Positions 1 through 64,000 of a DNA stretch of 64,000 bases are shown in pieces. Both the position numbers and the translations under genes were made by a program. The notes beneath the pieces are model-generated. The model ran no database searches and had not been told where the DNA came from. It saw only the letters and a program-made list of their open reading frames with translations. The stretch lies in contig OZ240241.1 in NCBI GenBank assembly GCA_965198115.1, positions 2,048,001 to 2,112,000 on the forward strand, given 5' to 3'. Numbering within the stretch: position 1 is the stretch's first letter; every line of letters starts with the position of its first letter. Origin of the DNA: Candidatus Latescibacterota bacterium. Lineage in GTDB: Bacteria > Latescibacterota > UBA2968.

Positions 1-1
1 C

Positions 2-142
2 ACCTGGTTCAACCTCGCACCCAGAGCCATCGTCGTCCGTCTCGGGAAGTGGCGTATACCCGACCTCCTGATCGCTGGCGGCAACTATGCGGCGTGGGTA
101 TTAGTTTCCGGGGTGATTTATCTTGCCTACGTGTCGGGGTAG
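2..142 (+). CDS. frdC: Fumarate reductase subunit C, 3' end (partial)
   Basis: Frame 2 reads TWFNLAPRAIVVRLGKWRIPDLLIAGGNYAAWVLVSGVIYLAYVSG*, resembling the FrdC C-terminus (TWFxLAPxA then a TM helix); lies directly upstream of frdD. Confidence 0.8.
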   Translation, partial: TWFNLAPRAIVVRLGKWRIPDLLIAGGNYAAWVLVSGVIYLAYVSG

Positions 143-151
143 GAGGAAATC

Positions 152-499
152 GTGGCCGTCAAGAAAAGCAACGATCCGTTCTTTTGGAGTCTATTCGGCG
201 CCGGTGGCGCCCTCTCGGCGATGCTGATACCGGCCTTTTTGTTTCTTGTCGGAATAGCCACGCCGCTCGGATGGGTCGAAGGGCCCGCCTACGAATCCGT
301 CAAGACGGTCTTGCTGCACCCCCTCGCCCGTTTGGTTACCTTTTTCCTCGTATCCTTATCACTGTTCCACTGGGCACACCGGTTTCGGTTCACGCTCTAC
401 GACGGCTTACAGCTCAAACATCTTTTCCAATTGATCGCCGTCGTGTGCTACGGCGGCGCATTGGCGGGCAGCATCGTAACCGGCTACATTCTCTGGTAA
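152..499 (+). CDS. frdD: Fumarate reductase subunit D (membrane anchor)
   Basis: SNDPFFWSLFGAGG and HWAHRFRFTLYD motifs, three hydrophobic segments, AGGAGG RBS before the GTG. Confidence 0.9.
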   Translation: MAVKKSNDPFFWSLFGAGGALSAMLIPAFLFLVGIATPLGWVEGPAYESVKTVLLHPLARLVTFFLVSLSLFHWAHRFRFTLYDGLQLKHLFQLIAVVCYGGALAGSIVTGYILW

Positions 500-537
500 A
501 CCATGAACAAGTGGACATCTTTCCCGAGAGACGCGTC

Positions 538-1035
538 ATGCTCGAACTCAAGAAACTGCATCAGAACGCGATCCCCGCTGCGCTCGCCAAGGTCGAGCGA
601 TATCGACTCCTCAATCAACCCCGGCTGGCCGAGAGTATCTGTCACGACATTCTGGCCATCGAGGAATCCAACCAGGAAGCGAACCGGCTTCTCATCCTCG
701 TCATCACCGATCAGTTCGGACTGAACTCCGGCTCCCTTGCCAAACGCGCTCGTGAGATCGCAGAGCGGCTGGAAACGGAGTATGATCGCCACTACTATGC
801 GGGCATCATCGCCGAGCGACTCGGCAAGGCCGCGCTCGACAGTCACACCCCGGGGAGCAATCACGACGCTTACGAATGGTTCCACGAAGCTATGGTGCTT
901 TACGACCGCGCCGAAGATCTACATCCGGAAGCGAACGACGACGCCATCCTCCGGTGGAACACGTGCGCGCGTCAAATCGACAACAACAAGCTGACCGAGC
1001 GCCCCGTGGAGCGGTTTCACCCGATGCTCGAGTAA
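538..1035 (+). CDS. Conserved hypothetical alpha-helical (TPR-like) protein
   Basis: Protein-like part of ORF 49..1035 starting at ATG 538 (MLELKKL...ERYRLLNQP...DDAILRWNTCAR). Confidence 0.7.
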   Translation: MLELKKLHQNAIPAALAKVERYRLLNQPRLAESICHDILAIEESNQEANRLLILVITDQFGLNSGSLAKRAREIAERLETEYDRHYYAGIIAERLGKAALDSHTPGSNHDAYEWFHEAMVLYDRAEDLHPEANDDAILRWNTCARQIDNNKLTERPVERFHPMLE

Positions 1036-1116
1036 GGTCTTTGCTCGATCCCAGAAAACCAAATGCCCGGAGCGTTGCGCTTCGGGCATTGTCGCGACCT
1101 CTCCGATGTATCGATC

Positions 1117-2064
1117 CTACCCGTAGACCGTCTGTATCATGGCCCTCATGTAGCCGACAGCGTAGGCCCGGCCAACCCACGCCGCCCTCTCCTGTGGGAA
1201 CGACGGTGTGTGATCCATCATAAAAGGACCGTTGAACCCGGCGTCCTTGTAGGCCTGCATCGCCTTCTGCATGTCGGTCTGTCCCTCGTCGATGAACACT
1301 TCGCGAAATCTTTTGGGCGTCCCCTGGATGTCGCGGAAGTGCACGTAGCAGATCTTGCCACGTCCGCCGATGTCGGCGATTGCGTCGAACACGGCGACGC
1401 CCATCTCGTTCACGCACCCCTGGCAGAAGAGCATGGCGTTGCTGTCACTCTCGACCGCATCGAAGATGCGATGGTAATGCTCCAGCGTCGACACAATGCG
1501 CGCCGCGCCACCTAACGGCTCGGGGATCGGCGGGTCGTCCGGATGCAACGCCATAACCACCCCGGACGATTCTGCGACGGGCACGACCCGCTCCAGAAAG
1601 TAGATGAGGTTCTCCCACAGCCGCGCCTCCTCGATCGCCTTTTCCGGCACGTCGTGGGGCGTCTTCATGAACTCGTCGTAGTCGAAAGTGCTGTAGCGGA
1701 CCCCGCCGCGACCGATGTCCGACTTCGTCCTGAAATTCCCGATCGGTTTGAAGTTGTAGCCCAGGGTCGGAACACCCGCCTCACCCAGGTTCTGCAGCAA
1801 CGTGCACCACGCGTCGATCTTCTGGTCGCGGTCCTGCAGCGCGAGCGTAAGGGCGTCCCAACCGTAGGTCGCGACATTCTGCAAGACCAGCCCGTGAGAC
1901 TCTGCCTTCTCCCGGTATCGAAGCCAGTCCTGTAGACGGTCCTTCCCGTCCTGAAGGGCTTCTGGCGTCGGGTTGATCGTGAGGTAGTCGACACCGATCG
2001 CCTTCAGGTAACTCAACGTCTCGTCGTCGATCTGATGCCAGGGGAGCTGTTCCTGAATCGTCAT
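1117..2064 (-). CDS. uxuA: Mannonate dehydratase (UxuA family)
   Basis: YFLERVVPVAE, MALHPDDPP, VHFRD and MDHTP motifs. Confidence 0.85.
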   Translation of the reverse strand: MTIQEQLPWHQIDDETLSYLKAIGVDYLTINPTPEALQDGKDRLQDWLRYREKAESHGLVLQNVATYGWDALTLALQDRDQKIDAWCTLLQNLGEAGVPTLGYNFKPIGNFRTKSDIGRGGVRYSTFDYDEFMKTPHDVPEKAIEEARLWENLIYFLERVVPVAESSGVVMALHPDDPPIPEPLGGAARIVSTLEHYHRIFDAVESDSNAMLFCQGCVNEMGVAVFDAIADIGGRGKICYVHFRDIQGTPKRFREVFIDEGQTDMQKAMQAYKDAGFNGPFMMDHTPSFPQERAAWVGRAYAVGYMRAMIQTVYG

Positions 2065-2144
2065 CGCGTTGTCTCCGTGCCGGGCGTGAACGACGCAAGA
2101 TCGGCGATTGTCGGACCCGAGGCCAGGGTATTCCCACCATCACT

Positions 2145-3071
2145 CTAACGGCGCCGTCGCCCCTTTTTCTTTCGGTCCTTGGCCATCACGAACAACTTCT
2201 CCGTGGGCGGATCGAACGCTTCGATTTCGTCGAGCGTCTCCGAAACCGCCTGCGGGATCCGAGCTGTGATCTCCGGATCGGGCTCGGATGCGTCGATCAG
2301 CCCCGCGATCTGATCGTGGATGATTCGCCGCAACCCATCCGGAATCCGACCCGCTTTGAACCGATCACAGAAGGCCTGCAACGCATCTTTCGTGAGGACG
2401 AGCGAAGGGCTCTGGCTGGCCAGGGCAACGACCACGTTTCGCAAAACTTCGTCCGAATTCCCTCTCCCACCTGCGGCACTCCGAAATGCCCTAAACGCAT
2501 CTTCCGGCAATGCGCGGAACAGGTGTAGTCGTGCGGCGAGATCTCGAAAGCGGTCCCAGTCGCCGGTCGGGTCGACCCCGACCGGTTCTCCATCTGCATT
2601 CGTGGATTGCCAGGTCCCCGGTTCTACATTCGCCCAGATGCGAGTGTCTTTGAGGCAATCCTGGAAGAAGGAGGCTTCCTTCCCCTGCGCGAGCTGCCCG
2701 CACTCCAACCGCATACGAGACAACCTTCGATGGGCGATTTCCCAACCCTCTTTTCGGATTGTCTCGAAATCACCTCCTCCGATGAGATCGACAGCCGCGT
2801 TGAGATCTCCGTCGGAAGCCGATTCGAGGCCGAGGTCGAGACAGACGATCACCTGATAGACCCCCCGCTCGATCTCCTCGCGTTCAATCGCCATACCCGA
2901 GCGATTCTTCGTGCCATAGGACATCGCGTGGATCCGCAAATAGGCTTGGAGGCCTTCCGCCGTGTGCTCGGGCAGCTTCCTGTACTCCACTCCGAGCGCG
3001 ACCGCCTGTCCGACGAAGCTCTCCTCGTCGATACGCAACCGCGTAAAATCGACCGATGCGAGTCCTGTCAC
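2145..3071 (-). CDS. Hypothetical protein, resembles the C-terminal half of DUF6178-type proteins
   Basis: GTG at 3071 overlaps the upstream stop (GTGA); LDLGLESASDGD...GW motif; family assignment is from memory. Confidence 0.65.
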   Translation of the reverse strand: MTGLASVDFTRLRIDEESFVGQAVALGVEYRKLPEHTAEGLQAYLRIHAMSYGTKNRSGMAIEREEIERGVYQVIVCLDLGLESASDGDLNAAVDLIGGGDFETIRKEGWEIAHRRLSRMRLECGQLAQGKEASFFQDCLKDTRIWANVEPGTWQSTNADGEPVGVDPTGDWDRFRDLAARLHLFRALPEDAFRAFRSAAGGRGNSDEVLRNVVVALASQSPSLVLTKDALQAFCDRFKAGRIPDGLRRIIHDQIAGLIDASEPDPEITARIPQAVSETLDEIEAFDPPTEKLFVMAKDRKKKGRRRR

Positions 3072-4075
3072 TCCATCCGCCTCCAGAGGGAGATGTCGCC
3101 GTCGTCCCCTTCGTCGTCCTGATCTTCGGTGCTCGGCTCCTCGGCCTGCTCGACCTTTTTGACCCGCACGACTTCTTCGTCGCCCGCGGACCGCTCCCAG
3201 GCTCGTCGCATGACGAGACGCATGACGTCGGGCGCCGCATCGTAGAGCGCGTCGAGCACGTCGCCCAGACGACCATCCCCGACGAATCGGCTGGGTCGAA
3301 CGGCACCCGCCCCATCGCTCGAAAGAAACCGGAACACGGGGACGCCCCCCATGACCTTGTTGAGATCCTGGCGGCTGAGGCGATCCACCAGGGCGTCTTC
3401 GAGCAGTTCGGGGTCGGCGCCCCGCAGCAAAGCGGCGGCGTGATTGGGGTCGTCGATGCCAGCCACAGCCTCGAGCCACTGCCACGAAACACGACCCCTC
3501 ACCTTCTGGTCGTCGACGGGCGACAACGTCTCCTCCACGATCCGTCGAAAGGTCTGCGGTGTCATCGCTTTGATGAGCGACGTGTTGTAGACCCTCTCGT
3601 CCGGGCGAACGGCAACCATCGTCGCAATCGTCTCGGTGGGGAGGAGGGTGAGGACCTCGGTGCGGTAGGCCGGACGTCCGTCTTCTCCCGTGGCGGTGAG
3701 GGATAACATCTGCTCTGGGTCCTCGTCCAGGGTAACGAGGGCAGCCTGGGCGTCGTCGGACATCGCCTGCACGAGGCTTCGGGCATCGGCGTGCTTACCC
3801 GACACGACCAGGCTACGGACTTTAGACGTCGTATCCGCGACCTCCACCAGGTCGCTCGACCACGCACCCAGTCGCACGAGTCCCCTTTTGACGGAAACCT
3901 CGGGCGAAGATTCGCGAGGGCCCGCTCCGAACGCGTCGGGTTCGACCGTCAAAACCGGTCGGGTTTCTATTTTTCGCTGGCAAGACACGCACGTTGCCAC
4001 GCGTGGCAGAGCCGCGAGACGTGCCTGAGGGATCTCCACACCACACACATTGCATCGCCTGGTGTCTTGATTCAA
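3068..4075 (-). CDS. TraR/DksA C4 zinc finger fused to a helical (MgtE-N/DUF6178-like) domain
   Basis: CNVCGVEIPQARLAALPRVATCVSCQ; GGAGG RBS before TTG at 4075; acidic tail. Confidence 0.75.
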   Translation of the reverse strand: MNQDTRRCNVCGVEIPQARLAALPRVATCVSCQRKIETRPVLTVEPDAFGAGPRESSPEVSVKRGLVRLGAWSSDLVEVADTTSKVRSLVVSGKHADARSLVQAMSDDAQAALVTLDEDPEQMLSLTATGEDGRPAYRTEVLTLLPTETIATMVAVRPDERVYNTSLIKAMTPQTFRRIVEETLSPVDDQKVRGRVSWQWLEAVAGIDDPNHAAALLRGADPELLEDALVDRLSRQDLNKVMGGVPVFRFLSSDGAGAVRPSRFVGDGRLGDVLDALYDAAPDVMRLVMRRAWERSAGDEEVVRVKKVEQAEEPSTEDQDDEGDDGDISLWRRME

Positions 4076-4192
4076 AGTCAGTCCTCCACAAGCCCGTTGC
4101 TGGGAACGATCCATACAGAATCTATTCCAACCAGCCGCGAGAGTCAACCCTGATTTTTCGCATAAAATAAATAAAATCAATAACTTATATAT

Positions 4193-4221
4193 TTGACTTC
4201 GGATGCGAATGTCACTATATT
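4193..4221 (+). promoter_or_regulatory. Sigma70-type promoter
   Basis: TTGACT-N17-TATATT preceded by an AT-rich UP-like tract. Confidence 0.6.
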
Positions 4222-4303
4222 AAGGGCGTGACAGAACAAGGGGCTGATGCCGAAACGCGGCGTCAGCCCCATTCGTTTGCCCCTCGGCGTTCGAGAGGAC
4301 GGC

Positions 4304-4331
4304 TTGACAGGACCTACCTAACATCTATCTT
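4304..4331 (+). promoter_or_regulatory. Second sigma70-type promoter upstream of the response regulator
   Basis: TTGACA-N16-TATCTT. Confidence 0.45.
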
Positions 4332-4413
4332 CCTCAGATGTTTACCGTGCTGCCACGCTCTCCTCGACCACTCCTCGGAGCCGATTCTCGACCGTCCGCC
4401 CCGGCGTCCCATC

Positions 4414-5115
4414 TTGAGTGAAACACCCGAAAGATATGCCCATCTGCTCCTGGTTGCGGACGAGGCACGGGGTGTTAGACTCAAATCCGACCTCGAGTTC
4501 ATCGGATACACGATCAGCCTGCTCGTGGTCGACGAAGCGGGTCGTCTTTCCGACGCCCGGGCGCCGGTCGAGGACACCCACGCGATCATCATCGACTTCG
4601 ACACCGACTGGACGACACTCTCCCAGATCGTCCAGGAGGTGCGGGTCAAATTCGGCCAGAAAACCAGACCCCTCCTGATTTTTACGGATGAACGGGTCGC
4701 CCTCGAACTGGACTTCTCAACCGGTGTGACCGACTTCATCGTTCGTCCCTATTCCCTCCGAGAAGTCGAAGCCCGGCTGCGTCTGGCGCTTTGGAACGAG
4801 GACCGGCCCGACGACGCCACGACCGTTAAGGTCGATAACCTCGTCATCAACACGACCCGCTACGAGGTACGTGTCGACGGTAACGCGGTCAACCTGACGC
4901 TGAAGGAATACGAACTCCTCCGACACCTTGTGACCCATCGGGGCCGGGTCTTTACCCGGGCAGACCTTTTAGACAACATCTGGGGATACGACTACTACGG
5001 CGGGATGCGCACGGTAGACGTGCACATTCGACGGCTTCGATCCAAGCTCGGATCGGTGGGGGGCCGAATCACGACGCTTCGTGGCGTGGGCTACCGCTTC
5101 GATCACCCGGGCTGA
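4414..5115 (+). CDS. OmpR/PhoB winged-helix response regulator with atypical (GlnR-like) receiver
   Basis: LTLKEYELL...WGYDYYGGMRTVDVHIRRLRSKL...RGVGYRF; receiver Lys replaced (DFIVRPY); start codon uncertain. Confidence 0.88.
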   Translation: MSETPERYAHLLLVADEARGVRLKSDLEFIGYTISLLVVDEAGRLSDARAPVEDTHAIIIDFDTDWTTLSQIVQEVRVKFGQKTRPLLIFTDERVALELDFSTGVTDFIVRPYSLREVEARLRLALWNEDRPDDATTVKVDNLVINTTRYEVRVDGNAVNLTLKEYELLRHLVTHRGRVFTRADLLDNIWGYDYYGGMRTVDVHIRRLRSKLGSVGGRITTLRGVGYRFDHPG

Positions 5116-5473
5116 TCAGGACCCACCACGCGCCGCACCGCGTTCAGCAGATCGGTGATCATCACCGGTTTCATCAACACTTCGGCGACACTGAACTCCT
5201 CGATTCTCGTGGCCACGACTTCTCCGGGAAGTGTCCTGTCATCACGACCACGGGTACCTCGCTACCGGCCTTCCTCAGCTCCTCCAGCACCTCGAACCCA
5301 TCCAGTCTGGGCATCTTCAGGTCAAGAATCACAAGGTCGAAGGTTCCTTCCAGGGCCGCTTCGAGTGTCTCCTGTCCATCTTTCGCCACGAGAACCTCGA
5401 AGCCGTTGCCCTCGAGCATTTGTGCGTAAAGCCGCCGGATCGAAGGTTCGTCGTCAGCGAGAAGCAGCCGCAT
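5103..5473 (-). CDS. Single-domain response regulator (frameshift near 5222)
   Basis: MRLLLADDE...LDLKMP...MTGH, continuing in another frame as EVVATRIEEF...LMKPVMITDLL. Confidence 0.8.
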
Positions 5474-5969
5474 GCGGGACCATCGGATCAGGGGGTGGGG
5501 ACGCAGGTCGTAACACGCCAAATCGATCTTCGAGCACCTTTCGACGAAAGTCGAAGATCCGGTGTAGATTACGACCCACGACCGTGCTGTGAGCGACTCT
5601 CCCGAGCGGACCGAAGGGGAGGCCATAATTCACGATGTCGCGCATTTCGATTCCCCCCGGAACTTCGCCAAAGCGATGCTGGTGGTGCCAGAATTTATAG
5701 GGGCCGAATCGCTGCTCATCCACAAAGTACTGGGATTCTTTGACGTGCGTAATCTCCGTTACCCAGCTCAGTCTCAGTCCGAAGAACGGATGCAGTCGGT
5801 AGGTGATGATCATTCCCGGCCGTAGACGTTCCCCGCCTCCGTCGATCACTCGCAACCCCAGCATCGGTGGTGTGAGGTCGCCCAGGTTCAACGGATTGGA
5901 GAAAAACCGCCACGCCCGATCCACCGAAATGGGCAGACGCTGAACCCGATCGATCACGTAAAGTCGCAC
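5454..5969 (-). CDS. SRPBCC family protein
   Basis: AWRFFSNPLNL, FVDEQRFGPYKFWHHQH and IFDFR motifs. Confidence 0.88.
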   Translation of the reverse strand: MRLYVIDRVQRLPISVDRAWRFFSNPLNLGDLTPPMLGLRVIDGGGERLRPGMIITYRLHPFFGLRLSWVTEITHVKESQYFVDEQRFGPYKFWHHQHRFGEVPGGIEMRDIVNYGLPFGPLGRVAHSTVVGRNLHRIFDFRRKVLEDRFGVLRPASPPPDPMVPHAAASR

Positions 5970-5972
5970 GAC

Positions 5973-6959
5973 CTAGTGGGCGGCAGCGTAGTGCTGTCGG
6001 AGAACATCCTCGCCAAAATCGTTCACGAGATCGCGCCACACGGCGTGAATGTGGTTGGCTTCATTCTGGGTGCAGTCGTATTCAGCAAGAAACGTCGGCG
6101 CGAGTACACGGTAGTAGTGCCCTTCGCCCCGCGTCTCGGGCCCTGCCCACGCGAACCGGATGTCTCCATCATCGGTCGCTTCGACCCGCGCTTGCTCGTC
6201 GGTCGCGAGGGCGTCGGGCAACCGCCCCACGTAAACGTCGATCAGTTCGGCGAGCGTCGTCCGCTGCGTCTCGTTCATGTTGTCGGCCGAAAGCCCGTCG
6301 GGTTCCGAGTCGAGTTCCGACGTCACCTTGGGGACGTTCTTCGTCAGGAGGTCTGCCGGTGCTTCGGCATTCACGATCGCTGAAGCTTTCTGGTCCCCGT
6401 CGAGGGAGGCGAGCAGGTCGCGGGCGACATCCTCTTCTTCTTTGAGCGCCCGGACACCTTCGGTGCTGCCGTGAAGCACCTTTGCGGGGTTGGCACCCAG
6501 GAAAACGGGTGTCGGACCGATCAGCTCTCCGTCGACGATCGCGTAGTTCACCGAAACGTGATGCCCTTCGAAGCGCCACCCCCATCGATGCTCGTCTCCG
6601 GGCGTTCCAAAGATGCTTACGTAGTAGATCTCCGGGTCTCGTCGCCATTTTCCACCGGGTCCCTCCATCTCACCCAGGATCGGCTCCAGGTCGATGATGG
6701 TCCTGGCGCGATGCATTCCCGAGCCGCTCAGACCCGTTCCCAGAAGACGATGGGCAAGCTCCACCTGCCACCCGTCCATGTCTTTGAGCGTCAAACCCTT
6801 TCGTTCGACCGGTGTATAGTGCCAGTTTCGACGCTCCTCTTCGTCGTCGAAGTCGAGTGTCGCTCGCGCCTTCTGGTCGTCGCCCAGGGCCGCGAGAAAG
6901 TCGGTGGCGGCGTCGGACATCCGTCTGATGATGTCGCCGTGACGAAGATGGCTGCTCAT
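5973..6959 (-). CDS. DUF3500 domain protein
   Basis: WGWRFEGHHVSVN, FAWAG and NHIHAVWRD...DFG motifs. Confidence 0.88.
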   Translation of the reverse strand: MSSHLRHGDIIRRMSDAATDFLAALGDDQKARATLDFDDEEERRNWHYTPVERKGLTLKDMDGWQVELAHRLLGTGLSGSGMHRARTIIDLEPILGEMEGPGGKWRRDPEIYYVSIFGTPGDEHRWGWRFEGHHVSVNYAIVDGELIGPTPVFLGANPAKVLHGSTEGVRALKEEEDVARDLLASLDGDQKASAIVNAEAPADLLTKNVPKVTSELDSEPDGLSADNMNETQRTTLAELIDVYVGRLPDALATDEQARVEATDDGDIRFAWAGPETRGEGHYYRVLAPTFLAEYDCTQNEANHIHAVWRDLVNDFGEDVLRQHYAAAH

Positions 6960-7129
6960 AATGCCTCCTGTTCTGATCCGGTTGAGTCCCAAAAATACCA
7001 CGTGACGGGTCAGGGTCAAGGACGCCGCCCGTGCTTGCGCGGAGGACACTCGCCAGCGACATTCGTCCCAACCCCGAATCGCGGGTTGCACAAACCCCAA
7101 CCCAACCGACCTGAAAGGTCGTCAGACCC

Positions 7130-7390
7130 GTGGCCAAAGAAAAAGTCGACCGTCGCACGATCTCGATTCATTGCGCGCGCTGCAGGACACGTCTCTACAA
7201 GTATCGTAAGGGGGGGCGCGGTGGGCTCGTGAAGTGCATCGTCGATCGGATTTCGGAAGATCACACGGCGGGTGACCTGAAGTGTCCTAAATGCGGTCAA
7301 CAGTTCGCTCGCCCCTTGCCTCGGGGTGGCCAGCCCGCTCACAAGATCATTCAAGGGAAGGTCTACACCAAGGGCATGCCCCGAAAGTGA
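7130..7390 (+). CDS. Small basic zinc-ribbon protein
   Basis: CARC...YKYRKGGRGGLVKC...CPKCG. Confidence 0.7.
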   Translation: MAKEKVDRRTISIHCARCRTRLYKYRKGGRGGLVKCIVDRISEDHTAGDLKCPKCGQQFARPLPRGGQPAHKIIQGKVYTKGMPRK

Positions 7391-7391
7391 G

Positions 7392-8741
7392 TCACGTGAT
7401 CCGCCCGGCCTTGGAAACGCCGTCCCGCCACAGATCGTAGCGCGGATCCACGTAGCTTTCGAAGAACGCATCCAGTTCTTCGCGGAGAGGCGCGATGACG
7501 CCGTCGGATTCGGCTTCTGCCCGGTTCAGGCGTTCCCCCGGGTCCGACCTCATATCGTAAAGCTCGTCGGGACCGTCGGGATTCCGAACGGTATACTTCC
7601 ATCGGTCGGTCCGGATCATCCGAGTGTTTTCGAACTCGTGAAAGATCGTCCCCTGCCACGCGGCGGGCTTCCCTTCGAGCGCGTTCGCGTAGGATCTGCC
7701 CGGGCTTCGATCGAGCGCGAGATCGAGTTGCAGGTAGTCCCGCATCGACGGCAGGAAATCGTAGTTGCACGTCCTTCCGTCGAACACCGATCCACGCGGA
7801 ATCCTCGACGGATGTCGAAGAATCAGCGGGATGTGGATCGCTTCTTCGAATGTGTGAAGCGGTCTCGAGTGATCGCCCATCCCCCACATCCCGTGATGTC
7901 CACCGCACAACCCCTGGTCTGACGTAAAGATCACCAGCGTGTCTTCGGCCAGACCCAGACGATCCAACGAATCCATCAGCGTTCCCACGCCGTCGTCGAC
8001 ACCGCTCACCGCCGCTGCGTATCCCTTGATACTCACCTCGTTGTTGATGATGTGGCGGTTGTTGTAGAGCCACGGATGGACCTTTTCACGTGGAAAGCAC
8101 CTCAACGGCTTGTCTGCATAGTGATCGCTGTGCCGATTGACGTGGGGATGCGTCATCGACTCACCCAACCCATAGGGCCCGTTGTAGGCCACATACAGAA
8201 AAAACGGATCGTCTCGTCGGTGCTCCAGGAAGTGCACGGCGTGCGTCGTGATCGCATCGGTCACGTATCGCGGCTCCCGGTAGACGTCGCCTTTCCAAAT
8301 CATCTCGCTGTCGTAGAATTCCGAGGTGCTTCCTTTGGGCCGGGTGAACCAGTAGTCGAATCCCAGCTGGGGATTCAGGCTATCGCCCAGGTGCCATTTA
8401 CCCGACAGCCCGCACGAGTAGCCGGCAGAGTGAAGCCCGGCCGGCAGGTTTTCGAACTCGGCGATCGTGCAATAGGCGTCGGGCCCCATCTGTGCATCGG
8501 GCTTCTCGCCCCCCAGGTAGCAGTGCACGCCGTGCTGGGATGGAATCAGTCCGGTGAACCACGTGGCCCTGCTCGGCGAGCAGACGGAGTTGACACAGTA
8601 GGCGTTCGAAAACCGCGTTCCCTCCGACGCGAGACCGTCGATACGTGGCGTTCGGATGTCCTCGTTTCCGTAGCACCCGAGCGTCCACGCCCCCTGGTTG
8701 TCGGTCATGATCATGACCACATTCGGCCTGTCAGCGCTCAC
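7392..8741 (-). CDS. Cys-type sulfatase
   Basis: PNVVMIMTD, CSPSR, GKWHLG, SDQG and ELYD...DPGE motifs. Confidence 0.92.
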   Translation of the reverse strand: MSADRPNVVMIMTDNQGAWTLGCYGNEDIRTPRIDGLASEGTRFSNAYCVNSVCSPSRATWFTGLIPSQHGVHCYLGGEKPDAQMGPDAYCTIAEFENLPAGLHSAGYSCGLSGKWHLGDSLNPQLGFDYWFTRPKGSTSEFYDSEMIWKGDVYREPRYVTDAITTHAVHFLEHRRDDPFFLYVAYNGPYGLGESMTHPHVNRHSDHYADKPLRCFPREKVHPWLYNNRHIINNEVSIKGYAAAVSGVDDGVGTLMDSLDRLGLAEDTLVIFTSDQGLCGGHHGMWGMGDHSRPLHTFEEAIHIPLILRHPSRIPRGSVFDGRTCNYDFLPSMRDYLQLDLALDRSPGRSYANALEGKPAAWQGTIFHEFENTRMIRTDRWKYTVRNPDGPDELYDMRSDPGERLNRAEAESDGVIAPLREELDAFFESYVDPRYDLWRDGVSKAGRIT

Positions 8742-8756
8742 GTGTAGCCCATCCTG

Positions 8757-9530
8757 TCACTGTCGAACATCGACTCTTCCATACCAAACGCGCCGGGACT
8801 GAGACACGACTCGTAGACCCAGTTTTTTCAGAAGCGGGCCGGACGAGCGATCCTTGACCACGACGGCGCGTCGTGCCACCCGCACGGCTTCGTCCAATGT
8901 CTCCCGAGTCGGTGCGCCCTCGTAGGCGAGCAGACGCACCAGGTCGAGACCCTTGGAGTGAGCGAAAGTGGCCTCGAACATCGGATCGAAGTAGACGACA
9001 TCCCACGCATCCTCGTCCAGGGTCGGCAGATAACTTCGAGCATCGGCACAGACGATCGCGATTCGTTTCATTGCAAGGAGGAGGTCGTCGGCCAGGTGCT
9101 CGTAAGTTCGCGTGCCGTATCGCACGAGCGCGGCCAGGACGCGCGACCGTTCGATGGCACAGACCCGGCCGGACCGTCCCACCCGATGGGAGGCCACCGT
9201 CGCGTCGGCGCCCAGACCGCACGTGCAATCGAGAAACGACTCACCGGTGCGAAGACCCGACGCCTCGATCATCCGATCGCAGTCCCCGTGGACGAGGGTT
9301 CGGATCCGAGGCCTGGCCATGTTGGGATGAAACCGGAAAACACGACCCTCAACCACGAGCCGAATCTCGTGTTCGGCGACGACGATCACTCCGCCCATCC
9401 GGTCCTGATCGTCCGTCAGCTCGCGCAGGGCCCGCCGTTCACGCGTGACGAACGGACAGTGGAGCTCATCCGCGACGGCTCTCGCCGAACTCGTCAGGCG
9501 AGCGGTCTTCGGTGATGGCCGGCACGGCCA
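8757..9530 (-). CDS. Class I SAM methyltransferase (RsmJ-like); 5' end uncertain
   Basis: FHPNMA, LDCTCGLGADA and VYFDPMF motifs; the frame stays open upstream of ATG 9398 (ARAVADELHCPFV). Confidence 0.75.
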   Translation of the reverse strand, partial: WPCRPSPKTARLTSSARAVADELHCPFVTRERRALRELTDDQDRMGGVIVVAEHEIRLVVEGRVFRFHPNMARPRIRTLVHGDCDRMIEASGLRTGESFLDCTCGLGADATVASHRVGRSGRVCAIERSRVLAALVRYGTRTYEHLADDLLLAMKRIAIVCADARSYLPTLDEDAWDVVYFDPMFEATFAHSKGLDLVRLLAYEGAPTRETLDEAVRVARRAVVVKDRSSGPLLKKLGLRVVSQSRRVWYGRVDVRQ

Positions 9531-9536
9531 CGACAG

Positions 9537-11826
9537 CTAGGCCCGCTCACGACGGCGTCGGGCGAGCCTGGCCCCCACGTCGATCGCGCAGAGCAGGTTC
9601 CCCTCTTTTGCGATCCCCTTGCCCGCGATGTCGAACGCGGTTCCGTGATCGACCGACGTGCGAACGATCGGCAACCCCAGGGTCACGTTCACGCCCGTGT
9701 CGAACGCCACGAGTTTGACCGGCGCGTGACCCTGGTCATGATACATCGCGACGACCCCGTCGTAGACCCCGTTATACGCCTTGAAGAAGGTCGTGTCGGC
9801 TGGCAACGGTCCTTCCACGCGCCACCCGGCCGACGTGGCTTGCTCGACAGCCGGCAGAATGATCTCCGAGTCCTCCGATCCGAACAAGCCATTCTCCCCC
9901 GCGTGCGGATTCAGACCTGTCACGGCGATCGTGGGATCGACGCGCCCCATCCCCTCGAGTGCCTCGCGGAGCAGCGTGATCGTGTCGAAAATGTCCTCCG
10001 TCCTGAGCGTCGAAGACACCTGATCCAATCCGATGTGACACGTCACGTGGGCGACGTTCAGCCGTTCGGACGCCAGCATCAGTCGCACCCGCTCCGCGCC
10101 CGACTTGTCGGCCAGCAACTCCGTGTGGCCCGGATACCGGTACCCGGCCAGATTCATGGCCTCCTTGTTGAGCGGTGCCGTCACGATTCCGTCGATGTCG
10201 TCGGCGACCGCCAGGTCGACCGCCTTGATGACCCATTCTGCGGCCGCACGACCCGCTTCACTCGACACTTCCCCCGTCCTGATCTGCCCACGATTCAAAT
10301 CGATCGGGTTGAGCACGTTAACTGTACCCCGCTCGAACCGAGCTTCACCTGGATGTTCAACGGATCGGATGCGTAGGTCGGCGCCGGCCCACCCGGCGGC
10401 CTGTTCCAACACGCCCGGGTCGCCGATCACCATCGGCCGGCACCGGGCATAGGCCTGGACTCCGGCCAGGGCCTTGGCGATGACTTCCGGCCCGACCCCG
10501 CACGGATCCCCCATCGTAATCGCGAGCAGCGGCAAACTTCGAACATCCGCCATCGGTATCTCCTTCTGAACAACACGCAGAAGCGCGTCACTCTCTCCGA
10601 GCGCTCCGCCCTTCGTCACGACCGTCAACCCATCGAAGGGTCCTCCGATCAGCTTACACACCGGCACCGCCGTTGCGACCTCCCCCAAAATCTGCGACGA
10701 CGTCGCCCCGAGCGCACGAGCGACCGAAATCGCCGTCCATCCTCCCGTCACGACCAGCGTCGCTGGCCGAAAAGCCGATAGCACGCGTTGGGCCACTTCC
10801 GCCAGCAGGGCGATCCCGTCTCCGGCATCGTCGCTGTGAAGTCCCGAGTGAAGCCCCACGAGCGAGATCACGGCGTCACCGCCGGCCTCGAGCTGCGCCG
10901 TCACCTCGTTCACGACCCTGGGTGCGTGAGGACGCGCCCAGGCGAATGGCGCGGAATCGACGTGAACCTCCCACTCGTGCGTGTGCCCGTCGGCTTTGAG
11001 GACGGACACCTGATCGCGCGTCGTCGATTCGTTCGTTCCGACGATCATCAACGTTGGCCCGGCGATCCACGGGTTCGACGGTGTTCGCTCCTGCGCGAGC
11101 CCATAGGCCTGGGGAACGTGGGCGGCCAACCCGGCGAACCCACACAGAATCGGGCCGGGGGTCAACCGGGCACACGCCTCCGCCAGAATCTCCAGATCCG
11201 ATTCCGCCGCCGCGTCTGCCACGATGATCGTCGTATCGACACCGCGGACGGCCTCGATCGTGACCGACACGTGGTCGACGCCCCGGGCAACCGTCTCGAG
11301 CGAGAGTGTGTGGATCGCGCACGGGGCTTCCGATTCGAGCAGATGCGGCAGGTAGGATCCCCGAACGGGCGCCCCGGCATCGTGACCGACTTCGGTTCGT
11401 TCAACGGGCACGCCGTGGACGAGGTGGTAGCCACCGACCGTCACGCGTCCCGCACAGGGAAAGGCCGGGGCGACCACACACAGGTTCCGGTCGAAGACGC
11501 GCATGACCGCGCGAATCTCGGTGCCGAGGTGGCCACGCAAGGCCGAGTCGACCTTTTTGTAGATCAGCCTCGGCCTCAGCCGGTCGAACCGGGCCATCGC
11601 ATCCATTCACGCGCTGCTCTGCGATAATCCTGGATGCGTTCCGCGTTTCCGTGTCGACGACGAGCGCATCGACATCGGTTAGGTCCATCTCGCCACCCAG
11701 GTAGACGCGGGTGCGCAAGCCTGACTTGGCAAAGGCGAGGCCCGTGTCGCAGGCGCCGGTAAAGTCGTCGGCCGGCACGATCACACGAACCGCTTCCGCG
11801 TGCCCGTCGATCGTTTCATCCCCCAT
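9537..11826 (-). CDS. pdxA: Four-carbon acid-sugar kinase (DtnK/DUF1537) in frame with a PdxA2-type dehydrogenase; frameshift near 11605
   Basis: ADDFTGACD, YKKVDSALRG and TKGG kinase motifs; TMGDPCGVGPE, GLNPHAGE, MYHDQG and RTSVDHGTAFDIAG PdxA motifs. Confidence 0.88.
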
Positions 11827-11920
11827 CGGTCACCTCTCTCCAGTCGCCGATCGTTGCTCCCCTCTCAAACGTGCGCCATATTATCGGGAAATCCGGCCAC
11901 ACGCAAACCAGAGGATCCTG

Positions 11921-12619
11921 ATGGATGAGAAGGCCACGTTCGTCCAGACTCTTTTCGCGGGTATCCCTGCCGAATACGATCGATTGCTCGGGCTGCTGAC
12001 GTTCGGTCAGGACGGAAGATGGCGAAGAGTCGCGATCGACGCGGCCGACGTGATCCCGGGGTCGAACGTGCTCGACCTGGCCACGGGCACGGGCGTCTTC
12101 GCGTTCGAATGGGTCGATCGATGCAAGGTCGAGGTCGCCGCCCTGGACATTACACCAGCGATGTTGCATCACGCCCGATCCGTTCGATTGTCGCGCGAAG
12201 TCCGTCCCTCCGTGCGCTTCGTCGGCGGACGAACCGAGTCCCTGCCTTTCGCGAACGATCAGTTCGACGTCGTCAGCATCGGGCTGGCTTTGCGCAACCT
12301 AACGGACCTTCCGGCGTCCTTTCAGGAGATGGCACGCGTGCTTAGACCGGGCGGTCGTGTCGTCTCGATCGACTTTACGCGTCCGCACAGACTGTTGCGT
12401 CGCGTTTATTATCCTTACCTCTGTCGGGGGTTGCCAGCTATCGGGCGGGCCATTTCACCCGAGTGGGACGACACGTTCGAATATCTCTGGCGTTCCATCC
12501 TCAGGTTTCACGAGGTTGCCCACGTCGTCGACGCGCTCGGAGCGGCCGGATTCCGCGATATCACCGCTCGCCCGTTGACCGGGGGAATCGCCACGCTGAT
12601 CGTGGGCACTCACCCGTGA
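11921..12619 (+). CDS. ubiE: UbiE/MenG family quinone methyltransferase
   Basis: YDRL...FGQDGRWR, VLDLATGTG, LRNL and EMARVLRPGG motifs. Confidence 0.8.
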   Translation: MDEKATFVQTLFAGIPAEYDRLLGLLTFGQDGRWRRVAIDAADVIPGSNVLDLATGTGVFAFEWVDRCKVEVAALDITPAMLHHARSVRLSREVRPSVRFVGGRTESLPFANDQFDVVSIGLALRNLTDLPASFQEMARVLRPGGRVVSIDFTRPHRLLRRVYYPYLCRGLPAIGRAISPEWDDTFEYLWRSILRFHEVAHVVDALGAAGFRDITARPLTGGIATLIVGTHP

Positions 12620-13902
12620 AGACGGGAGCCTGGTATGCGTCGCGTGGCGGCCCTCTTCGCGATCTCTGGACGTTGCTGCACCCACCCTACACGTCTATGG
12701 TTCTGGCCTACGTGACTCTGGGAGCGGCTTTGTCCGACCGGTTCGATCCTCTGCGGTGGGGCTGCCTCCTCCTCGCCTACTTTCTGGGTCTCGGCTGCGC
12801 TGCTCATTTTTTGGATGAGGCAAGGGGTCATCCCTGGGGAACAGGGTTCAGCACACGTCGTCTTCTCGTTTTGGCGGCCCTTACGTTGCTGACAGCCGTC
12901 GGCATCGGCGTCTACCTCGCGTGGACCTTCTATCTCGGATTTCTCGTGTTCGTCGCGGCCGAAACCTTCTTCGCCTTCGCCTACAATCTGGAATGGTTTT
13001 CCGGCAGGTTCCACACCGACGCCTGGTTCGCCGTCAGCTGGGCCGCACTTCCCTTCCTCGCCTCCTTCTACGTTCAAGATGGGGACCTACCCGTCTGGTC
13101 GATCGCCGTCGCGGGTGCGCTCGCGTCGACAGCCGCCGTGCAGATCTCGCTCAGTCGCTGGGTCAAGGGGTATCGTCGTGGCCCCTCCCTCGTGGCTCTC
13201 ACCGACGTTCGGGGAACTCGAAACATCTCGACGCAAGAAATGATCGAGCGACCCCAGCGCGCCTTGAGATTCATCGTATGGTCCGTCGACCTGCTCGCGG
13301 TGGGCCTCGTCCTCAAGCGAATCCTGCCTCCGCTGATCGTGTTCGGCCTGCTCACGGCCTCCCCGGACATCCTGGCACAGGAAAAGCCCAACGTCACCAC
13401 CAGAAAGGTCGGAGCCGAGTATCGCGTGAAGGGATCCTTGAGGGTGCCCGTTGAGAACCACGCGGTCTGGGATGCCCTCACGGATTACGATCGGCTGGCA
13501 ACGTTCGTCGAACCCCTCACGCGGAGTCGGACGCTCGAAGTCAACGACGACGACTCGAGACTCGTCGAACAGATTTCGTTCGTTAAAGTGTTGTTCATTA
13601 AGCGAGAGTCTCGCGTGGTTCTGCTGATGAAGGAATTTCCAAAAACTCGAATCGTCAGCGCGCTCGTCGAGGGAGATTTCATCACCTACCACGCCGAGTG
13701 GGAGCTGAGCGACACACGAGAAGCGAACGGGAAAGAAAGCTGTGTGCTCGGTCTGGAAATGAAAGTCAGACCCAAGATGACAGGACCGGCCTGGATCGAG
13801 AAGAGGCTTCTCAAGAGCGGTGTCGAAAAGACGTTGACGGGCATCCGCGACGAGGCTGTACGCCGGGCACGTGGCTGGGCAAATAAACAGAACGAACCGT
13901 AA
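12616..13902 (+). CDS. Multi-pass membrane protein (UbiA-like) in frame with an SRPBCC/Coq10-like domain
   Basis: LLHPPYT, AHFLDE and AYNLE motifs with about 8 TM segments; C-terminal VWDALTDYDRL...GDF; GTGA coupling with ubiE. Confidence 0.7.
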   Translation: MKTGAWYASRGGPLRDLWTLLHPPYTSMVLAYVTLGAALSDRFDPLRWGCLLLAYFLGLGCAAHFLDEARGHPWGTGFSTRRLLVLAALTLLTAVGIGVYLAWTFYLGFLVFVAAETFFAFAYNLEWFSGRFHTDAWFAVSWAALPFLASFYVQDGDLPVWSIAVAGALASTAAVQISLSRWVKGYRRGPSLVALTDVRGTRNISTQEMIERPQRALRFIVWSVDLLAVGLVLKRILPPLIVFGLLTASPDILAQEKPNVTTRKVGAEYRVKGSLRVPVENHAVWDALTDYDRLATFVEPLTRSRTLEVNDDDSRLVEQISFVKVLFIKRESRVVLLMKEFPKTRIVSALVEGDFITYHAEWELSDTREANGKESCVLGLEMKVRPKMTGPAWIEKRLLKSGVEKTLTGIRDEAVRRARGWANKQNEP

Positions 13903-14006
13903 CGGGGTATAATCTCTTAACACGTGGACCCGATCTTCCGACCTCATTGCGTGGCCGGGAGGCGCGTCATCGTCGTGCCCGTCTCCGGTGAAAGGTAAAA
14001 TGAAGA

Positions 14007-14037
14007 ACGCGCGACAGTCACCCGTCGCGCGTCGTTT
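14007..14037. terminator. Intrinsic terminator-like hairpin between convergent genes
   Basis: ACGCGCGAC-N8-GTCGCGCGT followed by CGTTT. Confidence 0.5.
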
Positions 14038-14087
14038 GCCCCTACATCCACCTCTCCTCTAACCCTCCCTACCGACTCATCTCACCC

Positions 14088-17000
14088 TCAATCGTCGTTG
14101 TCCGCCAACCCGACGAGTGCCTCTTCCTGCCCGGGTGCCGCGAAGGCACCGTGCGCAAGACGACGCAGCGCCAGCCGGAAGTCATCGAACAGCGTGTAGA
14201 AAATCGGGACGACCACGAGCGTCAGGAACGTCGATGAGATGAGGCCCCCCATCATCGTTCGGCCCAGCGGGGCGATCGGCATGCCCATCATATTGGCGAC
14301 ACTGACCGCCATCGGAATCAGCCCGAAGACGGTCGTGAATGTCGTCATCAGGATCGGCCGATAGCGATTATGACCCGCCTCCAGGATGGCCGTCATTCTG
14401 TCCGTACCGTCCTCCCGAAGCCGGTTGATCATATCGACGAGGACGATGGCATTGTTCACGACGACCCCGATCAACACCACACATCCCATACTGGCCATAT
14501 CGTCCATCTTCGTGTCGGTCAGGTAGAGCGTCCAGTAGACCCCGAAGAACGCCAACGGAATCGACAGGATCACCGAGAAGGGCAGAATAACCGACTCGAA
14601 CAGGACGCCCATCAGCAGGAACACGAACGTCACCGCCATCAGGATGGCGAAAATCATCTCGTCTTTCTTCTCGCGCAGTTTCGAGTAGTGCTCGCCCTTG
14701 TCCCAGGAGTAGCCGCGAGGCATCGAGAAGCCCGCCATCACCTGGTTGATCTGTGTGTAGAACTCGTCGATATCGTCTTTTGTCGCTGTGACCTTGATCC
14801 GAAGCTTCATACGTCCATCCTCGCGCCGAATCGTGCCGCTCCCCTTCGAAATCTTGAAATCCGAGAAGGATGCGAGCGGTACAGCCTCTCCCTCGGGTGT
14901 CTTGAACAGGTAACTCTTCAATTGCATCAATGTCTGACGGTCCTGTTCGGCCAGTTGAAGTCGAACCGCGATCTCCCTCTCGTCGACCTGAAGACGGTTG
15001 AGATGGGCGCCCTCGACAAGATAGCTGATGCTACGCCCGATCTCAGCCGGAGAAAAACCGAGTCGTCTTGCCTGCTCGCGATGGACCGTTACCTGGACCT
15101 CGCTCGCTCCTCGCTCCAGATCCGTTTCGGTGCTCAGGATCGACGGAATCCGCCTGATCCGTCGTTCGGCCTCCTCCAGCAACCCGGCCAGCGTCTCGAA
15201 GTCCTCACCGTAGAAATTCACATCGACCCCGGCATCCTCGCGCGAGAATCGCTTCTGAACCGACAGCTTAACCCCCACATACTCGGGCATGATTTCGTTC
15301 ATATCTTCGATGACCATCTTTCGGTCCATCCGGCCATCGACTGGATACCCGATGTAGGCCCGCGTGTTTCGGTAGATCTGGTTCCACCACTCCTGATTGG
15401 GTGGATGGTGCAGGAAGACGATGACTTGCCCGTAGTCGTCGTCGTACCAGGTTCGAATCGTGCGAATGTCGTAAGCTTCGCGCTTGGGCTCCAAGATCTC
15501 CTCGATCCCAGTCATCACCGAATCCATCATATCGAAACCGAAGAAGTTCGGCCCGTCGACTCGGATGCGAACTATGTTCTGACTGGCATCCCAGCTGCTG
15601 CCACGGCCACCCGACTTGATGTTCTCCATCGGGTAGAGGGCGGTTGCAGAGATGGCCAGTACGAGAATAATCGCGTCTCGGCGATGGTTGAGGCACCACT
15701 CCAGCGCCCGCAGGTAGACCACCCTCGTTCGCTGCACTGTCTTGGGTTCCTTGCCCACGCGCGCATCGCCGAACCGTTTGGCGGCGACGGGGATAAACAA
15801 GAGGGCGACGAACAGGGACCCGAGCAGCGAGAAAACGACGGGCAGTCCCATTTTGGAAAGGTAGAAGCTCGTCCGGGCGCTTCCGCTCATCAGCATCAGC
15901 GGGAGAAAGACGACGACTGTCGTCAGCGTGGCCATCGTGATGGCCAACCCCACCTCGCTCGCTCCCACGATCGACGCACGATGGGGGTCTTGTCCCTTCG
16001 CTCTGAGCCTGTAGATGTTCTCGACGATCACGATCGCGTTGTCCACGACCATCCCGACGCCCACCATCAGGCCCATCATCGTCATCGAGTTGAGCGACCA
16101 ATCGAGCAAGTAGATCCCCAGCAGCGCGATCATGACGCAGAGGGGGATGGACAACGTGATCAGTGCCGTCATCCGGATTGTCTGGAGGAAGTAGAGCAGA
16201 ACGGTAGCCGCGAACAAACCGCCCCAGATCCCCGTGTTCCGGAGGTTGGCCATCGACCGCTCGACGATCTCCCCCTGGTTGAAAAACACGTCGAACCGGG
16301 TCCCCGTGCGGTCCGCGATCTCGTCGAGCGCAGCGGACGCACGATTGCACACGTCGACGATGTTCTCACCGGATTCCCTGAAGATTCCGATGGCGATCGC
16401 ACTCTTCCCGTTGATCTTCTGCACCCACATTCGCTTGCGCGCACGATAGGTCACGTTCGCGATGTCCTTCACACGGATGTCGACGAAATCCGGCGGGGAG
16501 CGAAGGCCGCTGCCCTCCCGTTCCACTGCCCGGGCGGACGGCAGACGCTCACCCGACTCCAGCACCTGACCTCCGACGCGTGCAGATGGGAATCGGAGGG
16601 GAATGTTGGCGATCTCCTCGAGCGACCGGTAGTGCGCGGTCGACCGCACGAAATACTTCTTTCCGCCTTCCCGTACGAAACCGCCCGAGAGGGCGAAGTT
16701 GTCCTGCCTCAGGGTCTGTAGAAGCTGGAAGTGGTTGATCCCTCGCGTCTGCATCTTCTGGTTGTCGAGCTCGATCATCACCTCGCGTCTGGGCGTGCCC
16801 CAGACCCCCACCCGAGCCACCCCCTTGAGCCGCTCCAGGTGTCGTCGAATATGAATATCGGCGAACTCACGCGGTTCCCCGACGCCGTCGGGCAACTGGA
16901 CCCCAACCCACATCACCTCCCAGTCCGTCTCCTGGTTGAACTTCCACAGGAAAACGAAATCTCGAACTTCCTCCGGTAAATCCAGCTTGGCTCGTTCCAG

Positions 17001-17381
17001 ACGGTCCATCATCTGGTTGTAGGCGAGATCGAGGTCGATGTCCTGACGGAACTCCAGACCCAGCCACAGCCCCCACTGCGTGGAGCTGGAAGCACGGATC
17101 CTCCGGTATCCCTTGACGGTGCGGAGGTGCTCTTCGATCGGTCGTCGGATGTTCCTGTCGACCTCCTGGGGCGACGTGCCGCGGCGATCGACGCCCACAT
17201 AAAGCCAGCGCCACTCCCACCCGGACGGAAACGCCTGAACGGACAGCCGCGAGTAAGCCACGGCGCCCACGACCAGGAGGGCAACCAGACACATCGTCAC
17301 CGTCACCGGTCGAGTCACCGAAATGCGCGGTAGGAACGAGTCCTGTCTCGCGGACGGTTCGGGGTGCTTCAGCTCATCCAA
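14088..17381 (-). CDS. RND (AcrB/AcrD/AcrF family) permease
   Basis: 1097 aa; RPVTV, GMVVDNAIV, GVVVNNAIVLVD and RPILMTT motifs. Confidence 0.93.
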   Translation of the reverse strand: MDELKHPEPSARQDSFLPRISVTRPVTVTMCLVALLVVGAVAYSRLSVQAFPSGWEWRWLYVGVDRRGTSPQEVDRNIRRPIEEHLRTVKGYRRIRASSSTQWGLWLGLEFRQDIDLDLAYNQMMDRLERAKLDLPEEVRDFVFLWKFNQETDWEVMWVGVQLPDGVGEPREFADIHIRRHLERLKGVARVGVWGTPRREVMIELDNQKMQTRGINHFQLLQTLRQDNFALSGGFVREGGKKYFVRSTAHYRSLEEIANIPLRFPSARVGGQVLESGERLPSARAVEREGSGLRSPPDFVDIRVKDIANVTYRARKRMWVQKINGKSAIAIGIFRESGENIVDVCNRASAALDEIADRTGTRFDVFFNQGEIVERSMANLRNTGIWGGLFAATVLLYFLQTIRMTALITLSIPLCVMIALLGIYLLDWSLNSMTMMGLMVGVGMVVDNAIVIVENIYRLRAKGQDPHRASIVGASEVGLAITMATLTTVVVFLPLMLMSGSARTSFYLSKMGLPVVFSLLGSLFVALLFIPVAAKRFGDARVGKEPKTVQRTRVVYLRALEWCLNHRRDAIILVLAISATALYPMENIKSGGRGSSWDASQNIVRIRVDGPNFFGFDMMDSVMTGIEEILEPKREAYDIRTIRTWYDDDYGQVIVFLHHPPNQEWWNQIYRNTRAYIGYPVDGRMDRKMVIEDMNEIMPEYVGVKLSVQKRFSREDAGVDVNFYGEDFETLAGLLEEAERRIRRIPSILSTETDLERGASEVQVTVHREQARRLGFSPAEIGRSISYLVEGAHLNRLQVDEREIAVRLQLAEQDRQTLMQLKSYLFKTPEGEAVPLASFSDFKISKGSGTIRREDGRMKLRIKVTATKDDIDEFYTQINQVMAGFSMPRGYSWDKGEHYSKLREKKDEMIFAILMAVTFVFLLMGVLFESVILPFSVILSIPLAFFGVYWTLYLTDTKMDDMASMGCVVLIGVVVNNAIVLVDMINRLREDGTDRMTAILEAGHNRYRPILMTTFTTVFGLIPMAVSVANMMGMPIAPLGRTMMGGLISSTFLTLVVVPIFYTLFDDFRLALRRLAHGAFAAPGQEEALVGLADNDD

Positions 17382-17459
17382 GGGCGAAAACCTCTGATGT
17401 GGGTGTGTGAACGGACGTCTCCACAGATAAGACCGTCCGACCCCTCTCCAAGTTACACA

Positions 17460-20400
17460 TCAATCGTCGGCGGCAACCTCGTCGGGCACGGTAGTCGGAG
17501 GGACGAAGGCGGCTCGAGCCAGCTGTTTCACGTAGGTTCGCAGGTCGTCCAGGAATGTGTACAACAACGGTACCACAAGCAGGGTCAGCGCCGTCGACGA
17601 AATCAGCCCCCCCATCATCGTCCTCCCGAGCGGCGCGTAGGGCGTTCCCATCAGGTTGCTGTTTCCGACCGCCATCGGGAGCAACCCGAAGATGGTCGTG
17701 AACGTGGTCATCAGGATCGGACGAAAACGATTGCGTCCGACTTCTGCGATCGCGGCGAGTCGATCCATTCCATCGCGTCGCAGCCGGTTGATCATATCGA
17801 CGAGCACGATCGCGTTGTTCACGACCACGCCGATCAGGATGATCATACCCACCATCGCCATCATATTCATAGGCGTGCCGGTCACATAAAGGAACCAGTA
17901 AACGCCCAGGAAGGCGAACGGAATCGAGAAAAGCACACAGAACGGCAGGATGAACGACTCGAACAGCACGCCCATCAGCAGAAACACGAACGTGATCGCC
18001 ATAATCACCGCAAAGTAGAGCGTGTCGTCCGTCTCGCGCAGTTCGCGGTATCGTTCGCCCTTGTTCCAAGTGTAGCCCCTCGGAAGCTCGAAACCGGTCA
18101 TCGCGCGATCGATCTCCCCATACAGACCCTTCAGATCGTCTTTCGTCGCGTAGGCTCGAATGCTCAGACGCGTTTGTCCGTCCTCACGATAGATGCGTCC
18201 CGTACTCCCCCGGACCTCGATCGTCGCCAGCTCCGCCAACGGAACATCCTCGCCGCCTTTTGCACGAAAGGCGAAGTTCTTGAGCTGCTGGAGCGTCTTA
18301 CGGTCTTCCCTCTCCAGATACAGACGCACCTGTACCTCTCGTTCGTCGGCCTGGAACCGAGGCAGACTGACGCCCTGAAGCGCGAACCCGATCGTTCGAG
18401 CCACCTCCTGCGCAGACACCCCGATTCGATTCGCTCGATGACGATCGACACGGACACGGACTTCCTCCTCCACACCCTGTTCGTCTTCGTCCTCCGTCTG
18501 GACGCTCACGACCGACGGGATCGTCCAGAGCCGGCGCACCACCTCGGGCACCATACTCTGAAGAACCCCCGTATCCTCGCCCTGCAGGACCACCCGGACG
18601 TTCGGATCTCCACTCCCGTCATTCCGTCCATCGATACGGTAATCGACCCGACGTATTGGGGAATCTCGTCTCGAACCGCCTTTACGACTTCTTTCCGGTC
18701 CATCTCCTTACTTACAGGAAAGCCGATCGCAGCCGTCGCATTCTTGAAGGCCACCCAGTACCAGGTCTCATTGGCCCTCGACACGAGAAAAACCTGAGTG
18801 TTCGCGTACCGCTCGCGGTAGTAGGTGCGGACCGTCTGGATATCGAACCGGGCACGATGTTCATCCAGAAAAGCCTCCACGCCGTCGATCACACTCACCG
18901 TCTGTTCGAACGTAAAGTGCGGGGGCATCTGCATACTGACCCGAAAGTCGTTCAGCGCCCGCCCGCCTCGGTCACTCCGCTTGAGCCCGCTCGACGGAAT
19001 CGAGATCGTCGTGAACAAAACCAGCGCGATCAACGCGGCATCCCGCCGGTGTCGCATCGTCCACGCGAGAACACGACCGTAGACCTCTCTCGTGCGCCTA
19101 ACGTAGACCGGGTCGGGTTTGTTCTCCGTCCCCCCAAAACGGACGGACGCCAGCGGAATGAAGATCAGGGCGACGAACAACGACGCCAGGAGCGCGAAGA
19201 CGACCGGAACTCCCATACGCGTGAGGTAGAAGTTCATCGCCTGGTTTTTCCCACCCATCAGCATTAAGGGGAGGAACACCACGACCGTCGTCAGTGTCGC
19301 CATCGTGATGGCCAGTCCGACCTCGCTGGCCCCCTTGATCGCGCCCTCACGCGCCGACATCCTTCCACGAAAGCGGGAGATGTTTTCCAAAATCACGATG
19401 GCATTGTCCACCACCATTCCCACCCCACCATCAACCCCATCATCGTCACCACGTTCAGCGACCATCCGATGAAGTGAATGCCCGTCAGCGTGATCATCAA
19501 ACAGAGCGGAATCGACAGCGTGATGATCGACGTCATCCTGACCGTGCGCAGGTAGTAGAGCAGAATCAAGGCGGCAAACAGGCCTCCCCATCCACCGGTC
19601 GTCTGGAGATTCCTGACGGCCGTTGAGGATGAACATGCCCTGATCGAAGAACACGTTGAACTGCAGCCCCGCGTTCGATTTCTCCAGTTCCCCCAACACG
19701 TCTCGGACGCGCGCCGTCGTTTCCACGATGTTCGCACCCGACTCCTGCTTGACGCCGAATGAGATACCGAGCTCGCCGTTCAGGCGCTGGTAGCTGCGCC
19801 GGGTCGGAACGTCGTAGGAGACCGTCGCCACGTCCTTCAAGGACACCTCGGGCAGCCCTTCTCGCCCGGGGATCTTGATGCCTTGAATCTCGTCCAGCGA
19901 CCGGTACTTGGCGACCGATCGCACGTGGAGCTTCTTCTCGCCCTCCTGCACGAAGCCGCCGGCCAACGCAAAATTGTCGCCCTGCAGTGCCCTCACGACT
20001 TCGGCGAGCGACAGCCCCCGCGACTGCAGACGTTCCTGATCGATCTCGACCATCACTTCCTTTTCGTTGACGCCATACAGATCAACGGCTCCGACCCCGT
20101 CGATGCGTTCGAGCGCACGAACGATCGTGCGCTGGCAGTACTGGTAGGGATCCCCGATCGACGGATCGAGCGTCACCCCGCCCCACAGGATGCTCCAACT
20201 GTCCATATCCCATTTGTAGACACGCACGCGATCTCTGGACTCCACGGGCAGGGATGGCTTCAGCCGGTCCAGGCGATCGACCACCTGGTTGTAAGCCAAC
20301 GCCATATCCGTGTCCTCCCGGAAAGAGATTCGAGCACGGGTGCCCCTTTCGTCGCTCGACGTCCGCAGACGCTCGATGCCCTTCACGGCACGGAGGGTCT

Positions 20401-20623
20401 CTTCCAGTGGACGCGTGATCTGAGACTCCGACTCCTGCGGCGTGGAATTATTGTAGCGGATGTTGACAAAGAGGAAATTCGGATCCAGACCGGACGGCAT
20501 CAGCTTGATGGGAATCCGATCGTAGGCGACGCCGCCCAGCACCAGCAGGGCGAGCAGGACCATCGTCACCATAACCGGACGGTTGACCGAAATGCGCGGA
20601 AGAATCGATTCGTGGATGTTCAT
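17460..20623 (-). CDS. Second RND permease paralog (frameshifts near 19620, 19420 and 18600)
   Basis: ORF pieces 18506..20857, 19393..19737 and 17460..18593 join into one AcrB-like protein starting MNIHESILPRISVNRP. Confidence 0.87.
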
Positions 20624-20945
20624 CGGCGGACAAAGAAAAGCGCGCCAGATGATCGATCGGTGCGCTCGCGGGAAGGGGCCGCTCTGGGTAGAACGGAGCG
20701 CGAAAAGATGGCCTGACGGGGTCGGAAAGTCAAGGTGGGCACAATAGGTGGGGCAGAGTCCTGCAGCTCGAGTTACCCCAGTCGGATGCATCAACGCGTT
20801 GCTAGGCGCAGCCCTTTCAGGACAGGCTCCGGGACGGGCACAACGTATTGTTTTCACACAAATATAAGTGCGCCGCGCACGCTCTATTGTCTGTCCTGAG
20901 TCTGAGTTCTGAACGAGGGCACTGTTAGGCCTATCCTGATGGTCC

Positions 20946-20977
20946 TCGTAAAAGTGGCCCCGGGGCCACTTTTACGA
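20946..20977. repeat. Perfect 32-bp palindrome
   Basis: TCGTAAAAGTGGCCCC followed directly by its reverse complement GGGGCCACTTTTACGA. Confidence 0.9.
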
Positions 20978-21089
20978 TTCCCTGCTATTTCCCAGTTTTT
21001 CCGCCCTTTTAAGAATTTTTTTCTCAACCTAACCCCTTGTAAAACCGATACTATCTCATAACACCCTATCCAAAACCGGAAAAACCTAC

Positions 21090-21117
21090 TTGACATTACT
21101 TGGTATAACTTTACATT
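21090..21117 (+). promoter_or_regulatory. Sigma70-type promoter
   Basis: TTGACA-N16-TACATT in an AT-rich intergenic region. Confidence 0.55.
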
Positions 21118-21243
21118 CTCGAATAGACGCTAGCGCCAACAGGCGATGACACGTCCAAGGAAGGGCTCCCCATCGCCGCTGAACGCGTCGGACCGGTTCC
21201 TCTCGCATCCACCCCGGCCGGTGTCGACACAACGGAGGGCAAC

Positions 21244-21879
21244 ATGAACGAGGGTGGTCAGCTCATCGGAATCGACGAAGTTTCCCGACTGTTCGAGAAG
21301 TCGGTCGAATCCATCCGCAAATACAAGAACTACGGAATCCTCAGAGTTGCGGATAAGGTCGGGAACAAGGATCTGTTCGATCGCGAAGACGTCGTTCGCA
21401 AGAAGCAGCTCGTCAAGGAGATGCAAGTCCAGCGCAGACTTTCGCTCTTCCAGATCGCTCTGGAACTCGAGCGAGTCGACGACGTGCGTTCGTCGGAAGG
21501 TCCAGCTCGCATCCTCATCGTCGAAGATGAAGAAGCAACGCGGGAAACGTGGCGCGAGTTCTTCGAGGGCTCGGGCTATCAGGTCATGGAAGCAGGAGAC
21601 GGCAACCTCGCGCTCGATACGGCGCGATCGGAGAGGCCCGACCTGATTCTCCTCGACCTCAAGCTTCCCGGGCTCGACGGCTATCAGGTCTGCCAGCGTC
21701 TCAAAGGCGACCCAACGACGTCGACGATTCCGATCATCATGATCACTGCGTTCCTCACCGGGCCGTCTGACACGGTTCGGGGCATCGAATACGGAGCGGA
21801 CGACTACCTGAACAAGCCAGTCGACCTCGACGTACTCGCTGCACGGGTCGGGATGATCCTGCGCCGCGTGCAGCGCTGA
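21244..21879 (+). CDS. MerR-like HTH plus C-terminal receiver domain regulator
   Basis: IGIDEVSRLF...SIRKYKNYGIL HTH; ILIVEDE, LLDLKLP, MITA and ADDYLNKP receiver motifs; GGAGG RBS. Confidence 0.85.
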   Translation: MNEGGQLIGIDEVSRLFEKSVESIRKYKNYGILRVADKVGNKDLFDREDVVRKKQLVKEMQVQRRLSLFQIALELERVDDVRSSEGPARILIVEDEEATRETWREFFEGSGYQVMEAGDGNLALDTARSERPDLILLDLKLPGLDGYQVCQRLKGDPTTSTIPIIMITAFLTGPSDTVRGIEYGADDYLNKPVDLDVLAARVGMILRRVQR

Positions 21880-21944
21880 CGAAGCACCGCGCTGGTCGCC
21901 GCCGCCCTTTTTGACCAATCGGACACAGCGGCAAGGAGTCAGAA

Positions 21945-22478
21945 ATGTTGGACGGATTTCTCACCACAGCACTCGAGATCATCATCATCCTCGATGTATG
22001 CGGGGCCGTCGTCTACGTCCTCGCGTTCAGTCTCCGGCGCGCCAGCCAGAAGCGAGCGGAAGAGACGTCGGAGGCGTCCCTCACCCCTGGTTTTGCCTAC
22101 GGCCAGACCCTCAGCCCGGCCTTTGCCGCGAGTGCACCCGTAGGATCGCCGGTTCAGGCTTCCGACGGCCCTCCCCCGCTCCCCGAGTGGGCTCAGGAGG
22201 CGGTCGATCGCCACAACGCCCCCACACGACACCCCAGAATCGATTTCGCCGTCGATTCGGACGAAGTCCGCGCCGATGTCGAAACAGAGATCGCCGACTC
22301 CGAAAAGACGAAGAAGCGGTTCGACTGGGTCGTCGGATTGCGAACAAAGCTATCCACCCTCGCCCATCGGCTGATCTGGAAGCGAAAACAGGGTCAGGAA
22401 AAAGCCGAACGGACCGATATAGAGAGTGATCGTGCGCGGCTCCACCGCGTTCTGGACAGCTTCCGAGAGGAAGGTTAA
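21945..22478 (+). CDS. Hypothetical membrane-anchored protein
   Basis: AAGGAG RBS; single N-terminal TM segment. Confidence 0.65.
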   Translation: MLDGFLTTALEIIIILDVCGAVVYVLAFSLRRASQKRAEETSEASLTPGFAYGQTLSPAFAASAPVGSPVQASDGPPPLPEWAQEAVDRHNAPTRHPRIDFAVDSDEVRADVETEIADSEKTKKRFDWVVGLRTKLSTLAHRLIWKRKQGQEKAERTDIESDRARLHRVLDSFREEG

Positions 22479-22579
22479 GCGGTTACGGCAGGCGTGCGCC
22501 CCGCGCACGAAGCGGACCAATCAAACGTCAGAGTCGACGCCAACAGGCGAACGGGAGTGGAGATGGGTAAGATGTGGAG

Positions 22580-23518
22580 ATGGGTAAGATACTGGTTGTA
22601 CATAAGAACGAGTTGATCCTCGACGTCGTTCAGGAGATGCTCCAGGACGTCGGATACGCTGTCACCCTCACATCAGACCCTCAGCGAGCCCTCAGCAAAG
22701 CAATCGCCACACGCTACAACCTGATCATCGTCGACCGGCATCTCGAAGGCCACTACGATGGCGGCCGGCTGGTCGAGCTGCTCAGGAAGTACGGCGTCCA
22801 CACACCCATCATCGGCACGGCACCCGAAGGCAACTGGGCAGAAGACTCGTCGGACCTGGTCGACTATCTCCTGCCGACGCCGTTCGAATACGGGCAACTG
22901 TTGAGAGCGGTTTCCGACCTTCTCGACCCCAAGAACCGAGCCACACTCGAGGAGCTCGCGCAGAATCCCTCCGAAATCGAAGAACTGCTCGAAGGACCGC
23001 TCGAACTGCTCGACGACCTCTCTCCGACCGAAGACCTCGACCTGCCGCCAGAACCCGAATCGGATCCAGAACCCAAGCAACCAGCCCGTCCGGTCGCGAC
23101 CTCGGTCAACCGACCGGAAAGAACCTGGCAGCCGCCGGTCGTCCGTTCTCGCACGGGTCCGGCCCACGTCCTGATCGGCGACGGCAGCGACAACACGCGC
23201 AACGCGGTTGCCGAAACGATCAAGAGCGACGGTTTCGAAGTCACGGCCTGCAGCGACGGGCACGCCCTCGTCGAAGCCACGATGTTCGAGGATTTCGACC
23301 TGATCGTACTCGATCTGTGGATGACGGGCCTGGACGGATTCGAGGTCATCGAAACGCTCCGGATGTCCGGCGTCGACACGCCCATCATCATCTCCACGGC
23401 CTACATCACGCGCGAAATGGTCGAGGAGCTCGCTCCACACAAGGTGCACAAGATCCTTCTCAAGCCGTTTCGTGCCAGAGACCTCCTCGAAGCAGTACAG
23501 GAAGTGGTTCCCGCCTGA
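22580..23518 (+). CDS. Protein with two receiver domains (degenerate REC, acidic Pro-rich linker, REC)
   Basis: N-terminal KILVVHKNE...IIVD; C-terminal IVLDLWMTGLDG...ISTAY...LLKPF. Confidence 0.85.
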   Translation: MGKILVVHKNELILDVVQEMLQDVGYAVTLTSDPQRALSKAIATRYNLIIVDRHLEGHYDGGRLVELLRKYGVHTPIIGTAPEGNWAEDSSDLVDYLLPTPFEYGQLLRAVSDLLDPKNRATLEELAQNPSEIEELLEGPLELLDDLSPTEDLDLPPEPESDPEPKQPARPVATSVNRPERTWQPPVVRSRTGPAHVLIGDGSDNTRNAVAETIKSDGFEVTACSDGHALVEATMFEDFDLIVLDLWMTGLDGFEVIETLRMSGVDTPIIISTAYITREMVEELAPHKVHKILLKPFRARDLLEAVQEVVPA

Positions 23519-23541
23519 ACGATCTCCACAGAGACGAAGCG

Positions 23542-23577
23542 AGGCCGACTCTGTCGCCATAGAGAGTCGGCCTTTTT
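23542..23577 (+). terminator. Rho-independent terminator
   Basis: AGGCCGACTCT-N10-AGAGTCGGCCT followed by a T run. Confidence 0.8.
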
Positions 23578-23728
23578 GCGTACTCGCGAGTCGCCCCTCG
23601 AAACAAACGCCCATCCCGACGCTTCCAACGAACATCTTTTTCTGAAATCCGTTCGGCATTTCCGAATCCTTTCCTATACTTTGCCGACCGGAGATCTGCG
23701 CGGCACTTCCCAGCGCTGGAGACGTTGA

Positions 23729-24466
23729 ATGAACAAGAGTCTCGCCACGAACCTGCTTGCCATCGGCTGTATCGCCGCCGGCTACTACAGCCCGATTCAC
23801 GGAGACACGATCCTGACCGTGGGACTGTTCGCCACCTCGGGAGCCATCACCAACTGGCTGGCCGTCCATATGCTGTTCGAAAAGGTGCCCGGACTCTACG
23901 GTTCGGGGGTCATTCCGGATCGATTCGAAGAATTCAAATCAGTCATACACGCCTTGATCATGAACCAGTTTTTCAACGCCCGGAACGTCGAGTCTTTTTT
24001 CGAAGCACAGACAGAGGACATCGCCCTCGCTTTCAACCCGGATCCCGTCATCGAAGCGATCGACTACGACCGAATCTTCGACGGATTCCTCGAGGCGGTT
24101 CTGAATTCCCAGTTCGGCGCGATGTTGGGTTTCGTCGGCGGGGTTGGAGCGCTCGAACCGCTCAAGGCGCCGTTCGAGGCGCAAATGCAGAAGGAGGTGC
24201 GAGCCATCCTCGATTCGCCCGGTTTTATACAGGCCGTCGAGGACGGAATGGGGAGGGAGAGCGTGACGGCGGAGATCATTCAGAAGGTTGAGTTGATCGT
24301 GACCCGAAGGCTCGATGAGCTCAGCCCGCAGATGATCAAGGAGATCGTGCAGGAGATGATCCGCGAGCATCTGGGATGGTTGGTCGTCTGGGGGGGTGTC
24401 TTCGGCGGACTGATCGGCCTGATCACGCAAATCGTCCGGGCAGGCTCCAGCGTTCCCGGCCTGTAG
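23729..24466 (+). CDS. DUF445 family membrane protein
   Basis: GAITNWLAVHMLFEKVPGLYGSGVIP and HLGWLVVWGGVFGG motifs. Confidence 0.88.
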   Translation: MNKSLATNLLAIGCIAAGYYSPIHGDTILTVGLFATSGAITNWLAVHMLFEKVPGLYGSGVIPDRFEEFKSVIHALIMNQFFNARNVESFFEAQTEDIALAFNPDPVIEAIDYDRIFDGFLEAVLNSQFGAMLGFVGGVGALEPLKAPFEAQMQKEVRAILDSPGFIQAVEDGMGRESVTAEIIQKVELIVTRRLDELSPQMIKEIVQEMIREHLGWLVVWGGVFGGLIGLITQIVRAGSSVPGL

Positions 24467-24467
24467 T

Positions 24468-26360
24468 GTGTCCTCGACCGTGAACCGAATCGCCAACCCG
24501 CCGGCCCGCGCCACCCTGATCTACGATGGGGACTGTGTCTTCTGCACAAAGTGGGTGGAGCGACTGGCCGAACACGCCGTCGACGTAGACACACAGGCCT
24601 ACCAGATGGTCGCCGGACACTACTCCGAAATCCCTGCGACAGCGTATGCCGAAGCGGTGCATTGGCTCGACCCGTCGGGCCAAGTCCTTCGCGGTGCGAG
24701 AGCCGCGTATCGATTCGCGTCCCGCGCTGGTCTTTCCGGCCGCCTCGCTGAGCAAGCCTGCGCCATCGTCCCCGGTTTCGCCACAGCGTCGGAGTTCGCG
24801 TATCGCGTGATGGCCCGCAATCGGACGTTGACTTCCTCTGCCGCAAACCTGCTGTGGGGTCGGGATATGCGGCGCCCGCAGTTTCGCATCGCGGGCGATC
24901 TGTTCCTCCGAACGCTGGGCGTCATCTTCCTGATCGCGTTTTTGTCTCTTTGGGTCCAGATCGACGGCTTGATCGGCTCGGAGGGAATATTGCCGATCTC
25001 CAGCACGCTCGATCAGGCCGAGCGCCACTTCGGTCCCTCACGACTCTGGCAGTTTCCGACCCTGTTCTGGTTCTCATCCACAGACGGAACCATCACCGCC
25101 GTGTGCGCCCTCGGAGCGCTCGGTGCGATCGGAGGTATCCTCGCTCCCAATTTCTGGCCGTCGTGGACCGTGAGTTTTGTGGCGTACCTCACGCTCGTCA
25201 CGGCAGGACGTGTCTTCACGGCCTATCAGTGGGACGCCTTGCTGCTCGAAACCGGTTTTCTGGCGATCGTGCAGACCTTGCCCTTTGCCGGCCGTGCCAA
25301 CCTGGGTGAGCGTCCCATCTGGTCCTTGAGCACGGCCATCCCTCCACCTCGCTCGGTCGCCTGGCTTTACCGCTGGCTGCTCTTCCGATTGATGTTCTCC
25401 TCGGGCGTCGTGAAGCTCGCCAGCAATGATGAGGCCTGGTGGGGTCTGACTGCGCTCACCCGTCACTTCGAAACGCAGCCACTGCCAAACGGCTTCTCCT
25501 GGTATGTCCACCAGCTTCCCGCCGGGGTGCACACCTTCTCGACCATCTCAATGTTCGTGATCGAACTCGCCGTCCCCTTCCTGTTCTTTGCACCTCGCCG
25601 CCTGCGCAACCTCGCGTGTGCGCTGACCCTATTCTTCCAGGCCCTCATTTTCGCGACGGGCAACTACACCTTCTTCAACCTCTTGTCGGTGGCGCTCTGC
25701 CTGCTCCTGATCGGCGACCGATCCTGGCCGAGCTGGATTCGCCAGCGCTACGGCTCCAGGCTCACACGCGCAACGCCCAATGTCCTCCATCGACTGTTTG
25801 TCCCGGGTGTGATCATCAACATCACTTTTTGCGCTTACCTGCTGCCGCTCGGCGCGTTCAGACTCGACATCACACCTCCGGCGCCGTGGTCTCGTGCGTA
25901 TGCGGCGGTTGCCCCCTTCCGTGTCCTCAACACGTATGGCCTCTTCGCGGTGATAACGACGATGCGGCCCGAGATCCTGATCGAAGGCAGCGAAGACGGC
26001 GTCTACTGGCAGACCTACGAGTTCTTCCATAAACCCGGTAACCCCCGGAGACGTCCCACCTTCGTTGCCCCGCACCAGCCGCGCCTGGACTGGCAGATGT
26101 GGTTTGCCGCCCTCGGACCGATCCAGAACAGCCCGTGGTTCTACAACTTCATTCGACGGCTGTTCGGGGGTTCGCCCTCGGTCAAGACGCTGCTGTCCGT
26201 CGACCCCTTTCCCGACAGTCCCCCTCGGCTGATCCGAGCGAGGATGTACGACTATCGTTTCTCGACACCGGACGAACGTGCCATCGAAGGGGTCTGGTGG
26301 AAGCGAACGTACACACACGACTATCTGCCGCCCGTCGCTCGCCCGAGAGAAGGTTTCTGA
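24468..26360 (+). CDS. DCC1-like thiol-disulfide domain fused to a lipase maturation factor (LMF1) domain
   Basis: YDGDCVFC; QWDALLLETG, HFETQPLP, YGLFAV and PRLDWQMWFAAL motifs. Confidence 0.9.
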   Translation: MSSTVNRIANPPARATLIYDGDCVFCTKWVERLAEHAVDVDTQAYQMVAGHYSEIPATAYAEAVHWLDPSGQVLRGARAAYRFASRAGLSGRLAEQACAIVPGFATASEFAYRVMARNRTLTSSAANLLWGRDMRRPQFRIAGDLFLRTLGVIFLIAFLSLWVQIDGLIGSEGILPISSTLDQAERHFGPSRLWQFPTLFWFSSTDGTITAVCALGALGAIGGILAPNFWPSWTVSFVAYLTLVTAGRVFTAYQWDALLLETGFLAIVQTLPFAGRANLGERPIWSLSTAIPPPRSVAWLYRWLLFRLMFSSGVVKLASNDEAWWGLTALTRHFETQPLPNGFSWYVHQLPAGVHTFSTISMFVIELAVPFLFFAPRRLRNLACALTLFFQALIFATGNYTFFNLLSVALCLLLIGDRSWPSWIRQRYGSRLTRATPNVLHRLFVPGVIINITFCAYLLPLGAFRLDITPPAPWSRAYAAVAPFRVLNTYGLFAVITTMRPEILIEGSEDGVYWQTYEFFHKPGNPRRRPTFVAPHQPRLDWQMWFAALGPIQNSPWFYNFIRRLFGGSPSVKTLLSVDPFPDSPPRLIRARMYDYRFSTPDERAIEGVWWKRTYTHDYLPPVARPREGF

Positions 26361-26428
26361 ATCTTGTCGGGAAATCAGGAAGTGGTCAACGACCGCCACG
26401 GAGACGCGACGCTGCAGACGTTGGAGGG

Positions 26429-27376
26429 TTACCGCAAGTGTCGCACGAGGGCTTCGGCGATCGCCCGGTGACGTTTGGGGGCTTCGAGGTTGCAGAAAAC
26501 GAGATTGTCGCCGCATTGAGACTGCGCGATATCCAGCTCGGCTTCGATGCGATCCCCCGACCGAACGTTGTGGTCGTCGGCGTAGCAGCCAATGAAAGGA
26601 ATGAAGCGATTGCGGCTTGGATCCTCCAGCCGCTTCATTTCTTCCGTTTCGAACCTCACACGCTGCAGACTCCACGCCGGTTTGTAGAACCAGGAGATCG
26701 TCTGGGAACAGTAATCCATCCGTAGACGCCAGCCGTAGTAAGGGTTCGGTCTGAACGGTGGCCAGAGATGGCTCATCACGACGGCATCGGGATTGACCGA
26801 CTGGACCGCCTCGTAGAGCGTCTCCGATATTTCCACGAGTGAGTCCTCGGAGACACGAGCCATCGCGTCGTAGGGATTGAGGTTCTCATCACGTTCCACG
26901 CGGGAGCGCCGGAGCTCGCACCGCTCGCACCAGCAACCGTAGTGATTCTGGAATCCGAATCCGTCCAACGCCACCCCGTCCGAAGTGGAAGCGGCCTTGC
27001 AGACCCGCTGCACCAACAGGTCGACCGCGTCAGGCTGCAGAAAACAAGCCGTCGTCTTGAGGATGACCGACGGAATCCAGCGGTGGGCGAGAAGGTCGTA
27101 GTTTCGCGGGCCGTCTTTCTGCGCGTGGGCCCAAGCCGCTTCGTTCGATGCCAATCGCTGGGCAACGTGGGGTTTGTCCCGCGCCATCGCATCGGGCACG
27201 CTTGGCGTCACGATCGTGACCACGCGGATCCCGAGTTCCTCGCCCACGGTCATCATCGCCGATGTCGGGTCGTGCACGACGAGCGTGTCGAACCCGAGTT
27301 CGGCCGCGAACTCCAACATCTCCCTGGCCTGCTCGTCCGTCTCCCGCGGCAGATGCCAATCCCACGCAGCCTTCAC
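26429..27376 (-). CDS. Hypothetical TIM-barrel (glycoside hydrolase-like) protein
   Basis: 315-aa ORF with DGVALD and CWCERC motifs. Confidence 0.6.
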   Translation of the reverse strand: MKAAWDWHLPRETDEQAREMLEFAAELGFDTLVVHDPTSAMMTVGEELGIRVVTIVTPSVPDAMARDKPHVAQRLASNEAAWAHAQKDGPRNYDLLAHRWIPSVILKTTACFLQPDAVDLLVQRVCKAASTSDGVALDGFGFQNHYGCWCERCELRRSRVERDENLNPYDAMARVSEDSLVEISETLYEAVQSVNPDAVVMSHLWPPFRPNPYYGWRLRMDYCSQTISWFYKPAWSLQRVRFETEEMKRLEDPSRNRFIPFIGCYADDHNVRSGDRIEAELDIAQSQCGDNLVFCNLEAPKRHRAIAEALVRHLR

Positions 27377-27459
27377 GTCATCGATCTCCTATCGTAGCCA
27401 TTTTGACCTTACCACCGTCCCACCTCACCCGGTCCCAACCGTGCCTGCTCTTGTTTGAT

Positions 27460-28052
27460 CTAGGAAGTGAACGAATCGACCTCACGGGCTTTCATCTTCT
27501 TCCGACCATCCGCCTTGTCATCCGATGCCCAAACCAGAGCCGCCGCCAGGAACGTCCGTGCGGCCCGGTCGTCCTTCGCCACCACTCGAGCGTAGTCCGC
27601 TTTCGCCTCCTTCACGCGACCGAGCCCGAGGTAGGCCTCGGCCCGATACTCGAGCGCTTCGACGTAATCGCTCTTCAGAGCGATCGACCGGTCATACGCT
27701 TTGAGGGCTTTTTTGTGTCGCCCCGTCTTCCGATAGGCGTAGCCGAGGCTGCCCCAGGCAGAATAGTGGTCCCTGTTTTCATCCGTTGCTTGTTCCAGAG
27801 CCTTGATCGCGCGTTTGTATTCCCGTTCTGCAGAATCCAGAAAAACGCGGCGATCATCTTCCGCCGCCTCGGCTGCCTGCTTTTCATACGCCCAGGCCTT
27901 GTCCCGATGTGAAAGACCAGGTTATAGAGTCTGTCCGCCTCGATCCGTCGATCGGCATCCGATTTTTCGTCCTTCTTGCTGCCCATCGCCCATCCGGGAA
28001 CCGTCAGAAACAGGATGGACAGCGAAAGAGCGTACAGATTCCGGTATCTCAC
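27460..28052 (-). CDS. Exported TPR protein (frameshift near 27905)
   Basis: Signal peptide MRYRNLYALSL...AMG, continuing in another frame as AWGSLGYAYRKTG...ALEYRAEAYLGLG. Confidence 0.72.
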
Positions 28053-28097
28053 CTTTCCGACCTCCTAGCTGGCTGCCACATCTTCCCCTCACCCCTG

Positions 28098-28154
28098 CCT
28101 GTCCTGAGCGGGAGTCGAAGGGCTCCCCAGCCCCCCCCTCGGGGGGTGGCTGGG
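28098..28154 (+). repeat. REP-like element (GTCCTGAGC...GTCGAAG) plus GC hairpin
   Basis: Related copies at 35541-35560 (inverted) and 61615-61695. Confidence 0.6.
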
Positions 28155-28156
28155 CC

Positions 28157-29359
28157 TCAGGCAGCCGCTTGAATCGCTTTCCCCATCCGTTCGACTCGCC
28201 GATCCGAATGATCACAATGCATCGGCACGAGCACGGAACGGCTCAGAATTTCCAGCGACGTCTTGCACATATCTTCGGTGTATTCGACCTCGAGCTTCTT
28301 GTTGGCCTCGAGATTGTACGGGTTCAAGTCCGGATGATGGGCTCCCTGCTTACGCATAATCGGGTCCCAACGCGTGTAGACGTGGCGCCCCGTGTCGATC
28401 GGCAGAAACGCACTCACACCCTCCGGCTCGTTCTCGAAAACACCGGATCGAATATCCTGTTCCCCCAAACGATCTGCAAAACCGCGCGCTTCCTCTTCTG
28501 TCGCGAAGCCAAAACCAAGATGCGTTCCGCAGTCATCTTCGAAACTGTTGTAGTCGATGGGCGTCAGTCCTGCGTCCTTACCCGCCACAAGCAGCTCTGT
28601 CTTGTGACGCCGCATCGTGTTCAGCATATCGTCGATCCGTTCCAGCTGTGCGTTCAGAATCGCACCGGAGACCTCGTTCGCGCGGTAGTTGTGACCCGCA
28701 AACTGAAACTCATCCCGGAACTCTTCTGGATTCCAGTAGTAGGAGCAGCAGTCGACGGCAACCGAGGCTCGATTCATGATATCCTCTGAGTCCGTCACGA
28801 GGGCACCGCCCTCCCCACTCGTCATATTCTTGTAGTAGTTGAAGCTGAAAGCCCCGGCGTGTCCGATCGAACCAAGCATTCGCCCCTTGTAGCCTCCACC
28901 CACAGACTGACACGCGTCCTCCAGCACCAGGATTCCGTGCTCGTCGGCCAGCTTCATGATGCCGTCCATATCGCAGGCCAACCCCCACATATGGACGGGA
29001 ATGATCGCCTTCGTGTAGGGCGACAGACGTCGCTCGACATCGTGCGCAGACAGCGTGATTGACTCATCGACATCGGCCACGATCGGAATGGCCCCCGAGG
29101 AGAGCACGGCGAGAGCAGTCGCCATATAGGTGCAGGCCGGTACGATCACTTCGTCGCCCGGTCCGATCCCCATCCCCACGAACGACGCATACAGTGCCGA
29201 TGTTCCGCTCGGCGTCATACGAACGTACTCGACACCCAGCCGACGGCCCCACGCTTTCTCGAACGTCACGCATTCTCCCTCACGACCGTGACGATAGATG
29301 TACTTCGAGCGGAACAGCCGCTCGATGCGTTTCAGCTCTCGTTTCCCCACTCTGTACAT
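28157..29359 (-). CDS. DegT/DnrJ/EryC1/StrS PLP aminotransferase
   Basis: GDEVIVP, LEDACQ and FSFNYYKNMTSGEGG motifs. Confidence 0.92.
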   Translation of the reverse strand: MYRVGKRELKRIERLFRSKYIYRHGREGECVTFEKAWGRRLGVEYVRMTPSGTSALYASFVGMGIGPGDEVIVPACTYMATALAVLSSGAIPIVADVDESITLSAHDVERRLSPYTKAIIPVHMWGLACDMDGIMKLADEHGILVLEDACQSVGGGYKGRMLGSIGHAGAFSFNYYKNMTSGEGGALVTDSEDIMNRASVAVDCCSYYWNPEEFRDEFQFAGHNYRANEVSGAILNAQLERIDDMLNTMRRHKTELLVAGKDAGLTPIDYNSFEDDCGTHLGFGFATEEEARGFADRLGEQDIRSGVFENEPEGVSAFLPIDTGRHVYTRWDPIMRKQGAHHPDLNPYNLEANKKLEVEYTEDMCKTSLEILSRSVLVPMHCDHSDRRVERMGKAIQAAA

Positions 29360-29361
29360 CG

Positions 29362-31197
29362 TTAGCTCCTGACGGCTTCCGGCGTGGCGGTCTCCCCACC
29401 CGATACTTGCAAGGCATTGCTCGGATCAGATGCTCTGTCGTCTTCGTCCGGTGTGATGACCGTCAGCGGCACCCATTCCCTGATCGAGTTGATCATGAAT
29501 ACGGAATCCGCTTCGTAGATGTCCGGTCGCATCAACGTGCGCTCCTCGATTTCGCCCCGACACAACAGTTCATCGGGGAACGTTCCCGCGAGCAACCCGG
29601 ACGAAACCGGTGGCGTAAAACAGCGATTCTCAATCTGGACAACGACGTTCCCGACCAGGCATTCGACCACCTCGCCCCGCTCATTCACCAGAATCACGGC
29701 ATCGGCCACATCGCGATAGCGTTCGTGCTGAGCTTCGTAGACGGCTCGATGCGTCGTCTTGTGATACAGGAAAGGATCGCGGCTATCGACAGGAACCTCC
29801 GAGACGATGGCCGTCATCGGTTTCTCCACAGGCATCGACTGCCGCTCGCACGACAGCTCGCCCGCCCGATCCAACGTGACGCGAATCCGCAAGGGTTCCT
29901 CCGACCCATCGACTTCGGCCATCACAACCCGATCGAATCGCTCCCGTTCGAACGGAAACCGAAAGTAGCGTGCCGATCGAGAGATACGTTCGACGTGCCG
30001 CTCCAGCAGATAGACACCATCCCCCGGGTCGTATCGCATCGTCTCGAACAGCGAGAAATCGGGACGTCTTTCGGTCAGGACCCTCGCCTTCGTCACACAT
30101 TCGGCATATTCTCGTTCGCTCGACGAGTCGAAGGTGATGCCACCCCCCACGCCGTACTCCGCTTTCCCGCTCTCTGTGTCCACGCAGACCGTACGAATAC
30201 CCACGCTGAACGTGGCTTCGCCGCCCGGCGACACAAAACCGATGGCGCCCGTGTAGACACCTCGCGGCGAGCACTCCAGATCTCTGATGATTTCCATCGT
30301 CCGCACTTTGGGAGCCCCCGTGACCGAACCACAGGGAAAGAGCGCCCCCATCACGTCCGTCAGACCCGCGTCCAGTCGCAACCGCCCTTCGACTTCAGAG
30401 GTCATCTGAAGGACGGTCTCGTATCGTTCGACGGACCAGAGATCGTTCACACGAATCGACCCCGGTTCGCACACGCGGCCGAGATCGTTGCGAACGAGAT
30501 CGACGATCATCAGATTTTCTGCCCGTTCCTTCTCCGACACCGCCAACTCTTCCGCCAACCGGTCATCCTCACTGGATGTCAGACCTCGGAGCCGTGTGCC
30601 CTTCATGGGACGCGTCACGATGCGCCCGTCACGCACGCGGAAAAACAGCTCGGGGGAAGCGGAAACGATCTGATGACGCCCCGTATCGATGTAAGCCGCG
30701 TAGCTCGCGCGTTGGACGTGACACAGCTGACGGTGGAGTCGACAAGGGTCGGTGACGGACGTTGCCCGCAATCGGTGCGTGAAATTGACCTGGTAGGTAT
30801 CGCCTGCCCGGATGTACTCACGAATACGATCGACGCCAGCCGCGTAGGTCTCACGCTTGATCGATGGAACCCAATCGATCGAGGCGTGCGCCATCACCTC
30901 CGTCGTCGGCACGATCGGCTCACGGTGTCGGTAAAGGGCGAACCAGACGAGTGGCAACCCCGCCGCAGGAGGCTGGACCCGCAGGGCGGGATCGAAGGCG
31001 GGTGCCGCCTCATAGCAGACGAAACCGGCCGCGTGTAACCCCCCATCTACAGCCTTTTCCACGCCCGACAGGGATGAAACGACCTCCGCAAGGCTGTCCG
31101 CTCTGATTACCTCCACGAACCCGGAAAAAGTGTAGGAACGCTCGCCGTCACCACGACCGAACGACTCGAGTCTGACGATGGGTGGCCCGCCTCTCAT
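29362..31197 (-). CDS. pabB: Aminodeoxychorismate synthase component I fused to a class IV aminotransferase/ADC lyase domain
   Basis: YQVNFT, SPELF, PMKGT, ENLMIVDLVRND, TGAPK; C-terminal HKTT and GLLAGT motifs. Confidence 0.9.
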   Translation of the reverse strand: MRGGPPIVRLESFGRGDGERSYTFSGFVEVIRADSLAEVVSSLSGVEKAVDGGLHAAGFVCYEAAPAFDPALRVQPPAAGLPLVWFALYRHREPIVPTTEVMAHASIDWVPSIKRETYAAGVDRIREYIRAGDTYQVNFTHRLRATSVTDPCRLHRQLCHVQRASYAAYIDTGRHQIVSASPELFFRVRDGRIVTRPMKGTRLRGLTSSEDDRLAEELAVSEKERAENLMIVDLVRNDLGRVCEPGSIRVNDLWSVERYETVLQMTSEVEGRLRLDAGLTDVMGALFPCGSVTGAPKVRTMEIIRDLECSPRGVYTGAIGFVSPGGEATFSVGIRTVCVDTESGKAEYGVGGGITFDSSSEREYAECVTKARVLTERRPDFSLFETMRYDPGDGVYLLERHVERISRSARYFRFPFERERFDRVVMAEVDGSEEPLRIRVTLDRAGELSCERQSMPVEKPMTAIVSEVPVDSRDPFLYHKTTHRAVYEAQHERYRDVADAVILVNERGEVVECLVGNVVVQIENRCFTPPVSSGLLAGTFPDELLCRGEIEERTLMRPDIYEADSVFMINSIREWVPLTVITPDEDDRASDPSNALQVSGGETATPEAVRS

Positions 31198-32039
31198 TCG
31201 GGAAACCGATCGCTTAGGGTCCAGGGGTAGCGTGGTTCATAACCGAACGCCTCCCGCGCCCGCTCGCAGCTGAGTGGAGCCTTCCAGTCGTCCTGTGTCC
31301 GTACCTCGACTGCCTCGTCGTAGTAGGCCGCGAGCAGTTCCGGGACGGGCGTGTTCAGCACGATTCGGGGTCCGGTGATGTTGTAGGGACCGGGCTCCAC
31401 GCCGTCGGCCTCGACGGCCAGCCGACAGGCCATTGCCGCGTCGCGTGCGTCCGTCCGTGTCCAGAACTGTCTCCTCGCCGCCCTTAGGTCTTCCGTCATT
31501 TTCTCGATCTGCTCATCCAGATCCGCAGGCATCCTGACGCCTTGAAAGCGGAAGGACAGGATCGTCACCCCGAATCTGCGCGAGAAATACTCGGCCGCAC
31601 TCTCTCCCGCCACTTTCGAAAGCGCATAGCAGTTGATCGGGTTAAGGGGATGTCCCTCGTCGACCCTCACGTATTCCGGAGCGTGTTCGTGGAAGCCGTA
31701 GACCTGTGCGCTCGACGCCGAGACGACGCGGTCGATCCCGAGATCCGCGCAAGCTTGAAACAGGTTGAACGTTCCTCGAACGTTGTCACCGTAGGTTTTC
31801 GTATCGGGAACGACACCGGGGTTCGCCCAGGCGCCCATATGGACGACGGCGTCCGTTCGGAACCCCCCGAGTGCGCCTGAGACCTGGCCTGCCTCAGTGA
31901 GGTCGACCCGCATCGTTCGGGTCGTATCCGACGGCGGGGGCAACACATCCACACTGAGGACCTCGTGCCCGGCCGTCACGAGGTCCCTGACGATGTAGCG
32001 TCCGATCTGTCCTCTGCTTCCGGTGACGACGACTCTCAT
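31194..32039 (-). CDS. NAD-dependent epimerase/dehydratase
   Basis: VTGSRGQIG and YALSK motifs. Confidence 0.88.
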   Translation of the reverse strand: MRVVVTGSRGQIGRYIVRDLVTAGHEVLSVDVLPPPSDTTRTMRVDLTEAGQVSGALGGFRTDAVVHMGAWANPGVVPDTKTYGDNVRGTFNLFQACADLGIDRVVSASSAQVYGFHEHAPEYVRVDEGHPLNPINCYALSKVAGESAAEYFSRRFGVTILSFRFQGVRMPADLDEQIEKMTEDLRAARRQFWTRTDARDAAMACRLAVEADGVEPGPYNITGPRIVLNTPVPELLAAYYDEAVEVRTQDDWKAPLSCERAREAFGYEPRYPWTLSDRFPE

Positions 32040-32145
32040 ACGCTCCAGTCTGATGTCGAATCACACAACCGGACAATATACCGGCGGCTGTCCGAAAGGT
32101 CGACCTTGCGGTCGGAAGCCCGCCGAGCCATCTTGGCGTTCACCT

Positions 32146-33663
32146 GTGCCAGCGCCACACACCATCCAGTACCCCGCGTATCGCCAATCCGTCATGGGTC
32201 GAAACGGGGTCGTCACCTCGGGTCATCCCCTGGCCTCGCAGGCCGGCATCCGAATCCTTCAGGCGGGCGGAAGCCTGATCGACGCGACCGGTCCCGCCCC
32301 CGGCGGCGCCACGCGCGATTTCTACGTCGATCGCGGCGGCATACCGATGAAGGGCATCCTGAGCGTCTCCGTGCCCGGTATCGTGGACGGGTGGCTCCTG
32401 GCGCACGAGCGATTCGGGAAGCTGCCGTTGACCGAGGTCTTCGCCCCGGCCATCGAACTCTGTGAAGACGGATTCCCCGTCAGTCACAAACTCGCCTCGT
32501 CTCTCGCCTCGGAACACGAGCGATTCTCTTCCGATCCGTATACCGCCGCTATCTTCGAACCGAAGGGCCAGTCCCTCAAAGGCGGCGAGCTCCTCATCCA
32601 GCGCAATCTTGGCAACACTTTCCGACAGATCGCCGAGCACGGTCGCGCTGCCCTCTACGAGGGCGACATCGCCCGCCAGATCGGGGAGTTCAGCCGTGAG
32701 TACGACGGTCTGATCACCGAGGAAGATCTCGGATCTTTTCACGCGAGATGGGACGACCCCATCCACACCGATTACCACGGCCATCGCGTCTACGAGATGC
32801 CGCCCAACTCAAGCGGACACATCCTCCTTCAGGAGTTGAACATCGTCGAGTGTTTCGACCTGGCCTCCTTCGGCTGTAGCACAACCGAGAGCATCCATCT
32901 GATGGTCGAAGCCAAGAAGCTGGCGTTCGCTGACCGTGAAGCCTACGTCGCCGACCCGGATCATCTCGACATCCCGATCCAGGGTCTTCTGTCTAAGGAC
33001 TACGCCAAAGAGCGCGCGAGCGAGATCGACTTCGACCGGGCAAAACAGGACGTGCCGGCCGGGCTCCCGGAAGCCCACGAAGACACCACCTGCTTCACGG
33101 TCGCCGATGGTCACGGAAACGTGGCTTGTGTGCTTCAGAGTATCCAGTCCGGATTCGGGTCGAGTCTAATCGCGGGCGAGACGGGCATCCTCCTCAACAA
33201 CAGAATGACGTACTGGCACCTCGACGAGGGTCACCCTAACTGCCTGGCGCCGGGTCATCGTGTCCGCCACACGATGAACCCCGTCATCGCGACGCGCGAC
33301 GGCAAGCCAGCGATCGTCTGCGGCACACCCGGCGCTGACACACAGGTTCAGACGAACCTTCAACTCCTTACTCACGCCATCCATTTCGGAATGAGCTCGC
33401 AAGAAGCAGTCGAGGCGCCACGTTGGCGGTCGCAACAGAACCCGATGGAGTCGACCGTCCCCCACACCTGCGAGAACGTCCTGCAGGTCGAAACGCGCTT
33501 CGACGAGTCGGTCTTCGAGGGCCTCGAGTCACGCGGACACGAGCTCCGCCGCGTCGGGGATTGGGGCGGCCCGGGCAATGCTCAGATGATCCAACGAGAC
33601 GGAAGCGGCGTTCTTTCCGGCGGGGTCGATCCACGACGCGACGGTTACGTCGTCGCGTATTGA
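32146..33663 (+). CDS. ggt: Gamma-glutamyltransferase family protein (apparent internal deletion near the N-terminus)
   Basis: HPLASQAG, VPGIVDGW, PPNSSG, DTT cleavage site, LNNR and GTPGA motifs. Confidence 0.85.
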   Translation: MPAPHTIQYPAYRQSVMGRNGVVTSGHPLASQAGIRILQAGGSLIDATGPAPGGATRDFYVDRGGIPMKGILSVSVPGIVDGWLLAHERFGKLPLTEVFAPAIELCEDGFPVSHKLASSLASEHERFSSDPYTAAIFEPKGQSLKGGELLIQRNLGNTFRQIAEHGRAALYEGDIARQIGEFSREYDGLITEEDLGSFHARWDDPIHTDYHGHRVYEMPPNSSGHILLQELNIVECFDLASFGCSTTESIHLMVEAKKLAFADREAYVADPDHLDIPIQGLLSKDYAKERASEIDFDRAKQDVPAGLPEAHEDTTCFTVADGHGNVACVLQSIQSGFGSSLIAGETGILLNNRMTYWHLDEGHPNCLAPGHRVRHTMNPVIATRDGKPAIVCGTPGADTQVQTNLQLLTHAIHFGMSSQEAVEAPRWRSQQNPMESTVPHTCENVLQVETRFDESVFEGLESRGHELRRVGDWGGPGNAQMIQRDGSGVLSGGVDPRRDGYVVAY

Positions 33664-33781
33664 ATGATCTGATTGTTGCGGTGACGTATTCTGGAAATCC
33701 ACTTGCTTCTGGGTCGGTCATCCTACTCAGGATGATCGATCGGCGATCGCCGAAGGAATACGTGCGAAGGGATGCACAGGA

Positions 33782-34657
33782 ATGTCAAATCGATTTGAAG
33801 ATGCTGTACAGGCTGTAATCGATGGTGACGGGGAGACGCTAAAGGGTCTGCTCGGCGAGGACCGCGACCTCGTTCACGCTCGCTCCACGAGGAAACACAG
33901 GGCCACGCTACTCCACTACGTCGGCGCAAACGGCGTGGAAAACGAAAACCAGCGAACCCCGCCCAACGCCGTCGAGATCTGTCGCATCCTGCTGGAAGCC
34001 GGTGCAAAACCCGACGCGACCGCGGATATCTACGGGAAAGGTTCGATGACGATGGGGCTCCTCGTCACGAGCATCCATCCGTGTCTCGCACACGTCCAGG
34101 GCGATCTCGTCCGCGAGCTCGTCCGTGGGGGAGCGGCCGTCGATGGCCCCCAGAACGACGGCAACCCTCTCCACGCGGCAATCAGTTTCGGTTACGAGGA
34201 CGCCGTGGACGCGCTCCACGAGTGCGGGGCCCGGATCTCGAACCTGATCGAGGCAGCAGCTGTGGGAGATCTCGAACGGGTAGAAGACGAGGCGGGCAAC
34301 GTCGATCCGAGCGCGGTCGATATCCCGTGGGGGTCACACGAAAATCGATTCGCGTGGCCACCGCCGGCCGGTCGCGATCCCAAAGCTGTGGCGTTGGGCT
34401 ACGCCAGCAGAATGGACCGTCTGCCCGTCATCGAATTTCTACTCGGGTTCGGCGTCGACGTCAATGCGAAGCTCGCCAGCAACGACACGCCGCTCCACTG
34501 GGCCGGCTTTTACCACAGCAACGCGGCTATTCCGGTCCTGCTCGACAACGGGGCCGATATCGACCTCGAGAACAGCGATGGAAAGACCGCGCTTCAACTG
34601 ACCGAACAGAGTGGGAACGAAAAAGGCGCGGACATCATCGCCCGCGCCTCGTCGTGA
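33782..34657 (+). CDS. Ankyrin repeat protein
   Basis: NPLHAA, DTPLHWAG and GKTALQ repeats. Confidence 0.88.
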   Translation: MSNRFEDAVQAVIDGDGETLKGLLGEDRDLVHARSTRKHRATLLHYVGANGVENENQRTPPNAVEICRILLEAGAKPDATADIYGKGSMTMGLLVTSIHPCLAHVQGDLVRELVRGGAAVDGPQNDGNPLHAAISFGYEDAVDALHECGARISNLIEAAAVGDLERVEDEAGNVDPSAVDIPWGSHENRFAWPPPAGRDPKAVALGYASRMDRLPVIEFLLGFGVDVNAKLASNDTPLHWAGFYHSNAAIPVLLDNGADIDLENSDGKTALQLTEQSGNEKGADIIARASS

Positions 34658-34673
34658 TTCGGTCCCAGTCTCT

Positions 34674-35483
34674 TCACGCTTCGGCAACCGCCACGCTCTC
34701 TGGATCCATCGCCCCTTCGCCGAAAATCAGCGAAAAGGTATCCCCTCGCTCCGAAACCGTATTCGCATCCATATAGCACACACTGAACGCCCGCCTCGGG
34801 ATCTCCGACTGATTGTCCTCCGAGCTATGTAACATCCAGTTGTGGAGCAGAACCGCCTCACCGGCCTTCAGCTCCAGAAACTGGGGCGTATGTTCCTCAG
34901 CCAGCTTGTCCATCATCTCCTGCGTGAGGAACCCCGACCCGGCCTCGGGATTCAGCAACGTGTGATGTGAGCGTGGCACGATCTTGACACACCCATTCGC
35001 GATCGTCGAATCGTTCAGCGCCAGCCAGATCGTAATTTGGGGGTCGCGGTCCAGATCGGTCCATCGATCCTGATGCCATTGCAGCGGCGTACCCAAGCCG
35101 GCCGGCTTGTTCATGAACATCGCTCTGAAGCAGGCCACAGGATGACCCTTCCCGTAGACTCGCTCGCAGATGTGTTCGAACAGGGGCTGTTGCGCATACC
35201 GCAGAAAAACCGGATCGAACTCCAGATCCTGGATCTTGCGATACGCCAGCGTCGCCCCCTTGTGCCCTTTTGATTGCGGCCCGGGTTTTCCGGGGTCTCG
35301 CTCCGGGTCGCGATCGAGCTGGAACAGCATTCGCCCGTAGTCGACATCGGCCTTACCCAGCATAATGTCGTCCATCCGCGTGCTGATCTCTTCCAGCCCC
35401 ACGTCATCCAGGACTCGTCCCAATCGCAAGTATCCCTCGAGCTGGAACTCTTCCCACTGTGATTCAGTCAACGCTTCTTGCAT
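34674..35483 (-). CDS. Phytanoyl-CoA dioxygenase (PhyH) family protein
   Basis: WHQD, NGC and H...N...RR motifs. Confidence 0.9.
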   Translation of the reverse strand: MQEALTESQWEEFQLEGYLRLGRVLDDVGLEEISTRMDDIMLGKADVDYGRMLFQLDRDPERDPGKPGPQSKGHKGATLAYRKIQDLEFDPVFLRYAQQPLFEHICERVYGKGHPVACFRAMFMNKPAGLGTPLQWHQDRWTDLDRDPQITIWLALNDSTIANGCVKIVPRSHHTLLNPEAGSGFLTQEMMDKLAEEHTPQFLELKAGEAVLLHNWMLHSSEDNQSEIPRRAFSVCYMDANTVSERGDTFSLIFGEGAMDPESVAVAEA

Positions 35484-35540
35484 ATCACCCTCGAATCTCG
35501 TTTTCGCAGTAAATCGCGCAGCTCATTCCGAGGACCAACA

Positions 35541-35560
35541 CTTCGACTTCGCTCAGGACG
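35541..35560 (-). repeat. REP-like element
   Basis: Reverse complement CGTCCTGAGCGAAGTCGAAG closely matches 28100-28120. Confidence 0.6.
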
Positions 35561-35614
35561 GGCTCGCGCTCAGTGTGACGGTATCGCTACCATCGGCGAC
35601 GAGAATCTGGAGCG

Positions 35615-37028
35615 TCAGCGAGCCGTGTAATCTGCCCCCAACACACACTGCCTACCGTCACGTTCAAGCAACGCCGTCCTGGCCAAACCGTGAATTAAAA
35701 AGCTCGGGCCCATTTGCGACTTGTACCAGTCGATCCCCGCCGCGCCACGTGGCAGGGGAATACGTGTTTCGAAATAGACGTTACACAAAGTTTGGGCAAG
35801 ATCGCGGGCGCCGTCCAGCCATTCCTTGCGTCCCGTCCGCTCATAGAGATCAGTCAAAAGGCTGAGTCCCAGCCCAGCATCCATCGCTGGAACCGCCACA
35901 TCGTCTGGAAACGTCTCATCGCAGTAGCCGTGCCCAACAGATTCCGCAAAGCAGCAACAGCCGTGGGTCCTCTGTCAGACCGAAACCGCAAAGGCACGTC
36001 AACGCGACATGGGACGCCGGCCAAACGCCGTAGACGCTACCCCATATCGGGCACGTCTGTCGGATCTCTTCGCTTCCTCGCTGGCACGAAAGGACATAGA
36101 CGCCAGAGTCGAGATCGTGTGGTACAGCGAAGAAGCCGTTGATATAGGCGGCTCCCCGATCGCGCATCGATCCTGCCAGATCGGGTGCCCGCACTTCCAC
36201 AAGGGGAGCGGCTTCCCAGAGGCTGACGCCCAACGACAACGTCTGCCCCGGTGCGTTGACGCCATAGAAATTGGCCGCCTCTTTCGGCGAACGGCTCTCC
36301 GTCAACAGCAGAGCGCGATCATCACGCCGCAACCACCAGTAGTCGAGCATCCGTTCGATTCGTGACGCGAAATCCTCACGTCCCGTCTTCCCATAAAGGA
36401 ATGCCCAGTCGAAGATGTAGAACCCGCTGTGACGCGGAAAATCGCACGATCGATCACCCCGCGGGTATGGACGTTTTTCCTCGATGTAGGCGTGGCGGAT
36501 GTATTCGTCCGGCTCACCCTCCGTCCAATGGCCATCGAGCCCTTCGCCAAACCGGACCACACTGTCGGGCTTGAATCCATACAGCTTTTCCAACAGCCAC
36601 AACGGCGCCTGTCTCAGATGGTCGTGGGTCGAGGGCGTCGTGCGCCCGCGCGACTCGGCACTGTTCCCCACCCGGTCCTCGACCAGATGCCAGTAGGCGT
36701 GCTCACCCCAGGGCAAGATGCCTGTGCACGTTTTGGCACAGTGCGTGGCGAATCGTTGCAAGTAGCGATCGGCAGCCTCAGCGTAGTCCCCCCGCCCATC
36801 CGACTCGGCCAGCGTGTACATCGTCTTCAGCAGCGCCTCGTCGTGGATCAAGTTGCTGCCCAGGTGCGAACGATCGCCGTCGCGCTGGCCGTCGATCGCA
36901 GGTGGCAGATCGCGCATCATCTCTTCGGACTGGCGATCGATGATCGACGGAAAAAGCCCATCATACGCGCCACCCAGGTTCACGAGTGCATCGACCGCGT
37001 CCGTGACTCGAGACAGGATGTAGGTCAT
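35615..37028 (-). CDS. Hypothetical alpha/alpha-toroid-like protein (frameshift near 35930)
   Basis: ORF 35916..37046 plus ORF 35615..35899; LPWGEHAYW and DFPRHSG motifs. Confidence 0.65.
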
Positions 37029-37824
37029 CGCGGTAGGTCGAGCCAATAGTCACGCCACTTCTTGTAGCCTGTTTCGACGGCCTCGATCTGCGGCACTTCG
37101 TATTCGAGCGCGTACTCCCCGGTGTAACCCAGCTCCTCTACCTGATCGTAGACCCAGAGGAAATCGATCTCATCCTCGCCCAGCATCGTTCGGGCCCATT
37201 TCCCGTTGGCGCCGTAGGCGCCATCCTTCACGTGTACGTGTACGACGTAGTCCCGCAGGAATCGAACGCCTCCTTGTAATCAGTCCCGGTGGCCATCAGA
37301 TTGCACGGCTCGTACAGAATGCCGAAGTGCTCCGATCCCACCTTCTGGCAGATCTCCAGGCAAACCTCCGGATTCCCAGAGATCTCCGTTCCGTGGTTCT
37401 CGATCCCCAGGTAGACTCCGATCGCCTCCGCCATCTCCGCAGACTGTTGAAAGGGTGGCACGAGTGTATCGATCTCCTCGCGCTTCCCGTTCCCGGGAAC
37501 CACGCGAACCGTTCGAGCCCCGAATCGCTTCGCGGCCTCGAGGGTCAGCTCCATCTCCCGCATCGCTTCCTCGCGCACGTCCACTTCCTAGGCCGAAAAC
37601 CCGCGGCCACAGTAGGAGCCGAGATTGGCGACGCGAATGCCGTGGTCTTCGCAACAGCGTTCGAGATTGACCACATCGTAGTCCGGATCTGTCACCGAGA
37701 AGTGCGGCATTCGTGCGAGTAAGTCGACCTGGTCGTAACCCGCCTCCTTGATGACACGGAACGTGTACTCGAGTGGTTGTTCCCTGAGGGGATTCGTGCA
37801 AGCGGATAGTCTGTCAGCGTTCAT
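37025..37824 (-). CDS. Sugar phosphate isomerase/epimerase (TIM barrel), interrupted
   Basis: Three collinear pieces carrying IENHG, HVKD and ALEYE; breaks near 37590 and 37250. Confidence 0.78.
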
Positions 37825-37879
37825 CCCGTTCTCGATTGGGTATATGGATGGCTACCGAGGGAAAATGAGGTGCCGGACA

Positions 37880-38839
37880 TCAGGCATAGAGCGTCTGCGT
37901 GGGAACGGCCGAAATCTCGTCCAGGTCGGCCCGGTGATCGGGGCCGAGCGCCCACCCGAGCCCGCCGCACGCTTCATCGGAATGCTCGATCGTATCGGGC
38001 CCGAGGATCGGACTCGTGATCTCAGGATGGTCGAGAATCCACGCGATCGCTACCTGTGCGGCGGTCTTACCGATCTCCTTGCCGATATCGATCAATTTCT
38101 GGATCACCGCGTCCGACTGCTCGCTCATCGTTGCTTCGTAGCGCTCGGCGGTTTTATCCCACGGCGTGCCCTGGGGCCGGTCCGCACCCCTTCGGAACAG
38201 ACCCGTCAGCAACCCCACGGCCAACGGACTGAAGGTCATGATCCCGATTCCGTACTGGCGGCACAGGTCGAACATATCGCCTTCCACCACGTATCGCTGC
38301 AGGAGATTGTAAGGCGACTGCGTGACGATGAAGGGTGCCAGCCCCTCGGCCTTTTGTATGCCCAGATGCTCCATGAAACGCCAGGGGGGATGGTTGCAAC
38401 TTCCCGCGTAGATGATTTTTCCCTGTCGGACGAGCTGATCCATCGCCCGGAGAATCTCCTCCGAAGGCGTCTCCGTGTCGACGTTGTGAAGGAGATAGAC
38501 GTCGATGCGATCGGTGTTAAGCCGTTCGAGACTGCGCTCGCATTCCCGCACGATGGCGTATCGGGACAGTCCCCGGTCGTTCGGCCCATCGCCGATGGGG
38601 CTGCAGACCTTCGAGGTGATCACGAGATCATCCCGATGCCCCGCGATGGCGCGCCCTAGAAACCGCTCCGAGCGCCCGAGTCCATAGAAATTCGCGCAGT
38701 CGAAGAAGTTGATTCCCTGATCGATCGCTCTGCGGATAACCTCCTCGCAGACGGCGTCGTCCTTCTGGCCCCTGAACGCAGTACCCAGGCAAAGACGTGA
38801 AACCTTCACACCCGCCGATCCAAGCTTTTTGTATTCCAT
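37880..38839 (-). CDS. Aldo/keto reductase
   Basis: VSRLCLGT, FDCANFYG, SLERLNTDRIDVY and SPLAVGLL motifs. Confidence 0.92.
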   Translation of the reverse strand: MEYKKLGSAGVKVSRLCLGTAFRGQKDDAVCEEVIRRAIDQGINFFDCANFYGLGRSERFLGRAIAGHRDDLVITSKVCSPIGDGPNDRGLSRYAIVRECERSLERLNTDRIDVYLLHNVDTETPSEEILRAMDQLVRQGKIIYAGSCNHPPWRFMEHLGIQKAEGLAPFIVTQSPYNLLQRYVVEGDMFDLCRQYGIGIMTFSPLAVGLLTGLFRRGADRPQGTPWDKTAERYEATMSEQSDAVIQKLIDIGKEIGKTAAQVAIAWILDHPEITSPILGPDTIEHSDEACGGLGWALGPDHRADLDEISAVPTQTLYA

Positions 38840-39018
38840 CCGCTGTCTCCGGTGTTGCAACACGTCTCCTCGTTCCACGGCTCTGCCGTGGAACGCACAT
38901 CGCATCGGGCACTAATATCGTTCTTCATTCAAGCCCGTAACAGTGCCCCCGGGCGGAGCCCAGGGGCGAGCGCCCATTCTCTCGTTCCTATTATTTATGA
39001 GAGCGGGGGGATAACGCT

Positions 39019-39043
39019 CGTCCCCGTGCTCTGCACGGGGACG
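39019..39043. repeat. REP-like perfect hairpin
   Basis: CGTCCCCGTGC-TCT-GCACGGGGACG. Confidence 0.6.
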
Positions 39044-39052
39044 CTATGCACC

Positions 39053-40528
39053 TTACGGCATCGGAACAGGTATCGGGTCCTCCGTGGCAATCGACCAACC
39101 CGCCAACCTCAACCGCATCTCCCTCACCACGCGGATGTGAGTCGGATCGTCCACCACATTCACGAGCTCCCACGGATCGTTCACCAGGTCATACAGTTCG
39201 TCCTCGGATGAACCCATCATAGCATCGTGTACGTATTTCCACTCGGCAGTACGAACCATCTTCCGGCGCCCCTCCGCCTCGCGCCATTGTAGCGACGCAG
39301 CGATGGCTCGGCGCCCGTACGGCCTTTCCATCTTTTCCAGATCGCGAAGGGTGAACGGTGGTCCACCCGCACCGTACTCCGAAAACGTCGCGTCCCTCGG
39401 CGTGGCCGACGTCACCGTCGGCAAGGGCCGACCGTGCATCGAGCGTGGAACATCGAGACCCTGCAGGCTGAGCAGCGTCGGCACGATGTCGACCAGATTC
39501 GCCATACTCCCGTCTGTCACACCTTTTGGAATGTGGCCAGGCCACGACACGATGAGCGGGACACGCGTGAGGCAATCGTAGAAGGTCCCGCCCTTGCCCA
39601 TCGTATGATGCTCGCCCGCGTAGTCGCCGTGGTCGCTGCAGAACACAACGATCGTATCGTCTCGAAGGCCGTTGGCTTCCAGCGCATCCAGAATCTGGCC
39701 AATCCCGTCATCCAGGAACCTCACCATCGCGTGGTATACACCGACGACGGCTTTGATCTCCTCCTCGGGGTCGTCGACCAGCCCGATCATTTCATACAGC
39801 ACGCGGTTGCGTGCAGGCGAGGTCCCGTCCGTGAATTCATCGTCCCGCCACGGTGGCAGCTCTACGACGTCCGGTCCGAACATTTCCGCGTACTGTCTGG
39901 GAACCTCATAGAGCCCGTGTGGGTCCGGAATCGAAACCCAGAGCGCGAAGGGCTCATCTCGATGCTGCTCCAGAAAACGCACTGTCTGACCAGCCACAAG
40001 ACCTGTCGAATAATCCTCGAGTGGGTGGTCCGTGATCGCATACGAGAAGTGCGGGCTCACCGTCGGCATGTTTCGACGGGTCGCGTGGCCGGCATCGATC
40101 TCCTCTCTCGACCGAAACCACGGCATGCCTCTGTTGTCCGGCACGTCCTTCGAAATCCCTCCGTGCGTAATCTCACAATAAGTGTCGAACAACTCGATAT
40201 CGTCCGCCGTCTCGAAGCAGTGGTTCTTTCCGATCAGGGCCGTGTGATAGCCGGCCTCCTTCCACAGCTTGAACACGTGAGGGGCGTCGGCCGGCATGAG
40301 TGTCTGGTTTCGTCTTCCACCGTGTGTGTGAGGCCACTGCGACGTCCAGAACGAGATCCGCGCCGGCACACACAACGGATGGGGCGTCACCGCGTGCTCG
40401 AACCGCACACCCTGATGCGCCAACCGTTCCATCGACGGTGTCTCACAGAACGAAGATCCCCACAGATGACTGGCCGTCGCCTTCATCTGGTCGCACATAA
40501 TCACGATCACATTCGGCTTATCAGACAC
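39053..40528 (-). CDS. Cys-type sulfatase
   Basis: CVPAR, GKNH and SDHG motifs. Confidence 0.92.
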   Translation of the reverse strand: MSDKPNVIVIMCDQMKATASHLWGSSFCETPSMERLAHQGVRFEHAVTPHPLCVPARISFWTSQWPHTHGGRRNQTLMPADAPHVFKLWKEAGYHTALIGKNHCFETADDIELFDTYCEITHGGISKDVPDNRGMPWFRSREEIDAGHATRRNMPTVSPHFSYAITDHPLEDYSTGLVAGQTVRFLEQHRDEPFALWVSIPDPHGLYEVPRQYAEMFGPDVVELPPWRDDEFTDGTSPARNRVLYEMIGLVDDPEEEIKAVVGVYHAMVRFLDDGIGQILDALEANGLRDDTIVVFCSDHGDYAGEHHTMGKGGTFYDCLTRVPLIVSWPGHIPKGVTDGSMANLVDIVPTLLSLQGLDVPRSMHGRPLPTVTSATPRDATFSEYGAGGPPFTLRDLEKMERPYGRRAIAASLQWREAEGRRKMVRTAEWKYVHDAMMGSSEDELYDLVNDPWELVNVVDDPTHIRVVREMRLRLAGWSIATEDPIPVPMP

Positions 40529-40587
40529 GGAAACCTCTACGATTCGATTCCCTGTCCGCCGTAGCCTCGGGCATAGGCGGATCGATC

Positions 40588-42063
40588 TTAATCGCCAAGC
40601 TCGGGAAGAGGCACGGGCTCACCATCCTCCGCCCCAATGCTCCAGTCGGCGAGCCGCAACCTCGAATCGGCCAGGACCGAACCGTTCGCAGGTTCACCGA
40701 CGACGTTACTCAACTCCCACGGGTCGTTCTTCAAATCGTAAAGCTCGTCTTCCGACGATCCCTCCGTCGGATCGTGGACGTACTTCCAATCCCTCGTCCG
40801 AACCATTTTCCGACGTCCTTCCGCCTCGCGCCACTGGAGCGACTCGATCAACGTCTTCCGCCCCCAGGGTTTCTCCATCTGCTCCAGATCCGTCATCCTG
40901 AAGGCGGGTCCGCCTGCACCGTACTCGGAGAATGCGGCGTCCCGTGGAACGGTCTCCGTCACCGTCGGCAAAAGCTCCCCCTGCATCGATCTCGGAATGT
41001 CGATCCCCTGTAGATCGAACAGCGTCGGCACGATATCGAGCAGGGACACCATACTGTCGTCACGAACGCCCGTGATGACGTGTGATGGCCACGACACGAC
41101 CCGCGTCAGACAATCATAGAACGCGCCCCCCTTGCACTGCATCGCGTGTTCGCCCATAAAGTCGCCGTGATCGGAGCAGAAGACGACGATCGTGTTCTCC
41201 CGAAGGTGCAGACGCTCCAGCGCGTCGAGGATCTGCCCCACACTGTCGTCGACGAACCGTGTCATCGCGTGGTAGACACCCACGACATCCAGCACCTGTT
41301 CCATCGGATCGTCGCGAACCCCGAGCATCTCATAGAGGATGCGGTTTCGCTCTGGCGCCGTCCCGTCTGTGAACTCGTCATCCCGCCAGGGTGGCAACTC
41401 AACGGCATCACGAGAGAACAGGTCCGCGTATTCTCGTGGGCATTCCCACGGCTCGTGCGGGTCCGGGAACGATACCCAGAGTGCGAACGGTTCGTCCTGG
41501 TGCTCCTCGAGGAACCGGGCGGTCTGACCCGCAACGAGACCGCTCGTGTAGTCCCCGAGGGGAAAGTCAGTCACCCCGTAGGTAAACCGGGAATTTCCAT
41601 TGGGGAGGTTTCGACGACCCGCGTGACACGCATCGATCGATTCGACGGGTCGGAACCAATCCATGCCACGCGTCACCTCGCCTTTCGAAAGACCGCCGTG
41701 CCCGATCTCGCACCACGTGTCGAACAGGGCGAGATCCTCTTCGCGATCGAAGCAGTGGTTCTTCCCGATAAGTCCCACGTGATACCCTGCATTCTTCCAC
41801 AACCAGAAAGCGTGCGTCGCCCCTTCAGGCATCAGCGTCTGATTACGCCGACCGCCGTGCTGATGCGGATACTGGGACGTCCACAGCGACACGCGGGCCG
41901 GCGCGCACAGGGGGTGCGGCGTAATCGCGTGCTCGAACAACGTACCCTCGCGAGCCAGCCGCTCGAGCGACGGCGTTTCGCAAAACGGGTTGCCGTAGAG
42001 ATGGCTCGCGGTCGCCTTCATCTGATCGCAAAGGATCACGATGACATTGGGTTGATCAGCCAC
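40588..42063 (-). CDS. Cys-type sulfatase, tandem paralog of the previous gene
   Basis: CAPAR, GKNH and SDHG motifs; long blocks identical to 39053..40528. Confidence 0.92.
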   Translation of the reverse strand: MADQPNVIVILCDQMKATASHLYGNPFCETPSLERLAREGTLFEHAITPHPLCAPARVSLWTSQYPHQHGGRRNQTLMPEGATHAFWLWKNAGYHVGLIGKNHCFDREEDLALFDTWCEIGHGGLSKGEVTRGMDWFRPVESIDACHAGRRNLPNGNSRFTYGVTDFPLGDYTSGLVAGQTARFLEEHQDEPFALWVSFPDPHEPWECPREYADLFSRDAVELPPWRDDEFTDGTAPERNRILYEMLGVRDDPMEQVLDVVGVYHAMTRFVDDSVGQILDALERLHLRENTIVVFCSDHGDFMGEHAMQCKGGAFYDCLTRVVSWPSHVITGVRDDSMVSLLDIVPTLFDLQGIDIPRSMQGELLPTVTETVPRDAAFSEYGAGGPAFRMTDLEQMEKPWGRKTLIESLQWREAEGRRKMVRTRDWKYVHDPTEGSSEDELYDLKNDPWELSNVVGEPANGSVLADSRLRLADWSIGAEDGEPVPLPELGD

Positions 42064-42099
42064 GCTCTTCTCCAATCCTCGATTCTCGATGTTCGATTT

Positions 42100-42444
42100 T
42101 CAGATTCCCGGAAGCGCCCATTTGAACACGACGTCGAGAATCGAAATGAAGATCGAAGCAAGGATCGTACTTCGAAAGCTCTCGATCTCGAACCCCTCGA
42201 TCAGCTTGTCGGTCAGCCATAGAAAGAACGCGTTGATCACAACCAGAAAAAGACCAAGGGTGATGAAGATGAGCGGAAAGGAGACCATCACGAGTATCCA
42301 GCGGAACAGATACTTCAAAACGCCGTAGACAATCGCGACACCCACAGCCGTATTGAACCCACGAACGTGCACCGTCGGCATCAGCTTCGCAACGACGAAC
42401 ACCGACAGACTATACGCCAGAACGAGCATCGCAACACCGGTCAC
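42100..42444 (-). CDS. YvlD/phage-holin-4-like membrane protein
   Basis: PLIFITLGLFLVVINA motif; four TM segments. Confidence 0.85.
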   Translation of the reverse strand: MTGVAMLVLAYSLSVFVVAKLMPTVHVRGFNTAVGVAIVYGVLKYLFRWILVMVSFPLIFITLGLFLVVINAFFLWLTDKLIEGFEIESFRSTILASIFISILDVVFKWALPGI

Positions 42445-42686
42445 CGTGCCTCCCCAATTACGCTCGGCCGTTCAGCCAAGCCGTTGCTTTCGATTTTGGA
42501 TCCTCATCGTTTGAGTGAGGATCGTTAAGAATCCAAGCGCTCCTAGAGACCGTTGAACCAGCCCGTCCCCCACGCAATGGCGGCCCAGGTAGAGGCGGCA
42601 ACGAGCAACTCAGCTGTTTCACATTCAGACCCCGGGTCATCACCACGGCCGTCACTTACCCGGATCGTACTGCCGGCGTGGGCCAC

Positions 42687-42745
42687 AAGCCCCCGCGGCG
42701 CCTGAGCGGGGCTTTTCTGCTACTCTTTTGGCCACAAAAGAGTAG
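42687..42745. repeat. Double stem-loop intergenic element
   Basis: AAGCCCC...GGGGCTT and CTACTCTTTTG-GCCA-CAAAAGAGTAG. Confidence 0.55.
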
Positions 42746-42810
42746 AACACAGATAGATAGCACACGAAGAGTTTGCGTAAGGGCATCCACTCTTTCGCGT
42801 GAAAGAAACC

Positions 42811-44628
42811 TCAATTCTCGATCGGGAGGTATTCCAGAAACCACGCCAGCGTACGCTGCGCACAATCCCTCCGATTGACCGGCTTCCTGAACCCGTGCTC
42901 CTCGCCGGGGTAAACGACGAGCCCCGTCGCCACACCGCGATGCTTGAGCGCGCCGTAGACGATCTGGCTCTGTGACAAGGTGCAGATCGGATCCCTGTCT
43001 CCGTGCAACAACAGCGTCGGCGTATCGATCGCGTGAAGGTGCGAGAAAACGTCGCTCCCAACGCTGTCGCCCCCCATCGGCCAGGTGACCGGTGCGATAT
43101 ACTCCTCTTCATAGGTAAAGTCGCCCGTCTCCAACGTCATCCGTCGATTCTCTATGAACCCGTAAAGCGCGACCCCCGCCCGGAATCGATCGGTCGCAGC
43201 CACACCCCGAAGCGTCATGTAGCCGCCGTAGGATCCGCCGAAGATCCCGAAGCGATCCGTGTCCGTCAGACCCATCTGGACAAGCCGATCCATACCCGTC
43301 AGGATATCGTCGAGATCCTTGTCCCCCTGGCAACCGATGTTTGCGGCAAGAAAGTCGTCACCGAACCCCTTCGATCCGCGGAAGGCCGGCTCGAACACCC
43401 TGTAACCAGCTCGCAAAAGATGTCGATGTCGAACTGCCTCACCCCTGACCGCTTCTACCTCGCCAGCCGGTCCACCGTGCGCGCGTACCAGAACGGGCGC
43501 CCCATCAGGTGTGTCGATTCGCTCATAGAGGACGCCTTCGATGTTCAACTCGTCCGATGCCTGCCACGAAAGGGTTCGAATCGTCAGATCGTCGAAAGAC
43601 TGCGACTGGGGCAAAGACGCCTGCTGATCCCCGATCACCACCGTGGGGAACTGCGCCATATCGGCGAACACGTAGGCCCGGGGATCATCGCTTGCCGCCG
43701 CCAGCACTGCGGGTGACCCGTCCCACGCGCTCTGCTCGCCATCGATCTTCAACACGTCGGTATGTCGGTGGAGTCCGTCGACGCGCGCGACCCACAGGCG
43801 TCCGTCATCGAGCCACCCCCAGTCGTGGTTCGCTTTTCCCCCGCCAGTGAGATTGATTCTCGTCGCCTCGTCCCACGGCTGCCACCAGAGATCCAGGTGC
43901 GTCGTGATCGGCCGCTCGGTCGTGAAGTTGGCATCGAGGACAACACCCGATCCATCCGGCGCCACAGAAACTCGGTGCGCCTGACCCGCGTCGGTCGTCA
44001 GCTCCATCACGTGCCCATCGTCGACATCCACGCCCCGAAACTGACCTAGCTGCGCTTCCTCCGGAATCACGTTGGTCGGTTCGACCCACGCGATGCGGTG
44101 ACCATCTGTCGATTGGGAGAGACTCTGGCACCCCGCGGGCACCCGCGTCACTTCCCGCCATCCGGTGGTGGGCTTGTAGGTCTGAAGCGATACAGTCGGA
44201 CGGGGGGATGGACTCAGCAGAGGCGCATCGGGATCCTGCTCAGGCCCGTCGTCCACGAGCGCGGACAAACGTGGACCGTCGGCCAGCCAGGAAGCCGCTA
44301 AAGCTGTGACGTTCTTCGGCAAGGCGACCAGATCACGCGCGGTCCCGTCCACCTCGACGAGCCTCACGGAGGCGTCGACTCTGCAGAGAAAGGCCTCGCT
44401 CGCTGCCCAGATGCCGTCCACGCTCTCGAAGCCCGGAATCGGCTGGAGTTCGTCGTCCCCGTGCGCCAGGCGATACAGGAACGTTCCCTCGCGCACGGCG
44501 GAAAGGAGCACGACGACCGCGCCGCCGCTCAACTGGATCAGGTCCTCTGGATAGACAAGATCGTCTGTAGGATCGGTCTCTTTCCGGAGGGCGTCTGGAA
44601 GATCGGGAGTCGTCTGGAGGGCGTTCAC
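42811..44628 (-). CDS. S9 family (prolyl oligopeptidase-like) peptidase
   Basis: HGGP, GGSYGG, HGDRD and YPGEEHG motifs. Confidence 0.88.
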   Translation of the reverse strand: MNALQTTPDLPDALRKETDPTDDLVYPEDLIQLSGGAVVVLLSAVREGTFLYRLAHGDDELQPIPGFESVDGIWAASEAFLCRVDASVRLVEVDGTARDLVALPKNVTALAASWLADGPRLSALVDDGPEQDPDAPLLSPSPRPTVSLQTYKPTTGWREVTRVPAGCQSLSQSTDGHRIAWVEPTNVIPEEAQLGQFRGVDVDDGHVMELTTDAGQAHRVSVAPDGSGVVLDANFTTERPITTHLDLWWQPWDEATRINLTGGGKANHDWGWLDDGRLWVARVDGLHRHTDVLKIDGEQSAWDGSPAVLAAASDDPRAYVFADMAQFPTVVIGDQQASLPQSQSFDDLTIRTLSWQASDELNIEGVLYERIDTPDGAPVLVRAHGGPAGEVEAVRGEAVRHRHLLRAGYRVFEPAFRGSKGFGDDFLAANIGCQGDKDLDDILTGMDRLVQMGLTDTDRFGIFGGSYGGYMTLRGVAATDRFRAGVALYGFIENRRMTLETGDFTYEEEYIAPVTWPMGGDSVGSDVFSHLHAIDTPTLLLHGDRDPICTLSQSQIVYGALKHRGVATGLVVYPGEEHGFRKPVNRRDCAQRTLAWFLEYLPIEN

Positions 44629-44763
44629 GGTCGGTATGATAGGCGGGCGTGTCGGTGGACGCAATGCACAAACGGGCGTTGACCGCCCAAATGCGTTGAC
44701 GGTATCCGCCAGTGGGTTTACCATTTGCGGCCGTTCGACCATCCGCTGAAAGGAGCGCTCGAG

Positions 44764-46224
44764 TTGGCTCGAAACCTACTGTTCATCACGACCGATCAGC
44801 AACGCTGGGACAGTCTTCCGTGCTACGGTCTCGACTTCATGAAGACACCCAACCTCGATCGGTTGGCGGCCGAGGGCACGGTATTCGAACACTGCATCGT
44901 CCCCTCACCGGTCTGCGTCCCGTGCCGTGCCGCGATCATGAGTGGCCAGTACCCGTCGACAACCGGGGTACTCGGCAACGGACACTGGCTCCCCGATTCG
45001 GTGCCCACGTGGCCGGCTCTCATCGGGCAGAATCGTCGCACGGCCGCCATCGGAAAGATGCACTTCCATCCGTGGGACTCGCTTGAGGGCTTCGACGAGC
45101 GGATCATGGCCGAGGACAAGCGGCACATCTACCTCCCCGACCATCACGTGCAATTCCTCGCCGCTCACGGCCTGGACCGCCCCCATCCCACGACCCTTCC
45201 CCGGTATTACGAATCCCTCGGGGCTTCCTTTACGCCTCGCGAACGCCGATTCCACGTCGACGGGTTCGTCGGCGACAGTGCCGCGCGTTGGATTCAGGAG
45301 AACGGGGGCGAACCCTTCGCCGCGTGGGTCAGCTTCCCCGGCCCTCACGACCCTTACGACCCGCCCGAAGAACTGGCAGGCCTCTACGAGGATGCTCCGA
45401 TCCCTGACCCTATCGGATCACCCGAGGAGCTCGCATCGAAGCCGCCCGCCCAGCGGGACCGGGGCGCCGGGAGCCTCACCAATTCAATGTTCCGCCTGGA
45501 CCTGTCCAAAGCCACCGTCGAGCACTACAGGCAGTGGCGTCGCCACTATTACGCGAACATCACGCTGATCGACGAAGGGATCGGAAAGATCGTGGAGGCG
45601 CTCGAATCTCGCGGCGTCCTGGACGACACGCTCATCATCTACACGAGCGATCACGGGGATGCGCTCGGGGATCACGGTCTCCCCTTCAAAGCTTTTTTCT
45701 ACGACTGCATGTCCCGCGTGCCGCTAATCATCCGCAGTCCAGGCGTCCCATCCGGCCAACGTGCCGACTCGCTCATCTCCTCGCTCGATCTCGTGCCGTT
45801 GTTCTACCACGCCTGCGACACGGACCCGCCATCAGGGCTCCAGGGCGAAGACATCCGCCCGATCTTCGACGATCCCTCGGTATCGATACGCGACCACGTC
45901 TTCTGCGAGATCGGCGGGCGAATGATGGTGCGGACCAGAACCCACAAATACGCGCACTATGCGGACGGATCGTCCGAGCTCTACGACCTTGTCGCTGACC
46001 CCAATGAAATCGAAAACCTCGCGGGGCAAGATTCCGTCTCGAGCGTCGAAACGGCCCTGAAAAGCCGTCTGCTCGAACACACACTGGACTGTCAACGCCA
46101 CCATTCCAGTTACGTGGACGCCGCTCCTTACTGGGTACGGGTCGACCTCGAAGCGGATTACAAACGACAGATGGAAGAAGGCGGCGACACTACTTATCGC
46201 TCCCCGTATGGTCAGGGTGGATGA
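44764..46224 (+). CDS. Cys-type sulfatase
   Basis: CVPCR, GKMH and SDHG motifs; AAGGAG before TTG. Confidence 0.92.
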   Translation: MARNLLFITTDQQRWDSLPCYGLDFMKTPNLDRLAAEGTVFEHCIVPSPVCVPCRAAIMSGQYPSTTGVLGNGHWLPDSVPTWPALIGQNRRTAAIGKMHFHPWDSLEGFDERIMAEDKRHIYLPDHHVQFLAAHGLDRPHPTTLPRYYESLGASFTPRERRFHVDGFVGDSAARWIQENGGEPFAAWVSFPGPHDPYDPPEELAGLYEDAPIPDPIGSPEELASKPPAQRDRGAGSLTNSMFRLDLSKATVEHYRQWRRHYYANITLIDEGIGKIVEALESRGVLDDTLIIYTSDHGDALGDHGLPFKAFFYDCMSRVPLIIRSPGVPSGQRADSLISSLDLVPLFYHACDTDPPSGLQGEDIRPIFDDPSVSIRDHVFCEIGGRMMVRTRTHKYAHYADGSSELYDLVADPNEIENLAGQDSVSSVETALKSRLLEHTLDCQRHHSSYVDAAPYWVRVDLEADYKRQMEEGGDTTYRSPYGQGG

Positions 46225-46276
46225 CCCCCCAATCCTCGATTTTCGATTCTCGATACTCGATTAGAAGGGAAACAGA

Positions 46277-47411
46277 ATGAAAATCACGGACGTCACAACC
46301 ACCCGCTTCAAATACACCTCCAACACTGTCCGCGACACCGACGGCCACGGCCATCCTGGCCCCGAGCACGAGGCGATTCAAACGCTGCTGCAGATCGATA
46401 CCGATGAAGATGTCAACGGCTACTGGTTCGGCGCGAACCCGTCCATCGTCGAGAGCGTCATCAAACCCGCGCTCGTCGGACTCGATCCGTTCGATCGCGA
46501 ATGGATCTGGGACGACCTGAACCAACGACAGCGTCTGAATCTGGGAACGATGTCCGATCGCGTGCTCTGCAGCGTGGACTGCGCGCTGTGGGACCTCGCC
46601 GGCCGGGCTCTGGGGAAACCCGTTTACAAGCTCCTCGGCGGTTTTAGGGACACAGTCCCCGCCTACTGCAGCACGATGTGTGGCGACGACCTCGAGGGCG
46701 GTCTCGCGACGCCCCAGGACTATGCCAACTTCGCCGAGTGGGCGATGAAGAAGGGCTACCCCTCCTACAAACTCCACACCTGGCAGCCACCCTACGAGGG
46801 TGCTCCCAGCGTCAAGCGCGACCTGGAAGCGTGCGCTGCGGTACGTGACGTCTGTGGACCGGACGTGCCGCTCATGCTCGATCCCTACCACTACTATGAC
46901 AGGGAAGCCGCGCTCAAGCTTGCGAAGGGTCTTGAGGAAATCGACTACTACTGGATGGAAGAGCCCATGGACGAGCACAGCATGTCCTCATACATCTGGC
47001 TCACCGCGCAGACGTCGCTACCGATCTGCGGGCCGGAAACGTGCGAGGGCAAGATGTACGTCCGTGCCGAGTGGATCAAAAACAACGCGTGTGACATCAG
47101 CCGTGCCGGTGTCGGAGACGTTGGTGGCATCACCCCGCTGATGAAAACCGTTCACCTCTGCGAGTCGTTCGGGATGCGATGTGAAATCCACGGTGGGGGC
47201 CCCGGCAATCTCCACGCGCTCTGTGCGATGAAGAACGGCGAGTTTTACGAGCGTGGACTCCACTCCCTTCATCGAATTCGACGAACCCGCCGCCTGGCTC
47301 AACGAGCTTGTCGACCCTATGGACGGTCAAGGATTCGTCCACGTTCCGCAGACACCGGGCCTCGGAATGAATATCAACTGGGACTACATCGAGAAGAACA
47401 AGGTCGATTAG
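46277..47411 (+). CDS. Mandelate racemase/enolase superfamily dehydratase (frameshift near 47260)
   Basis: ALWDLAGR, KLH, MLD and WMEEP motifs; true C-terminus (PQTPGLGMNINWDYI) lies in another frame. Confidence 0.87.
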
Positions 47412-47859
47412 GCCAAGGTCAGTTCTCAGAAGTCAGCGGAAATGCAAAGACCGCCCATCTTATTCATGCATCTGGCTACCGCTCTGGGTGGATATCGGTG
47501 CAGCTCCACAACTGAGGTGATATCGTATCGCCTTCCAAACGAGCCAACGGCCCGTAATACCTCAGCCCAGCCCAACGGGCTGGGGTCATCCGAACAAGCA
47601 AACGGGCACAGCGGGCCACAGCCCGCGATATCACCATCACAGGCGCATATCCGACACCTCACCTGGAGGAAATTTCCCCGATCCCGTCGTACGGTCTTTC
47701 CCGAACACTGAACACCTACCACTTAACACCTTATTTTACAACATCTTATCACCAATCAATCAACCGCTCTCTCAATTGGCACACCCCGTGCCCAGGTAAA
47801 GGTCGGACTGTAGAGCACCTCCCACGCTCTGGTTTCCCCGATCAATCGAGAGAGTCAAG

Positions 47860-48072
47860 ATGGGCATTCGAATTCTAGCAACACACCTGACTTGCCCCGC
47901 CTGTGGCAGCGCCTTTTCACCGATGAACCGCGTGAAAGGAGATCGATGCGAAGCCTGCGGGGAGTCGGCCGAACCAAATGTCTCGGAGAGCCTGTTCACA
48001 CGGCTTCGGGCGCGATTCAGACGACAAATGAACCCTCGCCAAGCCCGTTACGAGACGAACGTCAGTCTGTAG
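47860..48072 (+). CDS. Small zinc-ribbon protein
   Basis: CPACG...CEACG. Confidence 0.5.
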   Translation: MGIRILATHLTCPACGSAFSPMNRVKGDRCEACGESAEPNVSESLFTRLRARFRRQMNPRQARYETNVSL

Positions 48073-48272
48073 ATTCTCCTCCCCACTCGCTTCGCATAGC
48101 GAAGCGACCAACTGCTCGAGAACGAAAAGAGCCGTGGACGCCTTCCCCAAAAAGGCGACCGCGGCTCTTTTCGTTTCCTCTCCTTTTCCCCGCAAACCTT
48201 GCTACGTATCTTCTTCCCTCACCCTCCGATAGGTGGTGGTCTCGTGTCGATAGCCTGCCCAGAAACGGACAA

Positions 48273-48632
48273 TCACGGCAGAACCGTCGTCGCGTCTGTT
48301 CGTGCCTCTTCGATCGAGGCTGGGCTGAGGCCCCTGGCTCCCGTCAGATCCGCACCCGTCAGGTCGGCGAGCATCAAGTGCGCGTCGGTGAAGTCGGCGT
48401 CCCTTAAATCGCACCCGCTGAAGTCGGTGTATCGCAAATTGGCTTCACGAAACGTGGCGCCAGAGAGTCTGGCACCGCTCAAATTCGTCTTGAGGAAATT
48501 GACCCCCGAAAAGTCTCGACCCTCGAGACGTGCCCCGGTCAGGACCGGTCTGATCCGTAAATTCTCCGACCGCCACCGGTTCCAGACCGAGACCCCCTGT
48601 TTCAGGATGTCCAGATGTTTGGCGACCGCCAT
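48273..48632 (-). CDS. Pentapeptide repeat protein
   Basis: HLDILKQGVSVWNRWR followed by A(D/N)LxxA-type repeats. Confidence 0.88.
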   Translation of the reverse strand: MAVAKHLDILKQGVSVWNRWRSENLRIRPVLTGARLEGRDFSGVNFLKTNLSGARLSGATFREANLRYTDFSGCDLRDADFTDAHLMLADLTGADLTGARGLSPASIEEARTDATTVLP

Positions 48633-48659
48633 CTTCGTGACCTCATTCGGGAGCGCTCT

Positions 48660-49349
48660 GTGCGACAGACCCTTCTTATCCTGACCCTACTGGCAACGTC
48701 GATTCCCACCTTTGGGAGCGACCAGCCGCGGCACATCGAAGTCGTGGGCACCGGCACGGTCTCTCGTGACCCGGACCAGGCCCGCATCAGTTTCGCCGTC
48801 GAAACCCAAGCCGAAACCGCCCAGCAAGCAACCGACCTGAACGCCACACGGACGACGCAGCTGATCGCTGCCATCCGGGAACACGGCATCCTCGAGTCGG
48901 ACTTGCGCACGCTTCATTATCGCCTGTCGCCTAGATACCGAACCGACGACCGTGGCAGGCAAACACTCGATCCCATCGGATTCGTCGCCCACAACACGGT
49001 AGAAGTCGTCGAGCGACGACTGGGTAAAATCGGCGGTCTCATCGATGCGGCCATAGAAGCCGGCGCCAACAGGATCGGCGGGATCGGCTTCGAGCTCTCC
49101 GAGCCTCAGACCGCCCGGCGGGAAGCCCTATCTGCGGCCGTCAGTTTGGCAAGACTCGATGCCGTCGTCATTGCCCGCGCATCGGGTCAGAAGCTGGGCG
49201 AAATCCTGCAAATCGTCTCGCACGGCGGGTCGCCCGTCCCACGATCCGAGCATGTCATGATGGCCACGCGGCAAGCTGACACGCCGATCGAAACGGGCGC
49301 CTTGCAGGTGAGTGCACGCGTCACGGTCCGATTCGCCCTCAAAGACTGA
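48660..49349 (+). CDS. SIMPL (DUF541) domain protein
   Basis: Signal peptide; VVGTG...PD, IDAAIEAGAN and LQVSARVTVRF motifs. Confidence 0.88.
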   Translation: MRQTLLILTLLATSIPTFGSDQPRHIEVVGTGTVSRDPDQARISFAVETQAETAQQATDLNATRTTQLIAAIREHGILESDLRTLHYRLSPRYRTDDRGRQTLDPIGFVAHNTVEVVERRLGKIGGLIDAAIEAGANRIGGIGFELSEPQTARREALSAAVSLARLDAVVIARASGQKLGEILQIVSHGGSPVPRSEHVMMATRQADTPIETGALQVSARVTVRFALKD

Positions 49350-49542
49350 GACAGGCGAGAATTAAGGTCCGGGTTGACACCCCGCAGGTCTGACCGTAGC
49401 TTTGGTGGTGATGACTTCGATCGGGGTCGGGCCCGTGACGGTGGCGTCGTTTAAATTCGCGCCCAATTGGGCATAAAGCACTGTGAACCAAGCAGTTGTA
49501 GCAATCCCAGACCCCTCTCTCCTTCCACAAGGGGGTCTCCCC

Positions 49543-49926
49543 ATGCCGCACATCCTTGTGATCGAAGACGACCCGCAAATCGGGCAGATCGTCCAGGAAA
49601 TCCTCCAACGGGCCGACCACGATGTCGACGTCGTGGAAGATGCGGAACAGGGCATTGCGAGCTACGCTGACAAGCGTCCCGACCTCGTCATCACCGACAT
49701 CATCCTGCCGGAAAAAGATGGCGTCGAGGCCATCCGCGACCTCAAAGCCAGCGACCCCGACGCTCGAATCATCGCGATGATCGGCCTCCGGGGCAGCTAT
49801 AATCGTCTTCCCGCCGCGGAGTTCGTCGGAGCGGCACGCACCCTCATGAAGCCGTTTACGCGGGAAGAACTGCTCACGGTCGTCGACGACGTCCTGGACG
49901 CGACTCCAACAGAATCTTCGAGCTGA
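49543..49926 (+). CDS. Single-domain response regulator
   Basis: ILVIEDD, ITDIILP and MKPF motifs. Confidence 0.85.
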   Translation: MPHILVIEDDPQIGQIVQEILQRADHDVDVVEDAEQGIASYADKRPDLVITDIILPEKDGVEAIRDLKASDPDARIIAMIGLRGSYNRLPAAEFVGAARTLMKPFTREELLTVVDDVLDATPTESSS

Positions 49927-49958
49927 TCGCCCCCACCATCGTCAACACGCTTTGATCT

Positions 49959-51290
49959 TCACGCGCTTCGTGCCCAGAAGCTCGTCCGATCGTTCAGCTC
50001 GGTTTCCCATCGCGACATCTCACCACGCAGAGCCTTAACGACGTCGGCCTGATCCCGATCTTCGATCAGATTCGTCATTTCCCAAGGATCGGTTTTCAGA
50101 TCGAACAGCTGAGACGTTCGGTTCCCTTCCACTGCGTACTCGATCAGCTTGTGATCCCCACGCTTCGCACTCCGCTGAAACGCCTTGTAGGCGTATAACA
50201 GTGTCTCCCGCACACACTCGGATCCATCCCCCATCGCATTGACCAGACTCTCGCCTTCGACGGAGTCCGGAATCGGAAGGTCGGCCAGATCGAACAACGT
50301 CGGATAGATATCGTTCAGGTAGCAGTACGCCTCCCGGCGCTCGCCCCTCGGAATCCCCGGCCCCCTGAACACCAGAGGAACCCGCACGCTGTGCTCATAG
50401 ACGTTCTGTTTGCCCATCAGACCGTGTTGCCCCACGGCCAGCCCGTTGTCGCCCGCGAACACGACGATCGTATTCTCTCGATGACGCGTTTCTTCCAGCG
50501 TATCTAACAGCCTACCCACCTGTCGATCCAGGTGGGAAATCATCGCGTAATAGTCGGCGAGGTGCTGGCTCACGACCTCGGGCGTTCGGGGAAACGGCGC
50601 CAGTAGCTCGTCCCGCGTCTCCAGATCTCCGTTGTCGAACGGATGTCGCTCAAAACAGTTGGGCGGAAGCTTCAGCTTCTCCGCATCGTAAAGCGCGTGG
50701 AATTCCGGATGCGTATCACGTGGGTCGTGAGGGGCAGTAAACGAGACATACGCGAAAAATGGGGCTTGCCCATCGTAGCTTTTTAGAAAGTCGATCGCCG
50801 CCTCTGAAAACAGATCGCTCGAATGACGCTTGCTTTCTTGATAGATGCCTGCCTCAGCGTAGGTCCCCGATTCGTCGTAGGGATTGAGGGGCACCTTGAA
50901 GTGATCGCTCATTCCACCGAAGAAAATCCGGTCACCGTGGTCGAAGCATCGCGCGAACGCCGGTCGGCCGTTGTGCCACTTTCCCGTCCCGAAGGTCTGA
51001 TACCCGTGATCGCGTAGGGCTTCGGGCATCATGATGTGATTTTCCGGGATCGACTGTCCTTCCCCCTCGAGATGGAAAAGCGTGCGCCCCCGTCATCAGC
51101 ATGGCCCGACTTGGCATGCATACGGCGCCCGACGTCCCCCCATAATGCTGGCCTCGGTGAACATCGTCCCCTCTTCGACCAATCGGTCCAGGTTGGGTGT
51201 AATGACATCGTCGTTCCCGAGCGCGCGAATCGTGTCGTAGCGCTGATCGTCCGTGAACAGAAACAGAATGTTGGGTTTTGAACGGTCCAT
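49959..51290 (-). CDS. Cys-type sulfatase (frameshifts between about 51050 and 51140)
   Basis: [21 protein letters not shown] and GDNG motifs spread across three frames. Confidence 0.85.
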
Positions 51291-51577
51291 CAGTCGCTCT
51301 TCTCGATCTCCCAGCCTGTCAGAAAACTTCGGTCCTCTTCCATCGGCTGACACCAGATCCTCTTCGCCCGAAATCGCACTTCGAATTCGACCATTTCCCC
51401 GCCTCCCGTGTAGGCATCCAGATCATCGATGTCGTCACACCACAGCTGCAGACCCGAGGGACTGATGTCCACGATCTGAACATCCCTGAAGCCTCCACCA
51501 TCGACCTGTGCTTCGACCGGAAGAGCCAACCGCAACCGCGCGTTGCGGCGTTGATCGTTACCCGTTGCTTCTGCCAT
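51290..51577 (-). CDS. PilZ domain protein
   Basis: QRRNAR (RxxxR) and DISPSG (DxSxxG) motifs. Confidence 0.75.
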
Positions 51578-51807
51578 CCGAGTCTCCTTTCGGAAGTGAG
51601 AGTCCAAGATACATCGGTCCGGACGATCCGAGCAATCGGGTCCGCATTGGCTTCGGCATCAGCGTGGCTCTCTATGTAACAGGTTGACACACGTTAGAAA
51701 CCGACTGAAACTGCGGACGAGCGACGACGCAACTCCCACCACGACAGCTCCGCTGCCGAGGACTCCCCTGCAAACACGTACCGAAAGTCCTGTCACGAGT
51801 AAGCGCC

Positions 51808-53061
51808 TTGCGGCCTGATCCGGCCACGTGCGACTCGAAGACCTCGTCGGATTCCGGTCTCCTGCGAGCGGCCAGGCACAGACCGTTCCGGCAGCTGTGG
51901 ACCGCATCGATCATTTCGGCCTTCGCCACGTGGATGAACCGTTTGGCCGTGGGATGGTTCGTACTCGACCAGACCGATTCCGCGCTCCTGACCACGCTTG
52001 CTTACACAGTGCAATCGGCACCCGGTCTGTTCGTCGCCCCGTTCGGAGGGGCTTTGGCCGACCGCTTTCGGCGCAAGTACCTGCTCGCGCTCACGGCGGC
52101 CGTCGAATGTGGCGTCGCAGCCGGGCTGGCCCTCGTCGCCGTCGACGGCATCGAATCCGTATGGCCCGTCGTGCTTCTGGTCGGACTCACCGGTTGTGTC
52201 AACACACTAAAGACACCCTCGACGCAGACGTTGATCCCCGACACGGTCGGCCGAGGCGAAGGGATGAACGGGATCGCCCTCTACTCGGTCGGCATCCGTG
52301 GAGTCGCCGTGGTCGGCGCGCTCTCCGGAGGCATCCTGCTCGAGGTCCACGGCCCGGTGACCGTCTTCACCTCAGCCGCTATTCTCTTCGGCATCGCGGC
52401 TCTGGCCTTCACGCGAATCCGGGTGGCCTCGGCACGATCGACCGATGCGAGTGGGTCTCGCAAGACCGTCATTCAAGAAACGAAAGACGGGCTTCGCGTG
52501 ATGATCGGCCATCCGACCGTTCGCTCGCTCCTCGTCCTGGCCCTGCTCGTGGAGATTCTTTGCTTCTCCTTCCGATCGATTTTGCCGGTCGTGGCGCGCA
52601 ATCGTCTCGGACTCGACGAGTCGGGGCTCGGAGCGCTCACCGCGATGGGTGGGTTCGGGTCCCTCCTCGGCGCGCTCGCCCTCGTCGCACTCAGCGAGTA
52701 CGCACACAAAGGAAGAATGCTGATCCTGATCGCCGGTCTCTACGGGCTTGGCGTCCTGTCACTGGGAGCGTCGAGCCTCGTATGGCTGTCCTTCGCCGTC
52801 ATCGCATGCGTCGGATTGACAGCAGCCATTTTCGATGCGCTTCAGTGGGGTCTGCTCCAGGAAAACGTGCCCGACGAAATGCGCGGGCGTGCGGTGGGAG
52901 GATGGGTCTTCGCGGTGGGCTTCGGCTGGATCGGCCATCTGACCCTCGGAGCCGTGAGCGACGCCTTCGGGGTTCAGTGGGCGCTGGGGATCAACGGTGG
53001 GTTGGCAGTCCTTGTCGCGATCGTGGTCTTCGCGACGGGAAAGTCATTGAAGCAGGCGTGA
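51808..53061 (+). CDS. MFS transporter
   Basis: FRQLW, GALADRFRRK and VPDEMRGR motifs; about 12 TM segments; start uncertain. Confidence 0.9.
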   Translation: MRPDPATCDSKTSSDSGLLRAARHRPFRQLWTASIISAFATWMNRLAVGWFVLDQTDSALLTTLAYTVQSAPGLFVAPFGGALADRFRRKYLLALTAAVECGVAAGLALVAVDGIESVWPVVLLVGLTGCVNTLKTPSTQTLIPDTVGRGEGMNGIALYSVGIRGVAVVGALSGGILLEVHGPVTVFTSAAILFGIAALAFTRIRVASARSTDASGSRKTVIQETKDGLRVMIGHPTVRSLLVLALLVEILCFSFRSILPVVARNRLGLDESGLGALTAMGGFGSLLGALALVALSEYAHKGRMLILIAGLYGLGVLSLGASSLVWLSFAVIACVGLTAAIFDALQWGLLQENVPDEMRGRAVGGWVFAVGFGWIGHLTLGAVSDAFGVQWALGINGGLAVLVAIVVFATGKSLKQA

Positions 53062-53199
53062 GAAAGGTCCCAGAGCGACTCGACAGCGGGAGCGTTCCTC
53101 GCCGAGACGCATCGTTTGCCGACAAGAGGGCCGTCTTGAGGATGAGTCCAAACTGGGATATCATGAAAGAAGCAACTGTTCAACCACTCGAGGGAACCA

Positions 53200-53427
53200 A
53201 TGGCAGAAGAACTGGGCACGCGTGACGTGTTGGAGCAGGTCGACACTCGACTCGGCAACGTGGAACAGGACATACGCGAAATGCGATCCACTATGGATGC
53301 CCGCTTTGATCGAGTAGACGCACGCTTCGATCGAGTTCATCAAGACTGGCGGTGGCTCATAGGACTCTTCTTCGCCGGCTGGCTGTCCCTAATGGCCACC
53401 GTGGCCTCCATCTGGCTCAAGCTCTGA
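53200..53427 (+). CDS. Small coiled-coil protein with C-terminal TM helix
   Basis: DARFDRV tandem heptad, hydrophobic tail, GAGG RBS. Confidence 0.7.
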   Translation: MAEELGTRDVLEQVDTRLGNVEQDIREMRSTMDARFDRVDARFDRVHQDWRWLIGLFFAGWLSLMATVASIWLKL

Positions 53428-53559
53428 CGTTGTCGAACAGTTGCTCAGGAAGTCGTCCAGATCAGCTCCCGATACGTCTCGGGCACCCAGCCACGTACCC
53501 CTTCGCAACCTCGCTCTCCCTACCTCCTCTCCAGGCAACCTCCCGACCCCACCAGATGT

Positions 53560-54561
53560 TCAAGCGATGTTCTTGAAATACTCGATCTTCCCACCCGCAG
53601 CCAGGTCTGCCACCTTGTCGATGAGGCCTTGACGGTCCTGTTGGCTCAACGCCACGAAATCGTGGGCTAGCACGATCTTCTCGCGCATCAGATCCGCGTT
53701 TTCGGCACCCGTAATCAGGACGCTTGCGGGTAGTGACCACACGAAGTGAAGGGCCTGGGCGACGCTGACGCGGCCAGGGATCACCGGGCTCTCGGTTTCC
53801 CACTGCACTCTGTCCAGCTTGATCTTCTTGGGAAAGAATCGTCCGTCTGCGAGCGTCTTCATCGCCAGCAGCGCCACATTGCGCTGTTGCAGGGTCGGCG
53901 TGATCTGTTCGATGAAGCTGTGGTAACTCGGGTCGAGCAGGTTCACGGGCATTTGGCACGTATCGAACAGATCCGTGTCCGCCGACCGCTCGAGCATTCG
54001 TCGGTGAGCCGCAGGGTTGCGGTGGCCCGTGAACCCGACGAAGCGCGCTTTGCCGGAGGCCTTAGCGCGTTCGAACACGTCCAGCACACCGCCCTCGATT
54101 CGCGCGTCTACGTCCTCAGGACTCCCGATCGCGTGGATCTGCCAGAGATCCAAATAGTCCGTCTTCAGCCGCTTGAGGGACTCGTCGAGGTGACGCTCTA
54201 CAGTCTCGGCATCTTTTCCGCCCGTTTTCGTCATAATGAAAACGTGTTCGCGGTATTTCGGTGTCAGGAATCGACCGTAGCGGTTCTCACTTTCCCCATC
54301 GGCATAGCTTTCCGCTGTGTCGAAGAAGCGCACGCCACCCGCCAGGGCTGCCTCGACCACAGCCTGTGCATCCCGCTCCGTCGTCCAACCGATGTGATAG
54401 CCGCCCACGCCGAGCATCGTGACCGACTCGCCGGTTCGACCGAGCTTTCTCTGCGGAAGCAACTCACCCAACCCGTCCCGAGCCCTGCCGCATCCCGCCG
54501 GGATCAGAACACTTGGCAGCGCGGCGAGCAGCGCTTTCAGAAAATGACGACGTTCCATCAT
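53560..54561 (-). CDS. Aldo/keto reductase with Tat signal peptide
   Basis: ERRHFLK...PAGC leader; FDTAESY and SLKRLKTDYLDLWQIH motifs. Confidence 0.9.
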   Translation of the reverse strand: MMERRHFLKALLAALPSVLIPAGCGRARDGLGELLPQRKLGRTGESVTMLGVGGYHIGWTTERDAQAVVEAALAGGVRFFDTAESYADGESENRYGRFLTPKYREHVFIMTKTGGKDAETVERHLDESLKRLKTDYLDLWQIHAIGSPEDVDARIEGGVLDVFERAKASGKARFVGFTGHRNPAAHRRMLERSADTDLFDTCQMPVNLLDPSYHSFIEQITPTLQQRNVALLAMKTLADGRFFPKKIKLDRVQWETESPVIPGRVSVAQALHFVWSLPASVLITGAENADLMREKIVLAHDFVALSQQDRQGLIDKVADLAAGGKIEYFKNIA

Positions 54562-54646
54562 AACCTCCGATTCAAAAGCAGAACGGGCGACGGGGCGATC
54601 GGGCGAAGAAGCGGATCCTCAAACGTGACACTCTCCAAGGTTTTGC

Positions 54647-54715
54647 TCAGGCATCACGTCCCGCCTCCGCATACTCGATGGGAATCGTGACGATGAATGT
54701 GGAGCCGACACCTAG
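54647..54715 (-). pseudogene. 3' remnant of a histidine kinase, cut at the IS end
   Basis: Reads LGVGSTFIVTIPIEYAEAGRDA*, the typical HATPase C-terminal GxGSTFxVxLP motif; abuts the IS1380 end at 54716. Confidence 0.65.
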
Positions 54716-54735
54716 CCTGAATTATGCATAAAAAA

Positions 54736-56155
54736 GGCTCTATCCGGGTTTCTCAACGGTGAAACTATAGAATGACAAGGTCATAGATCGTTCCCTACGC
54801 TTGGTTGTGTGTGTAGGACAATCAAAGCGAAGGGGGTGCGACCTATGACCGGGAGCAGATTACTATCGAAACTGCTGAGATTCAAGGGGTTCCGTGTTGT
54901 CAGCTGGTGGTTTGAGGGGAGAAGCTGTTTCGTCATCGCCGTAAAGCCACATAAGAATGGTTGTTGTTGTCCGGAGTGCGGCCGTCGAGGTAAAATCGTC
55001 CGCACAATGCCCCATCCGCGTCGGTGGCGTGACATTCCGGTGTGCGGGTGGAGGGTCTGGCTTCTCTACCATCCTCGGGAGATTCGGTGTCCTACCCACG
55101 GTCGTGTGGTCGAGGAGATTCCGTGGGCGGAGCGGTTCTCTCGGGTGACGTATCGCTTCGAGTATGCCATGCTGCGCTACTGCCAGACCATGACGCAGAA
55201 GGCGGCGTCCGAGTTACTGCGCATCTCTGCCTCGACGCTGTCGGATCTCCTTCACCGATCCATCACGCGGCTTCGTGAAGGTCATCGTATCCGAGGGCTC
55301 AAAACCATCGGGATCGACGAGATCTCCTACGCCAAGCGTCACAGGTACGCCACGCTCGTTTACGATCTGGACCGCTCCTGCGTGGTGTGGGTTGGCCGCG
55401 GCAGGGCGCGTAAAACGATCGATCGGTTCTTCACAGAGGCTCTCAGTCCCTACCGGAGATCCAAGATCGAGTGGGCCTGCTGCGACATGAGCGAAGCTTA
55501 CATCGGAGCCATCCAGGAACACTGTCCGAATGCCAAGCTGGTCCTCGATCGCTTTCACATCGTCAAGGCTCTCAATGCCGCCGTTGACGAGGTCCGTAAG
55601 GACCAGTGGCGTAAAGCTGCCCCGGATGAGCGCAAAGCCATGAAGGGCCTCCGATGGCTCCTCTACCGGCACTCAGCGACACGCTCCAGAGGGGATACTC
55701 GGACACTCAAAGCACTGGAGAAGGCGAACTACCGAATCTATAGAGCCTGGAGACTCAAGGACGAGTTCGAGCAGTTCTGGGAATACAAAGCGCCCTGGGC
55801 TGCCGAACGCTTCCTGAAATGCTGGACGACGTCCGCACTCAGAAGTCGACTTGAACCCCTGCGAAAGTTCGTCAGGACCCTGCGACAGCACTTCTTCGGC
55901 GTCCTCGCATTCGTGAACACGCGTCTTACCAACGCCATCGCCGAAGGCCTCAACCGAATCGTCCAAATCGTCAAGAACCGAGCCAGCGGATTCCGCACAC
56001 TCGACGCATTCAACGATATGATCTTCCTTACCGTCGGAGACATAAACATCCCTGAGCAGATTCCGAAGAGGTTCCGCACACGCTAACCGCGCCCCCATGC
56101 CAGGAACCACGGCACCTTCACCCACTTCATCTCGTTGAGAGATCCGGATATAGCC
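54736..56155 (+). mobile_element. ISL3-family insertion sequence
   Basis: Imperfect IRs GGCTCTATCCGGGTTTCTCAACG / CGTTGAGAGATCCGGATATAGCC; flanks ATAAAAAA / ATTAAAAA form an 8-bp direct repeat with one mismatch. Confidence 0.9.
54846..56086 (+). CDS. ISL3 family transposase
   Basis: CPECG zinc finger; IGIDE, CDMS, LDRFH and EGLN motifs. Confidence 0.93.
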
Positions 56156-56242
56156 ATTAAAAAGGTAGTCCCCTTGTACAAGTGTTTGTTTTTCCCTACA
56201 TTTAGGGCTGACACATCAAAACAACACTTGGAAGGAACTACC

Positions 56243-56733
56243 GTGATAGAACCTAGTCAGATCCGGTTACCATTCGCAAGCTTCGGGCAAGGTAGTTGAG
56301 GCTGATTTTGCCGGTGGCGCCGTCAGGAGTGACGGTGGAGTTCTGTTGCTTCGCGCCCTTGAGTCTCAGATGGGATTGATCGCCAGAATGGTAGATGCTT
56401 TGCGAGATCGTCGTCACCCAAGCTATATCGATCACACGCTTTTGGATCTTGTGAAGCAGCGTGTTTTTCAGATCGCTTGCGGCTATGAAGATGCCGTCGA
56501 TTGTGATGATTTGCGCCACGATCCGGGCGTCAAGGCTGCCTGCGATCGGCTTCCTCTTTCCGGTCCTGATCTCGGGAGCCAATCAACGATGACACGACTT
56601 GAGAATGATGTGCGACGCTCGGATTTGTATCGGCTCGCACGGGCTTTTGTAGACGGGTTCATCGCATCGTATGACCAGGCACCCCCAAGCATCATTCTCG
56701 ATATCGACGACACGGATGACCCAACGCACGGTG
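56243..56733 (+). pseudogene. IS1380 transposase 5' fragment
   Basis: SDGGVLLL, QRVFQIACGYED, LRHDP, SQSTMTRLEN and LDIDDTDDPTHG motifs, then similarity stops; frameshift near 56285. Confidence 0.85.
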
Positions 56734-56775
56734 CCGCCCGCGTACTCACACCATGAAGGTCAGAAAGGAATTGTA

Positions 56776-56940
56776 ATGGCGCATCTTCGAAGAATTAATC
56801 GACATAATAACACCAAGAAGAAGAATGGCAACACGCTTTCGTGCGATGACGGGTTCTACTACCCCGCCCCTGCCAAAACCCCCGATCTCAAGTCTGACGA
56901 TCAGGTCCAGGCCAAAGAAGCGAAGAAGAACGTCGCGTAA
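56776..56940 (+). CDS. Putative RiPP precursor peptide (54 aa)
   Basis: AAAGGA RBS; MAHLRRIN resembles the SCIFF leader MKHIKTLN; stop codon is 5 bp before the radical SAM start. Confidence 0.75.
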   Translation: MAHLRRINRHNNTKKKNGNTLSCDDGFYYPAPAKTPDLKSDDQVQAKEAKKNVA

Positions 56941-56945
56941 GGGTA

Positions 56946-58354
56946 ATGCTGAAGAAGTCTGACATCCATCTGTTCGACTACGAAGGCCGCCCAATCGTAC
57001 TTCAGATCCAAACGGGCGATTTCTTCGAAGTCACTCGGCTCGTCGCTGAGATCCTCCGATCGGATGACGGTATCCGTCGCGAGGATCTCGTAGCCGACCT
57101 CTCTCCGAGCCACGGTTTCGAAGCCGTCATCGACGCGCTTTCGGAACTCGAAGCGGCGGACCTGGTCTCGTTCGGCCCAGTCTGCCCGCTCGTCGACTCG
57201 GGGGACGGTGCGGTGGTCCCTCCCACCCGCACGTCCGCCGAGACGATCACGATCACCCTCCACGTTTCGCACGCCTGTAACGTCACCTGCTCGTACTGCT
57301 TTGCACTCGGCGGCGACTATGGCGGGGAACCCAAGCTGATGGCCTGGAAACGGCGAAGCAGACTGTGGATTGGCTGATCGAGGCAACTCGAGATGCGGGT
57401 CGGTGTCAGATCGACTTCTTCGGAGGCGAGCCGCTCCTCCATCTCGGCCTCGTGAAGAAGACCGTGGCTTATGCGCGCCAGCAGGGCGCTGCGAACGGCG
57501 TTGCGGTTTCGTTCGGAATGACGACGAACGGAACCCTCCTATCGGGCGACGCACTCGAGTTCCTGATGGAAGAAGACATTGGAATCATGGTCAGCATCGA
57601 CAGCCCCAAGGAAGTCCACGACGCACAGCGCAGCTTCAATAACGGTGAGTCGACGTACGACATCGTGGCGGCGAACACGACAGAAGCTGCCCGCCGTGCG
57701 CCCGACAAGGTCTTGCTCCGGGCGACGATGACGAATAAAAACCTCGACATGATGGCCCTCGTGGACGAACTCGAGGGTTTCGAGGTCAATTCCGTTGGTG
57801 TCGGACCAGCGTGGCTTTCTCATCATCATCCTACGGCGATTCGGAAAGAGCACCTCCCCGAACTCAGGAAGCACATCCGAACGCTCGCAAACGATGAGCT
57901 GAAGCGTATCAAAGAGGGGCACAAGGCTGAAACATTCGCACCATTGATCAAGAAAGTCTTGTCGGGACAGAAGCGGGAATACGGGTGTGGTGGTGGGAAG
58001 ACCTACTTTGGCGTCGACGTCGATGGCGACATCTATTTCTGCTCGGCCTTCGGCAGCATGCCCGAATACAAAATGGGCGACGTCTGGAAGGGGCTGGACC
58101 CCACGGTGGACGCACGTTTCCGACGCGACTTCCACGTCGACAACAAGAAGACGTGCAGCCAGTGCTGGGCCCGATACCTCTGTGGCGGAGGCTGTGCCTA
58201 CGATGCCAGGGTATCAACCGGCGAACCCACCGAACCCAATCCGGTCGCTTGCGAGCGTACCCGCTACTCGCACGAACTCGCAATGGGAATGGCTCTCGAG
58301 CTGAGCGACCACGCACCGGATGCACTCGACCGCCTCCAGATCGAAAAGGTCTGA
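56946..58354 (+). CDS. RRE-radical SAM-SPASM peptide maturase (CteB/QhpD-like), frameshift near 57347
   Basis: CNVTCSYC, FFGGEP, TTNGT, SID; SPASM CX12GX4C...CX2CX5CX3C...C; N-terminal PqqD/RRE-like domain. Confidence 0.9.
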
Positions 58355-58364
58355 CGGAGATAAA

Positions 58365-59786
58365 ATGAGCAATCAAACACACACGACAAAGACCCCCTTG
58401 CCGATGGCGGAAACCCCAGAAAGTGCCCCCTCTGCGGGTCTAAATGCTTCGGCAAGGGGGCCGAAACGTCTCCCCCACGAGGGTTGGATGTTGGCTCCCC
58501 TCTATGTCGCCGAACATCATCTGTTCGAGCACAATGGTCGCACGCTTCTCTTTGGCGTCGGAACGGCCGACTTCTTCGAGATCGATGATGTCGTCGAGGA
58601 TGTGCTGAAGACAATCGAGGGCACCACACTCATCCAGCTGTTCGAGCGTCTTCGATCCTCTCACGGCGAAAAGGATCTCTACAGCGCAGTCCGCGAACTC
58701 CGTGAGGCCGAGATCGTTTCCGAAGAGCGGCTTGCCCGCCCGACGGCACCGGTCCTTCCCGGTCGTCTCGAAGTTTCGGAAATCGTCCTTGAAGTAACCA
58801 CGGATTCTCTGTCAGCACAGAGCGGGAGTCAGTATCTCCGTCCGGCGACCGGTCGAGAGGCCATCAGACTGTTGATGGAGGAGTCGGGGTGTCTCCGCAC
58901 GTGTTCCCTCACGCTCACGGGAGAGCCACTCCTCAATTCCCAGCTCACACTCGATCTGCTCGATCACGCCATCGAACGCGCCGAGCAGATCGGCAAGCGA
59001 TTGCGCCTGGCCGTCGTCACCAATCCAAGATTGGTGAACGAGCGTATTCGTATCTCGCTGAAGCGTCGTGGTGTCGATCTCGTCATCAACGACACAGCGG
59101 GTACGCTCGAAGGCGTGCACGGCTCGGGACCGGCCAGCCTGCAGAGAAGCGCGCTCACGAGTAGTCCACCCACGCATCTTCGCATCGAATCGGTGGATGA
59201 AACGCCGGTGCACCAGATTCGAGAGGCTTTAGACGAAAATCAAAACCTCGCGACGGTCGATCTCCCACCATCGACACCCGGACACCTCTGTCCTGTCTCC
59301 GAAAGAGATCTCGAAGAACTCAGCGCATTCGTCAGCCAGCACGTCATGTCCTCGAAAATGACCTGGATCGGCCCGATCGAGGACTCGGCGGCTCAAGTCT
59401 TCAACGGCCGCCGCGCCAGCTACGGCGACTCAGCTGGCATCACCAGTCTCGCTGTTGGCTGCGATGGAACGATTTACGTGTCCGAAGAAGTCATCGGAGA
59501 TTCCCGCTACCGGATGGGCCACATCCAGAGTGGGCTCGATCAGGGCCGGCGGGCTCAGTGGATTCGAGAAGCCCACGTCGATGCCCGACCCGGCTGCCAG
59601 ACCTGTTGGGCCCGACATCTCTGCGGTGGCGGGTCGACGGTGGCGGTGGGCAATTGCCCAGATCCCGACTCCGACTACTGCACGATCGTGCGTCGGTCCT
59701 ACGAACTGGCAATGGGTTTATGCGTAGACCTCGACGTGCGAAACCCCGATCTCCTCGAACAACGCTACGGACAGGGTGCTGCGTGA
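58365..59786 (+). CDS. Degenerate RRE-radical SAM-SPASM paralog lacking CxxxCxxC
   Basis: N-terminus aligns with the first maturase (HLFE...TADFFEI); LTGEPLL; CQTCWARHLCGGGS...YC. Confidence 0.82.
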   Translation: MSNQTHTTKTPLPMAETPESAPSAGLNASARGPKRLPHEGWMLAPLYVAEHHLFEHNGRTLLFGVGTADFFEIDDVVEDVLKTIEGTTLIQLFERLRSSHGEKDLYSAVRELREAEIVSEERLARPTAPVLPGRLEVSEIVLEVTTDSLSAQSGSQYLRPATGREAIRLLMEESGCLRTCSLTLTGEPLLNSQLTLDLLDHAIERAEQIGKRLRLAVVTNPRLVNERIRISLKRRGVDLVINDTAGTLEGVHGSGPASLQRSALTSSPPTHLRIESVDETPVHQIREALDENQNLATVDLPPSTPGHLCPVSERDLEELSAFVSQHVMSSKMTWIGPIEDSAAQVFNGRRASYGDSAGITSLAVGCDGTIYVSEEVIGDSRYRMGHIQSGLDQGRRAQWIREAHVDARPGCQTCWARHLCGGGSTVAVGNCPDPDSDYCTIVRRSYELAMGLCVDLDVRNPDLLEQRYGQGAA

Positions 59787-60990
59787 ACATCCTCTTCTAC
59801 CAGGACACGTCGGGAGTCAGCGGGGCGGAGATATGGATCGCCGACGCCGCTCGACGTCTGCGCGAGCGAGGGCACGGGATCAGCCTGTCAGCGCCGACCG
59901 AATCCTGGATAGCTGCCCAAGACCGGCATCACGGATTCCCGCTCGTCGATTTCTTCTCCGGCGATGGATTCGACGCCCATCGGCGGTGGATCCTGGCTGA
60001 ACATCTTTCTGCAGCGAGCGTAGACATCGTGGTGTGCAGCATTCCCGGCGCAAGGATGGAGGTGCCACTCCTAGATCAAGCGATTCGGGATGCGGGACGA
60101 GGTAAAATCCTGATTCGTCTGGGTGTCGCCCCTGGCGAAGGCGCCTTTCCACCCGAACGAGTGGGCTACGGCTACGACACCGTTAGTGGGATCATTGCTG
60201 TCTCCCGCGACGTCAAGCATCATCTCGTCCGCAACTTCCCGATGCTCGACAGAGACAGAATCCACGTCGTCTACAATGGCGTCGACCTCGAGCGATTCGG
60301 TCCAGAAACCCACAGCGACGTCGAACGTGCCTCCCAGCGACGCGACCTGGACATTCCCGCCGACCACCGTGTCGTCGCGGCCGTCGGACGGCTCGATCCG
60401 ATCAAGAATCTGCCTTGCCTGATCGACGCAGCCGACATCGTCCTCGAGCGCTTCCCCGCGACCACCTTCGTCATCGCTGGCGACGGTGCAGAACGCGTCA
60501 CGCTCGAAAAATGCGGTCGTCTCCAAAGGGTTGAGTGACGCCTTTTCGCTTTCCCGGTTTCGTCAAAGATGTCCCTGGACTGTTGTCCATCGTCGACATC
60601 GTCGTGCATCCCTCCCTGTCGGAGGGCGTACCCAACACGCTTTTGGAAGCAATGGCTGCCCAGAAGGCCGTGGTGGCATCCGAGGTCGGTGGAATTTCGG
60701 AGGTCGTCGACAATCCTGAAGTCGGCGTGCTCGTTCCCCCCGCCAGTCCATCGGCTCTGGCCGAGACACTCACATCCCTCGTCGGCAGCGAGGATCGACG
60801 CGCAGGACTGGGCTCGAGGGCCCGAGCGCACGTTCTATCTCACTTTGACCGAGCCACCAACATCAGACAGATCGAAGACCTGTTCGACCAGGTTCTACGA
60901 TCGGCAACACCGCTCGCACCGGCGTCCGAACAGCAGCTATACGATCCACCCTACGCGTTTACTGCGCGTGACCATCTGTTGCGTGCATAG
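59783..60990 (+). CDS. GT4 (GT-B) glycosyltransferase (frameshifts between about 60510 and 60550)
   Basis: SGAE, VYNGVD, VGRLDPIKN, PSLSEGVPNTLLEAMA and VGGISE motifs; GTGA overlap with the upstream gene. Confidence 0.88.
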
Positions 60991-61123
60991 TCTGCCGGCG
61001 GCCGTCGGGTGGGCCGCCGGTGGACCATAGATTGGGAACCCCACAAAAGCTTCAGACGTGCAAAGAGTCGGGCAATCTTCTTCTGGGAGGATGCCCGTTT
61101 GTTTTTGACTAAACAGGCCTTCA

Positions 61124-61513
61124 ATGCCGAAGATTCTCCTCATCGACGACGAACCTGACGTGCGACACGTCACGCGGGAGTGCCTGTCAACCAAGGGCTT
61201 CGAGGTCGATATCCCGGCCGTCGAAGACTCGGCCATATCCCGCTCGACCGTTCAAGCGGCCACGACGGACGGATACGATCTGATCATTCTCGATCTCCGA
61301 CTCCCACACCTGGACCCGTTCGATCTGATTCGATCCGTAAACGAATCAGAGGGTCCGCCGATCATGGTTCTGGCCGGTTTTCTGTCGCTGGAGCTCGAGA
61401 GCAGCCTGCGAGCAGCCGGAGTCCATTCGTTCACGACCAAACCGTTTACATTTTCGGATCTCCTGTCCTCGGTCGAAGAGTGCATGGCATCATCGGTGGC
61501 CGTCCGTATTTGA
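61124..61513 (+). CDS. Single-domain response regulator
   Basis: ILLIDDE, ILDLRLP and TKPF motifs. Confidence 0.85.
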   Translation: MPKILLIDDEPDVRHVTRECLSTKGFEVDIPAVEDSAISRSTVQAATTDGYDLIILDLRLPHLDPFDLIRSVNESEGPPIMVLAGFLSLELESSLRAAGVHSFTTKPFTFSDLLSSVEECMASSVAVRI

Positions 61514-61544
61514 AACCGGGAAAAAGATCACTCACAAAATACAG

Positions 61545-61579
61545 GAGGGGATCGCGAAGCACGCGATCCCCTCTTTCTT
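61545..61579 (+). terminator. Rho-independent terminator
   Basis: GAGGGGATCGCG-N5-CGCGATCCCCTC followed by TTTCTT. Confidence 0.75.
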
Positions 61580-61614
61580 GTGCAATAGGGCGAAGCCGTC
61601 TCGGCCGCCAACCG

Positions 61615-61695
61615 CCTGCCCTGAGCTGTGCCCTGAGTAAGCGACCGAAGGTCGCTGTACCGAAGAGTAGCCTGCGAAGCAGGCTTATTGAAGGG
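61615..61695 (+). repeat. Nested REP-like element
   Basis: Two TGCCCTGAG starts, two GAA-loop hairpins, ending in GAAG / GAAGGG. Confidence 0.55.
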
Positions 61696-63819
61696 TCAAC
61701 TATCGACCTTCTCTGAGACGAGCATCAGCGGATGCCATACCGGAATCCCGGTCCCTTCGCCAAGGTGGATGCTGCAGACACTCGATTCGGTCACGATCGC
61801 TTCCACTCCTGCCTCGCTAAACCCATCGAACAACGGCTCACCCACCGCGTTTGCCAATTCGTAGCCGAGCTGCCCCGTCTTCAGGCCGAACGTGCCCGCC
61901 ATTCCGCAGCAGGTGCCCGTTTCGATCACCTCGACCTGGGCACCCCGACGTTTTAGAAACTCGATCGCACCTGCGCCGGAACCCAGTGGGCGCTGATGAC
62001 ACGGAATGTGGAAACCGAATCGACGGCCCGCCAGAGAAGTCGTGTCAATCGTTTCCTCGAGCGTGTCGACATACTCGAAAAACTCCGACGTGTTCTTCGC
62101 CACAATCAACGCGTCTTCGTCCTCATCCAGAAGTTTTGGGTAGGACTTGCACAGACAGTAGGCGGCCGTCGGCTCGGTCGTCACGATGTCATAGCCCTTC
62201 TCTACCCACGGCGTCAAAAGGGACACATTCTCCCGCGCGATCTTCCGCGCACCCGTCAGGTCACCGTAGCCGATCGCCGGATAGCCGCTCGTCACCTGCT
62301 CCGGGAATTCCACCGCACAACCCAACCGCTCGAGGTGCTCGACAGCGGCCATCCCCAAAGCGGGTTCGTTGTAATTGGCAAAGATATCGGCAAAGAAGGC
62401 GACCTTCCGTCTGGGGGCCTTTACAGGAGACGGCCCACGCCGTCGTAAGCGCTTCTGCAACGTGTTCCGATTGAACACCGGAAGATTTCGTCTCCGATCG
62501 ATTCCCACTACCTTTTCGAGCACGTAGCGGAAGACGCGGTTCCGCATCATCCAGTTTGAAAGCGGTGCGGTCATCGAGCCCACCCTCGCGCCCCGCTCCG
62601 CATCCATCAGGAACCGATTCACGCGCGGATGCGGATGGGCTTCGGAGTCCCGTTCCTTGACGCCGGCGATCATCATCGGAATGTCGATCTCGGCCGGACA
62701 GATCTCCTTGCATAGCCCGCACGAGATGCAGAGCGGGGCGAAATCGCCCGCGAGTTCGAGACCGTGCACCTCCGACGTCCACGGAATCCCGATCGGTCCC
62801 GGATAGATGTGGCCGAAGGTATGTCCGCCGACGACACCGTAGGTGGGACACACGTTCATGCACGCGCCACACCGGATGCAGTTGAGAGCGTCGCTGAACA
62901 GCGGATCCTGAGCCATCTCCGTCCGCCCGTTGTCCAGAATGATGATGTGCGTTTCCCGTGGCTCCCGCCCTTCCCCGTCGCCCAGCGGTGACCGGCCGGC
63001 CTGAAACGTCACATACGTCGTCGTATGCTGGCCCACCGCGCTGATAGGATGGGCAAGCAGCATCATCACGGCGTCCCCGCACGACTCGACGATCTTCTCT
63101 CGCCCCATCACGCAAATGTGCACATCCGGAATGCTCGAGACTAGACGCGCGTTACCCTCGTTCGTCTCGATGACGATCGCCCCTGTGTCGGCGATGCCCA
63201 CGTTCGCCCCCGTCATCCCGATGTCGGCGTCCAGGAAGATCGGTCTCAAATATCTTCGGACGACCTTCATGATCTCGTTCACGTCGTTCGGCACATCCTC
63301 ACCCGTTTCGCGCCGGAAGATCTCAGCTACCTGAACAGCCGTCTTGTGGACCGCGGGGAACACAAGATGGAAGGGCTTCTCATGAACCTTCTGAATGATC
63401 AGCTCACCCAGATCGGTCTCGATCACGTCCATTCCTGCATCTTCCATCGGATGGTTGATCTCGATCTCTTCCGTCGTCAATGATTTCGATTTGGCGCAGG
63501 ACTTCGCACCCTTGTCGGCGGCCAGCTTGAGCACGTAGGCGATGGCCTCCGCTCCGTCCTTCGCCAGGAGGACGTGTGCTCCCCTCCTTTTGAGGTTCAA
63601 AACGAACCGATCGACCAACTCCTCTTGTTCCGACTGACAACGAAGCTTGATCTCGCGAACTTCCTTCCTAAAGCCCTCGCCCCCCGGCAGCTCGTCGAGC
63701 GCCGATCTCCGGCTGTCACGGGCACGTTTTACTGCCCGGTAGAGCTGGTCCCGCTGGGGTCTCTCTTCGATCGCTCGCGCGATCTTCGCGTTCAGCCTCT
63801 CGTATCGGATCTCAGCCAT
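61696..63819 (-). CDS. lutB: LutB/LldF lactate utilisation Fe-S protein with C-terminal CCG domains
   Basis: KSKSLTTEEI, ETDLGE, NEGN, CIRCGACMNVCP, CISCGLCKEICP and CCGMAG motifs. Confidence 0.9.
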   Translation of the reverse strand: MAEIRYERLNAKIARAIEERPQRDQLYRAVKRARDSRRSALDELPGGEGFRKEVREIKLRCQSEQEELVDRFVLNLKRRGAHVLLAKDGAEAIAYVLKLAADKGAKSCAKSKSLTTEEIEINHPMEDAGMDVIETDLGELIIQKVHEKPFHLVFPAVHKTAVQVAEIFRRETGEDVPNDVNEIMKVVRRYLRPIFLDADIGMTGANVGIADTGAIVIETNEGNARLVSSIPDVHICVMGREKIVESCGDAVMMLLAHPISAVGQHTTTYVTFQAGRSPLGDGEGREPRETHIIILDNGRTEMAQDPLFSDALNCIRCGACMNVCPTYGVVGGHTFGHIYPGPIGIPWTSEVHGLELAGDFAPLCISCGLCKEICPAEIDIPMMIAGVKERDSEAHPHPRVNRFLMDAERGARVGSMTAPLSNWMMRNRVFRYVLEKVVGIDRRRNLPVFNRNTLQKRLRRRGPSPVKAPRRKVAFFADIFANYNEPALGMAAVEHLERLGCAVEFPEQVTSGYPAIGYGDLTGARKIARENVSLLTPWVEKGYDIVTTEPTAAYCLCKSYPKLLDEDEDALIVAKNTSEFFEYVDTLEETIDTTSLAGRRFGFHIPCHQRPLGSGAGAIEFLKRRGAQVEVIETGTCCGMAGTFGLKTGQLGYELANAVGEPLFDGFSEAGVEAIVTESSVCSIHLGEGTGIPVWHPLMLVSEKVDS

Positions 63820-64000
63820 CTTCCCCTGCTCGGTCTATGATCACCACGGCGTGTGTGACCTCGGGGCCGTGTACGCCCAATGTCAGCTTCATCTCGATGT
63901 CGGCGGTGCGACTAGGTCCAGAAATGAACGTGACCGTCGCATTCCGGGGATTCTCATCGAAGTAGGCCTTCACACGGGGGCCCGATTCCCTCAGCGTGTC
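63812..64000 (-). CDS. lutC: LutC/LldG protein, 3' end (partial)
   Basis: FISGPSRTADIEMKLTLGVHGP motif. Confidence 0.88.
   Translation of the reverse strand, partial: DTLRESGPRVKAYFDENPRNATVTFISGPSRTADIEMKLTLGVHGPEVTHAVVIIDRAGEDG

What the first reader, a model, noticed from the sequence alone, without database searches (positions are those of the whole stretch)
56762..60990. Candidate new RiPP system: single-Cys precursor, radical SAM/SPASM maturase, inactive paralog and glycosyltransferase
Seen: four co-oriented genes with gaps of 5 bp, 10 bp and a GTGA overlap. Known: RRE-radical SAM-SPASM enzymes (CteB, QhpD, PapB) cross-link peptides encoded next to them. Inference: the operon makes a cross-linked and possibly glycosylated peptide. 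I do not know a described family that combines a maturase, a pseudo-enzyme and a GT4. No protease or exporter is adjacent, so the product could be an intracellular modified peptide or a peptide-derived cofactor (mycofactocin is the precedent for radical SAM plus glycosylation, though it uses a GT2).
Basis: partly seen in the sequence, partly recalled or inferred. Interest (0 to 1): 0.92.

Follow-up and report, generated by a model that had tools for sequence, protein, structure and literature searches.

The report
Dead radical-SAM partner for peptide glycosyltransferase
This is a conserved four-gene bacterial cluster in which one enzyme likely cross-links a small peptide, and a catalytically dead copy of that enzyme is predicted to bind a sugar-transferring enzyme and would hand it the peptide; the copy in this genome carries frameshifts and has likely stopped working.

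Summary
The four genes and their spacings are as described. The arrangement recurs in relatives titled Latescibacterota: 8 of 8 loci with the pseudo-enzyme have the same GT4 directly behind it, and a matching small-peptide gene precedes the maturase in 40 of 44 related loci. The maturase is CteB/PapB-like (RRE, CxxxCxxC, seven-Cys SPASM) but scores below all five closest named families' cut-offs. A single Cys thioether is inferred, not shown.

The second copy forms one clade, lacks CxxxCxxC, keeps the RRE and four AuxII cysteines, and is under purifying selection (dN/dS 0.10-0.20). A complex model supports pseudo-enzyme-GT4 binding (score 0.65, best control 0.00). Two relatives carry an RRE-GT9 fusion inside the operon. 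Best reading: the dead enzyme lends its peptide-binding domain to the GT4.

Two corrections. (1) This copy is probably a pseudogene cluster: both frameshifts are in run contigs, essential genes have none, and an IS junction removed the promoter and regulator. (2) The architecture has a precedent, the GG-Bacteroidales families, though these proteins are not members.

The parts
54712..56734 (+). Composite insertion sequence: ISL3 (transposase 54809-56086) followed by an IS1380-family transposase cut off at 56734. It stands where relatives have the kinase/sigma-54 activator and the sigma-54 promoter.
   Evidence: Pfam. At least five other genome copies of most of the composite at 99% or more; four of them continue into IS1380 where this one stops. 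223 near-full ISL3 copies in the genome. Junction lies inside run contigs.
56762..56772 (+). Ribosome-binding site of the precursor gene
   Evidence: sequence
56776..56940 (+). Precursor peptide, 54 aa (P0001): leader motif HLxxIN, one Cys in LSC, variable core, basic tail
   Evidence: no Pfam or NCBIfam family
56946..58354 (+). RRE-radical SAM-SPASM maturase with CxxxCxxC (57276-57299) and seven SPASM cysteines; broken by a one-base frameshift at 57346-57347
   Evidence: continuous across this point in 85%-identical relatives P0067, P0149 and P0150
58365..59786 (+). Pseudo-radical SAM paralog (P0004, open frame). Keeps the RRE, the barrel and four AuxII-type Cys; lacks CxxxCxxC and, in this lineage, all three AuxI-type Cys. 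Predicted partner of the GT4.
59783..60990 (+). GT4 (GT-B) glycosyltransferase of a cluster-specific clade, with ExxxxxxxE motif and C-terminal tail; frame broken (net +2 bases) at about 60506-60546

Best explanation
This is a likely broken copy of a conserved peptide-modification operon in which the radical SAM enzyme would close one cysteine thioether ring in the small peptide, and the catalytically dead paralog is predicted to bind the GT4 and would present the peptide to it for glycosylation. Step 1 (shown): gene order, motifs and conservation. Step 2 (inferred from CteB/PapB likeness, about 0.75): the maturase RRE binds the LxxIN leader, the open AuxI site binds the single Cys, and an S-C bond (-2 Da) forms; the acceptor residue and carbon are unknown. 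Step 3 (predicted, about 0.7): the pseudo-enzyme and GT4 form a complex. Step 4 (inferred, about 0.55): the pseudo-enzyme's RRE and barrel hold the peptide so that the RRE-less GT4 adds a sugar. The Ser before the Cys is a candidate site, present in 5 of 6 GT4-cluster precursors read. Step 5 (inferred, about 0.3): in intact relatives the operon is driven by the adjacent kinase-AAA-TPR-GAF-sigma-54 activator, and the variable peptide may be a signal matched to it. Step 6 (about 0.85): in this genome two frameshifted genes and a lost promoter make the copy non-functional.
For: Linkage: the GT4 ortholog directly follows the pseudo-enzyme in 8 of 8 loci with DNA context (G000, G003, G006, G009, G037, G077, G079, L063; in G006 only 25 codons remain before the contig end). 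Of 168 phylum genomes, 7 hold the GT4 ortholog; 6 have it behind the pseudo-enzyme and the seventh (G001) is a deleted remnant. 38 of the 40 loci have a maturase but no second copy, so the maturase occurs without it. G079 has an RRE-GT9 fusion between maturase and pseudo-enzyme, truncated in G077, which ties a glycosyltransferase to the peptide. Pseudo-enzyme: 15 of 15 rows in one clade, SH-aLRT 96; dN/dS 0.10-0.20, against 0.06-0.16 for the maturase and 0.06 for the GT4; CteB fold, E 7.6e-22, TM 0.74. Complex model of the G009 pair: score 0.65, best of 3 controls 0.00. That mark was reached by 116 of 157 solved and 2 of 215 mismatched pairs; runs agree in at least 49% of contacts; partner pLDDT at least 86. 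The interface includes P110, E114, G154 and K191, invariant in 21 of 21 pseudo-enzymes; the PxxxE motif is not seen in the active maturases aligned. Maturase: best solved relative is CteB, E 3e-61, same seven SPASM Cys; CteB's open site binds the peptide Cys (PMC8172795, passages). Decay.
Against: No chemistry was tested. The complex controls were unrelated proteins; the active maturase was not tested as a GT4 partner, the peptide was not in the model, and the calibration counts hold only roughly with my own alignments. The GT4 side of the interface is less conserved than the GT4 average (0.51 vs 0.61); the pseudo-enzyme side is only slightly more conserved (0.60 vs 0.52). The listed interface does not involve the RRE. 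L049 has a different GT4 directly after the maturase with no second copy, so not every GT4 near this family needs a partner. Catalytic-proximity positions 5-6 are S-A or S-S, not CteB's H-Q, and no acceptor residue is conserved at a fixed distance from the Cys. The loci are kin and not independent. No shared protease or exporter was recognised beside these loci (not all neighbours were family-scanned).
Confidence: 0.5

Rival explanations
1. The pseudo-enzyme serves the active maturase (heterodimer, second leader-binding site, or electron relay through its retained cluster), and the GT4 works on its own.
For: The two are paralogs and adjacent in most loci. Four AuxII-type Cys are invariant in 21 of 21 pseudo-enzymes.
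Against: The maturase stands without a second copy in 38 of the 40 loci. In G077 and G079 another gene separates maturase and pseudo-enzyme, while pseudo-enzyme and GT4 stay adjacent. The complex model supports GT4 binding. The heterodimer itself was not modelled.
Confidence: 0.15
2. The pseudo-enzyme and GT4 form a complex, but the sugar goes on something other than the peptide (a protein, a lipid or a small molecule).
For: The best NCBIfam matches of the GT4 are envelope and thiol-biosynthesis enzymes, all far below cut-off. Other polysaccharide-type genes lie nearby in G028 and G077. No acceptor residue is invariant.
Against: The GT4 clade is tight (30 proteins at 286 bits or more, next at 153) and tied to this operon. 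The RRE-GT9 fusion in the same operon. The RRE is retained in the partner.
Confidence: 0.17
3. The operon logic is right but the maturase makes a different bond: sulfur to alpha carbon, sulfur to an aromatic ring, or a C-C or C-O link.
For: Two of six catalytic-proximity residues differ from CteB. Cores are rich in aromatic residues and Pro and lack a fixed Asp, Glu or Thr acceptor. GggB and QmpB resemble ranthisynthases yet make alpha links (PMC10288494, section 7).
Against: Four of six residues match CteB. The five best NCBIfam families are the SCIFF, PapB, QhpD, nif11-like and ScfB-related maturases. One core Cys is kept throughout.
Confidence: 0.2
4. The frameshifts are sequencing errors and this genome's copy is functional.
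For: All the breaks lie in short single-base runs. The platform of the runs is not on record, and runs X1 and X2 are one sample that may be the assembly's source. The pseudo-enzyme and peptide frames are open.
Against: Contigs of both runs match 56705-61300 with 0 gaps. 0 of 39 essential genes (26,850 bases) change frame, where 13-19 indels would be expected at the operon's rate. Run contigs agree with the assembly there too. The promoter is lost at an IS junction. Same-genus G001 keeps only a deleted GT4, and an 85%-identical sister lineage has other lesions.
Confidence: 0.1
5. The product is a mycofactocin-like redox cofactor.
For: Radical SAM plus glycosyltransferase, and no exporter beside it.
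Against: Variable core. MftC model score 69.6 against a cut-off of 265. GT4 rather than MftF's GT2 (recalled). No shared dehydrogenase, peptidase or creatininase neighbours seen.
Confidence: 0.03

Closest known systems
Ranthipeptide maturases CteB/SCIFF (TIGR03974), PapB/freyrasin (NF047865), QhpD (TIGR03906)
   Same: RRE + CxxxCxxC barrel + seven-Cys SPASM; adjacent Cys-containing substrate; 4 of 6 catalytic-proximity residues; best sequence and fold match is CteB.
   Different: Scores 279.7/425, 276.2/340 and 268.2/453 are below cut-off. One Cys instead of six, no CX3D rule, S-A instead of H-Q after the AuxI Cys, plus a pseudo-enzyme and GT4.
GG-Bacteroidales peptide system (TIGR04148 maturase, TIGR04149 peptide, TIGR04150 pseudo_rSAM_GG, TIGR04157 glyco_rSAM_CFB)
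   Same: Same kind of parts: maturase, peptide, pseudo-rSAM and a GT4-type enzyme. Family names seen. The cassette of 04148/04149/04150 was read in passages of PMC4573289. That TIGR04157 belongs to the same cassettes is recalled.
   Different: No model reaches cut-off (04148: 92.3/300; 04157: 67.6/400; 04150: no match to P0004). No double-glycine leader, no ABC exporter, different phylum. The pseudo-enzyme here groups with its own maturase family, so the design probably arose separately.
RRE-glycosyltransferase fusions reported by RRE-Finder surveys
   Same: PMC7470986 and PMC12710340 (passages) report uncharacterised RRE-GT fusions; G079 has an RRE-GT9 fusion in this operon.
   Different: In the window the GT4 has no RRE; the RRE would be supplied in trans by a whole dead radical SAM protein.
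Mycofactocin (MftA, MftC, MftF)
   Same: Radical SAM-SPASM enzyme plus glycosyltransferase acting on a peptide-derived product.
   Different: Invariant two-residue core and GT2 enzyme (recalled) versus a variable Cys core and GT4; model score far below cut-off.
GtfA/GtfB serine-rich protein O-glycosyltransferase (recalled, not tested)
   Same: A GT-B enzyme that needs a catalytically dead partner to recognise its polypeptide substrate.
   Different: There the dead partner is a glycosyltransferase paralog; here it is a radical SAM paralog.

Membership tests
Ranthipeptides (class) | RRE-radical SAM-SPASM enzyme of the CteB/PapB/QhpD type | tested here: met
   (intact ortholog L063; the window gene is frameshifted)
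Ranthipeptides (class) | Adjacent precursor with conserved donor Cys | tested here: met
   40 of 44 related loci; 29 of those 40 have exactly one Cys
Ranthipeptides (class) | Thioether from Cys sulfur to a beta or gamma carbon | not testable with these tools
   needs biochemistry; proximity residues 5-6 differ from CteB
SCIFF/CteB, freyrasin/PapB, QhpD (named families) | Curated HMM cut-off | tested here: not met
   279.7/425, 276.2/340, 268.2/453
SCIFF/CteB, freyrasin/PapB, QhpD (named families) | Six-Cys or repeated CX3D substrate | tested here: not met
   PapB CX3D rule from PMC8172795 passages
GG-Bacteroidales system | TIGR04148 maturase above cut-off | tested here: not met
   92.3 of 300
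GG-Bacteroidales system | TIGR04150 pseudo-rSAM | tested here: not met
   no match at the pseudo-enzyme in the own genome; absent from the P0004 list
GG-Bacteroidales system | TIGR04157 glycosyltransferase above cut-off | tested here: not met
   67.6 of 400
GG-Bacteroidales system | TIGR04149 double-glycine-leader peptide | tested here: not met
   no NCBIfam match for P0001 or four related precursors
Mycofactocin | MftC above cut-off and invariant core | tested here: not met
   69.6 of 265; variable core
His-Xaa-Ser paired radical SAM system | HxsB above cut-off | tested here: not met
   113.5 of 370

The most novel reading that the evidence does not exclude
A new kind of two-subunit peptide glycosyltransferase: a duplicated radical SAM-SPASM maturase lost its catalytic cluster and was kept as the substrate-binding subunit of a GT4, giving a glycosylated single-ring thioether peptide. 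Pseudo-radical SAM proteins in other peptide clusters (TIGR04150; the peptidase-fused P0212) would be adaptors of the same kind.
Probability: 0.45. Interest if true: 0.82.

Novelty: new variant of a known kind. Interest (0 to 1): 0.62.

Why it matters
Radical SAM proteins that lack the catalytic motif are listed in several peptide clusters, and I found no paper assigning them a role (searches; limited library). This family gives a specific, cheap test: a small intact gene set, a predicted interface with named residues, a natural control (maturase-only loci) and a natural fusion (RRE-GT9). If right, it adds a glycosylated thioether peptide family from an uncultured phylum and a leader-directed glycosyltransferase that could be useful for peptide engineering. 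In practice, work should use the intact relatives and not this genome's copy.

Tried and rejected
Programmed frameshifting: rejected, because relatives are continuous at both breaks.

Pseudo-enzyme as a freshly decaying duplicate: rejected (one clade, dN/dS 0.10-0.20).

Finding the upstream activator elsewhere in the own genome: only generic sigma-54 activators at 41-47% identity, no clear ortholog.

Metagenome scan with the pseudo-enzyme alignment: only the top locus (L063) of 78 was a clear ortholog; the rest scored as distant radical SAM proteins and were not followed.

ISL3 copies as an error gauge: 159 of 223 copies have no rare indel, which was not decisive alone.

Sequencing runs: no RNA holder listed, so nothing on expression. 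Run X3 does not bridge either break.

GT4 profile hits in G049, G050 and a second G079 contig (253-273 bits) were dropped from the ortholog count. Only G049 was inspected; it is a 1151-aa multi-GT protein without the cluster.

ESM Atlas gave only generic radical SAM clusters. Three look-ups of earlier scan findings returned nothing.

Paper searches gave 0 papers; others listed nothing on this family (listings only). Grove 2017 and Haft and Basu 2011 were not held. Supplement searches of three papers found no Latescibacterota entry; two picture files of PMC7470986 could not be searched, and its Fig. S7 clusters were not checked, which may bear on novelty.

Not tried: a maturase-pseudo-enzyme model, a peptide-RRE model, RODEO, antiSMASH.
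Full report
OBSERVATION. The 54-aa peptide has one Cys. The first large gene has an N-terminal RRE-like region, CxxxCxxC and a SPASM domain, and is split by a one-base frameshift at 57346-57347. The second is an open 473-aa paralog with no CxxxCxxC. The GT4 is split by a net +2-base break near 60506-60546. The genome is one 8.43-Mb contig. Its closest named relatives are titled Candidatus Latescibacterota in 37 of the 40 loci or its synonym; the phylum is inferred from that.

CONSERVATION. An alignment of the paralog searched against 168 genomes of the phylum matched 25 at E 1e-40 or better, mostly through active maturases. True orthologs lacking CxxxCxxC are in 7 genomes (G000, G003, G006, G009, G037, G077, G079), and one metagenome contig (L063) adds an eighth locus. 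In 8 of 8 the same GT4 follows directly; in G006 only 25 codons remain before the contig ends. Six of the eight show all four genes; the G003 and G009 contigs start inside the cluster. The GT4 forms a distinct clade (30 proteins at 286 bits or more, next at 153). Its profile finds 7 ortholog loci among the 168 genomes: 6 behind the pseudo-enzyme, and one deleted remnant in same-genus G001. Three lower hits were dropped; one of them was inspected. The other 38 of the 40 loci have peptide and maturase but no second copy in 37 cases... more exactly, 2 of the 40 (L039, L054) have a second copy and 38 do not. All these loci are kin and are not independent samples.

THE PEPTIDE. G006 and L063 encode 55- and 56-aa peptides with the same HLxxINR start and LSC motif as the window; G079 has a longer relative. 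A pattern LxxIN...C lies upstream of the maturase in 40 of 44 related loci and in 1.45% of random stretches. The pattern was made from these peptides, so it shows consistency, not independent proof. The four misses are a contig edge, two leader variants and one frameshifted precursor (G077). 29 of the 40 have exactly one Cys. The residues after the Cys vary strongly, even between paralogous loci of one genome. No acceptor residue sits at a fixed distance. A Ser precedes the Cys in 5 of 6 precursors from GT4 clusters; G037 is the exception.

REGULATION. In relatives a kinase-AAA-TPR-GAF-sigma-54 activator of about 1,600 aa lies upstream. A sigma-54-type site precedes the peptide in 42 of 44 loci; 18% of random stretches have such a site, but here the sites cluster shortly upstream of the peptide start.

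THE MATURASE. The intact ortholog's best solved relative is CteB (E 3e-61), with the same seven SPASM cysteines. A review states that one CteB auxiliary cluster has an open site bound by the peptide Cys (PMC8172795, passages). The assignment of three Cys to AuxI and four to AuxII follows that review's RumMC2 passage and my recall of CteB. Of six catalytic-proximity residues defined in PMC10288494 (passages and section 7; CteB F, F, T, S, H, Q), this family has F, F, T, S, S, A/S. It scores below every listed family cut-off among the 25 best NCBIfam matches. A single Cys thioether is the likeliest reaction; the linkage type is open.

THE PSEUDO-ENZYME. All 15 motif-less rows form one clade (SH-aLRT 96). 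G028's second copy, which keeps CxxxCxxC but has lost AuxII cysteines, is its sister. This is a quick tree with long branches, and the branch joining this clade to the cognate maturases is very short, so an origin by duplication is likely but not firmly shown. Loss was stepwise: G037, G077 and G079 keep the SPASM cysteines of both clusters, while the window's lineage keeps only the four AuxII-type ones, which are invariant in 21 of 21. dN/dS is 0.10-0.20 in four pairs, close to the maturase (0.06-0.16) and the GT4 (0.06); distant pairs approach saturation. The predicted structure (mean pLDDT 84) matches CteB along its length. It is a maintained protein that cannot make the radical.

WHAT IT DOES. 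Three lines point to the GT4. First, the strict linkage. Second, G079 carries a gene between maturase and pseudo-enzyme that fuses an RRE (hhalign probability 97 to the pseudo-enzyme's N-terminus) to a GT9 domain; G077 has it truncated. A glycosyltransferase in this operon thus has its own peptide-binding domain, whereas the GT4 has none. Third, a complex model of the intact G009 pair scored 0.65 against a best control of 0.00. That mark was reached by 116 of 157 solved complexes and 2 of 215 mismatched pairs; runs agree in at least 49% of contacts and partner pLDDT is at least 86. The model supports binding and does not show it. The controls were unrelated proteins, and the counts hold only roughly for my alignments. 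The interface uses the pseudo-enzyme's PxxxE linker, residues 154-160, 190-194 and 324-351, and the GT4's 55-70 segment and C-terminal tail. The conservation check was mixed: 0.60 versus 0.52 on the pseudo-enzyme side, 0.51 versus 0.61 on the GT4 side. Against generality, L049 has a different GT4 directly after the maturase without any second copy. Peptide delivery and peptide glycosylation remain inferences.

STATE OF THIS COPY. A composite ISL3/IS1380 element ends abruptly at 56734, 41 bases before the peptide start. Four other copies continue into the transposase there, so this is a deletion junction, and the promoter and activator seen in relatives are missing. Contigs from two runs of one sample match 56705-61300 with no gap or substitution, including both breaks. 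In the same assembly, 0 of 39 ribosomal and transcription genes (26,850 bases) change frame, against 13-19 indels expected at the operon's rate. Neighbouring accessory genes do change frame. Run contigs agree with the assembly over that control region too, so the clean essential genes are not a polishing effect. G001 retains only an IS-interrupted, internally deleted GT4. Assemblies of an 85%-identical sister lineage carry other lesions. The genome holds 223 near-full ISL3 copies. The platform of the runs is not on record and they may be the assembly's source, so shared error cannot be fully excluded; I put real decay at about 0.85.

COMPARISON WITH KNOWN SYSTEMS. It works like a ranthipeptide system but is not a member of the SCIFF, PapB or QhpD families. 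None of those models is met here. RRE-glycosyltransferase fusions have been noted but not characterised (PMC7470986 and PMC12710340, passages). The bioRxiv paper (passages) did not bear on the question. Ten literature searches (listings only unless stated) showed no description of this family. The library lacks most subscription journals, and picture supplements could not be read.

VERDICT. A real, conserved and apparently undescribed variant of radical SAM peptide clusters, with a testable role for the dead paralog as partner of the glycosyltransferase. The window holds a probably decayed copy. Interest 0.62; new variant of a known kind.

Noticed in passing
L016-L055, e.g. L017 2268-8990: Many related genomes carry one to three paralogous modules of kinase-AAA-TPR-GAF-sigma-54 activator, sigma-54-type promoter, single-Cys variable peptide with an acidic tail, and maturase, without pseudo-enzyme or GT4. 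Possibly matched signal-sensor pairs.
   Followed up: partly
L142 4166-6160; L141 9045-10409 (minus strand): RRE fused to a GT9 (heptosyltransferase-like) domain inside the operon; truncated in G077.
   Followed up: partly
protein P0212: Another RRE-radical SAM-SPASM protein without CxxxCxxC, fused to a C-terminal peptidase S24-like domain; fits the idea of dead radical SAM proteins as platforms for other enzymes.
   Followed up: no
proteins P0213, P0265, P0303, P0321, P0323, P0330: Radical SAM proteins with an N-terminal extension of about 300 aa; weak isoprenoid-synthase-like Pfam hits in 3 of the 6. Possibly peptide prenylation.
   Followed up: no
L060 6897-8378 (G028): Second maturase copy that keeps CxxxCxxC but has lost the AuxII cysteines, followed by a different GT4.
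   Followed up: partly
L020 9170-10078, L025 9030-9938 and others: An unknown ORF of about 300 aa follows the maturase-only module in several loci; no Pfam match for the two scanned.
   Followed up: partly
window 54712-56734 and genome-wide: 223 near-full ISL3 copies and a repeated ISL3-IS1380 composite; frameshifted accessory genes beside a clean ribosomal block suggest a genome in IS expansion and decay.
   Followed up: partly
window 49959-51353 (minus strand): A sulfatase gene that appears split over three frames.
   Followed up: no
L059 10975-15239 (G037): Downstream of the GT4: a CAAX-type protease, a 73-aa Cys/Ser-rich ORF and a ThiF-like gene, possibly a second peptide cluster.
   Followed up: no

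Follow-up and report, generated by a model that had tools for sequence, protein, structure and literature searches.

The window, a 64,000-nucleotide stretch of a Candidatus Latescibacterota contig, carries a forward-strand gene cluster headed by a precursor peptide gene (56776..56940, +) that encodes 54 amino acids, among them one cysteine (C23). The translation of this interval is identical to the peptide quoted in the initial annotation, including its length and its single Cys. Read from the N terminus, the peptide comprises the leader motif H3-LRRI-N8 (56782-56799, +), the residues L21-S22-C23 (+; Cys codon 56842-56844), the core D-D-G-F27-Y28-Y29-P30, in which Tyr29 is encoded by 56860-56862 (+), and a basic follower whose C-terminal end reads KKNVA. 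An RBS-like GAAAGGA (56763..56769, +) lies 6 nt 5' of the precursor ATG, and the start codon of a radical-SAM gene lies 5 nt 3' of the precursor stop. This maturase gene is read in two pieces: an N-terminal piece with an RRE-type domain and CxxxCxxC (56946..57377, +), whose frame breaks near 57344-57349, and, in a different frame, a C-terminal piece with the barrel and a seven-Cys SPASM domain (57344..58354, +). It is followed by a pseudo-radical-SAM paralog in an intact ORF of 480 aa (58344..59786, +) and by a GT4 glycosyltransferase (59783..60990, +), which overlaps the pseudo-enzyme stop with its start and occupies two frames that split near 60520-60544. Downstream lies a stand-alone response-regulator receiver (61124..61513, +), 31% identical to the receiver behind the GT4 gene in locus L091, whose membership in the cluster is uncertain.

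Reading frame and state of the local copy

The initial annotation had feared an indel in the C runs of the core, which would change the peptide's tail, and the alternative frame that it gave, PCQNPRSQV*, does occur in the sequence. This concern is dispelled by the retention of the called-frame tail, PAP..[PD/AE]LK, in an independent homolog (P0003, 73% identical) and in P0236. Logan contigs across 56705-61100, built separately from two runs of a single sample that is possibly the assembly's own source, likewise match the assembly with 0 differences and 0 gaps. A longer ORF beginning at 56671 was considered and discarded, as that start lies within an IS1380 remnant and is unused by homologs. 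Genome-wide, the pattern H[LIM][KR]x[IVL]N falls within the first 14 residues of 2 of 42,629 ATG-started frames of 40-90 codons, one of the two being the precursor ORF. Judged by comparison with its homologs, in which the leader, the lone Cys and the tail are kept, the 54-aa ORF is a real precursor gene. The source genome yielded neither a further copy of the peptide or the enzyme nor a paralogous precursor.

Only 41 nt of sequence 5' of the precursor ATG are not derived from insertion sequences (IS). Beyond them lies a composite mobile element (54712..56734, +), made up of the left part of an IS1380 that ends mid-transposase at 56734 and an ISL3 inside this IS1380 copy (about 54736-56155; transposase 54809-56086). 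The last 44 nt of the IS1380 piece run on into the remainder of the transposase in 32 of 35 genome copies, while the local copy stops; no unpaired right half of IS1380 was found in the genome. We also considered the 580-bp IS1380 piece as an independent miniature element and rejected this reading because other copies extend into full transposases. Across the source genome, IS expansion is heavy, with full-length ISL3 present in 223 copies and IS1380 giving 68 hits, of which 18 are at least 1300 nt and many are interrupted by other elements. On the opposite strand of the window, a sulfatase gene (49959-51353, -) is split over three frames, and Logan contigs from the same sample agree with this arrangement, gap-free.

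At the cluster, the IS sequence occupies the place that holds the sigma-54 activator and the promoter in relatives, where a giant kinase-AAA-TPR-GAF-sigma-54 activator gene stands directly upstream of the cassette and a GG-N10-GC site ends 43-108 nt before the start of 38 of 42 precursors. The four precursors without a clear site are the closest kin of the window precursor; among these, a weaker site stands at that same distance in L041 and L088 and farther up in L083. Upstream of the window precursor, we found no sigma-54 site within 250 nt (score -4.2) and nothing above shuffles in a sigma-70 scan, and the giant activator's N-terminal part had no match in the source genome. Since both the enzyme and the GT4 gene are frameshifted locally and the promoter and activator region has been replaced by IS sequence, the pathway is probably inactive in the source genome and its copy there probably a decaying remnant, a breakage that the initial annotation did not mention. 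That the frameshifts are instead sequencing artefacts and the local cluster is intact and active strikes us as improbable. Such errors would fit the indels seen in 64 of the 223 full ISL3 copies (75 gap openings in 317 kb) and the likewise fragmented long-contig proteins of close relatives (P0006, P0007 and P0065), and the confirming runs come from one sample, possibly the source of the assembly; however, both breaks and the IS junction recur, free of gaps, in the contigs built separately from each run, the neighbouring split sulfatase is equally reproduced, the activator's N-terminal part is unmatched in the genome and a sigma-54 site is missing within 250 nt.

A family of single-cysteine precursors

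An alignment-based scan of 185,579 species genomes yielded 46 loci, 42 of which carry a Latescibacterota record label, and metagenomes supplied 7 more; a DNA-pattern scan with a single enzyme yielded nothing. Within the phylum, close enzyme relatives occur in 25 of 168 genomes, the source genome included; a search of one congeneric genome found none. Within the family, identity to the L088 enzyme is 41% or more, and beyond the family it falls to ~30-35%. Forty-two precursors were read by their position upstream of homologous enzymes, and profile searches added 104 protein clusters and 14 close-branch peptides, two repeat proteins (P0235 and P0238) having been removed from 17 close-branch hits. 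Counts of core features across the whole set cover 148 precursors, leaving out P0231 and P0232 (frame-slipped tails) and P0004 (a near-copy) and re-anchoring P0179 on its second Cys; those for the closest relatives cover 20; and one earlier count covers 137, without P0229 (leader pattern missed) and without P0223, a cluster that lacks the core Cys and appears frame-slipped. At L072 (6735-7008) the precursor is frameshifted in the assembly, and P0243 represents an almost identical peptide in unbroken form. At L063 and L065, ~260 extra bases separate the precursor from the enzyme, and genomes of genus g4 (e.g. G015, G023 and G025) hold two to three paralogous cassettes each, with differing cores.

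The precursors fall into three types. The window type reads H-L-x-x-I-N…L-S-C, followed by an aromatic core and a basic tail; the second is marked by C-x-W-P-x-F-P-[IVL] and the third by C-x6-V-P-P-L-P-F-P with a poly-Asp tail. All 20 of the closest precursors contain H[LIM][KR]x[IVL]N in the leader and a single, post-leader Cys preceded by [LM]-S, which bears out the initial proposal of a RiPP-type precursor with a ranthipeptide-like H-hydrophobic-x-x-hydrophobic-N leader, an aromatic core and a leader-core-follower layout. The Cys lies 20-24 residues past the leader His in 16 of these 20. The same proposal had made conservation of the literal CDDGFYY core its own test, and this string recurs neither among the closest precursors (1/20) nor in the wider set (1/137). 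The close-branch consensus is H-Φ-x-x-Φ-N…[LM]-S-C-x4-F-x-[YF]-(P), and the window peptide is one residue shorter: C-x4-[FH]-x-[YF] occurs in 12 of the 20, C-x3-F-x-[YF] in three (the window peptide, P0003 and P0240) and a form one residue longer in one. The P0236 core, CEDGGFYYPAP, is the full-length form of the window core.

A hydrophobic residue is present at Cys+7 in 142 of 148 precursors, and five of the six exceptions are hydrophobic at +6 and the sixth at +8; among the closest 20, the +7 residue is aromatic in 16. Val accounts for 117 of the 142, mostly from one genus, so that the count overstates independence, and peptides found by profile are biased towards the profile, although 41 of the 42 position-found precursors still show a hydrophobic +7 residue. 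The 148 cores include 106 distinct 9-mers. Between L041 and L088, the leader has a pS of 0.62 and a pN of 0.07, the core a pN of 0.68 and the tail a pN of 0; among 31 poly-Asp-type genes, pN/pS is 0.96 in the core and 0.17 at +7..+13, the pairs in this comparison not being independent. Leader and tail are under purifying selection and the core runs free, a pattern from which we argue that the family genes are translated.

Searches of NCBIfam and Pfam with 31 precursors gave no meaningful match, only unrelated hits with E of 0.04-0.26; a PDB search with the precursor profile gave immunoglobulin chance matches only, and an ESM Atlas search no usable match. A literature search on Latescibacterota ranthipeptides or RiPPs and on inactive radical-SAM paralogs, which covered sources other than subscription journals and supplements (e.g. 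PMC10288494 and the PMC12710340 datasets), found no description of the family. On the sequence evidence, namely an enzyme within the family clade, a lone Cys and a hydrophobic residue at +6/+7, the window precursor and its enzyme belong to a single-Cys family of Ca. Latescibacterota.

The radical-SAM maturase and its predicted chemistry

The PDB structure nearest to the enzyme is CteB (5WGG, E 3e-61), with anSME second (E 2e-19), and its best NCBIfam models, all below their cutoffs, are those for SCIFF, PapB, QhpD and nif11 maturases. The SCIFF maturase model TIGR03974 gives 245-280 bits for all four of four intact family members against a cutoff of 425, the PapB model NF047865 gives 222-276 bits for intact members against 340, and the QhpD model TIGR03906 gives 235-268 bits against 453. 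On the window enzyme, TIGR03974 scores 43 and 205 bits on the two pieces, and NF047865 is the top model for the C-terminal piece with 212 bits. The seven SPASM cysteines of the window enzyme (C208, C226, C264, C267, C273, C277 and C296) align one to one with those of CteB, and 49 of 53 family proteins share the seven-Cys pattern. A quick tree of 55 proteins (SH-aLRT support, midpoint root, long outgroup branches) sets 34 family rows on one side of a 99-supported branch and four proteins that pass the SCIFF cutoff apart from them. In 27 of 49 family enzymes, but not in the branch of the window enzyme, an additional Cys precedes the first AuxI Cys by three residues (K-x-C-[HY]-G-C; C-x2-C); the enzymes that carry it lie within P0009-P0061 (e.g. 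L043-L085). This eighth Cys is a possible ligand that could close the open AuxI iron, and the branches with and without it may differ in AuxI ligation and chemistry.

The SCIFF/thermocellin pair CteA-CteB (TIGR03974; PDB 5WGG, 5WHY) has the same arrangement of RRE, radical-SAM and seven-Cys SPASM domains in its enzyme. We take the CteA leader to be of the H-Φ-x-x-Φ-N type, as in the window precursor, and the HIxxI RRE motif to be the SCIFF leader; the reach from His3 of CteA to Cys21 is presumably similar to the leader His-Cys spacing of the family. HIxxI is listed among RRE recognition motifs in PMC12710340. SCIFF precursors nonetheless have six Cys in ~45 aa, whereas the window peptide has one in 54 aa and, with it, a hypervariable aromatic core and a follower; enzyme identity is about 30% with scores below the 425-bit cutoff, the window precursor (P0001) matches no curated family model, and the family's pseudo-enzyme, GT4 and giant sigma-54 activator are without counterpart in CteA-CteB. 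With ranthipeptides as a class, the family shares an adjoining RRE-radical-SAM/SPASM enzyme related to ranthisynthases and the seven-Cys SPASM domain; unlike most characterised members, it has no conserved Asp/Glu/Asn/Thr acceptor near the Cys, such residues occurring there in 86 of 148 precursors without a fixed position.

More specific parallels are likewise partial. The leader of PapA, from the PapA/PapB (freyrasin; NF047865) system, also has a conserved Asn (PMC9413430), but the window peptide has no CX3D motif (Phe stands at +4) and would form a single ring against the six of PapA. QhpC/QhpD (TIGR03906) belongs to the same enzyme neighbourhood, with a thioether-forming QhpD whose model reaches up to 268 bits; in contrast to QhpC, the precursor has one Cys and no Cys-Asp/Glu pattern, and amine dehydrogenase subunit genes were seen neither in the window nor as a recurring feature of the loci. 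Methanogen CrpA/CrpC, as described in PMC13692751, likewise combines a seven-Cys SPASM ranthisynthase-like enzyme with an acid-free cross-link motif, although CrpC acts on a Cys-rich protein of 29 kDa that carries short motifs. NxxcA and KgrA also carry a single thioether per peptide (PMC8326336, PMC10288494), which in NxxcA links Cys to an upstream Asn, while KgrA is a sactipeptide; both differ from our reading of the window peptide. Triceptide and cyclophane RiPPs have an aromatic-x-x motif in all cores and a cyclophane maturase, and neither was found here.

In our preferred model, the RRE-type domain of the enzyme would bind the H-L-R-R-I-N leader, Cys23 would sit on the AuxI iron, and a hydrogen would be abstracted from the hydrophobic +6/+7 residue, which is Tyr29 in the window peptide. 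The resulting thioether would close a single small ring with a variable interior, spanning seven residues in the window peptide and eight in most relatives. The invariant Cys, its fixed spacing to a hydrophobic residue and the placement of the enzyme beside ranthipeptide synthases support a thioether, and that the enzyme forms one is likely. Whether the +6/+7 residue is the acceptor we regard as evenly balanced. The +7 residue could alternatively serve in binding or mark a protease site, and the cluster showed neither a protease nor an exporter gene. For the complete proposal, in which the neighbouring radical-SAM/SPASM enzyme would hold the leader and join Cys23 to Tyr29, our confidence is again midway. 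Attack at C-beta rather than C-alpha is favoured on the basis of the enzyme's clade, and Val, Ile, Phe and Tyr all have a tertiary or benzylic C-beta-H. The open AuxI iron of CteB takes a peptide Cys, Cys21 of CteA, as a ligand (PMC6231123, PMC8326336). A review lists Asn, Thr, Asp and Glu as ranthipeptide acceptors (PMC8326336), and CrpC is reported to make a ranthionine-type link within the acid-free motif CPLV (PMC13692751).

The thioether could also form elsewhere, at +5 (the Phe27 equivalent), at the following Pro or at C-alpha as a sactionine whatever the side chain, which we judge unlikely. The +5 residue is hydrophobic or Pro in 142 of 148 precursors, +8 is Pro in 119 of 137, and the acceptor of CteB itself is reported differently across studies (PMC8326336). 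Yet residues at +5 vary far more (F 60, I 36, P 23) than those at +7, the CxWPxFP branch has Leu at +8, where just 9 of the 20 close peptides have Pro, and a C-alpha link is at odds with an enzyme that groups with non-alpha thioether synthases.

The Cys-Asp thioether put forward at first would be PapB- or QhpD-like and would join Cys23 to the beta carbon of D24 or D25. Since PapB accepts Cys-Asp spacings of 0 to 6 (CX0D to CX6D; PMC9413430), both Asp residues are chemically available in the window peptide. Its relatives favour this link to the extent that 13 of the closest 20 have D/E at +1, and the PapB and QhpD models score almost as high as SCIFF on the enzyme. However, D/E occupies +4 in 3 of these 20 and is absent from +1..+6 in another count of 3, which includes the position-found L041; across the whole set it stands at +4 in 15 of 148, anywhere in +1..+7 in 49 and nowhere in that interval in 99, even though the enzymes form one clade. 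As the chemistry of the family the Cys-Asp link is thus not upheld, and for the window peptide, where it could apply, we consider it rather improbable.

The same initial proposal named a Tyr/Phe cross-link, which fits best when taken as Cys to an aromatic residue. An aromatic-to-aromatic version, with a cyclophane-like C-C or C-O bond in F-x-Y and the Cys spared or glycosylated, is very unlikely: F-x-[YF] does occur in 16 of the 20 close precursors (12, 3 and 1 by spacing) and GT4 accompanies this branch, but aromatic residues are absent from +1..+8 in 32 of 148 cores, the Cys is invariant even in loci without GT4, and cyclophane maturase models give 49-66 bits on the window enzyme (YhhB 66 against a cutoff of 445, FxsB 49 against 370) compared with 190-212 for thioether synthases. 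Oxidation of the Cys without a ring (formylglycine-type, as by an anaerobic sulfatase maturase) or cleavage to a reactive N-terminus is the least probable, for although the Cys directly follows a conserved, cleavage-adjacent-like L-S and anSME is the second-best PDB match, that match is much weaker in E-value and in model score (77 bits against 205-212), anSME clusters are fully ligated (PMC6231123) whereas the window branch has seven Cys, and the fixed spacing from Cys to +7 is left unexplained.

The pseudo-enzyme, the glycosyltransferase and their possible role

The pseudo-enzyme keeps the N-terminal three-strand/three-helix domain, the barrel, the GEPLLN motif and most AuxII cysteines, but has neither the CxxxCxxC loop nor the AuxI cysteines. 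This motif loss is common to seven of eight aligned paralogs, the exception being that of L079, and in the quick tree the paralogs group together as sister to the active enzymes. An alignment-based model of the protein (pLDDT 86; a single-sequence fold at pLDDT 39 was discarded) opens with strands and helices, three of each, in the RRE order, and the best fold match of this predicted model is CteB (TM 0.74). The same GT4 gene lies directly 3' of the paralog in L042, L046, L072, L083, L088, L091, L092, L132 and the window, with L083 and L091 being near-copies, and L041 ends before the GT4 position. Paralog and GT4 are both absent from the 34 poly-Asp-type loci, 2 of which are cut off downstream.

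An intact, conserved protein of leader-binding type that has no catalytic ligands and is translationally coupled to a transferase without such a domain suggests an adaptor role. We tentatively propose that the catalytic-motif-less paralog may bind the leader and present the peptide to GT4 for glycosylation. Tyr at +7 is not common to all GT4 loci.

Other loci show further gene arrangements around the maturase. The second radical-SAM paralog of L079 (8530-10008) keeps CxxxCxxC, has lost most SPASM cysteines, a mirror image of the pseudo-enzymes, and is followed by a different GT4. An extra gene with an RRE-like N-terminus sits between the two radical-SAM genes in L072 (8410-9774), L083 (3773-6160) and L091 (3109-5496); in L083, L091 and L092 it is fused to a GT9 domain and is a candidate natural RRE-glycosyltransferase fusion. 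In poly-Asp-type loci, the enzyme is often followed by a ~300-aa methyltransferase-looking protein (L051, 8572-9480, and 14 similar ORFs), a reading that rests on an ILEFGSG motif in a protein with no Pfam match.

The element that is new here is the aromatic branch with its pseudo-enzyme and GT4 module, within a ranthipeptide-like kind of system. The product might most plausibly be a molecule that is secreted for signalling or competition, is specific to the strain and is controlled through sigma-54. The most far-reaching picture is of a class of glycosylated thioether peptides from one uncultured lineage, in more than 100 versions, in which a Cys-to-beta-carbon ring to an aromatic or branched acceptor would enclose a freely varying loop and a dead duplicate of the enzyme would recruit GT4; taken as a whole, we find this picture doubtful.

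Single-Cys precursors of this kind are easily missed, since the training set of the RODEO sactipeptide/ranthipeptide module is described in PMC10288494 as having no single-Cys examples, and the ranthipeptide clusters reported for Latescibacterota at the antiSMASH level come without a named precursor in the accessible text of PMC12993501. Being part of a broken cluster, the window copy lends itself poorly to testing; the chemistry can be tested directly on intact loci, L088 for example. If the proposed reading is true, ranthipeptide chemistry would extend past acid, amide and hydroxyl acceptors, and the family would possess an enzyme able to close a ring over nearly any sequence lying between the Cys and a hydrophobic residue, a property useful for making cyclic peptides. 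The conserved dead paralog and the glycosyltransferase, for their part, would give a tailoring enzyme its leader recognition in an unusual way.

Follow-up and report, generated by a model that had tools for sequence, protein, structure and literature searches.

Evidence for a selected, SAM-cluster-less radical SAM/SPASM protein beside a glycosyltransferase in Latescibacterota, and its possible role as a peptide-recognition adaptor

Background

The closest described relatives of the protein family considered here are the radical SAM (rSAM) peptide maturases of the CteB, PapB and QhpD type. The defining motif of radical SAM proteins is CxxxCxxC, and the SPASM domain is marked by seven cysteines, the ligands of the auxiliary clusters AuxI and AuxII. 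In PapB these are C352, C370 and C421 for the first cluster (AC1) and C408, C411, C417 and C440 for the second (AC2), according to PMC10470005. Two accounts treat the role of the auxiliary clusters of SPASM enzymes as an open question (PMC10470005, PMC10114670), and the former describes engineered cluster-deletion variants of PapB as unstable and only partly reconstituted.

Proteins of this general type that lack the SAM cluster have been noticed before. The names of the models TIGR04150 (pseudo_rSAM_GG), TIGR04304 (GeoRSP_SPASM) and TIGR04347 (pseudo_SAM_Halo) show that cluster-less rSAM partners are recognised, and TIGR04150 is reported to occur paired with an active rSAM beside a precursor (PMC4573289). 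On the side of tailoring enzymes, RRE-Finder predicted RRE-directed glycosyltransferases in uncharacterised RiPP clusters (PMC7470986). Pseudo-rSAM partners are, in short, already known as a kind; the family described below is uncatalogued, and a full-text search limited to a set of open-access papers found no publication on this family or its gene cassette.

The cassette in the window

The window, by which we mean the whole stretch of 64,000 nucleotides analysed, contains a short gene cassette downstream of two IS elements:

54809..56086, + strand: ISL3 transposase (NF033550, 303 bits), upstream of the cassette, at the place occupied by the regulator gene in relatives
56346..56756, + strand: truncated IS1380 transposase, ending about 40 nt 5' of the precursor start (repeat edge at 56734)
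56776..56940, + strand: putative precursor peptide, 54 aa, whose leader, HLRRIN, has the form H-x4-N and whose single cysteine is part of L-S-C
56946..57377, + strand: active-type rSAM/SPASM maturase, 5' piece, with RRE and CxxxCxxC; frame break near 57345-57350
57347..58354, + strand: 3' part of the maturase, out of frame with the 5' piece, with the seven SPASM cysteines all kept; same letters in Logan contigs X1 and X2
58365..59786, + strand: pseudo-rSAM/SPASM protein (P0001), with N-terminal extension, RRE, partial TIM barrel without SAM cluster, and SPASM domain with AuxII ligands only
59783..60538, + strand: GT4 glycosyltransferase, 5' piece, starting at a GTG that overlaps the stop codon of the pseudo-rSAM (GTGA)
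60535..60990, + strand: GT4, 3' piece, in another frame, with an EGVPNTLLE motif; break between about 60505 and 60545

Small open reading frames homologous to the precursor sit 5' of the maturase in related loci as well. We take the H-x4-N leader to resemble that of CteA.

Lost and retained motifs of the pseudo-rSAM protein

P0001 is encoded by a single open frame, stop-free in translation, of 473 aa. Its start is supported by GGAG 7 nt upstream and by the homologous N-terminus of P0005, a protein of 69% identity. The following features were located in it:

58425..58439, + strand: APSAG motif in the N-terminal extension, which is modelled with low confidence
58500..58727, + strand: RRE (about residues 46-121), from homology and the AF2 model
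58788..58826, + strand: cysteine-free loop at the CxxxCxxC site, about 10 residues shorter than in the maturase by alignment
59427..59636, + strand: three replaced AuxI ligands, D355 (59427), S373 (59481) and S424 (59634)
59595..59681, + strand: four kept AuxII ligands, C411, C414, C420 and C439, conserved in 24 of 24 family rows

The loop at residues 142-154 (LEVTTDSLSAQSG, nt 58788-58826) aligns with LHVSHACNVTCSYC in the maturase encoded upstream and has no cysteine left, in agreement with the deletion proposed in the first-pass annotation of this DNA. Its reading of the SPASM domain, with all three AuxI cysteines replaced and the four AuxII cysteines retained, likewise stands up to alignment, as do the intact RRE and the reading frame of about 470 aa. 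Four of the seven SPASM cysteines are thus present, all of them AuxII ligands, and the assignment fits, since the numbering of AC1 and AC2 in PapB agrees with it (PMC10470005). The SAM-binding motifs, on which the first-pass annotation makes no remark, are eroded as well: FFGGEP has become LT-GEP, TTNG has become VTNP, and SxDG is lost. Because the cysteines of both the SAM cluster and AuxI are absent, P0001 is predicted to make no radical. The protein still passes the SPASM model TIGR04085 (32.2 bits, cut-off 27); no Pfam model, PF04055 included, matches it at E<=0.1.

The AF2 model of P0001, built on a 12-row alignment (pLDDT 74.5, pTM 0.71), contains a partial TIM-barrel fold. In a Foldseek search with this model the best matches are to CteB (5WHY/5WGG; E 1.3e-17, TM 0.62-0.69), with TigE and anSME also matched, and P0001 is predicted to keep the CteB-like arrangement of RRE, barrel and SPASM domain. 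Its RRE is 35% identical to that of the maturase over 68 aa (E 4e-12) and is modelled as three strands and three helices (block pLDDT 85-94). Residues 1-34 have pLDDT below 50, and the N-terminal extension is likely disordered. The APSAG motif within the extension occurs in 7 of 7 members of the clade that has no AuxI cysteine at all, and in 0 of 64 other tree rows.

Family, phylogeny and order of cluster loss

Protein and genome searches gave a family of 24 rows, including sequences from 7 of 168 genomes of the phylum. None of the 21 full-length rows that cover the region keeps CxxxCxxC, and all 24 keep the four AuxII cysteines, which are the only cysteines conserved at a level of at least 85%; no alternative cysteine triad was found in the family alignment. 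The AuxI cysteines are complete in 8 rows, partial in 9 and absent in 7, the last being the clade of the window's gene. These motif losses are common to proteins with 38-69% identity to P0001. The database labels of the relatives' GT4 proteins are Gemmatimonadota and Ca. Handelsmanbacteria, which we infer to correspond to Latescibacterota in GTDB. A search of genome contigs for related loci gave only 11 matches, distant and of Bdellovibrio type; viral contigs contained no relative of the pseudo-rSAM, and ESM Atlas returned only generic rSAM clusters for it.

In a 71-row tree (branch supports are SH-aLRT), all 24 family rows lie on one side of a branch with support 99. Three proteins with CxxxCxxC intact, namely the second rSAM gene of G028, P0035 and P0037, join them, and the group so formed is sister to the maturase clade; a 33-row mixture-model tree, obtained by quick search, agrees with the sister placement. 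The G028 second gene (L037:8897-10378), which is followed by a different GT4, and P0035 keep CxxxCxxC, GGE and the three AuxI cysteines, and their AuxII ligands are gone. P0037 keeps CxxxCxxC and all seven SPASM cysteines and has lost the GGE, TNG and SxDG motifs; it is possibly an intermediate on the way to the pseudo-enzyme. Loss of the SAM cluster requires one or two changes, depending on the unstable position of P0037.

A recent tandem duplication is rejected, as a tree that holds the window's two paralogs together has p-AU 2e-7. The pseudo-rSAM and maturase subtrees branch alike (G077/G079, G037, G000, G006/G009). Because the paralogs cannot be held together and the subtrees are congruent, the duplication is old, and the loss of the clusters was stepwise. 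By this phylogeny, the pseudo-rSAM arose by ancient duplication of the neighbouring maturase, and the order of loss in its lineage is the SAM cluster first and AuxI later, in stages, with AuxII never lost.

Selection on the pseudo-rSAM

Pairwise NG86 dN/dS values of the pseudo-rSAM genes are 0.096 for G009/L054 (bootstrap 0.07-0.14), 0.15 for G009/G006, 0.145 for L054/G006, and 0.18 for G077/G079 (dS 1.9, near saturation); pairs below 50% amino-acid identity, which are 24 of the 28 and include every pair with the window's gene, were left out. The maturases in the same four pairs have 0.08, 0.06, 0.10 and 0.15. Constraint extends over RRE, barrel and SPASM domain alike, with values of 0.01-0.13 for the RRE in three pairs. 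Mean RRE identity is 0.42 among pseudo-enzymes versus 0.37 among maturases, whereas the two halves of the catalytic barrel have mean identities of 0.39 and 0.26 in the former against 0.56 and 0.44 in the latter. The barrel is thus relaxed in the pseudo-enzymes, and the RRE is as conserved as in the maturases. In the tree, the branch leading to the window's own gene (0.18) does not exceed the one leading to P0005 (0.21).

The relatives, then, have intact frames in diverse genomes and evolve under purifying selection, and the family data support a selected pseudo-enzyme rather than random decay. The first-pass annotation had described a coordinated loss that did not look like random decay. The second half of this statement is upheld, as CxxxCxxC is found in no ortholog, AuxII is universal, and dN/dS in the relatives (0.10-0.18) is far below 1; the first half is not, as the graded state of AuxI (8, 9 and 7 rows) indicates stepwise loss.

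Gene context across genomes

The usual layout of related loci is a gene for a Ser/Thr kinase-GAF-sigma-54 activator, a -24/-12 box (a fixed search of 700 nt upstream matched one at 13 of the 30 related loci), the precursor and the maturase. The pseudo-rSAM adds to this layout a fixed downstream partner: the GT4 gene lies directly 3' of it in 8 of 8 loci with DNA there (the window, G003, G006, G009, G037, G077, G079 and L054), and in four of them the pseudo-rSAM stop and the GT4 start overlap or nest. Upstream, a maturase lies beside it in 7 of 7 loci where the DNA is available. The GT4 is one of about 44 proteins that make up a distinct subfamily. At E<=1e-45, this subfamily is represented in 7 of the 168 phylum genomes, six times adjoining a pseudo-rSAM and once as an IS-cut remnant; the 21 genomes of genus g4 have none.

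There are 24 maturase loci without a second rSAM, and all 22 of those with downstream DNA lack the GT4 too, while keeping regulator, precursor and maturase, which suggests that the maturase can work alone. The maturases of these 22 loci are orthologous and nest in the same clade as the pseudo-bearing ones.

Two cassettes contain an additional glycosyltransferase between maturase and pseudo-rSAM, a GT9 with a fused RRE-like domain (hhalign 87.9%, E 3e-6):

L161:11045-12409 (G077): RRE-like-GT9 fusion
L162:about 4163-6160 (G079): RRE-like-GT9 fusion

This fusion suggests that glycosyltransferases of the cassette are targeted by RREs.

In the precursors, Ser precedes the conserved cysteine in 5 of 6 cases at GT4 loci versus 2 of 25 at other loci, a comparison among non-independent kin, and this serine may be regarded only as a lead for the acceptor site. 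Many cores read C-x-P, and a reaction of the formylglycine type on the cysteine was considered; as the core in the window reads C-D-D, it is left as a speculation. In G077 (L161:13811-14084) the precursor leader and the L-S-C core are in different frames, and the gene may be frameshifted. Genomes of genus g4 and family f2 (L038-L053, L163-L171) each have between one and three cassettes in which a kinase-GAF-sigma-54 activator is combined with precursor and maturase. The g4 precursors differ from one another in the core around C-x-P and have a terminal tail rich in Asp, a pattern that suggests a peptide-signal system which has diversified.

Proposed function and its alternatives

The first-pass annotation named three roles without ranking them, namely substrate delivery, scaffolding of the glycosyltransferase and electron relay. 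Gene context favours a role in the service of the GT4. With moderate confidence, we propose that the pseudo-rSAM is a non-catalytic peptide-recognition adaptor, which presents the precursor to the downstream, RRE-less GT4. The maturase would first modify the precursor cysteine, likely to a thioether by likeness to CteB and PapB; the pseudo-rSAM would then grip the precursor leader through its RRE, bind the GT4 and present the peptide, which the GT4 would glycosylate. The four AuxII cysteines would likely bind a metal centre with a structural role, in the simplest case a [4Fe-4S] cluster. Several points speak against the adaptor. Neighbouring genes such as those of the pseudo-rSAM and the GT4 can be lost together by simple deletion, and, as related genomes are not independent, their co-loss counts as only about three events when placed on the maturase tree. 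A lone RRE would suffice for delivery, and the kept barrel and AuxII ligands need a further reason. The best experimental precedent, TrnD of thuricin CD, partners a maturase, not a glycosyltransferase. A weak search for fusions of pseudo-rSAM and glycosyltransferase found none among 7989 longer candidates of 854-2435 aa.

TrnD is also the model for the main alternative, which we consider possible but rather unlikely and in which the pseudo-rSAM is one subunit of a maturase heterodimer, binding the active rSAM via the RREs and holding the leader while its partner does the radical chemistry. It is the closest experimental precedent, inasmuch as TrnD can do without its SAM cluster and its Cx2Cx5C site matters (PMC12093266), and both the constant adjacency of maturase and pseudo-rSAM and their congruent subtrees are what such a heterodimer would lead one to expect. 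On the other hand, TrnD cleaves SAM actively and P0001 has no SAM cluster, and the 22 orthologous maturases with precursor and regulator and no second rSAM indicate that a partner is not generally required. The adaptor and the heterodimer are compatible, and a three-protein assembly would satisfy both.

The invariance of the AuxII ligands would also suit an electron relay, in which the maturase would exchange electrons with the AuxII cluster of the pseudo-rSAM from one turnover to the next. Re-activation of PapB is an intermolecular electron transfer, likely via AC2, and the AC2-less variant performs a single turnover; the same source, however, finds FMN/NADPH or flavodoxin enough for PapB (PMC10470005). 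All maturases examined keep an AuxII of their own, AuxII is what was lost instead in the sister lineage (the G028 second gene and P0035), and a relay leaves the fixed link to the GT4 and the constrained RRE unexplained, so that we regard it as improbable.

A regulatory or storage protein, sequestering the precursor or product or relaying to the kinase/sigma-54 regulator, is very improbable: the activator gene and -24/-12 box 5' of many related loci do suggest a signalling peptide, and the clade-specific APSAG extension has no catalytic explanation, but the regulator occurs both with and without a pseudo-rSAM. Equally remote are the readings as a duplicate in decay or as an enzyme that cleaves SAM in a non-canonical way, for although the genome is IS-rich, with broken genes that include both neighbours, and the copy in the window may no longer be under selection, the losses are shared by divergent relatives with dN/dS far below 1, a recent duplication is rejected (AU p 2e-7), and cryptic catalysis would have to do without a conserved cysteine triad and with eroded SAM-binding motifs.

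Returning to the adaptor, a broader version may be offered tentatively, and we would not be surprised to see it fail: a maturase recycled as an adaptor would hand a radical-crosslinked peptide to a dedicated glycosyltransferase, the product would belong to an undescribed class of glycosylated thioether peptides, likely signalling ones, under kinase/sigma-54 control, and the family would form a natural cluster-deletion series that isolates the role of AuxII.

State of the cassette in this genome

The first-pass annotation treated the cassette as working. This does not hold for the copy in the window, where maturase and GT4 are frameshifted and IS elements occupy the promoter and regulator sites, the IS1380 fragment lying where relatives have the sigma-54 -24/-12 box. 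Since both enzymes are frameshifted, the pathway is probably inactive in this genome (G000). Assembly noise was considered as the source of the frameshifts and rejected: the Logan contigs of X1 and X2, which represent one sample, perhaps the assembly's own source, with library type not on record, span 56705-61100 without interruption and agree with the assembly letter for letter, with neither gaps nor differences, and four essential genes, rpoB, rpoC, dnaE and secA, are unbroken (there is also a second dnaE, which is fragmented). Among 16 conserved loci probed, 4 have matches in more than one frame, one being the maturase/paralog tandem and one the GT4; apart from these two, 2 of 14 probed conserved genes are broken. 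The frameshifts are probably real, and the cassette probably inactivated in an IS-rich genome of 8.4 Mb, compared with 5.6 Mb in G001 of the same genus, where a fragment of the GT4 is all that remains of the cassette and lies behind a masked stretch that looks like an IS.

The IS expansion in G000 is massive and accompanied by many broken non-essential genes. Counted at >400 bp and at least 95% identity, the ISL3 element has 249 matches in the genome and the IS1380 fragment 33. In the window, an enolase-family (mandelate racemase-like) gene at 46277-47515 and a sulfatase gene at 49959-51353 are apparently split by frameshifts, as judged by eye from the list of open reading frames. Elsewhere in the genome, G000:C1:1427585-1430107 and 3369365-3370930 (L181, L183) contain two frames of about 1050-1120 aa, each matching parts of both the RpoB and the RpoC model; they likely encode RNA polymerases of the single-chain phage type. 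For experiments on the pseudo-rSAM, the copy in this genome is a poor choice, its partners being broken.

Other SPASM proteins without a SAM cluster

The searches brought up further proteins of this kind. One set (P0042, L074:1050-2795, L078:801-2627, L080:74-2104) has a SAM-cluster-less SPASM protein fused to an S24/S26 peptidase domain, and the genes at L074, L078 and L080 adjoin one to three active rSAM genes; by analogy, these fusions may represent the logic of an adaptor in one chain. A separate SAM-cluster-less family (L068:5764-7908, L072, L077:5983-7920, L082, L083, L088) keeps CxxC-x5-C and has a C-terminal GNAT-like domain; its genes adjoin ABC-transporter genes, with no active rSAM in the flanks fetched. 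Since the peptidase and GNAT fusions are further independent cases, the pseudo-rSAM theme appears to be recurrent. In G000 itself, the frame at G000:C1:4189095-4190279 scores 409.6 bits against TIGR04347 (cut-off 525).

For annotation, it matters that pseudo-rSAM proteins such as P0001 either get no Pfam match or are mislabelled as active rSAM enzymes. For enzymology, the family supplies evolved proteins with AuxI and AuxII only and with AuxII only, and its sister lineage proteins with the SAM cluster and AuxI only, which makes the role of the auxiliary clusters directly testable. If the adaptor reading is true, it also points to a new class of glycopeptides.

Comparison with known systems

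In predicted architecture and fold, P0001 resembles CteB, PapB and QhpD-type maturases (5WGG and 5WHY for CteB; profile match E 2e-51), and it shares with them and with the nif11 equivalog an N-terminal RRE and an adjacent cysteine-bearing precursor. Its best HMM matches are TIGR03906, TIGR04064, NF047865 and TIGR03974, all far below the curated cut-offs of the CteB, PapB, QhpD and nif11 equivalogs (116.7 of 453 bits for TIGR03906, and 93.9 of 518.7, 72.7 of 340 and 65.6 of 425). Unlike CteB, PapB and QhpD, it has no CxxxCxxC, no AuxI ligands and only eroded SAM motifs, and its cassette differs from theirs in the single conserved cysteine of the precursor, the GT4 and the kinase/sigma-54 regulator.

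Neither the genome search (threshold E<=1) nor hmmscan (E<=0.1) matched P0001 to TIGR04150, TIGR04304 or TIGR04347, and at the locus TIGR04304 is seen only at E 0.77, on the maturase. To judge from these profiles, the family is of independent origin from all three, with another precursor and other partners.

The likeness to TrnD is one of motif layout. Both are second rSAM-type proteins that retain an RRE, the SAM cluster of TrnD being dispensable, and the Cx2Cx5C motif and later cysteine of P0001 (C411, C414, C420, C439) recall C383, C386, C392 and C412 of TrnD; yet TrnD has CxxxCxxC, cleaves SAM and is required by TrnC (PMC12093266), whereas the orthologous maturases here are often partnerless, unlike TrnC.

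The RRE-GT fusions in the G077 and G079 cassettes are of the sort predicted with RRE-Finder (PMC7470986). The GT4, unlike these, has no RRE-like extension, and the proposed donor of the RRE is the whole pseudo-rSAM. If the adaptor reading is true, a whole dead rSAM used as a recognition subunit is an added way to target a tailoring enzyme to a RiPP.
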